From NCBI RefSeq assembly GCF_009914755.1, contig NC_060928.1: DNA of 64,000 nt; one strand, written 5' to 3'. Origin of the DNA: the human T2T-CHM13v2.0 reference genome, Homo sapiens. The notes below the pieces were generated by a model. That model was given only the letters and a program-made list of their open reading frames with translations, was not told the origin of the DNA and searched no databases. Made by a program: the position numbers and the translations under genes. This document shows, piece after piece, positions 1 to 64,000 of the stretch. The stretch's first letter is position 1; each line of letters starts with the position of its first letter.

Positions 1-1754
1 GGCCTCACACAATACTCTTAGCATAGAGAAACCTATGCATCACCAGGGAACAATTTCTGTTTGAAGATAAACATATTTCTCATCAGTACAGAATGAATTA
101 TATCGGAAACAATTTTGTATCCTGAGCTTGGCTTTATTTCTTATTACTATGATTTTTAAAAATTATTTTACAATGTGTGAACAAAGAAGTTATGTATACT
201 TTAATGCTTGAAAATCAGTTCCATTTTTTTTCTCATCCATAAGTATTTTCAGATTTACTTTGATGGTACAGAAATAGAATCATGTAGAAGAGGATATTTT
301 TAATAATTTGGAGTGCATTTGTGAGGTGTGCGTGTGTGTGTATTTTTCAGCATTATAATTCCTTGAAAATTTTCTTTTAGCCATCATTTGTCCTTGCCTG
401 ATCATTGCATCTTGAGTTTTTAATGCTGGGTGGAGTATATTTATGAATACCTAAATTTAAGAATGACTACTCACTAAGAACAAATGAAATGCAAATATCA
501 TTCATTTATAATTTAATACTTACACAGCATACATTTTAACCTGCTTACTTTTTAAAAATACAAAAAAATGATAATGGCCTGAAAAACTGCCCATTTATAG
601 TAGGTAACACCAAGAATAGGCAATCTGTGAAGATGAGAAGAATGTTTGTACAGATGCGAAGCATAGATGTTACTCAGAAGTGAGAGGAAGAAAGGGGAAG
701 AGTTAGAAAATTGCTTTTCCAAATACATTGGCAAATCAACTGTGGAATGCGATCAACACCATTTTTTTGTTTGTTTTACATATAAAATCATTTTCTTCAG
801 TTGTTTTTGAACTATATGTGTGGAAGCAGTGTTTTTTTGGTAGTGGTGATTTATTTGCTTCTCTTTGGCTGCTATTTATATAGGATTACATTATTAGTTA
901 TTTATCAGTAGTTAGAACAGTCAAATTTTTAGGGTCAATATGCCTGGTGTGATGGTTTGTTTCACTGATGCATAGCAGTTGGACATACTATTTTTCACAC
1001 TTTATTACTAACTTCAACATTCTCAAAGGAAGCATTGAAGAGAAAATTGAGGCGGGACAGTACAATTTCTTAGCATGCCTAGAAAACAAAAGATTAAAGC
1101 AAGTAATATATATATCACATGGACAAAGGAAGAGTGTACTCCTGGTTGTATACTAAGAAGCCTTGTATTGCTGGATTTTACAGAGTGTATCCACAGACAA
1201 GTTTTATTAATCTTTGCCTACCTGTCTTGCATTTTCACAGTGAGAATATTCAATAATTCAAAGCACATTCATATGTTGTTATCTTTGGAGATGAGAGGAA
1301 GATTGAATAAGTGTTAAAATGTGCACTGATTTTTACAGTGAAATTCAGAAATTGATAAACATTTTTTAACTTCAAATTTAAATTGAGATTTAGATAACGA
1401 TATATTTAAACATACATGTTAGCTCATATTATTTTGCTAAATGAAATACCTAAATACAAATTTAATATCTTAGGATACATTTGATATTTTTCCATGGCAG
1501 GTTGTTAATATAAAAGTTATTTCTAAAAGCACCACACATACCTATTAATATGAATAGTAAATACAAATCCAAATTTAAATAATCTAAAATATTATTTTAT
1601 TGATAACATTAAAATAGTAATATTTACATGTATTTTTAAGTAATCTCAATTTTTCATGTCATATCTAAGAAATTAGAAGAACATAAATCCATTATAGTAT
1701 CTAATTCACACTTGGAAATGTTCCTGCTGCATACTTTCTATTCAGTCTCTTCTT

Positions 1755-1990
1755 GATTTATTCATTCAACAAATACTCATTTTGTGCCTGTAATTTGCCA
1801 AGTACTGTTTTAGGCATGAGAACAAAATGAATAAATTAGACGCAGTCCATGAGCTCTTGAAGCTTATAATGCAATGAGGAAGACAGGATACACCAAAAAT
1901 TGTGTAAGTAGATAAAAGCTAGTCAGGCACTGACAGGTGTACTGACTTTGATAGAGTGATAAAGAAGGTATCTAGAACAGTAACTTGAAT
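1755..1990 (-). mobile_element. L2 3' end fragment
   Basis: attcattcaacaaatactcattttgtgcc...agcttataatgcaatgagga resembles the reverse complement of the L2 3' end. Confidence 0.6.
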
Positions 1991-2369
1991 GAATTGATGG
2001 TGCAAGCCTTTAGAGGGGGTGGGGATGACAAGCACCAAGACAGTAGGGTGCTAGGTGTATCCATGGAACTGCAAAACCAACGCTGCTTGGGAGAGAGAGA
2101 GAGTGCCAGGGTAGTAAGAAATGAGACCAGAAAGAGTTCCAAAAGGTAAATTACCTAGCGCCTTTATAAGGAAGAGTGAAATAATAAATCATGCGTGATT
2201 AGGCAGATGATGAAACCATGGAGTACCACGATAGTAGTGAGTATGCAGAGCAAATCTAATTTGGAATCTTTTTTTTTATATATACGTACGACATTTTGAT
2301 ATGTGTATACAATTTTTCCATTAGATCATGTGTAATGATCAAACCACAGTAATTAGTAAGCCCTACATT

Positions 2370-2490
2370 CGCTTTGGGTCTGCCATTACTGTCTTAAAAT
2401 TCTCAATAATTTTTGAGCAAGGGAGCCTATACTTTCATTTTACTCCAGGCCTAGAAAATTAGGCCTAGAAAATGAGGTAGCTGGTCCTGC
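2370..2490. mobile_element. MER91-like hAT relic with 14-bp tandem duplication (aggcctagaaaat x2, 2447-2473)
   Basis: tcttaaaattctcaataatttttgagcaaggg...ttcattttactccaggc resembles MER91; the duplication is seen directly. Confidence 0.45.
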
Positions 2491-4005
2491 TTTCTGCTCC
2501 CACTTAGAGGATCTGTAAGAATAATAACATTTGTAAATGATGTACTTTAAAAAGTGTGACTTACAATTTCTGAAGCCCAGAAAAATTATGAAGTGATTAC
2601 TTAAGGAAAATTTTCATGCACATAAATACAAGCAGAGCAGGAGAATAATGAGTTAACACAGTGATCTTATTTTGTGAAGAGATTAACTGAGATAAGTGGA
2701 ATTTCTTACAATTTTAGATTAACATTATGTTATTAATCTTCATAAATATCACATCCTGAGTTCCCATTACATGGAGAGGGAAGCATTTTTAGATTATTAA
2801 AATGAGGCATAGAGCAAATAAATTATAAACTCTCCAAGGAAGTCCCTATTCAAGGGTTTTAAAGTAAGAAATGGCAAATAGAAATAAAGAAAAACTTTAT
2901 TTTTCTTTAAACTTTAGTACTGAATTCTTGGTTTACCATCTTCAAAAAAAATCTGTAATAAAACCCTACCCTTTCATCTATGAATTATAACTTTTTAAAA
3001 ATATATTTCTTTACCAACATTTTAATACAGTAGATTCACTAATATTTGTTAATTTTGAATTTGAAGACATATCGATCTAATGCATTTCCAAATGTGAGCT
3101 TCTTAAATAATAATTGTTGTTCCTTTTATTGACATGATATAGCAGTATTACATTGTAACACTACATGTAATTGTGATTTTGGTAATATTAAACTGTGTTT
3201 GTTTTAAGATTTTCCTCTGTAGCTATAAATGATGAAATAGAAAGTACCAGTAAACCGGAGTATTTTTTCACACTAAAAATATCATATTTTTAAAAGTTAC
3301 AATATTTACATTTCAAGATGAGAAAGTAGGGTTAATAAAAACTGCTATTATTAGAGTAATAGTAACAAAATATACAATAGCATCAGGTTTTTTTTAATAT
3401 TTAATGAAGTCTTCCTCCAATTATTTATATGACAAAAATTTAATTCACAAAAAGCGAATTATTGGAATGATTGCTTTGAAAAATTGCCTGATTAGCTTCT
3501 TCTGCCCAGTCTCTCAAAAGAAAATGTTTAGGTATAACTAACTTACTGGGAGAGTGTGATAAAAATAAACATGCTTTATTCATGTGCCAGGCTGCTCTTT
3601 CTTAGCATGCAAATAAAACTGCATGAGGGCTAACAGCTGCTCTTAGAGTACTGCATGTCCCAGTCTGCTAGGGGAACACAGCTGGAGAAATGTACAGAGC
3701 ATTTTCATCATTGAATCAAACACAAACTAGAAAGCCATTTAGTACTACATATGTAATACTATTACTATTGAAAAGTAGAGTTTCTGTTCTCTCCTTTTTT
3801 CTGACACCCATTTTAAGCTGTGCCCCAGTGGTTCTTTACAGGAAAGTTTATAAAAATACATAACTATTTCATGGTATTTCATCTTGAATTTTTTTGGAAT
3901 ACAGAAAACTGTATTTTTTCCTTCCTCTTTCCTTTTCTCCCGCTCTCCTTTCTTTCCTTTCTGTCTTCCTAAAAGTGTTTCTTTTCTACCTACCAAATTT
4001 TAAAC

Positions 4006-5025
<1,020 letters not shown>

Positions 5026-5149
5026 GTATCATCCACTCTCCTACGGATATAATTAAAAATCCACAATCTTTAGAACTTCAGCTGTCAATAATTCTTCCCC
5101 TGCTGCCTGACACCACAAGCATTTTGTAAATACTTTGGCTCTAAATAGG

Positions 5150-5497
5150 TGATATGGTTTGGCTGTGTTCCCACCCAAATCTCACGTTGAATTGTAGCTC
5201 CCATAATTCCTATGTGTCGTGGGAGGAATTGAATCATGGGGTGGGTCTTTCTCTTCCTGTTCTTGTGGTAGTGAATAAATCTCATGAGATCTGATGGTTT
5301 TATAAGGGGGAATTTCCCCACACAAATTCTCTCTCTTGCTTGCCACCATGTAAGATGATGTCCTTTGCTCTTCTGCCAAGATTGTGAGGCCTCCCCAGTC
5401 ATGTGGAACTGTGGGTCAATTAAACCTTTTTTTTTTTTTAATAAATTACCCAGTCTTAGGTATGTCTTTATTAGCAGTGTGAGAACTGACTAAAACA
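5150..5497 (+). mobile_element. THE1-family (ERVL-MaLR) solo LTR
   Basis: Starts tgatatggtttggctgtgttcccacccaaatctc and ends gactaaaaca; 5-bp TSD atagg/gtagg. Confidence 0.9.
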
Positions 5498-6834
5498 GTA
5501 GGGTAAGGTTGTACCAACTTTGGGGAAGATAGTAGTGACCTCTTGTAACTCTACAATTGTTTTGGACCATTTATATAGTTGTGAAATAGTTCAACCTGAA
5601 AATTTGCCAGCAGATTCTGTGTATCTCAATCTAGCCATACTTCAAGAGTAGCAAGCATTATAAACAGACTAACCTAAAGGAATGTGAGAAATTTCAAGGG
5701 CACCAGCAACCTATAATTTAATAAAGAAGTAAGGAAAGCACAATCTCAGTGAGACAGGAGAACTTTCTAGAATACCTGGGGAAAACTATACTCAATTTCA
5801 CCATAGCTCACAAGTCTTGTCATCCTGTAGTTTATGATTATGAATGCAGGCCTATTTTCAGCTCTAGGACAGCCCTGATAATTTCATCTCAATTATAAGT
5901 TATATTTCAAACATGAAAATAGAAAGATTCAGAGGTCAGGGCCAAAACCAAAGGATGATTTTGAGCTGATTTACAGGAGTCATCAGAGAAAAAAGAAGAT
6001 AGAACTGAACTATCTAGGTTTATTTTGGGCAGGATCACAAAATTGAATCTTGAAACATTAATGTGAGGTTCCTTTTCTGGGGGTATTTATATGAACAGCA
6101 GATTTTTTTTAAAGAAATAAAAATATGATATTGAATTTTTGCAGAGCAACCTAAAAGCATCTTTACACATTTTTCTGAATTAACAGTCTCTTACCTCTTA
6201 TATTCTAAGGAATAAAATAGGGATTTCTTAACTCTTATCTTAATTAGAAAGTATTTATTGATGTTTTCTGTCAGGAAGCAAATAAACTAATGTCACTTGA
6301 GAACTATGTTCCTGCAAAGCAATCCAATGCATTTATTGTCTACTTTGTTTTTGCAGATACAGTCACAGATGCCTTTTCTCTTGTTAAGCAGATGTCTAAA
6401 GAAGAAAACAATTATCATATTTAGGCTGAAAAGATAGAATGTATACTTCACATAAATTGAAAATAAAAATCACATTTCCCAGAAATGACCCCAAACAATC
6501 AAGCAATGAAAGTAGCCTAACACCCATGGGATACAGGACAGCTGAGCTACACTCTATGAAAGAACAGTATCTGTCACAGTTCAAAAACTCATTCAGGTCT
6601 TTCTATCCTGAAAGCTACTATAATTCTTATTTTTCTTATAAAGTGTGATGTTGCTGTTAATTGACATCAAGAAAATCCTTACAACTTGTGTCAAATGACA
6701 TAAAGTAACACAGATTTTTGTGTCAAAAATGTTATCTAACATTGAAATATTTTCACCCAAGTATATATACTCAATATCACACACAACGATAGACCTATGC
6801 ATATTAATTTGTCCCTGTGGAGAGTTTAGCAATC

Positions 6835-7320
6835 TGTGAAGTTAGAGGGAGCACAGTTCACACAAGACCACCCTCACTTCTGACACCAACTACAAATTCA
6901 GGGTTATCCCAAAACTACCCTCATGTTTGGTGATTTGCTAGAAGGACTCACAGAACTCATTGAGAGCTATTATACCCATGGTTATGGTTTACTACAGAAA
7001 AATGATATGGATTAAAAACCACCGCAGGAAGAAGTACCTAAGGCAGACTCCAAGAAAATACCAAACATAGAGTTTCGGTTGTCCTCCCCTCGTGAAGTCA
7101 GAACAATATGACTTTCTTAGCATCAGTGTGAGACTGTACACATGGAGTATTGTGAATCAGGAAAGCCCACTAGAACCTCGTTGTGCAGAAGTTTTACTAA
7201 GGCTTCTTTGTGGAGGCATGATTGCTCTCATCACTGATCTTAGGAGGTCTAGCTATATTAACCAAAATCTTTGCCCTACATAATACTGTTGGTCTTTCTG
7301 GCATGGTCAACACAGACCCT
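6835..7320. mobile_element. MER21-like LTR fragment
   Basis: caagaccaccctcacttctgacaccaac...ctagaaggactcacagaactca motifs recalled from MER21. Confidence 0.6.
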
Positions 7321-7333
7321 GAATATTATCTCT

Positions 7334-7527
7334 TCCCCTTCCTCTCTATCTCCATTCCTCTCCTCTCTCTCCTTGTTTCTGTTTCAACTTTTTTTCATTT
7401 TATGAATTTTCATTTGTTTTCCATTTGAAGAGGTCTGTTTGTGGATGCTTTTATGGTCTTGAAAGATGCAGCTCTATGAGCAATGACCTCAACTGTTCAC
7501 CACATTGTCCCCACTATCTCAAGCAGG
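7334..7527 (-). repeat. Copy 2 of ~195-bp inverted duplication (no Alu)
   Basis: Reverse complement aligns to 4006-4070 + 4382-4504. Confidence 0.9.
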
Positions 7528-8787
7528 TCATTTATTTATTCATTCATTTTATATTAACTTACCAAACAGTTTGGGGCCTATGTGCCTCATCTTACTTTGA
7601 CTGACATTGGTCATAGAAAAACACATAGTCATAGAATGTTGTGATTAGTAGGTAATCACAATATGAAAAAATATACATCCAAGATGAATCGTCAGCTCTC
7701 CCTGAAGGGGGTGACTTCCAAGAGGGAGAAAACTTTGAACTGCCTTTGAGCTGATCTGTCTGTCAAGCTACCTACTGGGTTGATGTTATATGAGTGAGTC
7801 TGCCGGGCTACCCAGGCAGGTGAACAACATAGGGAAAGAAGAATAAAGCAACATGACATATTTCCAGTAACATTTAACAACAAACCACATTTAGACAGAT
7901 GGGAAGAAAACTCAGACAAAAACAAAACCAAACAATACCACAGTGGTTCTCAAATAATAGAAGGCAATAATGTGGGCAAGGCAGACAGTCTGTCATCTGT
8001 TGTTACAGAGTTGTTTGTACATAAACCTTGTACGTCAGCACCTTATTTTTTCTAAAACTAGGCTTTGGAACTGCAAAACCTGAGGGATTAAAAACTTGGA
8101 ATAGTAGGAAACAAGCCGACAATAGTAAGAATCCAATCACCTTGCACAATACAACGATATTTCACTCTGCCTGGGAATGCTTTCTCAGGTGTTATACTGC
8201 CCATTGAACACGACTTCTACACGGCACGTCTGTTGATCTTGAACTGTTTTCTGTCCCAACTATGCTTTCTTATATACTCACCAACATGTCCCAACAAGTG
8301 TGTGACCTTTATTTAGTGCAGGCTAGACATTATATTACATTTCTTATTTCTTCCCTGGGCAAACTCTATTCCCCTGAATATCAAGGCACATAACTCACTT
8401 TGTCCAATGTTTCAACAGAAAAAAATCACCAGAGAATTTTATACACAGTATATTAAACCCAACTTAGAACATAATGAAAAATGTAACTTTATTCTAGTCT
8501 CAGAGTCTCTCCATAAACTTTACTCAGTGGGGGTTAACTTCCGTTCTTCCTCCATGAATACATGGCTGGCCCCGTGCGTGTTCAGCATATTCTTGGACAG
8601 TATACATTCTTTCAGTCGTTTTAAGAAACAACATAGTCACCATTCAGCAAATAAACTTCCAGTACACGACTACATTAAAAAATAGAAGTAGCTATAAAAG
8701 AAAATATTTCTTCTCTCTGTAGCTCAGGTCCGTGTGTTAAAGAAAGCCTAAGCTCTCTCCCTTCTTTTAATCCCTATCACTGTCTGC

Positions 8788-9096
8788 TTTTTTTTTTTTT
8801 TTTTCTGAGGCAGAGTCTTACTCTGTCACCCAGGCTGCAGTGCAGTAGTGCCATCTAGGCTCACTGCAACCTCCGCCTCCTGGGTTCAAGTGATCCTCCT
8901 ATCACAGCCTCCCAAGTAGCTGGGACTACAGGTGTGCACTACCACGAGCATGCCTGGCTAATTTTTTGTATTTTTATATGAAATGGGTTTTCACTATTTT
9001 TGCCCAGGATGGTCTTGAGCTCCTTGGCTCAAGTGACAGGCCCTCCTAGACCTCCCGTACTGCTGGGATTGCAGGTGTGATCCACTGCATCCTGCC
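8788..9096 (-). mobile_element. AluJ
   Basis: Diverged antisense Alu with J-type features (ggctcaagtga, gatcctcct). Confidence 0.9.
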
Positions 9097-9104
9097 TTTA
9101 ACTA

Positions 9105-9668
9105 GTTTTATCTTGCATTGGTTATTTATTGTTTGAGCAATGAGTTACCCCCACATTTAGTAGGTTACTACAAGAAAGATTAATTTTCTCATTGTTTCTG
9201 TGGGTCGCCTGCAAACTGAGCATGGCTTCCCTTTATCCTCTAGTTCTAGGTCAGGGTCTCTCACAAGGCCATAATGAAGATATAACCTAGGCTACTATCC
9301 TCTCAAGTACTGGATTGACAAGGGGAGGATTCACTTCCATACTCACTTTGTGGCTGTTGGCAGGCCTCAAATCCTCACTGGCTATTGGTCAGATAAATCA
9401 GTTCTTTGCCATATGGACCTCTTTACAGGGCAGATCACAATGTGATATCTGGCTTCTCTCACCACAAACAGGTAAGAGAGCAGAGCCTGAAATGTAAGCA
9501 TGGACTCTTTAACCTAATCTCAGGAGTGACATTCCACTACTCTGTAGTGTTTTACTCCTTGGTAGCCAGTTATTAAGCCCAGCAGAATCTCAAGGTGAAG
9601 GAATATGACAGCCTGAATACTAGGAGATGAGGATAACCAGGGAACATCATAGAGGCTGCCAGCCACAA
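9105..9668. mobile_element. MLT1-family LTR
   Basis: Ends ...catcatagaggctgccagccaca; internal MLT1-like motifs. Confidence 0.6.
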
Positions 9669-11023
9669 TCTCTGTGGACCAGGAAGCTTTTAAAAGTTGA
9701 TTCTTTGCCTAGTTTTGATCCTTTATGATCTTTGGGAAATTCCTGTTGCTGGAGACGTCTCACCTCTGGTTACCTTAATCAGGCAATGAGTCTATATTTC
9801 GGTGGTCATTTAGATTTCTCCCTTAGCCTTTGGGCCAAAAGGTGGCAATAATCTTCTTATAACCTAAAACAACCTCTCTCCTCCTAGTAGTGTATACATG
9901 GTGCACTGAAAAAAATCTATATCCCTTACCTTTACAGATGGTAGGAGTACAAACTGATGCCAGCACAGCAACTCTCCAACTTATATAGTATTAAAAATGA
10001 GCATTTACATATGATGCCATATAATTTAGTGTTTGGATCTCCTACTCCCCTGCCACCCATTTGTGCACTCTGTGCTCTTATTTCTTATGGTAAAACAATC
10101 CTGTATTTCAAGTAAACAAACTTAATCAGTTTAATATAGAAACAAATACTCTAGGAAAATTAAGTTTTATTATAAACATATTAATGAAAATCAAAATAAT
10201 TTAAAATATAATAATGGCTTTCAGAGAAAAGTGTTTTTGCTTTCCTTTATTATTTTTGCTAATAGTCATAAAAAGATAAGGAAGTTAGCCAATAATGTTA
10301 TCAGAAAACACAGCAAAGCTTTTAGATGCCCTTAAACTGTCACCAAAATCAAGTGTAATTTACTTTCTTTTATGTATTACTAGCAATACTTATGTCACAT
10401 TTTTCAGTGTTCCCATACTATCAGGGAATGTGTATATTCCACTGAGCTCTGATTATTTGGTAGTGGTGTTACATTTTAACATAGTATGGCCATAAAGTTG
10501 TACTAAAAAATAGTGAATTTTTTTTATTCTGTATGAGGAAATAAGCTATTTCTCCATTCTTTTATCTAAACACTTGATAACATAGGATAAACATTAACCC
10601 TTCAATTAACTAAATATAACAATTGGCAAAGAATTCACGTTAGGAAAGGTACAAAGCAGTAAATCTACAGATTGTTGGTCCTAGGATATATAGCTCTTCT
10701 GGTAATTACAGAAGTCTGTAGTATTTCTTAATTTTTCAGCACAGTTGATAAAGATAATATGGATAGACACTCAAATTGTTTTTATTTTACTTCGAAGATC
10801 AGCACATTTTTGAACATTTAGAAAATACCAGATTTCTCTGGCATGTAATTTCTCTATTTAAGGATAAAAAATCTGATGAACTCTCAAGTCCCTATTACCT
10901 TAAATTCCAAAATTGTTTTAAAAATGTTGAGCTAGTTACTTCTTGAGGAAGGAGAAAGAACAAAATAAGTATATTCATAAACCTTCTCTATTAAAGTTAC
11001 ACAGACTTTAAAGAAAACGTCAC

Positions 11024-13150
<2,127 letters not shown>

Positions 13151-13982
13151 TATATATATAGTATATATACATACATACGTATATACATGTATATATATTA
13201 CATATCTGTCCTCATTAGTTGGAATACAGCAGGCTTTACTAGTGTATCTGAAGTAAGGAGGAACCAGGAAGTGAGCTGTTTTGTAATGGAGACCAGTTAT
13301 ATCTAACAGAGGGCAACAGTGTCTATAAGACTGTAGCCTATTGGATGGGAAGCTATCTTATGCAAATATGATGAATCTTTTAAATTCTGAGTTCAATGCA
13401 GTCTACAGCTAAACTCAAATCCCGGCTCATACTAACCTTGGTCCTTGGGCATGTTTATGCTTCAGTTTTCTCATCTGTACATGGGTTAATAACAATACTC
13501 AGCTTGACAGTAACCATACTGCACAGTGCCTAACACATGTAAGTGCTCAATTAACGTCCATTTCTACTTTCTGAAAATATATGGTATTAGTGTGCAAAAA
13601 GTTGGGCTACATAACTCAAATCTCCTTTGTATCTTAGGTAAGACCGCTTCTTTCTCTGGATTGTTTCTTCTAGTCAAATGCACAGGAATTTAGTTGATCT
13701 CCCAAGTTATTTTGGACCTTAAATTCTGTTTTATTCTTGTTCATTTTCTATGTAGTTTAGATTTAGTTCATTGGACTGATTTATGTTCTGTGTTCTTTTA
13801 AAATTCAGGAAGATGTGTATAGGATAGATAGAGCAAATATATAAACACTCAATTTCATTTACTTTAATATAAAAACTAACAAGTTTCTCATTAGTTATAA
13901 TAACCTTAAAATTGATGTGTTTGGGAAGCAACCTGCATAGTCATTAAAAGCAGGAGTTACAGAATCACAAAAAAAAAAAAAG
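13151..13982 (+). mobile_element. Putative L1 3'-transduced segment with ATTAAA signal and poly(A) tail
   Basis: ATTAAA at 13943-13948, A-run at 13969-13981, then aaagaaaacatcac (13983-13996) matching aaagaaaacgtcac (11010-11023). Confidence 0.78.
13405..13560 (+). mobile_element. MIR fragment (inside the transduced segment)
   Basis: tcaaatcccggctc...cttcagttttctcatctgta...acagtgcctaacacatgtaagtgctcaat. Confidence 0.75.
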
Positions 13983-15186
13983 AAAGAAAACATCACTAAC
14001 AATGAAAGCAGTAACTAATAAATATAAGTTGTTTTTAATTGTGCAAACAATTTGAGATTTGAAAAGTATTTCTGGACCAAGATGGTGACAGAAATTTTAG
14101 GGCATCAGTTTGGTCTTGAAGTTTAACAAGATTTAATTGTCAGAAGTATACTGTAAAGTGTATTCTTTTTCTTCTTCCCCTCTTCCAAACCACAATAATG
14201 TAAAGGGTATGTGGTTATTATCAGTAAGAACAATTAGACCAGAATTCATCAGAATGGATATCATATTAATTCTGTCCTGGTTAACTGTGATAATTTAAGT
14301 CTTTGTGTATTTTCACTTGTTCAATGAGTCACTGGGTATTTTAACAATGAAAAATCGGTCGGAACAGTGTTACACTGAGAATAAGCACTCTTGAAATGCC
14401 CAATACTTTTGAAATAATGAATACCTGTTGTTAGGTAAGAAATTAATAATTATTAAGTTCAATAACTCATCTCCTTTTAGAAAGTCCCACTGTATCTGTT
14501 ATAAAATTTTAAGAAATTTTCGAGGTCGGCGAATTTACAAGGAGCTGTATTTATGGCATCTTTCTGGATCCTACTTTTGCATTCTATCTTTCTGGTTAAG
14601 TTCATTAGGGTTTCCAGCAGTGGTTATCTTGGATCTGAAACATTGTCAGAGATCATATGAAAACCTGAAACTGTAAAATAAGGGTAAAGGAATGGTAGCG
14701 ATTGTAAAATTAAGAACAAAAATCAGATTTCACACAACAGAATTTGAAAGCTTGAAATAATAGAGAATTTTCAGTGTTTCAATAAATAAATAAAATATTA
14801 TTAGTGAAGGGAATTAAGAGTTTGATATTATCTTGATGAATTCAAGGTAGCTGAAATTAGCAAATCTGATTTTGTTTGCATACTGATAGTGTATCATCTA
14901 GTGGGAGAATCAGGTGAACTAAATTCTCAGAGACTGATGTATAAATCAAAGTATAAAAATATTGTGTTGGTAACTTACAGGGCACTGCTTAGATTTCTTT
15001 TTTCTCACAATTCTCTCTTAATGAGATCTTGCAGAATGGCGAACTTCTCACATTTTTTGACTGGCATATTCCTTCTTTAAACTTGTTAATACCATTACTT
15101 AGGTTAGTGTCAACTGTCACTGGTTTCAAGGAGTCTTACAATCTCTGAAAGTTGACATTTCAGATTTCTAACTTAATTCATTGAGT

Positions 15187-15266
15187 TGTAGTTAAACTCA
15201 TATGAGGGGAACTTTAATTCTTAACATGTAGTTAAACTTATATGAGGGGAGCTTTAATTCTTAACA
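15187..15266. repeat. 40-bp tandem duplication
   Basis: tgtagttaaact(c/t)atatgagggga(a/g)ctttaattcttaaca x2, 2 mismatches. Confidence 0.95.
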
Positions 15267-15496
15267 TTAACCTCTCAAATGTGGGTCACTATGTACAAAT
15301 GATGAAAACTAACTCATGTTTTAAATGATAGCAATATGAATGGCAAAAGACTACCTTAGCATATTTTTAATAAAAACTGCTATTGTGCTCAAAACTCCTG
15401 AAAAAATCACATTTTACATAATCAGTAATGAAATAGTTAATATTTCTATTATGAAATATTCTGATGTGTGAAGAATTGTACTGAGTAGAGCCCTAA

Positions 15497-15885
<389 letters not shown>

Positions 15886-15925
15886 GAAATATACATCTTA
15901 AAATATATATTTTAAATAATATATT

Positions 15926-15930
<5 letters not shown>

Positions 15931-15996
<66 letters not shown>

Positions 15997-15997
15997 C
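15931..15997. repeat. (TC)n(TA)n microsatellite
   Basis: Seen directly. Confidence 0.97.
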
Positions 15998-16286
15998 ACC
16001 TATTTAACAAACCTGCACATTCTGCACATGTACCTTAGAACTTAAAGTATAATTTTATATATATGTGTATATATACATACATACATATATACATGTATAT
16101 ATATTACATATCTGTCCTCATTAGTTGGAATACAGCAGGCTTTACTAGTGTCTCTGAAGTAAGGAGGAACCAGGAAGTGAGCTGTTTTGTAATGGAGACC
16201 AGTTATATCTAATAGAGAGAATCAGTGTCTATAAGACTGTAGCCTATTGGATGGGAAGCTATCTTATGCAAACATGATGAATCTTT

Positions 16287-16287
<1 letters not shown>
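15998..16287 (+). repeat. Direct duplicate of 13095-13381 (L1 3' terminus plus flank)
   Basis: Near-identical across ~290 bp, with few substitutions. Confidence 0.96.
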
Positions 16288-16322
<35 letters not shown>

Positions 16323-16336
16323 TCTATCTCTATATT

Positions 16337-16416
16337 TCTATCTCTCTCTCTATATATCTATATATATATGCATATATATATGCATATATATATAGATATA
16401 TAGAGAGAGAGATAGA
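16337..16416. repeat. 80-bp perfect palindrome built of (TC)n/(TA)n/TGCA units
   Basis: Arms checked base by base; centre between 16376 and 16377. Confidence 0.93.
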
Positions 16417-17385
16417 GAGATAAAATGAGAAATTACATTCCTAGCAACTATTTTAGCTCATTAAGACCTATGTGAATAAATCATTGATATTTTTACATGA
16501 AAGAGACCATACCATAACTTTACTTCACTAGATATTAGGCCAAGTAGCCACTCTTGAAAAAAGAGCAGGCAGGCAACAAAGAGACCAGTATTGCTTACTA
16601 TTGCAGTAATACAGTCATGAGATTATGAGGGCCTATACTTTAGCTGCCAATTAGGAGGACATATTTTAGAGGAGTGAAAAAAGAAACAATAGTTTGAGTG
16701 TCTGATTATAGAAGATAAATATTTTTCCCAGCAGATAATTCCTTTATCTTTGCTAGGCAAGATATCAAGGTCTGTTAATGAATAAGATTAACTAGCATAA
16801 GAGACTTGAGTATAATGACAAAGTTTCTTTTATACCTATTGACTGAAAATGAATTATGGATTTAGCAATTAAGTGTTTGTTGGTAACTTTCAAGATCATT
16901 CAGAAATCAAACTGCAGTTTATAAAGCCCAGAGTTAAGTGATTTTAACAATTTGATACTTGCTGATTGACCTTCTACCAGGTTTTAGATACCATTAACAT
17001 ATAGAGTAAAAGAGATAATCCTTGCCCTCAATAAACTTATAGATCATAAGGAAGAGATACAGACACATAAATGGTGCAATACGTCATATAAAACATTACA
17101 CAATGGTGAAAATGTAGGAAAGAGTAGAGAGCACAAAGTCAGTCTGCAATGGCTTCACAGACTATGGCCAAACCATCTCTAAAAGGAGAAATACAAATTC
17201 ATCTCTAGAATAAGGGGTGGAAGGGAGTTTATTTCCGAAAGTGTGATAGTAGGTTCACAGAACACATAGGTTTATGTAAAAGAGCATGGTGTGTTTTCTT
17301 GAAGATGAAGTTTAAAATGAGGAGTGATGTGATCAAATATCAAACATGTAATTGGAATCTGCTTATCATAGGTATGCAAGAGATA

Positions 17386-17622
17386 GAACAATGAGAACAG
17401 TTGGACACAGGAAGGGGAACATCAAACACCGGGGCCTGTCGTGGGGTGGGGGGAGCGGGGAGGGAATAGCATTAGAAGATATACCTAATGTAAATGATGA
17501 GTTAATGGGTGCAGCACACCAACATGGCACATGTATACATATGTAACAAACCTGCACGTTGTGCACATGTACCCTAGAACTTAAAGTATAATTAAAAATA
17601 TATATATATAAAAATAAAAAAA
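17386..17622 (+). mobile_element. 5'-truncated L1PA (PA3-PA5-like) 3' UTR
   Basis: gaacaatgagaac...gtaaatgatgagttaatgggtgcagcacaccaacatgg...cttaaagtataat plus A-rich tail. Confidence 0.92.
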
Positions 17623-20539
17623 GACAAATGTCTCTACCCTTAAGTAGTTTATAGTTATAAGTGAAGAAAACCTTACATGAAAAAGTAATGAAGAAAGTGA
17701 TAGTACAACAAGCAGTATAGTAGAAGACTACTGTCTTCTAAATTTCCAAAATTATTTAGATAACTGCAGAAAACCAACAAGTATTTCTCAATCTTAACAA
17801 ACCTCACTCATCAAGACTTTAATCCCAAAATGATCCTTTGATTTAGACATGGAGAAAGCTTCGTAGAGTTTATACAAATTGTTAGAATTTGACATCTTCA
17901 GTTTATTTCTCATTAGGCATTGCACAATCTTCAAGAACAGAAACTTAGAAACGTTGTTATATCTTTGGAAGATATTTAGCAATTTATATATTACATTTGA
18001 AAAGAATGGGATCTCGATGAGGTAAGATACTTTTAGTTTAAAAAGCATCTTTTTTTTTTCCAAAAACACTTAGCTAAAGGACACTATTGTCCATTACGTT
18101 TGCAAAAGAGATATTTCAGAACCACGTTCAAATATAGGAAAGAAGAAATCTTTTTTAAAGAATGTAGAATAAGCATTTATAAGGAATAAATGTTCAAATT
18201 GATCTGCAGTAAAGTTAAAGTGATATTAGTTTTGCATCAGTCATCTATATTAATGTTGAAAAATCAAAGAGAAAATAGGAGATTTTGTTATTGTTGCTTA
18301 AGCAACCATAAGCATTCTGGTTATTTAAGTCACTGTTTCTTGTACATACTTTCTGAGAGTAACTTGAAAGTTTTTACAAGGTGCATAAGTGATCATTTAA
18401 ATGTATTCAAGTAATAATCATGTAGATGATAACCTCATGGCCTGGAAGAGATTATGGCAACCTTGTGTATGCTTCAGGACATTTGTGATCATGGCAAGGT
18501 ATCATTAGTGTCCTGGACATTTAAAATATGCAGTGTATATCCTAAAGATTCACATTGGAAGCTTTCTGGGCATTGATTATGTTATGGCTTTAGGACACTC
18601 AGAAAAGATTTTAATTAAATAAATGCTAATGAAGATTGAGAGAAAATAGCTCATAATTTAAGCTAGTGCACTCCCTTATAGTTATCAAGAAACTGTTTCT
18701 TGCATCTAGCTCCCTGTGTTATATTTTTGTGTAGGCCATGAAGATAGATGAACAGTGATATTTCTGGGATGCTGCTGCTCATAAGGCACTATACGCAAGC
18801 TGGAGAAAATCTGGCAGAGTGCAGAATCGACTATGTCTAATTCTGTTTCATGTATATAGATATCTCATAATTCAAAGGTTCTACAGGCAACCCCGCAGAT
18901 AGACAGTAAACTCTTGCCTTTTGTCTAGTTGGCCTTGGTCTATGTTCCCTCTTTATCTTTTGTCTTCATCTCTCTTTTTGCTCCTAATACTGCTTTGGCT
19001 TCCTGGTACATCTGCTCATGTGGTATCTGCCTAGTTTCCCTCAGTTTTATGGTTTTACTCCTTTGTATTATGACAGCTTAATATTTCTATATATGTATCT
19101 ATGTATGTATTAATTTATTTTTGAGACCAAAATAACTTTGCTTTCATCCAGTTAACAAAGGAGCTTTAGATATTATAGAAGTTTTTCACATTCCCTTTTA
19201 TAGTAAAGAAAGAAATATTGCCATGAAACAGAAGACAAACAACAGGGGACATTTAAATGTTTGGGAAAAATATGGGGGTAATAATTCAAATATAAATACA
19301 GGCTTAAAACTTACTTTTATTAACCTCACTTTGCCCTTGGCATCTTGTACTTTGAACTGGGGCCTGTCCAGCATCTTTCTCATTTCCCACTCCAGCGTTA
19401 CAGACCAAAATACCATTCTGTAAATGATTTCTGCCTACCAATTGATAATACGAAACTTTATTCTCTCACACTTACTTTTCCCACTGTGTGTGTGTTTATA
19501 AACATTCTGAAGAAATGAAGATCATTAAAATGAACTGTATGCCATGAGTAGTTATTTTCTAAGCCAAGTATTTATGGGGGCTGTATAATGTTCTAATGTT
19601 TAAAATACAGTATGATAGCAGTAAAATCAATAATTGAGTTGAGTGGGATTAATCCCCCAAAGTCTTTAAAAAAATGTTATAATTGATAAGAATGTCAACC
19701 AAAGATAGAAACACTTGTAGAATGCTTGGAAGTCTCCTAGAATATAAGGTCATTAATAGAAAATGAACTGAATATTTGTTGTGTATTTGAATCCAGGTAA
19801 TAAACATTTATTTTCAGGAACTTTATATCCATAAATCACATCTTCCTATAACCATGAAATGCTCTTCTAGTGTTTTCAGTTTCTCACCTGCTCCTCTTTC
19901 CCTCATGATATTACATTTTTTGCACATTTAAGCCATGACCAGTGATGACCAATAACAATCTCTGTCGGTCGTTCTTCAGGCATCTGGCATCTAGCTTTTG
20001 GAATAAAAATGCCAGGATTCCCCCACTGAATTTCTTTTAAAGTTCACATTCTTCTTTTACCTAAAGGGCAATGTAGAGAAAAATAGTGTAAGATTTCAAG
20101 ATAAAAGTGAAAGCTGAAGGAATTTCAACAGAGAAGATTCTCATAACCATCTTAGCCACCTTGTTGTATGTATATAAAAAGTTTAGAAAGTTTACAGAAA
20201 CAAATTTAATTACATTTCAAATTCTTTTTAGTATCTGAAAGAATATTCTCATATATTATTCTGTACTCGTATTTTAATCAGAGTAGTTTTCAGTCAACAA
20301 TCCACTGATCCTCTTTTCTCTTCCTGTAAGGAAACACTTCCCCATCTTGCCAACTCTACCTTGTATTGGCAAGTGTTATTTCTAAATCAGATTCTTTTTG
20401 AATGCACTAAGCAACCATTTTCATACTAAGTTGCCATTTAGCTTTGCTTTTATGCCTTATGTCTTGTATGGAAGCTATTAAAATTTAGTTGACTTCATAA
20501 GAAATATATGCCCATACTGATACAAATAAATGAATAATA

Positions 20540-21150
20540 AACAGGAAAGAAGAGACACATTTCCCAAGCAGAAGAATCCCAAATAATTTATGTGGCTACT
20601 CCTATCTCAAAGAAAAGGGGCACTTGACATCAGCCATGTAATCAATGTGGACATTAGTAGTAATAAATCATGTTGATAGTATGGACACTTAGTATGATAA
20701 TGTGATGTGATGAAAATGGCACATCTCTTATGTGGTCTTCCTTCTAATAACCCATAACTCCAGTCCTGTCATGAGAAAAATACCAGATTAATACCAAAAT
20801 GAAACATCCTACAAAACAGCTAACCAGTACTCCTCAAAACTGACAAGGTTATAAAAAAATAAGGAATGTGTGGGAAACTGCCACATCCAAGAGGAGCATA
20901 AAGAGATATTCCAGCTAAATGGAGTATGGTAGCCTGGTTGGAATTCTGGCACAGAAAAAAGACATTAAGTAAAAGCTATGGAGACCAAAATAAACTGTGA
21001 ACTTTAGTTAACAATAATGTGTCAATATTGGTTCATCAATTATAACAAATGTATTATACTGATATAAGATGTTAATAATAGCAGAAACTGACTATAGGAT
21101 ATATGGGATTTTTCTACTGTCCTCTTGATTTTTCTATAAATCTAAACTAA
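20540..21150 (+). mobile_element. Old L1MC-type 3' region
   Basis: tactcctcaaaactgacaagg...actttagttaacaataatgtgtcaatattggttcat...tttctataaatctaaa. Confidence 0.75.
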
Positions 21151-24100
21151 ATATTTAGTTGCTGATGTACTGTTATATTTGGACTGCAGTGCCATTATAC
21201 CATCCTTTTTTTTACTGTATTCTTACAAGAAACTGGCATTGCTGGCAATAATTCACTTAATCTCTCCACACATATATACACATACCTCAAAAATCAGAAT
21301 TATTGTACTTATCATAGAATTGTGAATAAATTTAATCAGTTCAAAATGATATTTAACAACATTAGTCCAGTGTTCCTGGAAGCAAGCATTCACTTCTTCC
21401 CACATGGCCAAATCTTTGTTCATTTTCTCTAGATGGCTAGAGAAACTATCTCTTCCATTGATTCCTAACACCAAGCACATGTTACAGTTGACCCCAGGTA
21501 GATGAATACTCTAATTTCTCCCCTAGGTCACTCTGATGACTTAAAAAACAAACAAACAAAAAAAAAAAACACTCATCTAAGGAAAAAAATAAGACTCTGA
21601 GACCTAAGATTGTTTTCTAAGCCAGTTCAAAGGTGAAGTTCTGGGTGTTGAAGGCTCCAGGGAGAGAAATGGAGTATATTTTTGGAAACTGGAAATTAAA
21701 ATCACAAAGTATATTGATGGCCCATAGGCTAACAGGTCAAACAGTGTGGGTTTTCCAGTAAAGGGTCTTTGCTGAATATGTTAGTTGCCCCACTCAGGAT
21801 GACGGTGCCCCTGTTGTCATTTTTAGTAAGTCACGTGTGCCCCACTGTCAGCTGGCTAGCAGCTCATGTCAGATTTCAGCATCTGGGTGCCAGCCAGTCT
21901 CTATTGTTCTGAATTTTTGGCGCATACAGGAAGCACTCATTGTCATTTCATGAGGAGGAGTGCAGTTTTTATCCTTTCTCTGGTTTTCAGCTCTTTTCTG
22001 CTTTATAGCATACCTATGCCTTTCTAATTTCTTTAGTTTTCCCTCCGTTTTTCAGTGAGGGTCCTAGTCTGCCTGGAGAGTCAGGTACCTGATTCTCTTC
22101 TCAGGATACCTTCTCAGGTATCTGGTTCCCTCTCTGTGGGACTTCTGAACAAACTTCCGTCTGTGGCAAATCACTGACTTCTGAAAATCACAGTTATTTG
22201 ACCTAATGCTTAAAAGTGAATGAGGAACTTTTCCCTTTTCAAAAATGCTTCCTTCGCCCCAAACCCCCATAAAAATTATTTGTGTGAAAGTAAAGCTGCA
22301 GAAAATGTTCCTGTCCACTTATTATAAAATTTTCATCTGGATAGGTACATAGGATAAAGGAGATACAAATTACAGCAAGATAGGCTAGGGAAGAGAAAGC
22401 AAATCCCTAATTTTTTTCTTAATGGAGACTTAGACTCTATACTTTTTGTTAAAGGGAAAGACAGTAGTTGTAAGTTTTATGGTCCAGGCAGCCTTGACAT
22501 TTCCTTTTCCGGAGCATGATTTTATCTGAATATAGTTAAGAATGTAATAGGAAGAAGGTTTCAATTCACTAGGACCTAGTATGGCAAGGAAAACACAGAG
22601 TTATTGAGACAAATGTTAAATATGGCCCCTGGGTTTATTAAAAGGCTTTGATTTCCTTGGTGGCCTCTGCTTCAGAGCAAGCTCTAGCATTCTAAAGTAG
22701 AATTCATCTGGGTGAATATGTCCATATTAGAAGGACAAGTTAAACAGAATAACATCTCTAATAATACTAAATTATTAAAGCAATAAAATAATGGGAATTA
22801 AGGGCTCCACAAAGCATTATAGAATGATATGTTTCTTCAGATTCTGCACTCTTTTATTATAGCATGTAAATTATTATTCTGTTTTAAAATAAGTTATGAA
22901 TTTCAAAATAATACATTAACAGTATGGTTTTGCCACCTAACAGCATTCTCATTTATTTATGTAACAAATAAAAATGCAAGACCCTCATAAACATAATTAA
23001 ATATCAAATTTTCTAGGATATGTGCACGCAGATTCAGTTATGTCCAAAATAATGAAACATTATAATTTTTATGTATTCACTTTTGACTCTCTGTTTTCTT
23101 TGTTCTTTTACTAATTACAATTCAAAATATTATTTCATTGATTTGAACTTCATTAGTTTAAACTTAACAAATGTGAGTCTGAAATTATCCCCCCCCCAAA
23201 AAAATTAATGCATTAACACAAACTTTAGGCCACAATTTTTGTCCAAAGGGAAAAGTTTCCAGCAGAATAAAATAATTAAATATATATTTATTGCTATTTT
23301 AAGAAAACAGTGTTTTTTTGGAAGTATATCAAGGGAACCCAGGGAAATGAAAAATATTTGTTACTTATAAATGGTATAATTAAAAATATTTTTCTTCCAA
23401 TTTTTTTTGCTCACTAATATAAATATATGTGATTATCATAGTTATTTTACATTTTCTTAGCAAATAATGCTACACATAACCAAAGGTAGTATTTCAAAAT
23501 GCTACAGTCTTACTCAATAGAGTTCCATGTTTCCAACCCAGAGTTCTTATCTTTCTATTTATGCTCTGTTAATCACTAGTAATTACTGCACTTTCTTTTC
23601 CTATGTTATTATTGGTAGAATAAATTTCTGTGCATTTAAAAAGGCCAAGTACAAGTGACATTTTATATTAAAGAGCATTCTTCCTGAAGGTACAATGCAT
23701 GATTTCAACAAATTATACTGTAGTAAATATTTTTAAGTTGTTTTATCTTAATCCAGTCCTAGAAATATGTGTTTATTGTTTTCTGAAAGCAAAGAGACCA
23801 TTACTGGAAAACAGAAATTGTCTACATGGTCTTAGTAGCTAACAATGTATAGCCCTGCAAATTGCAGAAGTTCAGTTTGGTAGTGGCATCTTCATTTAAT
23901 ATTGTTGCAATAGCCAGTCAACCATTAAATAAAAGTTCCTGAAATCCTGGTATCTCCTCTTATTCTTTTATTTTTAATTAAAGCTGCAGAGAGTCATTGA
24001 CTGAAATGTCTTCTATCCTCGTTGCTTTTTTAAAAAAATTTACCTCAGTCTTTTATACTCCTCCTTAATCATGAATGCAAATAAAATTCAAAGTGTAATC

Positions 24101-24186
24101 AGCAGCTGCTGAAAGAGAGCACTGAGCAAACTGGGTTGCCGTGGAAACCATGAAGTCAGTCCTTGACCAGACAAAGAATAATACCT

Positions 24187-24188
<2 letters not shown>

Positions 24189-24225
<37 letters not shown>

Positions 24226-24237
24226 TGTATGTGTGTG
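24189..24237. repeat. (TG)n microsatellite
   Basis: Seen directly. Confidence 0.97.
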
Positions 24238-26000
24238 CACATGCTTACCAACAATTTGCAAAGAACAACTAAAAATGTTTCAAGGTTTATTTTCCCCAAA
24301 CTAAATTGTTCATTTTTAGATATTTACATTACAGATGAATGAATACATTCGACTATTAAATTTGTAAGCAATTGCCTCTCATTTGAGACTGGATAGTCCT
24401 GTCCTAGATGAAGCTACAGGTATGACAAAAGTACTATCAAATTGAACTGAGCACAATAAATATTGAAAGCCTTCCACTGCAAACAAATAAATAATTAACA
24501 CAATTATTTGGTCTATTATAGCTGTCATTATCCTTGCTTTCACTTCTCCAACAGGCGTTGCAGCATTTTAATTGTATTTTCTCCTGGGAAAGAATTATCT
24601 CCTGCTTTAAGCTGCTGGGGGAAAGTATTGTTAAGCTTTTTAAATGCTGAATATAAAGGTCATACCACTGAGGGATTTTCAGCTGTGAGTAAACAAATTC
24701 AGAGGAAATAGTGCTCCACATCACTCTTATTCAACACAAATGTAGTTTTAGACTGACTGCCTCAATGTTTGAGGATCTTAATTTGGCATGTGTAATGACC
24801 ATTGCTAGTAATAGTATGATTGGAGCCCAAAATTATTAAAACTCATTAATAGGCACATATAAAAATAAGGAATCGTTCAATTCTGCAGCTGTAGTTTTAT
24901 TCTACATTGTAAATACCTTGGGGGAGAAACGCATTACTGATTAAGAAGAAATAAAAGCAGTTGCTTTTGCTGGTAGAGACTCTGAATTTAAGTTTGGGAC
25001 ATATGGACAGATCATATACCAAATGCCAAAGCACTGAAAAAGTGTTTCATCTTTCCCTCTGTCCCCCTTTGCCAAGAGGCAAAGATGGTAGCATTCTTTT
25101 TGCACATGTCACCTCAGACCTAGACAATGGCTCTTTTTTTGTTTCCTTTTTATCAGATGCTCTCTTCATCAAGTGTGCAAGATAGGTCATTGTGATTCCC
25201 TCAACTTTACAGCTGAGAAAAAACATAAGCATTGAAAAGTTCGGTAACTTGTCTGAGATCGCTGAAGAAGCTATTGATGGGGAAGAATTTAGAATTTAAT
25301 TCTGAAAGGAGTATCTTTCCATGGTTTTACATTTTTCCTGACTTAATGAATCTGGAATTATGTGGGGTTGGGAAGAAGATCACTAATTGATTGAAGTTAG
25401 CATATAGAAATACTATTCTTACTGAGCTGTAACCTGAAATGTTTCGTTAAAACTATACATGCTGCCACAACTAACAAAGAGCAAGAGAGAATGTGGTCAG
25501 CAATTTCTTTGCCTTTTTTTCCCGAGTTTTCTTTTGCTTGTTTGTCCAGTTTTTTTTTCTATCTCATTATTTTGTAGGTAGTGTTTTTGCTTTCATATCT
25601 GTACTTTATTGTTATATCAGTCACTTTCCCTGATCTGTCTTGAACAATCATTGCAAATTCATTTTGTTCTAATTTGCTTTACTTGGCAATTACGTTAAAA
25701 ATGGCAAAGTATTATTTTTGTCAGTCTAGAATATAATCAACTTATTTTATCTGAGTTTTTAAACAGATTATGAATATTTCTGGAGCTTTATTGTTTATAT
25801 CACAAGTCAATTTCTTTGGACTTACATCATTATAATAAAATATAAAAATAGTTAAAAACATGAAAAATTACTGTGATGATGGAACTTATATCAGATTGGC
25901 CAAGTTTCTCATCTAAGTACACTTCTACTGTATTCATCACTATCTGCTTCATGGAGAGGGCAGCTGTTTGTAGCACACTTACGCAACTTTAATTGATAGG

Positions 26001-26347
26001 CAGTCATGTATCACTTAATGATGGGATATGTTCTGAGACGTGCATCTTTAGGTGATTTTGTAGTTGTAGGAACAGTATAAAGTCTATTTACACAAACCTA
26101 CGTGGTATAGCCCATTATTGCCAGGGTTATATGGTGGAGACTATTATTCCTAGGCTAAAAACCTATACAGCACATTACTGTGCTGAATACTGAATAATGT
26201 AGGCAATTGTAACACAATGATAAGCACTTGTGTATCTAAACATATCTATATGTAGAAAAGTAAAATACAGTAAAAATACAGTATTACAATGTTACGGGTC
26301 AACCACTATCAGAAATGTCACTGGTTGAGATGTTAGTGGCATGACTG
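26001..26347. mobile_element. Tigger3/Golem-derived non-autonomous DNA transposon
   Basis: Termini cagtcatg...catgactg followed by TA; internal gggatatgttctgaga...acacaaaccta motifs. Confidence 0.8.
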
Positions 26348-26819
26348 TATATGGCAATATACAATGACAATTCTTTTAATATTTAAGTTACTATGATTCT
26401 GAGCCTGATTCTCTGAATTTTAAAAAGTTTACTCTTCTCCTTGGCAGCCCTCATCAGATACTCCAGAGGAACTCCAAGGCAGTTTCTTCATTCCAAAGGG
26501 ATTAGTCTCAGTTTCTATTCTGGAGTGTCCCATCAGTCATCCTAAGCGTTTTATTCTTAATTTTGCAGTTAATCAGTGCTGCATAGGGCCACACAAAATT
26601 TAGGGCTGTCTTAGCAGTGTGGCAAAGAAGTTTATTTACCTTTACTGTTTCCGCTGTCCTAGCAGTGTCTCACATATGTCAGAGGATATAGCATCAGATA
26701 CCATCGGTGGAAGAAATGTACTCCCCTACCAAATTTTTATAGGTAGTGGCACACTCGCCTCCCACTCTACTATTACTGAAGCAAGTTCTACAGCAATAAG
26801 CAATCACAGTAGTCAATAT

Positions 26820-27000
26820 CAATGGTTCTTAAAGCGTTGTCCCAGAGCAGCAGCATCACCTGGAGATTTGTCGAAACTATTAATACCGGGCACCTTCCCA
26901 GATATGTTATGTGAGAAACACTAGTGGTCAACACCAAGAATATGTGTATTACTGAGCCCTTTAGATGATTCTGATGCATGCCAAAGTTTGGGAATGATTT
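26820..27000. mobile_element. MER5A
   Basis: tggttcttaaag...cagcagcatcacctggaga...gatgattctgatgcatgccaaagtttgggaa. Confidence 0.75.
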
Positions 27001-29068
27001 GTCTATGTTGCATTTTTTGAAGTCTTGTTTTGTGATTATTCATAATAAGTGTGTATGTGTATGCATGTGAATTTAAGTGTGTGTTCTCGTGTGCACATGT
27101 TGGTGTTCGTAGGCTGTGGTCACCAACAGTTCTGTCTAGTTTTTTCTGGATACCTACCTTTTCTCTCCTTCGAAGGCACAGACTTATCAAAGTCTCATTG
27201 AATACTGAAGGGAATAAATGAAGACTTAGCTTCCCACTGTGCACTGGCATGCATTTTAAAGAAAAGGTTACTTTTTCTTAGAAAAATTGGTGTTAAGAGT
27301 CATATTTGCATAGCTAAAGAGAACCTCAAGGTGACTTAACCAAAACAAAGATAATGATGACTTGACCTCAAATAACGAAATGCCAGCAATTTAATCTGCT
27401 ATAGCACATTAACTTAATGTGAGTTAGAGAGCTATAGCTGTATAAAAAGGAGTAGAGGAGACTGGATAATACTGGGAAAGGAGCAAAGTCATGGATGCTT
27501 ACACAACAAACACATGGATGCTTACCAAGATCAATTAACAATATGTTATATTCCTTTTTTGTGCCACACTCTGCCCATGTGGATTTCTTTTTGAAGTTTT
27601 GCATCTCAATCTATTCAAAATATCTCATAACTCTTCACTGCCAGATAATTCCACAATTTCATCCTGCAGTATAGGACCTAATTGCTACTACTGTCCAACA
27701 GACCCCCAAGGCAGTGTTAGCCATATATTAAAAGCATTTTTTGTTTGTTTTATGTTATACAGAATAAATTTTTATTAATGGCCTCAAATTGTTACCTGAA
27801 AGAGGCAGATGGCAAACTAAACCATTTTTTCAAAATTCCTCATAGAAATGCTAAATGAAACAAACAAGCAAAGTATGGATTTTTATTAAAACTATGAAAA
27901 AAATTTTAATAACTGAATTATAGCATTCGCAAAAATTAAGATATGTTAAAACAATGGAAATTTGAACTTATTTGTAATTTTATTTTATAGAACTTTTGGT
28001 AGTATTGTTATTGTAATATTGTTTAAAGAAAAAAAAAACTAGCACAGTAGGAAATAAGTTTAAGGGATTATTTTGCCAGTCTTTCTCTGTTAGATTGAAT
28101 AATAAACTTGCCATTCAGGAAAGTCATTGTATATTTGTATACCATTTGTGTCCAGCCTGGTTTATATTTGCTGATTTGTTGACAAATTTGGAGCATGTGG
28201 TAAACTTTTCTATCCCAAGACAAGGACTGCACACTTCAATTTAAATCTCAGATTCAAATAAGTGGCACTCTTTATATTTAAATGTGAGCACATGCTATAC
28301 CAGTTTTATAATGTTACCACCTCTTCCCTGCTTTGGTAGAGTCTCTTCAATATTAGCTGATTTTATCCATTGTTAAGATGGTGTTTTCAAAGAAGATAAA
28401 AATGCATTTTGAATATGGAAATATAATTTTTCACATTCCTTTGAAATCTGGAAGAGAAATGTAGTAAGGAATCAAGTTGATTGAAAAAAAATCAAAAGAA
28501 AATAACAAGTTTAAAAATCCAGGATCATAAGAAGAAAAAAGACATTTAATCTTACAACTAGATATTTTAAAAATAGATAAAACAATGCCTTATTTTCACC
28601 TTCATTCTATCATTTTCAGCCTTTTTTACACACATGGGGACAAGTACTATGTCACTGACTATTATCTAATATTGTGATAATTTTTCTTATCACAATGCCA
28701 AGTTATCATCCACATAGTGAAAAACAGATATAACCTTCTTATGGTTTGATATGTTAATGAGTTTTAATATATACTTTAATCCTTTATTTACATGTAAGAT
28801 GGTAAAGATGCAGTTTCATAGTATCTTTTGTTCCTCTTTTTCAATTATTTCTGCAAAGTAAAGTGTAGGTTTTTTGAACTATACCCAGAAGAGTAGGCTG
28901 GAATCATGAGACCTTACTGCACAAAGTTCCACCCCTCTCTCTGTGGTCTAGCAGTGATGAGGTTGCTAGGTTGACAAAGCAGTGCTGGGTTTTCCACACT
29001 ATTATGTTTCATTCATAGGTTCTTCACTTGCCCACAGAGGTTAAAAACTAACTTTAAAAATGATAATA

Positions 29069-29215
29069 GATATACCTAATGCTAGATGACGAGTTACTGG
29101 GTGCAGTGCACCAGCATGGCACATGTATACATATGTAACTAACCTGCACATTGTGCACATGTACCCTAAAACTTAAAGTATAATTAAACAACAACAACAA
29201 CAACAAAAACATATA
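29069..29215 (+). mobile_element. Very short young L1 (L1PA2-like) 3' end with 13-bp TSD
   Basis: gctagatgacgagtta...actaacctgcacattgtg...ccctaaaacttaaagtataat; TSD aaaaatgataata at 29056-29068 and 29216-29228; ttt|aaaaa endonuclease site. Confidence 0.92.
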
Positions 29216-30807
29216 AAAAATGATAATAAATTGGATAGCCTACCAAATCAAAACTTAGTATTTCTTGTAAGTTTTTTCCTCATGAAGAAAAATATAATAC
29301 ATTTGACTTAAAACAACCTGAAAGCCTTGAATAATTCACTCTAAATTCCAAATTATTTTATTGAACAAATTGATTTCTACTGTTATATTTGTCTCTGGAA
29401 GTAAAAAAACAAAAAGCATAAAGTGTGTTCTTTTGGGTAGCATGATCTTAGGACTTTTATATTTAATTTGCTTACAAATACAAGAATATGTATCCGCTGA
29501 AATTTCTTGCTACTATTTAGCTACAGTCTGTCCTTGTAACTCATTTACAAACTAAACTCCTTTCCAATAGTATTATGAAAGAACCCCCTTTATGCTCCCC
29601 TCATCTCCAAAAGTCACCTTTTGAATTCACACTCTTAGTTTACGACATGCTGCTTTTCTGAATTCTTTGCTGCCTTAATGATGCCATCATCTTCTGAACT
29701 CATTAAGGTCCCACATAGGTTTCTGTGTGTTGCAGTGACATCTTTATCTCTTAGAGCAGTTTGGAAACCTGCAGGGGTGTAGAATTGCTACATATGGACT
29801 GTTATGCAAACTGAGTATATCAAGCCTCACCCAAACTGAAAAGGAAAAGTATTTTGAAACATAAAAGAAACATATGTTCGAGTTATAGATGTTGTTTAAT
29901 GGAGGTCAGATCTGCACATTGATTGTTTTCTATCAGCAGCTTAGAGGTAGCTGACCATGGGGATTTATTTATGAGCTTAAGAGGTCTGGAGGAAGAACCA
30001 CACTGATCATTCACTTGATTATAAAGCTCCTGTTCTCAAAGGAAATAATAGTGATCAGAATCAGCCACTGCGTGATTGAAGTAGGAATATAAATGAAGGA
30101 ACATGGATTTCACTTTAATGCTGCATAGACTAGAAAAAAAAATAAATGAAAGAGTAGCATATCTGAAGATTCCACTAAGCCTGAAACAAGGTCTTCTAAT
30201 GCAATAATCTGAACTTTCTAAGTAAACAATGAGGAGAACCCAGATTCTACCACCCTCAATTTCTAACTACCCTTTTTCAATTATAATTACCTTTTTTATT
30301 TCTAACTTATTGTTCATTAATAAGAGTATTAATTTCCAGTTATATTCGTGCATGATAAATATATGTTTCTCATTGATTTCAAACTATTGGGTAAATTACT
30401 TTTCTAAGGCCAAATACAGTGACAGTGAAGAAAGCACAGAATTTCTTGCCCTCAAGTTTCTCACCTATTGCTTAGCTACTGAATCTTGCTGTGTTTGCAA
30501 TAGTTTTAATTCATGCATTCTACAGGTAAGATAATTAGAATCAGGTCATTCCTTTCTTTTAAATTTTGCCAGATTAAACACAAGTATCTGCCACGAGGAT
30601 CATTATAATAGAAAATTGTTCTGAGTTTAATATTCTGGACAGAATTTTATAAATCCGAAGTAAAAATGTTTTTCAATTTTATAAAATATTGGTAATGAGA
30701 ATAAGCATGCAAATAAAAACAAGAAGGAATTAAAGGACATACAGCTCTATATAATTGAAGAGAAACTTGCGAAGAGACCAAAAGAAACTGGAAAAGTGAC
30801 TGAAGTA

Positions 30808-30822
30808 TGTGAGTGTGTATGT

Positions 30823-30855
<33 letters not shown>
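30808..30855. repeat. (TG)n microsatellite
   Basis: Seen directly. Confidence 0.95.
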
Positions 30856-30858
<3 letters not shown>

Positions 30859-30959
30859 GAAAGACAGAGATTTCTTAGACATCTTAGTATATTTGGTCAA
30901 TGTCAATTACGACTTCCCAATATAGAAATGGGATTACTTATGCTTGACAGGTACATATT

Positions 30960-31420
30960 TCAGTGTCCCTGTTTCAGTTAGTAAAGCTTTTAACAAAAAG
31001 AAACATAATGTGACCTACAGTCACATAAAATGTAAGAGCATGTATTATTTAGAAGAAAAAGTCGAGAGACACTTGGTTCCAGAATTCTTTGAATTTTTTG
31101 TTGTTGTTGTTCATTCCCTGATGGTCACAAAATGGCTGCAGCAGCATCATAACTCACATGCTAACATGACTATGTTTCAAAGCAAGAAGAAGATGAGGGT
31201 GGCCAGGAAAAATAAAAAAGACATAAAGTAAAACATCTCTACGTATGCGTTATTGATTTTATCAGGACTGCTAACCTTGAGGAGGGCTTCCTTAAGTCTC
31301 ATTGACTACAACTGTGTCAATGAACTCCCCTAGCCTCAAACTAGTCTGGGAAGAAGAGTATTTGTTTATTTTAGCCTCAGAAGTGGGAAACGGGCAAGGG
31401 AAAAGAATGGAAGGGGAAAA
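30960..31420. mobile_element. Old MLT1-family LTR
   Basis: atggtcacaaaatggctgcagcagc...tctcattgactacaactgtgtca...cccctagc motifs. Confidence 0.55.
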
Positions 31421-33029
31421 CATTATAATATTCAATGAACAGCACCCGCCAGAATTCTTATCTGCGTTTAATATTAAGTTTATATTTCAGGTATGCAGTG
31501 AGCTCAGGTAGGATTGCTAGGCAATTCCGTCAAAGTTTCATTTCTTGTCAAGATGAGTGTGTTCAAAGATGATTTTTACTCAATTCGTCATTCCCCTCCA
31601 TTTTTAGGAAGTAAAATGACATTAAAAGTTGATGCAAATAGTCATGCTGTAAAATTCAGACTTTACTGACTTTTTTTCATTGTATATGTTATACCTTCAG
31701 TTTTATTCTTCAATTTTCCCCAAAATAAAGAAGGATGTTAGTGTGCTTCAGTGAATCTTGTGCATTGAATTGCCAGATTCAGTGAAGTTTCAAGTAAACT
31801 TCTCAAGTGAAGTTTACTTAAAACCCTGTGTGGATTATTAAAATTTAATAATATGAATAACTGGAATAATAAACTAACAACAAAAGCTAGATTTAACTTC
31901 ATCTTTTCTCAAGCACTCTTAATACAGTGTGCATTAATTTAAAGAATCTTCAAGAAGCCAATTTTTCTGAATATTTGCTGACCAGTATGAATAAATTACT
32001 AGGGGTCATAGCTATACTTTACAGTAAAGTGACTATATTTATTAAACTTTGCTCAGCAATTGCTTTTATGAGAAATTTTAAATATTTTTCTATTTTTTCA
32101 CTATTTTCCTACTCATTCACTTTAGAATTGGGAATGTCTATATTCATCACCATTTGTTTTTATTTGGACTTAGTTCAACTACTAAGAGGCAATGAGTTTG
32201 CCAAAGAAATCGTGGCTTTTTTTTAGTTGTCCTTCCACACCATTGAAATTGGTAATCAGTAAGCTCTCTGCTATGTGTGCCGTTATTGCTTAAATCACTG
32301 TTTAAGGTAGAATACTTGTTCTACTTCAGGAAATAGAAAAGTTCTCCAAACTCTCAATTTTTAAGTTGAACTAACTTTTCTTCCTATTACATACTGAATT
32401 TTCTTAAGGCATCATATATGTACATTTTTAATGTTTAAAAATATTTTTAAGTTATATAATTCTAAAATTATTTTAAATATCCTAATTAAAAGTATCTTTC
32501 ATTTGGCTCATTCCAAATAAATGCTTTTCTTTACCCAGTAAATTTAATGCAATTTCAGTATATTAAAATAACTGCATTATAAAAGAAATTGTTACTACTT
32601 GGTTGCCTTTGTATCAGAATGCTAGTAATACTTCAGCAAAACAGGTGTGTATTCAATCTGTTCTGACGCTGTATAACCATTTGCATTGCACTTGATCACA
32701 TAGTAGAAAGAAGCCACCTTGCAAAATTTCACCAAAAAGTAAATTCTATCTCTAGAAACACCAGGAGCTCTTAGTAATTTGAGCTTGCTGAGGGGCAAGT
32801 ATGTATAATGTAAATGTATCAATCAGGTTAATGCAAGGAGCACTCTTCCATTTGATAACATTTGAAATGCATGGCAGAAATACAGAAACATAATTAAGGC
32901 AAATGAGTATAAAATGTTAATATTCCAATCTGGAAGAGAAAAAGGTTTCAAGATTTCTCCAACTTTTATTGAAGTCTGAAATGAGAAATTCAAATTATTT
33001 GGACAAATGAGTTGTTTCATTTCAGACAA

Positions 33030-33246
33030 AGGGAGAGTTCCTAAATTCAACATGACTGACATTTTGGACTGGATGCTTCTTTGTTGTGTGGGCATCCTAT
33101 GCATTGTAAGATGTTTGACAGCAATTCCATCATGCTCACTAGTGGCCAGTAACATGCTTCTCAGTCCTGATGCATTAAAAAATGTATGCAGATATTGTCA
33201 AGTGTCACCTGGGGGAGCAAAATTGCTCCTAGTTAAGAGCCACTGG
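33030..33246. mobile_element. MER20
   Basis: tgacattttggactggatg...gcattgtaagatgttt...cctgggggagcaaaattgctcctagttaagagccactg. Confidence 0.85.
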
Positions 33247-34462
33247 ACTAATTGTTGAATCAAATTATTTTCAATTTTATGATGATTGATTTGGACACTT
33301 TATGTATTGTTATGAAATATGTTAACAGTACTATGTTTTTCATTCTATGGATATGCCAAATATTAGTTTAACGTTTTTCTGTTAAGAAAGACATTCTAAT
33401 TAAACATATGTTCTATGCCATATACAAAGATAAATGAAACATAATTCTATTACTCAAAAAGCTTTAAACTTTCCTCACTGTATTTTCCAAATACAGTGAT
33501 CTTTAAAAAAAAAAAAGTATTCTGAGAAGTATGTTTTTAAACTATCACCTTATTACTGGATAAAACAAGGTCATTAAATATATAATCCTGATACCAATTA
33601 TATTGATAGTTTCTTTTTCAAATTATCTAGACCACTATCATCTTTACTATTTTTTACCTGAGTTCATTGTGCCCACAGACTATTTTTTTTAATGTACTCC
33701 TTTCTCAGAGATTTTTTTTGTCTGCTTATAGTTTAAATTAAGATCAACAAAAAGTTTATGTTTAGTCAAAGCTCAGCTAGATATTTTCATGGAGAGAGTT
33801 TGCTTTGGCATGAAATGCTGTCGTTTACTGGAAAACCTCCCTGCGTGTGTAATTTGACAGCATTTTAGACTCCCCAGTTAATGAGGTTAGCAGCAGCCTC
33901 TATCCTCTGGGTCTAGTCAAACTGAAGCTGTCTCAATGTAGATTGTCATAGCTATGTTGATTCATTTGCTTTTTTGGAAAAATAAAAAATTGGACTTTTC
34001 AAATGGTAAGGAAATATTCTCCTCCGGGTCCTCCCACATGTGCAGATAGTAGGTTTCTGACTGCCTGCTATATTCTGATAAAGTATTTGTGTTTCCATGG
34101 AAGGAAATGCTAATTAGTATTTCCTTGTCAATTTTCTAGATATTTGGAATGGTATGTTTTTCCAAAAGTCACATATTTTAAATGCTAGTATCAGCTTCTG
34201 TAGGAAAACATAATTATATAATGAAATGGAATAGCATTTATGTTAACTTGATGATAATTGTAATTTCACGGGGCCATAAGTGCTCATAGAAATAGCCAAA
34301 GAAGGCAGGAAGGATTAGATCATTCTTAATTCTACAATATGTGACTTTTCAACACATATATTTTTACTTTTGCTAACTTTTTTCCTAATGACTTTGTTTT
34401 AGTTTGTTTTTCAAAAATAAATTTACAAAATTTTGCAGAAGCCAATTTGGCTAGTTAATTTA

Positions 34463-34825
<363 letters not shown>

Positions 34826-34899
34826 AGCCATTGTAGAAATATCTCTTTTAATTTTATATATTCATCAGGTTTTTCTTGTTTTTTTTTTTTTTTTTTTTT

Positions 34900-35270
34900 A
34901 ATGCCTAACAAATACCTTGAAATTTCAGGGGGTTACAATAAAATTATTTTTCTTATCTGTGAGTGGGCTGGGATTTTTCTGATTCAGGCTATGAAGGGCC
35001 AGCTCAGATGGGCTTCACATGTCTCTTATTTGGGGACCAGCGGCTAGATAGAACATGCTTTTCTGATAGATAGTAGACGTACCAGAGACAAGGCCAAATC
35101 CTGGCTACTAGCATTCCATTGACTATAGTAAGTCATATGGCCAAGCTTAAAATCAATGGATAGAAAAATAAACTCCAACAATTCTAGTGATGGGCATTGC
35201 AACATAATATGCCAAAGGGTATTGACGTACAATTCTATGAAAGAAGAAAGTGAAGGCTGGGAACTGCTTG
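34900..35270. mobile_element. Old MLT1-like LTR fragment
   Basis: cattccattgactatagtaagtcatatggccaagc motif. Confidence 0.5.
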
Positions 35271-37834
35271 TACCATAAAGGGCTGAATTATCAAAGCAGA
35301 CTAGCAACTCACAATACTAAACAGTGGCATTTAGTAATGATGGGTAAAAGGCACAAGTGAAAACTAAGCAGAGATACAGCAGTCTTCTCTAGAATATTCC
35401 CCATCCTGTCTGGTGCAGCTACCAAAAGTATCTTTTTCCACACTAGAACACATTTTGCTTTTTAAATGACAGCTAAGCACCCAGAAAGTGTATGACTTCT
35501 TAGACACTTGGCTACCACATTGAGGTAGACACTACCTGACAGCTTCTATTCTCCAGTCAAGTGCTTTCGAGGAATCCGTAAATGCCAGGTTAATTCACAA
35601 ATAGGGCTTACTTACACTAAGCAATCTAGTTAGACTAAGAATAGCCTCAACCTCAAAAACATTCTTAGATAAGAGCACCTGTCCTGTGGCTCAGCTAGGT
35701 AATACATTAGAATATTTATAAGAGGTCTGATTAAGGTGGACATTGACCCCTCCCAGGAGGAAATGAGGCAGTTACAGACTTGCTGTTAATTCTTTTATTC
35801 CCAGGAGCTATATAATTCATTCTAACAAATATCACTTTTAAAGGGATTTGAGCTTAAGGTTTTCTCATTTACATAACCTCTAAATCTTATACATCTAAAT
35901 ATAAAATATGCTGTATCTTTAACTTGGGAATATAATTTGATAATATATTTTTAGTGGTAAGAATTTCAGTTATTATTTTCTTTTCACATTTTATATTTAC
36001 CAAAATTTCAAAATAAGATGGAGAATGAGGAAGAAGAGGAAGAGAAGTAATCTAGCAATTATAAAGTTGTCCTCATATCCATACAAAGATATGAAGAGAA
36101 TCATATTTGCTTATCTCTTATATAATGTCTTTTCTGGCTAGATGGTAAAGATAGTTGTTGATACATTCACCAAAGAGCGTCATTAGACATGTGTTGTGCA
36201 CTAGTTATACTCCCTGTGATAATGTGAATACAACAGTAAGAAAATATCAAACATTTTCTTTGACTCTGATTCCTCCTGATTTTTTTTGTCTTAATCTTTT
36301 CATTCATACTCAAGAAAGTGAAACTAGAGTTTGTCAAAGTCACTTCAGGGCTAAAAAGAGAGATCATTTCCATTATGTATTATTAAAATAAACCTTTAGA
36401 TAGTTTTAAAGTCAATTCAACATTTTTAAACTCTTGAAAGGGAACGAAGTTGACCTTGACTCTATAAAAGTATTTTCTGTATTCAGGAAAGGAGGCAGTT
36501 TCCATGTCAGTGCCACTTACTAAAATAGTATAAGAATTGTTTCTGATTTAATTATTCTCATTTAGATCTTCACTATCTTTAAAAGACAATTTAAAATTGC
36601 ATATATCTATGAATAAAACAAGTTGCCTGAAAATATTTTATCCTAATATAAAATTATCTGTTGTGTTGAAGACATTACTATTTAAAGAGAACAAACTTAT
36701 TTTAGTGAGGTATTAATTGTAGTGAGATGGCTGCATTCTGTTTCAAGACTCTTATCTGGTAACAGTGATGTTTGGGCTTTCTTACACTCTCTTTATTTTG
36801 AAATACAAAACTTTCTCGGGCGAAAGGAGAAATTGAATAAATAGTACTATGAAATTCAACATATGGGAAGCATTTGCAGTTTAGAATTATAATGATATCA
36901 TTTTAACCTTAAATAAAAGAGATTGACACTAAGAGGTGTGCATGTTTTCACTCACATCTGATAATTCTGTATACGAAGGATTCTGTTTCACTTAACAATT
37001 TGATCATCTTTAGCACAATCCTTAATGGGTTTTGCATAGGGAATTGTGTGCAGAAGATACATACTTTATAACAATCAAGTTTTACAATAAACTTTAGGAG
37101 TATTTACTCAGGGCAGCAAATCTGCAATTAATTTCTCCTAACTCCTTGTGAACCAATCTCATTTTCCTCCCACTTACACAGCCTATACATGGATATACTC
37201 AAATGTATAGAGTAAAACATAAGAAATGATCTTGGCTGATACTTAGGATGTGACTAATGGTTAGCTGTCAAGTGTAAAAATTGTGGATGATAGTGTTGAT
37301 TTTTCTAATAAGCATTTTCATCTTTGGGACTAAATATTTTATTTTATATAGTTTTGAATTTTGAAATGAAAAAGTAACTGTCTTTTAATAACTGGAATCA
37401 GAGCTTACATCTTTCAAAAATTTTAATGTTTCTAAGTAGACCTGTAAGCATTAATATCTCCTTTTTGCAGACAAATAAACTGAATTGTACAAGTATTATT
37501 TAGGAAGTTATATATCCAGGCTGAATTTCCGTATTGATTAAAAAATATTTAAATTCAAGAATTGTATTTTATTCACCAAAGCCTACCGTGTAGTTTCTAA
37601 ATATATTTTGTTTAAAGTTAAAGGAATTATCTTTTCTCAATGTCCCACAATATCAGAAATTTAAGTAACATAAGAAATATATGTATGTGTATATATTATA
37701 TTTAATAATATTCCATGTTTAACATATTACGCTGTTAATATGTTACATTTACATGTTACAATGTTAATGGTATACACTATATAACAGTAAAACTTATAAC
37801 ATTAATTTATTAAAATATATATAATAACATAATA

Positions 37835-37886
37835 TTAAGTTGGTGCAAAAGTAATTGCAGATTTTGCTAGTTTTGCACCAACCTAA
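37835..37886. mobile_element. Internally deleted MADE1 with both TIR ends and TA TSD
   Basis: ta|ttaagttggtgcaaaa...ttttgcaccaacctaa|ta. Confidence 0.88.
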
Positions 37887-39584
37887 TACTATCTATTTAT
37901 ATATTTTTCTTCTTGTATTTTTTCCATCACTACTTACAGATAATAAAATCAAGAATGCCTTTTTTTGTGTGTAACTCTCTCCTATGCATTTTCTTTTTCT
38001 GCTTTGAAATAGTAATGTGACCTACTGCTTGGAGCTTTGGAAATAAGATCTAATTTTATAATTTTATGAATTACAATAGAATTATAATTTTAGAAATGTA
38101 AAATAAATTTATAACAGCATTTACTAGCTCCTTGCCAGGACATATACTAAATTCAAGAGCTTCTACCAGTGTGGATTGTTTCTCTCTCCACATTTACCAG
38201 CTTTTGTCTAGGCTTTTTCTTCCATGTTGTTTCTCCTTAATAGGCAAGCACAAAGTCAGGACAGAGTAGGTGACACTGCATGGGTTTCATCAAGGTAGAA
38301 AGCATCCTTGTGAATTACTAACTAAAAGATTGGGTTTAACCAAATTTCCAGATCTTTTTGCTTGAACCAGAGATTATTGTGTTTCACATCTAAAACTTGA
38401 AAGGAAATGAAATTGGCCTTATTTTCCAATAATTTTCTACTGCATCCCAAATAGTTGATGTCAGTCTTCTACGTATATTAGCATATGTTTAATGACATTT
38501 CATGTTAATGCTTTAGTTAAGTTTGTTTTCAGTCTAATCATCCTTGTCTTAAAAATTTCTATAATGAATTGATTGAAGAATGTGCTTATTCCAAGTAGAT
38601 TGTTACTTGTTTCCATTATAGATTTGGCGAATCATTCTGTTGTTTTATAAATGGAAATGATACTCTTCAAAACTTATTCGTCATTTTAAGAAGAGTTACT
38701 AAATAAGATTGAGGCTATCGTGTTTTTGTGTTTTTCAATACAAAGTAAAAACGGGGGAAATATAGGGAGGAAAATGTGTTAAAATTTAAAAAATATTTTT
38801 GAGATCATACTAGTAAATTTTGTTTGCATTTTTTACTTATTGGTGAGTAGAGAAAAAAACCCAAGTGAGTTCTGTAAATCATGAGATGATCATAACCTAG
38901 TTTTAAAATTTCAGAAACTGAGAGATTATATTTAAAAGTTATCTCATTTAAATTCTGATTAAAAAACCAGACTGTCATTGTGTGTCATTGACATTGGTTT
39001 CATCACAGTGTCTTAGCAAGATGTTTCAGGGACATACACAATTTGCACAAGTTTATTTACTCACAGTAAGAGAAAATTTCAAGCTGATAGCTTTAATTAT
39101 TTTAGCTGATTCCTCTGATTGCACTCATGGAAAAGCCAAAAGAAGTGACTGTTTTTACTTTATCTCTCCCAGTCATAACTTATGTGTAGCTCTAAAGGCA
39201 TCCCCAGGTTGGAAAACAAGTTTGATCTCTTTCTGAAAATGCTACTAAAAGAAGATATGCAAGAGATGTGAGATAGGAACATTGTAAGAACAGTTAAAAA
39301 CCTAAAATTCAGAACTAAAGCTTGGGATGCAAGAAGGAATTTTCATGGAATTCATTATTTTCTTGAATTACAGCACCAAACACGGGTTTGCATGAAGCAG
39401 GTAGCTGGTAGTCATTTGTTGTATCAATAGTGATTCAAAATTTTATCTACAACTGTTAACAGTTCATTTTTCCTTATGGTTCTTTAAGCTCCTGTTTAGC
39501 TGTATCCCATCTGCCCTTGCTAAATACACTAGCTTACACACAGTCTTTCTGGATTCCGTTGACTTGAAAATTCAAATCTAAAAA

Positions 39585-39830
39585 CAATGGCTAACATTTA
39601 CTGAGTGTTCACTATGTATCAGTCACTGCTCTAAGATATACTAACTCATTCAGTTCCCATAGTGATACTTAGTGGTGTGTGGTGTATAATGATACCATTT
39701 CCACTTTAGAGGTGAGGAAAATGAAACTCAGGGAGGTTAAGTAACTTCCCTGAAGTTACACTGCTAAAAAGCATAGAACCAGAATTAATACTCAGGCATT
39801 CTAGTTTCAGAGCATACACATGTAACCAGC
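39585..39830 (-). mobile_element. MIR
   Basis: aacatttactgagtg...gaggaaaatgaaactcagggaggttaagtaacttccc. Confidence 0.8.
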
Positions 39831-40186
39831 ACACCGGAGTTTAGATTATACACTGACCAAATGTCATTATCAAAATGGTATTTGTTCTCCCTTTTTATAA
39901 AGATTTCATAGAAAATTAACATGTGATGGTACTAAGATATATAGAGAAAAGTAACACAGTAATTTCACTACATCTGTTCATCTCATTACTATTAAACCTT
40001 TGGTCACTAAATAGACCATTATTTGATGAGGATAAGAGGGACTATAATTACTATTCCTGGATAAAGATTTGCCTGGACAAATTAATATTCAATCAGCAGT
40101 TCTCTCTGCCTGACACAGAAATGACTACTTTTCCATGCTATTTATAATTCCTGGTACTCTATGAAATTCCTCCTCTTAAATTAATA

Positions 40187-40819
40187 CATTGGTCCTCCCT
40201 CGTTTACAGGGAATACATCCGAGACTTCTGGTAGACGACTGAAACTATAGATAATACTGTAGCCTATATGTACTATGTACAAATTTCTTTTTCTTTTTGT
40301 ATAATTTCAGAATTATGTAGAAATATTTTTATCTTATAATAAGATAAAATACTTTTTCTTATCATAGATCTTAGCAACCTAAGCATATGATTTTTTTTCA
40401 TTCCTTATTAAGTCAAGAATTTGCCTTTTCACTTAAAGGAAGCACCTTACAGTTTGTCTTTGGCATATTCAAATTGCCAGCATTGCTCTTGCACTTTGGG
40501 GCCACTATGACGTAAAATAAGAGTTACTTGAATACAAGCTCTACTTATTTTACTTAATAATGGAGACAGTCTGTCTTATAACCCAGATGGCTACTATGTG
40601 GCTAATGGGTAGGTAGCATGTACAGTGTGGATGATTCACATCCTGGGAGGGAAGAAGCAGCATGGTGTGAGGTTTCATTATGCTACTCAGAATGGTATGC
40701 AATTTAAAGCTTATGAATTGCTTATTCCTAGAATTTTCTATTTAGTATTTTCAGACCATGGTTGACTCCAGGTAACTAAAGGCATGGAAAGCAAAATTGT
40801 AAATAAGGGATGATTACTG
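40187..40819. mobile_element. MER82-like TcMar-Tigger element
   Basis: ggaagcaccttacagtttgtctttggcatattc...gctactcagaatggtatgcaatttaaagcttatgaattg...ataagggatgattactg. Confidence 0.75.
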
Positions 40820-40965
40820 AATTATGACAAGCCTTTCTCTGATGACTGCATTACAAGTTGAGCTATTTGCAGTGAGGTTGCCCAGAAACCTAGAGGTAGT
40901 ACATGTTTTTTGAGATGGTATTTCCATTAATTCTTAAATTATCTCTTTTGCCAAGCACCCTTATC

Positions 40966-41251
40966 ATCTTAGTTAATTCAGGCAGCTCTAATAAAATACC
41001 TTTGATTGTGTAATTTATAAACAAAAGAAATGTACCTCTCACAGTTCTGGAGGCTGAGAAGTCCAACATCAAAGTGCCAGCAGATTTGGTGTCTTGTAAG
41101 GGCCCATGTTCTGTTATGGTGGAAGGAGAAGGAAGCTCCATCAGGCCTCTATTATAAGGTTACTTATCCCATTGAAGTTATTTCATCAGGTTATAAGGCT
41201 CTGCCTTCATGACTTAATCACCTCCCAAAGACCCTACATCTTAATATCATC
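40966..41251 (-). mobile_element. MLT1A-like LTR
   Basis: ctcacagttctggaggctgagaagtccaa and gacttaatcacctcccaaag motifs; the element continues to about 41311 (cattcagaccatagca). Confidence 0.75.
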
Positions 41252-42483
41252 ACCTTGAGAGAGATTTTATTATACGAATTTGGGGGGAACACATACATTC
41301 AGACCATAGCACTTATGATTACCCTATTTTAGCTCAAGCTAAGATCAAGAAAAAGAGATTTTCCTCTTCAGTTAGAAAAAAAAACTTTCAAGAGCCACCT
41401 TATTATTTGTTTAACAAATATTTATTAAGCAGGGACACTGTGCCTGTAAAAAAAAATAATTAAAAACTGGTACCCTTTTTAAAGGACTTAAGAGTTAATG
41501 TGCCTCTTAAGCAAAGATTATCCAACTAGTTTAGGCTAAATTAGTTCCAATCATATTACAGCATGTGTCCTCTTTGAACCTAAGTAATATTTACATATTT
41601 AATTATATGCCTTTTTAAAATATTTCACCTGTATTTGATTAATGTTGAATAGCCTAGAATCTTCAATGCAACTGTAAGCTTCTAAAGAGTGAGAAGACCT
41701 GGTATTACCTTTTCTTTTTTATTCATTTGGGCATATCCTTAATAGTTGATTGAATCACTGGTTATAGACTTTAATCTCAAAGTGATTATGATCTTCAGTA
41801 ATCAATAACTCCAAATAAATTCAAATGCATTTTATGCTAAGCTATACTTTAGAATCCTTCAGTTTAAAAAATGTGAATAATGGTAATGCAAATTATAGTA
41901 AAGTATAACTTTGCTGTTGAAAGGACTTTCTGATACATGTTTTAATTTGTGACTAGCAAAAACCTTACGAGGCAAGCAGAGTACAATGGTCACTGTGTAC
42001 AAGTATGTGTAAAGTAAAGAGTGATCATAGTACTGTATTTGCCTCATTTGTGGGGGTGAAAGGAGATTAAAAAGGCTTTGAAATGAAATTTTCAGAATTA
42101 TGGAAAATATCATTATGTTATTACTGCAGACAGAACATTTCTTTGCAATTGGAACATCTAACTCTCGTTAAAACAATTTCTATGGATATCACTTGTGAAA
42201 AGAGTTCAGGGAACTATGTCATAGTAGATGTAATCAATTATACAAGATTACTGTGTTTCCTGTAAAGATATAGGGAAGAGAATGTCTTCATCAGAAATGT
42301 TATTTCTAGAGACTGCTTCTTTGATATATATCCACAAGAAACATAATTTCCTACTCAAAGTAGCCTTTCCTATTTACAAAAAAAAAAAATTCAGTAATCT
42401 CGTGTTAGAGCTTTACCTCTTTTCTCTTCTGCGGGGAGGTGTGGGGGAAGAGAAGGTGTTAAATGTGATTTTATATACATCCA

Positions 42484-42905
42484 TGTATTATTTCATTATT
42501 GCATTGCTATAAAGAAATACCTGATATTGGGTAATTGATAGAGAAAAGGGATTTAATTGGCTCATGGTTCTGCAGGCTATACAGGAAGCATGATGTTGGC
42601 TTCTACTTGGCTTCTGGGGATGTCTCAGGAAACTTATAATCACTGTGTAAGGTGAAGGGGGAGCAGGCACATCACATGGCCAGAGCAGAAACAAGAGAGA
42701 GAGGAGGGAGGTGCTACACACTTTATGTGACCAGATCTCCCAAAACTGACTCACTATCACAAGGACAGTATCGGGGGGCTGGTACTAACCCATTCATGAG
42801 AAGCCACCACCATGAACCAATCACCTCTCACAAGACACCACCTCCAACATTCGAGATTACATTTCAACATTAGTTTTGGGTGGGGACAACATCCAAACTA
42901 TATCA
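42484..42905 (-). mobile_element. MSTA/MSTB solo LTR with perfect 5-bp TSD atcca
   Basis: tgtatta...atccaaactatatca; atcca at 42479-42483 and 42906-42910. Confidence 0.9.
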
Positions 42906-44999
42906 ATCCATGTAATATTAATATATAATTATATATTATATATGTGTGTGTGTATAATATATATGTGCGTGTATGTATATATATATGCATGTGTGTATAT
43001 ATATACTTAGAAGAAATTGGTTTCATTGTAAATGGAAAGCATTTCTCTGAAAAATCCATAAACCCTTACACAGTGGGGGGAAAAATATCCAAAATACCAG
43101 GACATTATTTAAAAGGCATATTATAAATAGATTTCATCATACTGCTATCACTGTAAGCTTACAAGGGTGTACTGACTCTAGTAGCACCCAACCCCCAACA
43201 TAGAAACAGTAAAGTAAAAATGTCTGATAATGAATCCTGAGTATGTAAAGCCGCTTTGAAGAAACAGAATTTTCTCAGGTCAAAAGGTAACCAATTAAGT
43301 TAGAATGTGCCAACTGGAGGAAGGACTGGTCAGTAATTGAAGCAAGGAGAAGAGAATAAGAGAGAAATGTCGTTATGTTTTCTCCTGAGAGAGGTGCCTG
43401 AAAACCATCTTGTCGGTCAATCACTGCCTTTAATGCCTGAAGAAACTGAAACCCAAAGAGAAAAATGACTTTTGCCCAAGCACAACACTGATTCACATCT
43501 AAACTGGAACTAAAAATCAAGATTCCTCACTTACACTTAGGCCTCTAGATTATAGAGCGAGCACATTTACTCATGCCTTTTCTCTGAAAGCAACAGATTC
43601 TAGGCAATAGTAGGAAAAATGGGGGCTTACTTGGTTGTTGGTTGTTTCAGTTTTTAATTTTTTCATGCTGATGTCAATGGTTAGAAAGATTTTTCTGTTA
43701 GCCTAGTGTTTTGATTTTATGTCTTCACTTAGAAGAAACATTACCTTTTTATATTTAAGTTGCACACAAAAAGTATTAGTGTCAAATATTTAAATACAGT
43801 CCTTTTAAACTTGCACAATACTACTTATAAAAACATATCAGAGAAAGGAGTCCACATGACTGAGTGAAAAGCTGTCTTTTGCCACAAATTTTATACTATA
43901 TTTTTCAGGAATTATCTCCTTTCACTTCATAATTGCTGCTAGCAGGGGCCAAGCTAACCATTAAATAGTGTTTCTGACCTCATGCACTGTTCCATAGCTT
44001 TGTAAAGTGCATAGACAGTTTTTTTTCCCCAGAAATAGAAATGCTTCTGCTACTAAGTTGAAAGGCATTATTAGTGAAATTAGAATATGATAACAAACTG
44101 CAGATGGTAAAAGATTACTTCCTGGCAGAGAATAAATCCAAATGCATTTTATGCTAAGTGAAATGTGATTATCAAAAAATTGTAATAATAATGATTGATT
44201 CATGAATGGATAACTGTGATCCAGCTCCTGCTGCCAACTATATGTCTTAATCAGATCAAGATAGAATCACTGATTAAAGATAGAAGAAAAAAGAGAAACC
44301 ATAATGAATTAGAATGAATATACTATATTACCAAGGTCATATGAGTTTTGATAGTTGCTATAAAATAAATAGAATAGCCATTTAAGTTCATTTTAAACCA
44401 AAATACATTCTTCTGCCAATTTTAAAATTATCTAAAATATATCTTATTACAAGATCATTTTAGTCAAATAAAACTTTAGGCACTTTTGAAATGAATGTTT
44501 ACAGAATAAACAGGCAACAGACTGTACTTGATATATCACTACTATAAAAGCTTTTGTGGAGTATGCTAGCTATGAATTTCTAGCTATGAATTAAATGTTC
44601 TAATTTATTACGTTATACTCACAGTTTAAGAAATATTTACTGAACTCTTCTATACGCCAAGCATATCTGAGTTTTTAAAAATGTGTATCTTTCCTCTCAT
44701 AGAGCTTATATATTCTAGTCTTATTACAAAAGAATATCAATATTTTCAAATAGTGTGCATAGGGAATGCCAAACAACACTTTTCTTATGAAGGGCAGATT
44801 CTTTCCACTCTCTTCCTCATACTATTGTTGACTCCATTTAGGGATCTTCTTTATCAGCAGGAGTGGATTATTTCTGTAAAAAAAGTAAAATCTGAGTAAC
44901 ATAAAATGAGCTACTAGGGCTAACAGGACATGTATAGTATATCTAACCTACTTTACACCATGTCTGCCCTAATGATTAGACCACACCTTTCCTGTTTAC

Positions 45000-45470
45000 T
45001 CAATTATTCATTCACGACATGTTCATTAGGTGCCTAAAACAGACCAATCTGTGTTCTAGGTTTAGGGCATAAGGCATTGAGCAAAACACATAAAGCTCCT
45101 GCTCTTATGTAGCTTATATTTTAGTGAGGAAGAAAGAGTAAAAATAGAGAAATAGATATATAAAATACAATCAAATGATGATAACTATTAAGGAAAATAT
45201 TAAGTAAGGTCAGGACATAAAGAATAACAGGGATGCTAATGAGTGGGGCTGCAGGAACTGAGGATTTGCATGAAGAAATAAGATGAAGGAATATCTAGGT
45301 GAGGAGTACTCCACACAGAAGAAATAGAAGGAAAAGTGAATTCACAAAACAGGGTAACCAATGAGTGAGCCAAAATAGAGTGAGAAAGGCTGATGGAAAC
45401 AGGAGTTTGGGTTATATTCATGGCCAGGCAGAAGCTTATAAAGGGCCTATGGGCCATGATAAGAGAGTTC
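45000..45470 (-). mobile_element. L2 fragment
   Basis: attcacgacatgttcattaggtgcct...gctcctgctcttatgtagcttatattttagtg. Confidence 0.7.
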
Positions 45471-45656
45471 TCATGAAGAGTTATGATTTTTCTTTATGTA
45501 GTGTGTGTGCCTGAATGACAAAGCTGTCAATATATAAAATATTCATAAAAGAAAAAAAATTATCCATGGAGCTATTCAGAAGCAGTGCACTCTTTCTAAT
45601 CAAAACTACTACTTGAAGTCTGTTTAAATGTAATTAAAAACAGTGACTGAGTTTAT

Positions 45657-45709
45657 AAGCACTGGAAAACACAATGTCAAAAAAAAGCACTGGAAAACAC
45701 AATGTCAAA
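45657..45709. repeat. 25-bp perfect direct repeat separated by A residues
   Basis: aagcactggaaaacacaatgtcaaa at 45657-45681 and 45685-45709. Confidence 0.95.
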
Positions 45710-46234
45710 TCCAGAAGACTGACACATAAAGGTAATTACAATGCAACAAGCACTTAAGTATGTTATAGGAATAATCAAGGAGCAAACTTCCTCCTCTGCT
45801 TTGAATGTAAAAAGATACAAAGCACTTTTTCCCACCTGCACAATGAGAAAAAGCCAAAAATCTATTAAACTCTAATTTTTTTCAAGCTGTAACTTTTCTC
45901 AAAGTAACCAAATAACCCAACATCCAAAGAGGGACAAGTACTTTCAAAGAGAGACAGAACACAAAACAGTCTGTCCTTAGAGATAATCTAGGAGTAAGAG
46001 GTTACTGTCTTCCACACAGGCTAGGAAGAATCACTTGCAATTTTTATGAACTCATAAAGGCTAAGTGTGAACTACTGTATTTATTTGGAATAGCAGACAC
46101 AAGGGGAGTTTGTACTTATTTGCAGGCTATTGAAGTACTCTTCCAGCAAGTGCTCTTGAGAAAGTTGGTATCAGAAGGATATGAAACAGAGCTCTCCTGA
46201 GTGGAACTATGGCTGCAGGGGACCAGGCATAGTA

Positions 46235-47284
46235 CTCTTGGGCTTTAAGCAATAGGAGTTTGAACTCTGCAGGCCCATTTTTATGTGGATTTTTTCAATA
46301 AATATATTGGAAATTTTCTTGGAGGTTTGCAACTATTTGAAAAAAAAAAAGACTCACATATGAATGGTATAGCCTAGAAATATTTTTAAACAATAAGAAA
46401 TGGTTAGGTAGGTCATTAATTCATAAGGTAAACTGGATACTAGTCTATTTTATGACTAGATACTAGTCTATCATTTACCACTATAAAATTTACACAAATC
46501 TATTATGGGAAGTTAAAATGTATCAAAACTTACACACACACTTACAGACCTTACATGGCACCATGCCCAGTCTAAAGAAATATAAACAAATGTCTAAATG
46601 TGGCATTAAATTATAACTGCATAAAATTAACTGTAGTACATATTGTACTACTGTGATAATTTCACAGCCAACTCCAGTTGCAACTGTGGTGAGGTCAAAT
46701 GTTGCAAGTAACATAGTGTGAGCAGTTTGTCTCTCCAGTAAATTGTATCATGCAGTAAAAAGTAACCTCTCACAGTTCTTGCATAGTTTTCACCAAGTTT
46801 AGTGCAATACTGCAAACCTTGGATAATACCATGGGACCCATAAAAAGTGCGACTAGTGATGCTGGAAGTGTTTCCAAGAGGCAGAAAAAAGAAGCCATGA
46901 CATTACAAGAAATGTTTAATTGCTTGATGTGTACCGTGGACTGAGCTCTGCAGCTGAGTTTGACTGGCATTTCAGACAGACAATTTATCTTATAAACAGA
47001 TAATGTAAACTTATGGTATTGAAGATATAGTACAGTACTGTAAATGCATGTTCCCTTGTGATTGTCATAATAATATTTTCTTTTCTCTAGTTTACTGTAT
47101 TATAAGATACAGTATATATTAGTGTATGAAATATGTGTTAATAATCTGTTCACATTATTAGTAGGACTTCCAGGCAACAGTAGGCTATTGATCGTTAAGT
47201 TTTGGGGTAGTCAAAAATTATAGGTGGATTTTTTACTGTGGGGGTTGACACTTCTAAACTCTGCATTGTTCAAGGGTTGACTAT
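46235..47284. mobile_element. Tigger2-derived element (Tigger2b-like)
   Basis: gtttgaactctgcaggcccatttttatgtggattttttcaata ... gcattgttcaagggttgact terminus; about 1.05 kb. Confidence 0.8.
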
Positions 47285-48184
47285 GTTTTTCCCATCTATT
47301 CACCCTTTATCCCTAGAAAGTAAAAGCCTTAAGATCTTGGGGAAGGGGGAAAAATCCTCTTATCTATGGGGTACATGCAAAGACCTATTGCTACTGGTAA
47401 AGACTCCTGGGAGCTGGTCAGGAAACTGTCTTGGTTCCAGGATCTTTCACAGATATAAGCCAAGGTTGGCACATTCTGGGAGGCAGGAAACTCTCCAGAG
47501 ACCAATCACAAATGAAAGGTGGTGTTTCAAAGATGAGGGGCAGTAACAGTGACAACACCCTTAGGCCCAAGTTGCACATGACCTGTGTGAAACGGAGGCT
47601 GGACCAGGTCCGCGATAACCTTGTGCAAAGTAACACACAACAGATGTCTACCACAGGGGAAGGACCCAAGACTCACAGAGGACAGAGGCACCTCCACTTG
47701 GTGCAGCTGTGAAGGGACAACTAAAACCTGAGGGAGAAAAAGAAACACTGAGGAAAAATCTCTGGCAACACAGGCCCTATTCTAAATACTACAAAGTAAT
47801 AGCAGCCTGCTGCTAGAGGAATCCAAAGCCTGTGGTGCACTGGACATAGTGAGGGCAACAACAAGACACATATCCATATCAATTCCTGACTAGATTGCTA
47901 CAGCCATACACCAACAGCCTGGTAGGAGGAGAGTCTGTATCAATATATTCTATTTACCTCAGTCTGCAGTCTCTTACAGCAATATGTCTAAAATTATAAG
48001 AAACATTAGAAAAAACAATCCATTGTCAAGATGTAAAGCAACAAAAATAGATTGAGCTATATCCTAGATGTTAGAATTATCACAGTGACTATAAAAGTAA
48101 CTAGGGTTAATATGTTAGCAGGAAAGGTGAATATAACATACATGAATAATAGGGGAAATTCAGCAGAAAGAAGGTAAACTAAAG

Positions 48185-49870
<1,686 letters not shown>

Positions 49871-50258
49871 TATCTCTTTTTATAAGCACATAGACTGCTG
49901 AAGAAATAAGGTAATTAAAATAGCATGGCGGTGGGAGAGTGTGTGGAATGGCAGGAAGATACAATAGCAAGGAATAGGAACTAGAGATGAGCATGAAAAT
50001 GTAAATCAGTGTCAGGTCATAAAGAATTCTGCATGCCATGCTAAGAGTTTGATTTTCACTTGCAGAAGTTGTATGATGACATTGGAAGTTTTATGTTTTT
50101 AAATTTTTATTTTAAATTGGTTTTAGATTTTCAGAAAAATGCGACAATGGTAAAAAGAATTCTCTTATATTCTTTACACTTTTCCTAATGTTAACATCTT
50201 ATATAATGAAAGTGAAATTATCAAGAATAGTCATTGGATATTGATGCAGTATTACTAA

Positions 50259-50569
<311 letters not shown>

Positions 50570-51739
50570 TAATGACTTTTCTATCTGTTTCAGGATTTTT
50601 GCCTAAGATCCCATATTTCATTAAATTGTCATTCCTGCTTAGTCTCTTCTAGTATGTAGCAGTCCCTCAGTCTTTTATTGATGACCTTTAAAACATGGGA
50701 ATGACATAATGCGATTCAAAAATAGATATGATTGCTTACAGTATAGATGATTGGAGAAAGTGCTGTAAAATCAAGCCAGCTTAAAGACAGTTTTGGTAAT
50801 TGAGTGTGTGGTGATATCATTTGAATTAAAGAACTGGCAGTAGATATTTCAAAAAAGAATAGTTTTGAGAAACATTAGGAGTAAAATTAACATTATGTGA
50901 TAACCAAGTTGAGATGGAGGAGCATGGGAAACAAAAGTGAAGAAATAATCGAAGATGACTTCTGAGATTGGGTTGTGATATTCTAGGTAGATAGCAGTAA
51001 CTGAGAAAGCAATGTAAAATATTATTTTGTCATTCTCTATCTTTCTCTTACACAAACATAAACACACTGTTCCCCACATCTTTCTCAAGATATTATTCTT
51101 ACTTTTATGGGATATAATTTTCTGGACTATATTAAATATTCTGTCATTCATCCAGAAATAATCAGTTTCAAATCCAAGAAGTTTTATAAGGAACAATAAT
51201 TTTAATAAATAGAATTTCTATAAAATGATTAAAAAGTTTTAAAGACAGACATATAATATGATCTGATTATCATTCTTGCCACAATTATGTTTAATCCTCA
51301 CTCTTTGCTTGTTATGTTTATGATTATGTAGGTGAAGATTAAATTTTACCTATAATGACCAAATATGACATTCTGCACTCACCGAGTTTCCTAAAGTGCA
51401 ATTGCTATATCTTCTATCAGCTGCCAATCAGTTATTAAGTATAGGACAGATAAGGTGTTGTTTTAGATAAACTGATAATTTTATAAATTTGCAGGCTATT
51501 GGGAAAAGGCCTTTCTAAACACAGTGTTAAGCAAAACAGTCTTAAAAGACTGACAATTTCATTGTATATAATTTTAAAATTTCTGAAAAGCTACATAACT
51601 CATAAATAAATTTAAAATACAAGACTAAAGGCAGTTAAATAAATGTGGATAAATAGTGGTGCTAAGGCATGTAAAGGTCTCCTTCATATTAATAACAAAA
51701 AGACAAACTCCATCATAGGTCATATTTCTTGCCTCTCCC

Positions 51740-52155
51740 GCCATTCTAACCTTGCACCACTCTCTACCATGCTCTTTGCACTCCAGCCACTTGGCTCCTC
51801 TTTCTGCCTTTCTGGTATTTCATTGTCTCTGTGTCACAGGATCTTTGCACATTCTATTTCTTCTTTTGGAAACATTTTCTTTACTCTTTTTCGTCAAGGT
51901 AACCTCCATCCACTTAATTAGTTCCTACTTACCCTTCAAATTGCAGCTCTATAGTCACTTCTGTAGCAAAGGCTTCCCCAATCTCTAGTTGAGGAAAAAT
52001 GTTTTTGGGCTATCATAGAATAACGTTCTCTTTTGGCCTGGAACCTACTCAGTATGTCATTAAACATTCATATGAATATCTTCTGTCTCACCCATTATAC
52101 TCTTGCCTATTTTGGGCCATTTTGCACCCTGAGTACCTGGTACTTGCCTGATATA
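51740..52155 (+). mobile_element. L2 fragment
   Basis: ctttgcactccagccacttggc...acaggatctttgcacattctatttc. Confidence 0.6.
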
Positions 52156-52311
52156 GAAATACATTTTATATATATAATATACAGGTATATATATGCACAT
52201 ATATATGTGTTCTTTGAAGAATTGTTACTAAAATAAAAAGATAAAAAGATAGGAGATTGATCTGAATTTCCTTAAATCGGGAGCTATGAAATCTATCATT
52301 GAAAAATTATA

Positions 52312-52665
52312 AAGTAAATATGCTAAATATAATTATATTAGTAAATATCTGTATATTTAGTAAATATACTAAATATAATTATATTTATATACTGTATATA
52401 CTAAATATAATTATATTTATATAATGTATATACTAAATATAATTATATTATATTTATATACTGTATATACTAAATATAATTATATTTATGTACTATATAT
52501 ACTAAATATAATTATATTTAGTATATTTACTAATTTTTGTAATTATATCATATAATTGTATTTTGTATATTTACTAATTTTTGTCTTGTATTTTAAATTT
52601 TATATATAAATTTTATAAAACTTATGAAAATATATAAATTATATATAAATATACATAGTAAATAT
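52312..52665. repeat. AT-rich ~32-bp minisatellite with embedded palindromes
   Basis: Unit tactaaatataattatatttatatactgtata repeated about 5 times; perfect 30-bp palindrome at 52497-52526. Confidence 0.92.
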
Positions 52666-53219
52666 CAAAAAATATGTGTTCCAGCCTTGTCTCTACTACT
52701 TAATAGCAATGTAAACATAAGCCTCAATTTAGTTTTGAAAAGGGGAATAGGAAAATATTCAATTTAGCCATGCTGATCAAATGATAAAATGTATGTGAAA
52801 CCATTTTTTAAACTCCAAACAAAATAAAAATAAAGTAATATTTCATCATTATCATTTTTATTACATCAATGATGGTAGAATCACTTTAGGTCTGATTAAA
52901 AGTGTACTCAATACTTTCTAGGTTCTTCTCAGTACCATTTTGCAGCCTTGTTGAAATTTTCCTTTATAAACACATGGAGCTGAAATTATTTGGAGCTAAA
53001 ACTATAGAGAATCAATGTTTTAATACCAAACTAAAAATTTTTTAAAAGAGAATACTATTAGGGATTCTTCTTCTTTCTTTTCTTTTTTTCTTTTTTATAT
53101 CTAGGAGGCTGAATTTTTCTGAATTTTGTAATAAGGGAGAGTTAAAAACCCTCCTAATTTTTCATATGGGCCTTTCTGTTTAAAAACAATGATTTATTTT
53201 GTAGTTCTTCATGGCCCAG

Positions 53220-53420
53220 ACATTCTAATCTAAGTCAGGTTTGAACCCCAACTCTGCCATTTACTAGTGTTACAGATTCACTAGTGGTATGATGGACAAT
53301 GCATTTAATGTCACTGAGTCAGAATTTTCTTACTTGAAAGTTGGAATAATAATAGCTTTTCTGCACACGGTTGTTATGAGATATAAATTGAAAAATAAGG
53401 TGACTTATAATATGTGCCAG
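53220..53420 (+). mobile_element. MIR
   Basis: ggtttgaaccccaactctgccatttactag...cactgagtcagaattttctt. Confidence 0.65.
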
Positions 53421-54435
53421 GTTAAATGTTTAATTCTTCTCAGGTTTGGATCACTAATTATAATTAAAGGTTCACGTTGGCTTTAGATGAGTGAAAAAAT
53501 AGTTGACTGAAAATTACTCAACTGAGTTCATTTGATGGCTGGTGATCAACCATTTAAGCACTTCTATTTTGTAAGAAGGAATAAAATCTTAACAATTTTT
53601 AATTAAAATATTTTTTCTGTATTTTCACTTCCTAAGTAGATAATTATGATTAACTTGGACCTTGTAACACTATTTACATATTAAGGCAAGCTTTATTTGG
53701 AAGAATTTGTTCCAGATGATTTTATTTCTGGCAAACTACATTGATGAGGTCCCAAATATAGACCATCTTCTAAATGTCACATCTCAGATGGTTGCTAAAA
53801 ATCATATTTGCAAAGAATTCTAAATGTCTGGGTAAGCTGAAATTGTTTTGTGTTACTGTATTCCTAGAAGTATAAAAGCAAATGTCTGGAGCTTTTTGGT
53901 GGAATATTAAAAAAGCAATCATAAATAGTATATTTGTGATTTGTTAATAAACAGAAAAAAAGTAATTAGATTATATTTAGTCATCATAGAAAGAATACAC
54001 AAGTAGTGAAGTTCCACTGCCCAGTTATGGTCATTGTTGAGTATGACTGAAGATTATTGAAAAAATAATAAAAAGTCAACAAATATTAGATGTTCTGCAA
54101 CAATTACTTGAAAGAGCATTGAAGTTACAATCCGCCAGGCTACTGTTTCTCAGAAAGGGTTACACATCAGAACTATTCAGGTAACATTTCATAATGCAAA
54201 TACATGACTACCACACTGGACTGAATAAACTAGAAACTCTAGGAGTAGACTTAGTCATCTCTCTCTCTATTTTTAATCTCCACTTTTGATTGTGATGCAG
54301 GGCAGATTTTGGAAAGACTATGGTGGACAAACTGGGAGCACTTTGAGGATAGAACCTGTCATATACATTCTCTGATCTCCAGGGAAGTTCCTTGGACGTG
54401 GTTGAAAGTTGATTATTTATATTGATGAATAAGTA

Positions 54436-54808
54436 TGTCTTAATCCCTTCTGTGCTGCTATAACAGAATACTTGAGACTGGGTAATTTATAATAAACAGA
54501 AACTTATTTTCTCACAGTTTAAGAGGCTGGGAAGTCAAGATCAATACACTGGCGTCTGGAGAAGGTCTTCTTGCTTGCTGTGTCATCCTATGGAGGAAGG
54601 GCAAAGAGAGGGCAAGAGAAAGCCAAGGGGAGGCCAAACCTGTCTTTTGATAAGGAGCCCACTCTTGCTATAATAGCATTAATTCATTCAGAAAGGTAGT
54701 GCCCCCATGACCCAAACACATCACATTAGGTTCCACCTCCCAACACCAACACATTGGGGATCGAGTTTTCAATATTTCAACTTTGGGGGACACATTCCAA
54801 CCACAGCA
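54436..54808 (-). mobile_element. MSTD/MLT1A-type MaLR solo LTR
   Basis: tgtcttaatcc...tgctgctataacagaatacttgagactgggtaa...gacacattccaaccacagca. Confidence 0.85.
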
Positions 54809-57096
54809 GTGTATGATGTAATGTGCTAAAGTCCTGATGTGTCTTAAAATCACCGGAGGAAGTTATATCGGGACAAATTGGTAAATATAAATAAGTCAGA
54901 AAAAAAAGATCACAAAGAAGATATATGTTCAAAAAGGATGATGCTACCAAAAAATATTTCACTGAGTTCTCATTTTCAGTAAGAGGTAATAAATTTTTTA
55001 ACTCTTTATGCATTTTATTTTTAATCTTGTTTTACTTAGTAAGAAAACAAAGACTCAAAATATTTAGCTTAAGAAATGAAAATGTTAGTGTACATGAATA
55101 TATCTTAGCTTAAATGGATACATTTATAGAGCAGAATTAAATTCCATAACTGCAGAGTGACCACAAAGGGCAAAAGTGTTGCAATTGCTATTAAAAATAA
55201 TAAAAATAATAGTTGTGCTTTTGGCAGTTAGTGCAGGCTCCAAACATCTTTGGTAGTGACAGAATCTCAAACAACTGGAGTCATAAAACCAGCAAGCTTT
55301 TCAATATGATCTGTATGTATAGATGTTTACGTATATGTGCATATATAGTATAAATAAATCACAAGGCTTGAAATAATAATAAAGAACTATGCCATTGAGA
55401 TGTCATAGGTTTAGATTATTTTAATTTAAAATAGTTGATAAATACACGTTCTGATCTTTCAAATTCAGTTCTCATACTATATCAAATGAACTGACTATGC
55501 ATTCTATGAAACTGCAACTCATAATAATAGTCTCTTAATTGTCAAGACATGAAATTCTTGCAAAAGGTAGTCTGCGTTGCTAAGCTTTGCTTCTGTTCTT
55601 ACTGCAGCCTTTTATTTCCTGAAATCTCCCTTCAGCTGCCATGAGTTATAGCCTATTTTTATACTAACCTTCATCTAGGGCCCTGTAGATCCAAAGCAAA
55701 TCAATTTCTATCTGCCATGCTTCAACCGACATTTTGTTTTGGTAAAATAGGGCCAAATGGGCATCAAATACAGCCTTGAAGGGGAAATGGCAGGTTGCTG
55801 TGGAGGCCCGTTCTTATATGTGCACAACTGCGGCTTTGTTTTGAGTCATCCAGTCCCAATTCATTTTACTTGTGTGAGCTCTTCCTTTCCTCTTCAGTGG
55901 GACTACCTCCTTTCAACAAACTTGACAATAAAACAATCTCAAATTGAGCTTTCCCCTATTTAGAGCTTTATCTTTACTTCGCTATGCAAAATTTTAAGGA
56001 TACAACTACAAGACTCCATTGTTTGCTTGTTGTGGTGAAAAGGATGATTGGTTAGAGAGCTGGGTCATCTATTTTGTTTTTTAAGTGGGTGCATTTGTGA
56101 TTTCTTGACAATAAAGGATTGGGCCCTCTCAGAGGGATGCGCATTTATAACTTGCAGGCCACCACTCTCCCACTCTCTATGAGAAACCTGACAAAATGAT
56201 TTTGGTACTTTTTCTTATTGAGTCTCAAACTCTCAAAATAGTGTTCCAGGATGCCAATTTACCAACAAGTCATCAAAAGCACAGCAGGTAAAGCCAATTT
56301 CCCATCCTTGGACTGCACGATCTCTAAATTATCTTTTAGGCCTGACATTATATGCTTTCTGGCTGCAATTTTTGATTATTCCGATTTTGATTTTGTAGGA
56401 AAATTTCAGTTATTCTTGCTAATATGAATAGCACGATAGGCAATACCAAACAGTAATCCAAAAACAAAGTTTTTGTATACAAAATTAACTGGTTTTAGTA
56501 TCTGCTTAGTTCGTGTTTAATAGGAAGTAACAGTGGGTTGGAAGAAACAAGATTTTATGCTAAAGCAAATGTATCTACTAAGCAAGATTAATATATGACT
56601 TTTCATTTTGGAATATATCCTTCTAAATCTGAAGACTAAAACAGACAATTTTCCTGTCATGTTACATGTGACAGAATATAATATTGAAAGTAAATTTTTC
56701 CCCAAATTTCAATGTTTATAACTGTATAAATTTTGTGGTAGAAGTATGTAAAATATTATATTTACTTAATTTCCTGTAATTAGTGTAATCTAAAGATTGA
56801 CTCCAACTGTGTACCCCTTAAGGCACTTTCTTATTTTGATTTTAAATGCTACAAACCAAAATCTCTTCTAAAAAGTGACTTACTACTTACTATTTGCTTA
56901 TATAAATCATTAATGGTCATATATACCAAAATAATGAAATAAAAATTTGACTACTCTTTTTGCATTAATTCATTGAAATTATAAGTATACACTTATATTA
57001 TTTTCTATGAAAATTGAATTCATGAACATGACTAGAACATATGATTTTTGCTAAAATTAGACCTCACAATGTTATGGTCTAAGAAGCATCCATCCA

Positions 57097-57402
57097 GGCC
57101 AGGCACGGTGGCTCACACCTGTAATCTCATCACTTTGGAGGCCGAGGCAGGTGGATCACAACATCAGGAGTTCCAGACCAGCCTGACCAACATGGTGAAA
57201 CTCCGTCTCTACTAAAAACACACAAAAAAATCAGCTGGGCTTGGTGGCACAGGCCTGTAATCCCACCTACTCAGGAGGCTGAGGCAGGAGAATCACTTGA
57301 ACCCAGGATGCGGAAGTTGCTGTGAGCCAAGATCACACCACTGCACTCCAGTCTGGGCAACAGAGGGAGACTCCATCTCAAAAAAAAAAAAAAAAAAAAA
57401 AA
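57097..57402 (+). mobile_element. AluS (sense), ~1.3 kb upstream of the exon
   Basis: Full-length Alu with A tail. Confidence 0.95.
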
Positions 57403-58379
57403 TACATCCTTGATGCTTTCACATTTATTGGAAATCAGTATAATCTCTTTCATGAGGCAATGCTTGAAAAATATGTCTCAAATAATTATTCATTATTTTG
57501 CATGTATTGGTTGGCTTAGCATTAATAAATTAATAATAATAAATTTATTTGATGATGATATGCTTATCATTAGTACAGCACTTTTAAGCTTGCACTTTAA
57601 ATCAGCCTTCATTAACTGGCCAGTTAATTATATACAAGAACTTACCATTAAGTTTTCCTTTAAGTTTTTAAAGAACTATGTAAAACAATTTATAATAAAT
57701 TTTGAATCTTAAGAATGTTATACCTAGAATGCCTAAAATCTAAAATAAGGCTGAACCAGTTATAAAATGAAAATAATTTTTTCATTGATTTCTTCACTGA
57801 TTTTTGAACTTATTTTTAATTTTTTATCTTCAAAGTTTGCCATTATGAAACATTACCTCTTCACTCTTTTTTCTGTGTATACAATTTCTTTACATTTACT
57901 TATAATTTATATTTGATCTAGTTTTAAGTACATTTTGAGGTATGCACATAGAAGAGTTAAAGTGAAATAAAAATAGATTGTAACCATATAATAGGAATTA
58001 TAAATTGTTGATCTAGGAACCAGAATGAGACACTGGCTACAATGTAGTATTTGAAATTATTTGATTTGACCATAAGCTTTCTTACTGTCAAGGAAAATAA
58101 CAAAAACATTTTTGTTTCTCCAGTTTATGGAAAGGGGCAATGTCATCAAGTTTTTAGATATCAGAATCATTCTGTTTTCAGTGGCCAGAAATGCTTTTCT
58201 CCAAACCTTCATCTTTCTGTTTATTCACCGGTTTACATATTATCTACTTTTTGAAACCTTGTATTATGCCTTCAGTAGGGAATTATCTTTTCTCTGAATT
58301 ATAAATTGATAATTACAAAAGTTTATCTACCACTAATTGAATATCTATCATGTGAGAGGCAAATAACAGACACTGTTTT

Positions 58380-58505
58380 CTCTAATCCTTGCAATAATCC
58401 TGCGAGATTCATGCTATTTTACCCTCTTTACAGATGATGAAACCGAGCCAAGAGAAGCCAAGTGATTTGCACAAGGTCGCATAGATAATAAGAGCAGAAT
58501 TCTTG
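58380..58505 (-). mobile_element. MIR fragment
   Basis: tttacagatgatgaaaccgagccaagagaagccaagtgatttgcacaaggtc. Confidence 0.75.
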
Positions 58506-58642
58506 GAATACCAATAGTGCTTTGTAATTTGAGGATCTCCTCATATCGAATGTTCCTTTCTAAAACATTTTCATAGCTATATAAAAAATCTGTAAGCTTT
58601 ATCCATCCAGTGCTTCTCAAAAAGGGAAAACTATGTGAAACC

Positions 58643-58974
<332 letters not shown>

Positions 58975-60530
58975 TAATTTGTTTAGGTTTTGTAAGCTGA
59001 TATTTGCATGAGAAGCAAATTCATTAAATCTTAAAAGTTTCAAGGGTCTTACTCATTGTTATTTGTGGTTTTCTTGTCTTGTCATATTTTTCTTATAAAC
59101 ATAGCAACAACTGAAAATTGTGTTAATGTATTTAAGTCCAACATTTTGGTATAAAGTCAACTTTAAATATAAATACCTGTACCTACTTAATGCTTAGTTT
59201 ACAAATGTTTCTAGAGAGAATCTGATTCCAATACATCTTGATTTTTCAACTAATGGGAATTTAGTCATAAAAACAACACCGTCTTTCTTCCCTTTCAAAA
59301 AAATGTATACCTCTCTATAATGCAGAAGATCATATTGGATAACCCTAGAACACTGAAAATTTACCTCTTTCTATTATTTGGCTAAATGAAATCTGAAAAA
59401 TCTTGCTTACACCCTTGTGTAGACTTTAATACCTACTCAGTACTTAACTCCTTGGAGTCACTAAAATTATATCACCATACAGTTCATATTATATGTTGTC
59501 TACAGTAGGAAGTCTCACAAAAGTACTAAGTAGTAAAAAAAAAATTCTTTAATCTTCCAAGGTAAAACACAAAGCATTGTCCCTAAATTTATCATAATTT
59601 GAGAATAAAATGCTTTGTCTCAGTATATTTACTGGTACTTCATTAACAACTAAACAAAATAATATTTTTGTTTACATTTATTTTTTCTGAATTTATCTAC
59701 CTTTTTTCTAACTGACCGATCCCCAATATCTTAATCTATAGATTCCCTCTTATTTGTGGCAGAAATAAAATAGAGATGAGTATGATCAAATGAGGGGAAA
59801 TGAACAGATCTTGATAAAGAATGCCTATTTTGAAACATGTGTTTTCTTAGAGGTTATGTCTTGAGAAGGAGTCTTGGAAAAATTTCCTGTTCAGTAGGAA
59901 TGGGTTCAGTTTTTACAGTTTTCTGAAAAGAAAGTCAGAGAGGATTTCACTCTCTGTAGCATAACTTATTTTTCTTTGCAAATAAGTAAATAAACATCTT
60001 AAAAAATGCTTTCTTGTCCTAAGCTACCCAGCAATGTGAACGATATTGGAGAACAGTTACACAAGAGTCGTCCAGAAAGTGCCATCAATAGAATTGAGAA
60101 CAAACAAGTTGGCAGAAATCTAGGAATCAACAAATAAGAAAGAGCTCCTGTGGACTCTCAGGGAGGGAGAGCAAGTGGCAGTTACATTTAGCCCTAAATA
60201 TTCAATGGTTGCATGGGGTTTTGGCAGCCAGAGTCTTATTAAACTTGGTGGGTAGGCTTCAGCCAAAGTCTGTGGCACTCTCTGGAAACACACTCCTTTG
60301 TCTCCAAGACGGAAATCCTTATTTTTGTTGCTTAATTCACGTTATTAAGGGGTCACAGAACAAAGTCTAAGAGACTGAAATGAATAAAATAAACAAAAAG
60401 GATATTAAAAATAATTGGCTCATCAGTTAAAGTAAGGATTGAACTCAACACAAGCCTGAAATTCCCTGATAGGATTATTTAGTGAACATAATAAACTCTT
60501 TGGAATCAACATGCTGAATAAGACTGTTGA

Positions 60531-61001
<471 letters not shown>

Positions 61002-62369
61002 TAGAACAGAAAAGGAACTTTTGATTAAGGCATTTTCTCAACATTAAAACAAGAATATTACTCTTTCATTATAAATGACCATGAAGAAAGAAAATTCCTT
61101 GTTAGTTTGTTTCCAAGTCCTACATATATTATAGTCAGGTAATTTGTATAAAAGAAGACATTTTTATTACGGGTGAGATAACTATATTTTGAAAATATAT
61201 ACTAAATAAATATATAGTCACAGAATCATTTATGCATATTTGAAATTTCTTATTCTTTTCTCCTGAGTTTTTATTTGAGTAAATAAGATGGAATAATTAT
61301 GTAATATATGACTGGGTCATTTGTTAGATCTGAGGTTTGCTTTAGGAATTTTATTTTTGGGATAAACTTGCTTTTTCACTTATTTAGCTTAATAATTTAT
61401 GAAAAATATTTCTGCTTCTATCACTAACATTATCTCCAGTAATGCCCTTGTTTAATGAAAGAAAATTTCCCTTTAATACTTACAATTAATCTTGCAAGTA
61501 AAGCATTGGACTAGAGTCCAAAATAAACATCAAGCTATCCAAATACCTTGTACTTTGAAGAGGGCTACTTGTATTTACTTATCCATTCATCAGTGTCATC
61601 ATTTTAAGTTCAAACATTGGAATTGTATGTGACTTTTATCTTGGTTATGAAGAATTGCTTTCATTAAGAAATGGATTAACTATGGATGGAATCTATGGAT
61701 GGAATTAGGCAGCTTCCTGGGGCCAAATGTTATTGAAAATGTATTTTGTATAGAAAAAAATATATACTTTTTAAAAAGATTTAGACTTCTATATCAAGTT
61801 AATTAGAGAAACCTCCTTTTCAAAAGCAGTTAATTATAATTAAGGGCAAAATATAAATGTCTACTTTAAATTCCTTAACAAAGAAAACTGATATCTTTGC
61901 TTCTAAGTCAACAGATGAAAAGATGAAAAAAATGTGGAAACTTTATTTGAATGGATTGATTCAAGACACATTTTAAAATGCTTGAAAATAGGTTAGGAAG
62001 TGTTCAGCTTTTAAAAATATGTCCTTCTGGAAATATTCATTGCTCACTTGCTCAGTGCAATGCAAACTATGAGATAAAAAGTATTACAAAACATAGTCTT
62101 AGTCTTTAATAAGCTTACAGTTAACAACAGATGTGTCTTTCTTAATAGAGAAAATAGTGGATTAAGTGTTATGAATGATGTAAACTCAGTTCTACTGGTG
62201 TGTAAAGAAGTATTTAATTTTGGCACCAGTGATTGAAGAAGGCTTTATGGAATGACTTCACTCTTGATTATGGAAGTTAATAGTATTTCAAGAGGCAAAA
62301 ATATGTGAGAAACAGCCCCCCTACCAATAGACAGTGTGATCAAATATTGCAGCAATTAAGATATTAAAA

Positions 62370-62830
62370 ATAATATCTCTGAGCATTTTAATTTGTCAGA
62401 CACTAGAATGAGATATCATGTCATTTGATCTTCTCAGTAGCTCTGTGAAGTAAGAACTTTACTGTCACAATTTTACAAATAGGGAGACAGGAACAAGTGA
62501 TAGGTAACTTGTTCACAAAAAACATAACTAGGAAGTATCAGATCAGAGATTTAACGTCTGACAGAGCCTATGATCTTAATCATTTATCAGTATAAAGGGG
62601 TTGCAATAAACTATCACCCAAGAATGTAATAATAAGGGCTAATCTAATAGAGAACATTTACTATATCCAGCCTCTGTTCTAAGTGTTTTACATGTATTAT
62701 CTCGTTTACTCCTCATAATAGCCCTTTGTAGTAGTTATTATTTTATTATTATTATTTTTACAAATGAAAAAGCTGAAGTAGTGGGAGGTCAGGTAACTTC
62801 CAGTAAGTGGAGAAGCCCCAATTCAAATAT
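62370..62830 (-). mobile_element. Two adjacent MIR fragments
   Basis: ttttacaaatagggagacagg...aggtaacttgttcac; aacatttactatatccag...tttacaaatgaaaagctgaag...aggtaactt. Confidence 0.65.
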
Positions 62831-64000
62831 GAATGATCTCTTCCTGTCCTTGCTTTCAGCCATGAAGGTATTTTAACATTATAGATATAAGAATAAGATT
62901 AATTTCCAACAGATTGTGAAATAAAAAGTAAGTGTATAAATTACATAGAATCATTTTCAGTAAAGTGACTTCAAGCCCTCAGAATTCCAACATACTAATG
63001 CCAAGGGAAAATACTATATGTCAATTAGGAAGGTTTACTTATTATTGAAAGCATGGAAATGAGAAAGTCATTGGGACAAAACAGGCTGACCTATCTGTAA
63101 CAGAAATAGCTGCCTTCTCCTTGTGGGCAAAAGTAGAAATATTGCAACCTCAAATAAATCATTTTTTTGTCGGATTAATGCTTCTGGCCCAGTAAAGGTT
63201 TATGCAGAAATTTGAGAAAGCCACCTGGCTTTTTAAGGTAAACTCTGATGGCTCTCAAACTTTGTTTACCTGCCTGGCTCAATAACTGTTCTTTTTTCTT
63301 TGCAAATAGAATACCAAATTTGAGAGTGCAATATTCCTGGCTGAAAATCTGTAGTCCCGGGATATCTTACAGCTAACTTTTGTGATGTAATGCTGTCAGA
63401 AATTGTAAAAGGTTGGGAATTTTATCCTATTTGCAAGCTAGCAAGTTAGCCTGCATCACTTTCATGGATGCTGGTGGAAAATACTAGGCTTTTAGATTGT
63501 ATAGAGAGACTTTATTACTCATGGTACAGCAAGCAGCATGACCCTCATAGTAATGTCTGTTTCTGTTGCCCTCAAGTTCCACAAAACAATGTGGAGCAGT
63601 TCAAGTGAATACCCTATGTGTAATGGGCTTGTATGGCAGCTGAGAAACCCTGAGCTTGGGGAATCCATGTGTCTTGTTCCCTAATAAGAATTCCTGTTTT
63701 CAAAATGTGTAGTAACACAGGAGACCTATGGAGAATTGTCTCCCAATAATGTAATAGTCACATTCTTTCTACAACGTTGTTGGCTAATAGTAAATTTCCC
63801 CCGTGAGATTGCCACTCCTCTAGTTAATCTGAATGGTGGGGATTGCGATCAAATCCATTCAGTTTTTCTCATCTGTATTTATTTAAAGAGACTATAAACA
63901 GGACTTTAATGAGCAGGATTGATCTCAACCATGCCCACCAGGGTCCTGGACCCAGTCAGCTGAACAAATACTATGAACCACTGAAGTTTACTTTAAAAAG

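What the first reader, a model, noticed from the sequence alone, without database searches (positions are those of the whole stretch)
15931..16320. ~290-bp templated copy of the L1 3' end and transduced flank inside a (TC)n(TA)n microsatellite
15998-16287 is a near-identical direct copy of 13095-13381, 2.9 kb upstream. It includes the last ~55 nt of L1 (with the same private variants, e.g. acctatttaacaaa, gtaccttagaac) plus ~230 nt of flank. It has no poly(A) tail and is bracketed on both sides by (TC)n(TA)n. The donor also carries a TA-rich tract. Inference: a break at the microsatellite/palindrome was repaired by local template switching (SDSA/MMBIR or polymerase theta), after the L1 insertion. 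This gives a layered chronology: L1 with transduction first, local copy second.
Basis: partly seen in the sequence, partly recalled or inferred. Interest (0 to 1): 0.7.

Follow-up and report, generated by a model that had tools for sequence, protein, structure and literature searches.

The report
Repair-made local DNA copy beside palindrome
A 290-base stretch in an intron of the human GRID2 gene is a copy of DNA 2.9 kb upstream, likely patched in when a break at a repeat-and-palindrome site was repaired; this is a real but known kind of event, of which more than 800 are catalogued in our genome.

Summary
15998-16287 copies 13095-13381 in direct orientation (8 substitutions, one 3-nt indel). 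Its 57-nt L1 end occurs at only these two places genome-wide. The donor is a twin-primed L1 with a ~775-nt 3' transduction, A-tail and 14-nt TSD. The transduction's source is on contig C14 (chr14-sized; 91% identical) and has no L1 beside it. Donor and copy share 11 substitutions and a 4-nt indel against that source, so the copy came from the local donor, after the L1 insertion. The copy has no A-tail and has microhomology at both ends. It is flanked by a ~37-40-nt direct repeat TTT(CT)n(AT)n and lies 50 nt from a perfect 80-bp palindrome. It fits the proximal 'repair-mediated duplication' class (PMC2671141: 824 human cases), and simple-repeat targets were already noted (PMC5829575). 0 of 20 other (TC)7(TA)7 sites carry such a copy. 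The empty site in apes could not be checked, so the repair pathway and the duplication of the microsatellite are inferred. Ordinary class, unusually legible example.

The parts
15998..16287 (+). Acceptor: 290-nt direct copy of 13095-13381 (57 nt L1 3' end, TA-rich tract, ~185 nt transduced unique DNA)
13095..13381 (+). Donor (template) of the copy
15931..15996 (+). Left microsatellite (TC)~24 with a TTT interruption at 15957-15959, then (TA)9; 15957-15996 reads TTT(CT)10(AT)8A, the left member of the flanking direct repeat
16285..16321 (+). Right member of the flanking direct repeat, TTT(CT)8(AT)9; its TTT are also the last bases of the copy (3-nt microhomology); inferred to be a duplicate of the left member
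   Evidence: duplication inferred
15924..15931 (+). 8-nt match (TTTT|AAAT) to the donor's 3' breakpoint 13378-13385: alternative return point; 192 of 4,400 donor-side positions give a match this long
16337..16416 (.). Perfect 80-bp palindrome (40-bp arms, no spacer) inside a 114-bp 89% inverted repeat 16320-16433; hairpin or cruciform predicted
16213..16222 (+). Cluster of 4 substitutions in 10 nt in the copy; 3 of the 4 can be polarised by the source and are derived in the copy
   Evidence: P = 0.002 under uniform placement
11010..11023 (+). 5' target-site duplication of the L1 insertion, preceded by TTT (endonuclease-type site TT|AAAG)
11023..11992 (-). Inverted 5' part of a truncated L1 (twin priming; ~40 nt missing at the inversion point)
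   Evidence: mapped on L017 and L019 (2 of 7 fetched copies span both parts)
11999..13151 (+). Forward 3' part of the L1, interrupted by an Alu at 12192-12487 with its own TSD; 92-94% identical to the best other copies
   Evidence: the name Alu is from sequence recognition plus sub-threshold SRP-family hits
13152..13198 (+). TA-rich tract, likely the decayed poly(A) tail of the lost source L1
   Evidence: absent at the source locus; other L1 ends carry similar tracts; origin inferred
13194..13968 (+). 3' transduction from G000:C14:79848254-79849024 (65 mismatches of 774 aligned); ATTAAA at 13943-13948
13969..13996 (+). A13 tail, then the 3' target-site duplication 13983-13996 (13 of 14 identical to 11010-11023)

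Best explanation
15998-16287 is a direct copy of 13095-13381 that likely arose in one germline repair event, when a DNA end likely broken or stalled in the (CT)n(AT)n/palindrome tract copied 290 nt from the nearby template and then returned. Inferred steps: the 3' end of the (TA)n run annealed at TATA in the L1 3' end, leaving a 2-nt filler or one substitution at the junction. After 290 nt it left the donor at ...TCTTTT and re-annealed at the start of the microsatellite (at TTT 15957-15959, or at TTTTAAAT 15924-15931), so ~37-40 nt of (CT)n(AT)n were copied twice and now bracket the insert. This is a proximal repair-mediated duplication (SDSA/MMBIR/pol-theta type; the sequence cannot tell these apart). 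Shown order: the L1 with its transduction came first (8.4% from its source), the copy later (0.8-2.5% from its donor). On the scale of PMC2671141 (1.32% expected for the human and chimpanzee lineages) that is likely about 38 and 4-11 million years. No function is predicted; it is a neutral intronic scar.
For: Local origin: the 57-nt L1 end is unique to the two places; donor = copy against the source at 11 substitutions and a 4-nt indel in 182 columns; no third full copy among the scored matches (40 of 803 candidates scored). Not retrotransposed: no A-tail or polyA signal, and the copy starts 57 nt inside the L1 and ends mid-transduction. Junction microhomology: TATA at the 5' end, 3 or 8 nt at the 3' end. 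Flanking direct repeat TTT(CT)10(AT)8A / TTT(CT)8(AT)9; 0 of 20 control (TC)7(TA)7 sites have a second such site within 5 kb on either side. Fragile-looking target: the only perfect inverted repeat with stem >=20 in the window, -40.5 kcal/mol, 0 of 200 shuffles fold as well. GRID2 is listed in common fragile site FRA4F (PMC7140878, passage). A 4-in-10-nt substitution cluster in the copy (P = 0.002) fits error-prone repair synthesis. Size, distance and junction types fall within the class of PMC2671141.
Against: No ape or monkey ortholog could be read, so the empty site, the duplication of the microsatellite and the age of the palindrome are unseen. Short microhomologies are cheap here: TATA occurs 41 times and TTT 214 times in the 4.9 kb upstream, and an 8-nt match arises for 192 of 4,400 positions. 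The flanking repeat (37-40 nt) is longer than the 4-21-nt TSDs in PMC2671141. The palindrome centre is ~380 nt from the 5' junction and ~90 nt from the 3' junction, so the insert is not at the tip; its perfect arms may be younger than the copy. The test that the mutation cluster was templated from the flank was inconclusive (9 of 81 outcomes match as well). In PMC13645644 (passages) TA-repeat breakage was seen on circular ecDNA and not on the chromosomal amplicon. A tandem duplication followed by a deletion gives the same final sequence.
Confidence: 0.68

Rival explanations
1. Two steps: a 2.9-kb tandem duplication (13095-15996), then a ~2.6-kb deletion in the second unit between the donor end and the microsatellite start.
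For: It gives the same order of blocks and the duplicated microsatellite; the 3- or 8-nt microhomology would be the deletion junction.
Against: It needs two events at one site and loss of the intermediate; single-step products of this size and distance are common (824 cases, PMC2671141).
Confidence: 0.1
2. The same local capture, but into a compound array that already had two (CT)n(AT)n units, so nothing of the target was duplicated.
For: The right-hand array has a further short (TC)n(TA)n unit at 16339-16357; control L029 has a short second unit.
Against: Both units start with TTT and have nearly equal lengths; 0 of 20 controls have two full units.
Confidence: 0.11
3. RNA-templated patch: the nascent GRID2 pre-mRNA, which holds the donor 2.9 kb upstream in the same sense, was reverse-transcribed into the break (class 2 TSIP or endonuclease-independent type).
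For: The copy is in the sense of GRID2 and downstream of its donor (hub annotation); PMC5110952 proposes RNA patches with microhomology and no A-tail.
Against: The templates described there are distant, not nearby; in the 15 chr4 rows seen of Table S1 of PMC2671141, donors lie on both sides and mostly outside genes, so no RNA is needed.
Confidence: 0.08
4. An independent retrotransposition from the same source L1, or from the local L1.
For: The copy holds an L1 3' end and is flanked by a direct repeat.
Against: No A-tail or polyA signal; it ends ~590 nt before the donor's tail; it shares the donor's differences from the source.
Confidence: 0.02
5. Assembly artefact.
For: Low-complexity flanks; reads were not available.
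Against: 8 substitutions and an indel between the copies; at 13367/16273 the copy has the source's base and the donor does not.
Confidence: 0.01

Closest known systems
Proximal repair-mediated duplications (RDs), Pace et al. 2009, PMC2671141 (read: parts 1-3 of 8, passages, Table S1 by search); related to the 'doublets' of Thomas et al., cited there
   Same: Insert 50-619 bp, donor within 5 kb, no polyA/T tail, microhomology with filler and sometimes a TSD (6 of 39 inspected proximal cases), donor-acceptor divergence of the order of 1% for young cases.
   Different: Their pipeline only saw inserts that interrupt an annotated transposon, so a simple-repeat target like this one was outside it ('GRID2': 0 occurrences in Table S1). 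The flanking repeat here is 37-40 nt against 4-21 nt.
Localized non-tandem duplication (same strand), Frith and Khan 2018, PMC5829575 (passages)
   Same: 26 same-strand cases among 166 rearrangements; they state that target sites of some coincide with simple repeats, which can be fragile.
   Different: Those are differences between reads and the reference; this one is in the reference itself and is older. Their supplementary figures were not seen.
Parentless L1 3' transduction, PMC7980453 (passages)
   Same: The transduced sequence maps to a locus with no L1 beside it (17 of 18 cases in dogs).
   Different: There the sources are thought to be still segregating; here the event is 8.4% old, so the source allele was likely lost or never fixed.
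Class 2 templated sequence insertion polymorphisms, PMC5110952 (part 1 of 4 and passages)
   Same: Patch-like insert, no A-tail, microhomology.
   Different: Defined as distant templates, without TSD, and polymorphic; here the template is local.
TA-repeat fragility repaired by pol-theta MMEJ with small duplications, PMC13645644 (passages); templated insertions and local jumps in cancer, PMC7025897 (passages)
   Same: Breaks at (TA)n>=6 followed by short templated duplications under 5 kb.
   Different: Somatic, and seen on circular ecDNA or in tumours; this is an old germline event on a chromosome.

Membership tests
Proximal repair-mediated duplication (PMC2671141) | Insert of at least 50 bp (observed range up to 619 bp) | tested here: met
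   290 nt
Proximal repair-mediated duplication (PMC2671141) | Donor on the same chromosome, more than 50 bp and less than 5 kb away | tested here: met
   2,616 nt between donor end and copy start
Proximal repair-mediated duplication (PMC2671141) | One identifiable parental copy | tested here: met
   One full-length match at 96%; the C14 locus covers only 188 nt at 89%
Proximal repair-mediated duplication (PMC2671141) | No polyA/T tract of 5 nt or more at the ends | tested here: met
   The 3' end has 4 T, also present in the donor
Proximal repair-mediated duplication (PMC2671141) | Microhomology of 2-9 nt, filler, deletion or short TSD at the junctions | tested here: met
   TATA plus a 2-nt filler or one substitution at the 5' end; 3 or 8 nt at the 3' end; such short matches are often chance
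Proximal repair-mediated duplication (PMC2671141) | Empty orthologous site in an outgroup | not testable with these tools
   No primate relatives are held
TPRT retrotransposition / class 1 TSIP (for the copy) | Poly(A) tail downstream of a polyA signal | tested here: not met
TPRT retrotransposition / class 1 TSIP (for the copy) | TSD beginning at a TTTT/A endonuclease site | tested here: not met
   The flanking repeat is (CT)n(AT)n, with no such site at the junctions
Class 2 TSIP (for the copy) | Template from a distant region | tested here: not met
Class 2 TSIP (for the copy) | Polymorphic among people | not testable with these tools
   One assembly only
L1 3' transduction (for the donor) | TSD around L1 plus flank, at an endonuclease-type site | tested here: met
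   11010-11023 / 13983-13996, 13 of 14 identical, after TTT
L1 3' transduction (for the donor) | Non-templated A-tail 10-30 nt after a polyA signal | tested here: met
   ATTAAA 13943-13948, A13 from 13969; the source continues without a tail
L1 3' transduction (for the donor) | Unique flank maps to another locus | tested here: met
   G000:C14:79848260-79849024, 91%
L1 3' transduction with a resident parent (for the donor) | Source L1 directly upstream at the source locus | tested here: not met
   0 hits of 4 L1 queries in the 9,901-nt stretch, 7.75 kb of it upstream; filed as parentless instead
Twin-primed (5'-inverted) L1 (for the donor) | Inverted 5' part whose outer end adjoins the start of the forward part on an intact L1 | tested here: met
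   ~40 nt gap on L017 and L019

The most novel reading that the evidence does not exclude
This scar is one of an uncounted subclass: (CT)n(AT)n and palindrome tracts break in the primate germline, most of all in fragile sites, and are patched from local DNA while duplicating themselves as a long 'target-site duplication' and leaving mutation clusters. Such scars would be a fossil record of cruciform breakage and pol-theta-type repair that transposon-anchored surveys could not see.
Probability: 0.2. Interest if true: 0.5.

Novelty: new member of a known kind. Interest (0 to 1): 0.24.

Why it matters
As a single locus it matters little: an intronic, probably neutral duplication of a known class. 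Its value is as a well-polarised example. The C14 source acts as a built-in outgroup, so the direction of copying, the order of events and which copy carries each mutation can be read from one genome. If a genome-wide count showed such scars enriched at TA palindromes and fragile sites, it would test whether the TA-cruciform fragility described in cancer cells also acts in the germline. The two direct repeats 2.9 kb apart could also seed a small deletion allele (untested).

Tried and rejected
Independent retrotransposition: rejected. Copy made from the C14 source: rejected, 11 substitutions and an indel are shared with the local donor. Source L1 still on C14: none found. Sibling transductions from the same source: none, 3 of 3 candidates were the donor, the copy and the source. 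Mutation cluster templated from the flank: a 9-nt match covers 3 of the 4 changes, but 9 of 81 possible outcomes do as well; inconclusive. Structured RNA gene: 30 Rfam matches at E <= 0.1, none at its gathering score. Insertion creating the hairpin: a modelled empty site folds at -39.5 against -40.5 kcal/mol, so the hairpin does not depend on the insert. (TC)n(TA)n as a general hot spot for local copies: 0 of 20 sites (the first 20 of 100 listed, of 1,736 matches); this only bounds the rate below about 15%, and no genome-wide count of paired sites was obtained. Prior listing of this locus: 'GRID2' has 0 occurrences in Table S1 of PMC2671141 (the coordinate prefixes also tried there came from my recall and carry little weight; 15 chr4 rows seen), and no listed paper joins GRID2 with the duplication terms. 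Szak 2003 and Pickeral 2000 were not held and are not used. Long-read variant tables of PMC12350158 were not searched and could show whether the site is polymorphic.

Full report
Observation. A local alignment gives 13089-13381 against 15992-16287 with 283 matches, 10 mismatches and one 3-nt gap. The 57-nt L1 end matches only these two places in the whole genome at up to one mismatch. Related L1 ends, shown for 4 of 7 fetched copies, differ from it at several positions. In the window no other pair of 60 nt or more reaches 92% identity.

The donor. It is the end of a composite insertion bounded by a 14-nt target-site duplication (11010-11023 and 13983-13996, 13 of 14 identical) at an endonuclease-type site. 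Inside lie an inverted L1 piece (11023-11992) and a forward piece (11999-13151). On the two fetched L1 copies that span both pieces they adjoin with ~40 nt missing, the pattern of twin priming. An Alu with its own TSD interrupts the forward piece. The best other L1 copies are 92-94% identical (40 of 8,516 candidates scored). A subfamily label of about L1PA7-8 is my recall and was not tested. After a TA-rich tract come ~775 nt of unique DNA, ATTAAA, and 20 nt later an A13 tail.

The source. The unique DNA matches one other locus, G000:C14:79848260-79849024, at 91% (65 mismatches of 774 aligned). There the sequence runs on without an A-tail, so C14 is the origin. Four L1 queries found nothing in the 9,901 nt fetched, 7.75 kb of it upstream. 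The transduction is therefore parentless. This is known: 17 of 18 dog transductions mapped to loci without an L1 (PMC7980453, passages). The likeliest reading is a source L1 that was never fixed or was lost. A template-switch chimera between a C14 transcript and an L1 RNA is not excluded; both sides carry AAGTAT near the join.

Direction of copying. Over donor 13200-13381 (182 columns) all three sequences agree at 162. Donor and copy agree against C14 at 11 substitutions and a 4-nt indel. The copy alone differs at 4 sites, the donor alone at 1. The one donor-specific change, where the copy keeps the C14 base, also speaks against an assembly artefact.

Age. Leaving out the TA tract, donor and copy differ at 6 of 239 sites (2.5%, Poisson interval 0.9-5.5%). 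Four of the six lie within 10 nt (P = 0.002 under uniform placement). Counted as one event this gives 3 of 239 (1.3%); without the cluster, 2 of 239 (0.8%). PMC2671141 expects 1.32% for duplications of the human and chimpanzee lineages and found 0.89% for human-specific ones. On that scale the copy is roughly 4-11 million years old, with wide limits, and the L1 about 38 million years. These ages are inferred.

Junctions. At the 5' end the (TA)n run meets the donor where it reads TATA, with a 2-nt filler or one substitution. At the 3' end the donor's TCTTTT is followed by (CT)8(AT)9. The left array has a TTT interruption followed by (CT)10(AT)8A, so a return at TTT (3-nt microhomology) gives the present sequence apart from small length changes. 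An 8-nt match at 15924-15931 is a second candidate; it would need later loss of AAAT and contraction, and 192 of 4,400 positions give a match as long. Either way the bracketing repeats are best read as one microsatellite copied twice. There is no A-tail and no polyA signal.

The target. A perfect 80-bp palindrome lies at 16337-16416, the only perfect inverted repeat with a stem of 20 or more in the window. The region folds at -40.5 kcal/mol; 0 of 200 shuffles fold as well, although shuffles are a weak control for low-complexity DNA. A modelled empty site folds almost equally (-39.5). The left arm of the wider 114-bp inverted repeat resembles the reverse complement of the right-hand flank, which suggests a separate fold-back event. 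GRID2 is listed in FRA4F (PMC7140878, passage). TA repeats are described as cruciform-prone and repaired by MMEJ with short duplications, but that was on ecDNA and not on the chromosomal amplicon (PMC13645644, passages). That the break was caused by the palindrome is inferred.

Background. (TC)7(TA)7 occurs 1,736 times in the genome. In the first 20 of the 100 listed sites, 0 of 20 had a local copy of 80 nt or more at 93% or more within 5 kb, and 0 of 20 had a second full site; the positive control was found. Five of 20 had a perfect stem of 15 or more, all long (TA)n runs; none had a mixed palindrome like this one. The sample is small and from one chromosome.

Comparison with what is known. 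Pace et al. (PMC2671141; parts 1-3 of 8 and passages read) describe 824 human duplications of 50-619 bp with the donor within 5 kb, no A-tail, and microhomology, filler, deletion or a short TSD at the ends. Every feature I could test is met; the empty site could not be tested. Their method needed an interrupted transposon, and GRID2 is not in their Table S1. Frith and Khan (PMC5829575, passages) list 26 same-strand non-tandem duplications and note simple-repeat targets. The copy is not a TSIP as defined in PMC5110952, because its template is local. Ten paper searches listed nothing on this locus; only one search was aimed at it, and variant tables in supplements were not searched apart from that Table S1.

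Verdict. Shown: identity, local origin, order of events, source locus, missing parent, palindrome. Inferred: break at the repeat, single event with two switches, duplication of the microsatellite, ages. Interest 0.24.

Noticed in passing
G000 genome-wide: (TC)7(TA)7 has 1,736 matches, while the same pattern read backwards, (AT)7(CT)7, has 6: a strong polarity of this compound microsatellite. Whether it is described in print was not checked.
   Followed up: no
L002:1495-2269 (G000:C14:79848254-79849028): Source of the transduction with no L1 upstream; a candidate empty site of a lost source L1.
   Followed up: partly
window 12192-12487 and 15590-15885: Two Alus in opposite orientation, 85% complementary, 3.1 kb apart; the donor lies between them and the acceptor ~110 nt beyond the second. 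Pairing could have drawn template and break closer; speculative.
   Followed up: no
window 15500-15555: A fragment that looks like half of a MADE1 mini-transposon (name recalled, no call confirms it), cut off at the Alu; no second half was found in the window.
   Followed up: partly
window 16320-16433: A 114-bp inverted repeat whose left arm resembles the reverse complement of the right flank: possibly a fold-back template switch of its own.
   Followed up: partly
window 15187-15267: A 40-bp tandem duplication, 95% identical, 700 nt upstream of the acceptor.
   Followed up: no
window 17382-17600 and 29068-29188: Two further short L1 3' ends, 92% identical to each other over 121 nt; the first ends in a TA-rich tail.
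   Followed up: no
window 52313-52665: An AT-rich minisatellite-like array with periods 32, 46 and 69, another possible structure-forming tract in the same intron.
   Followed up: no
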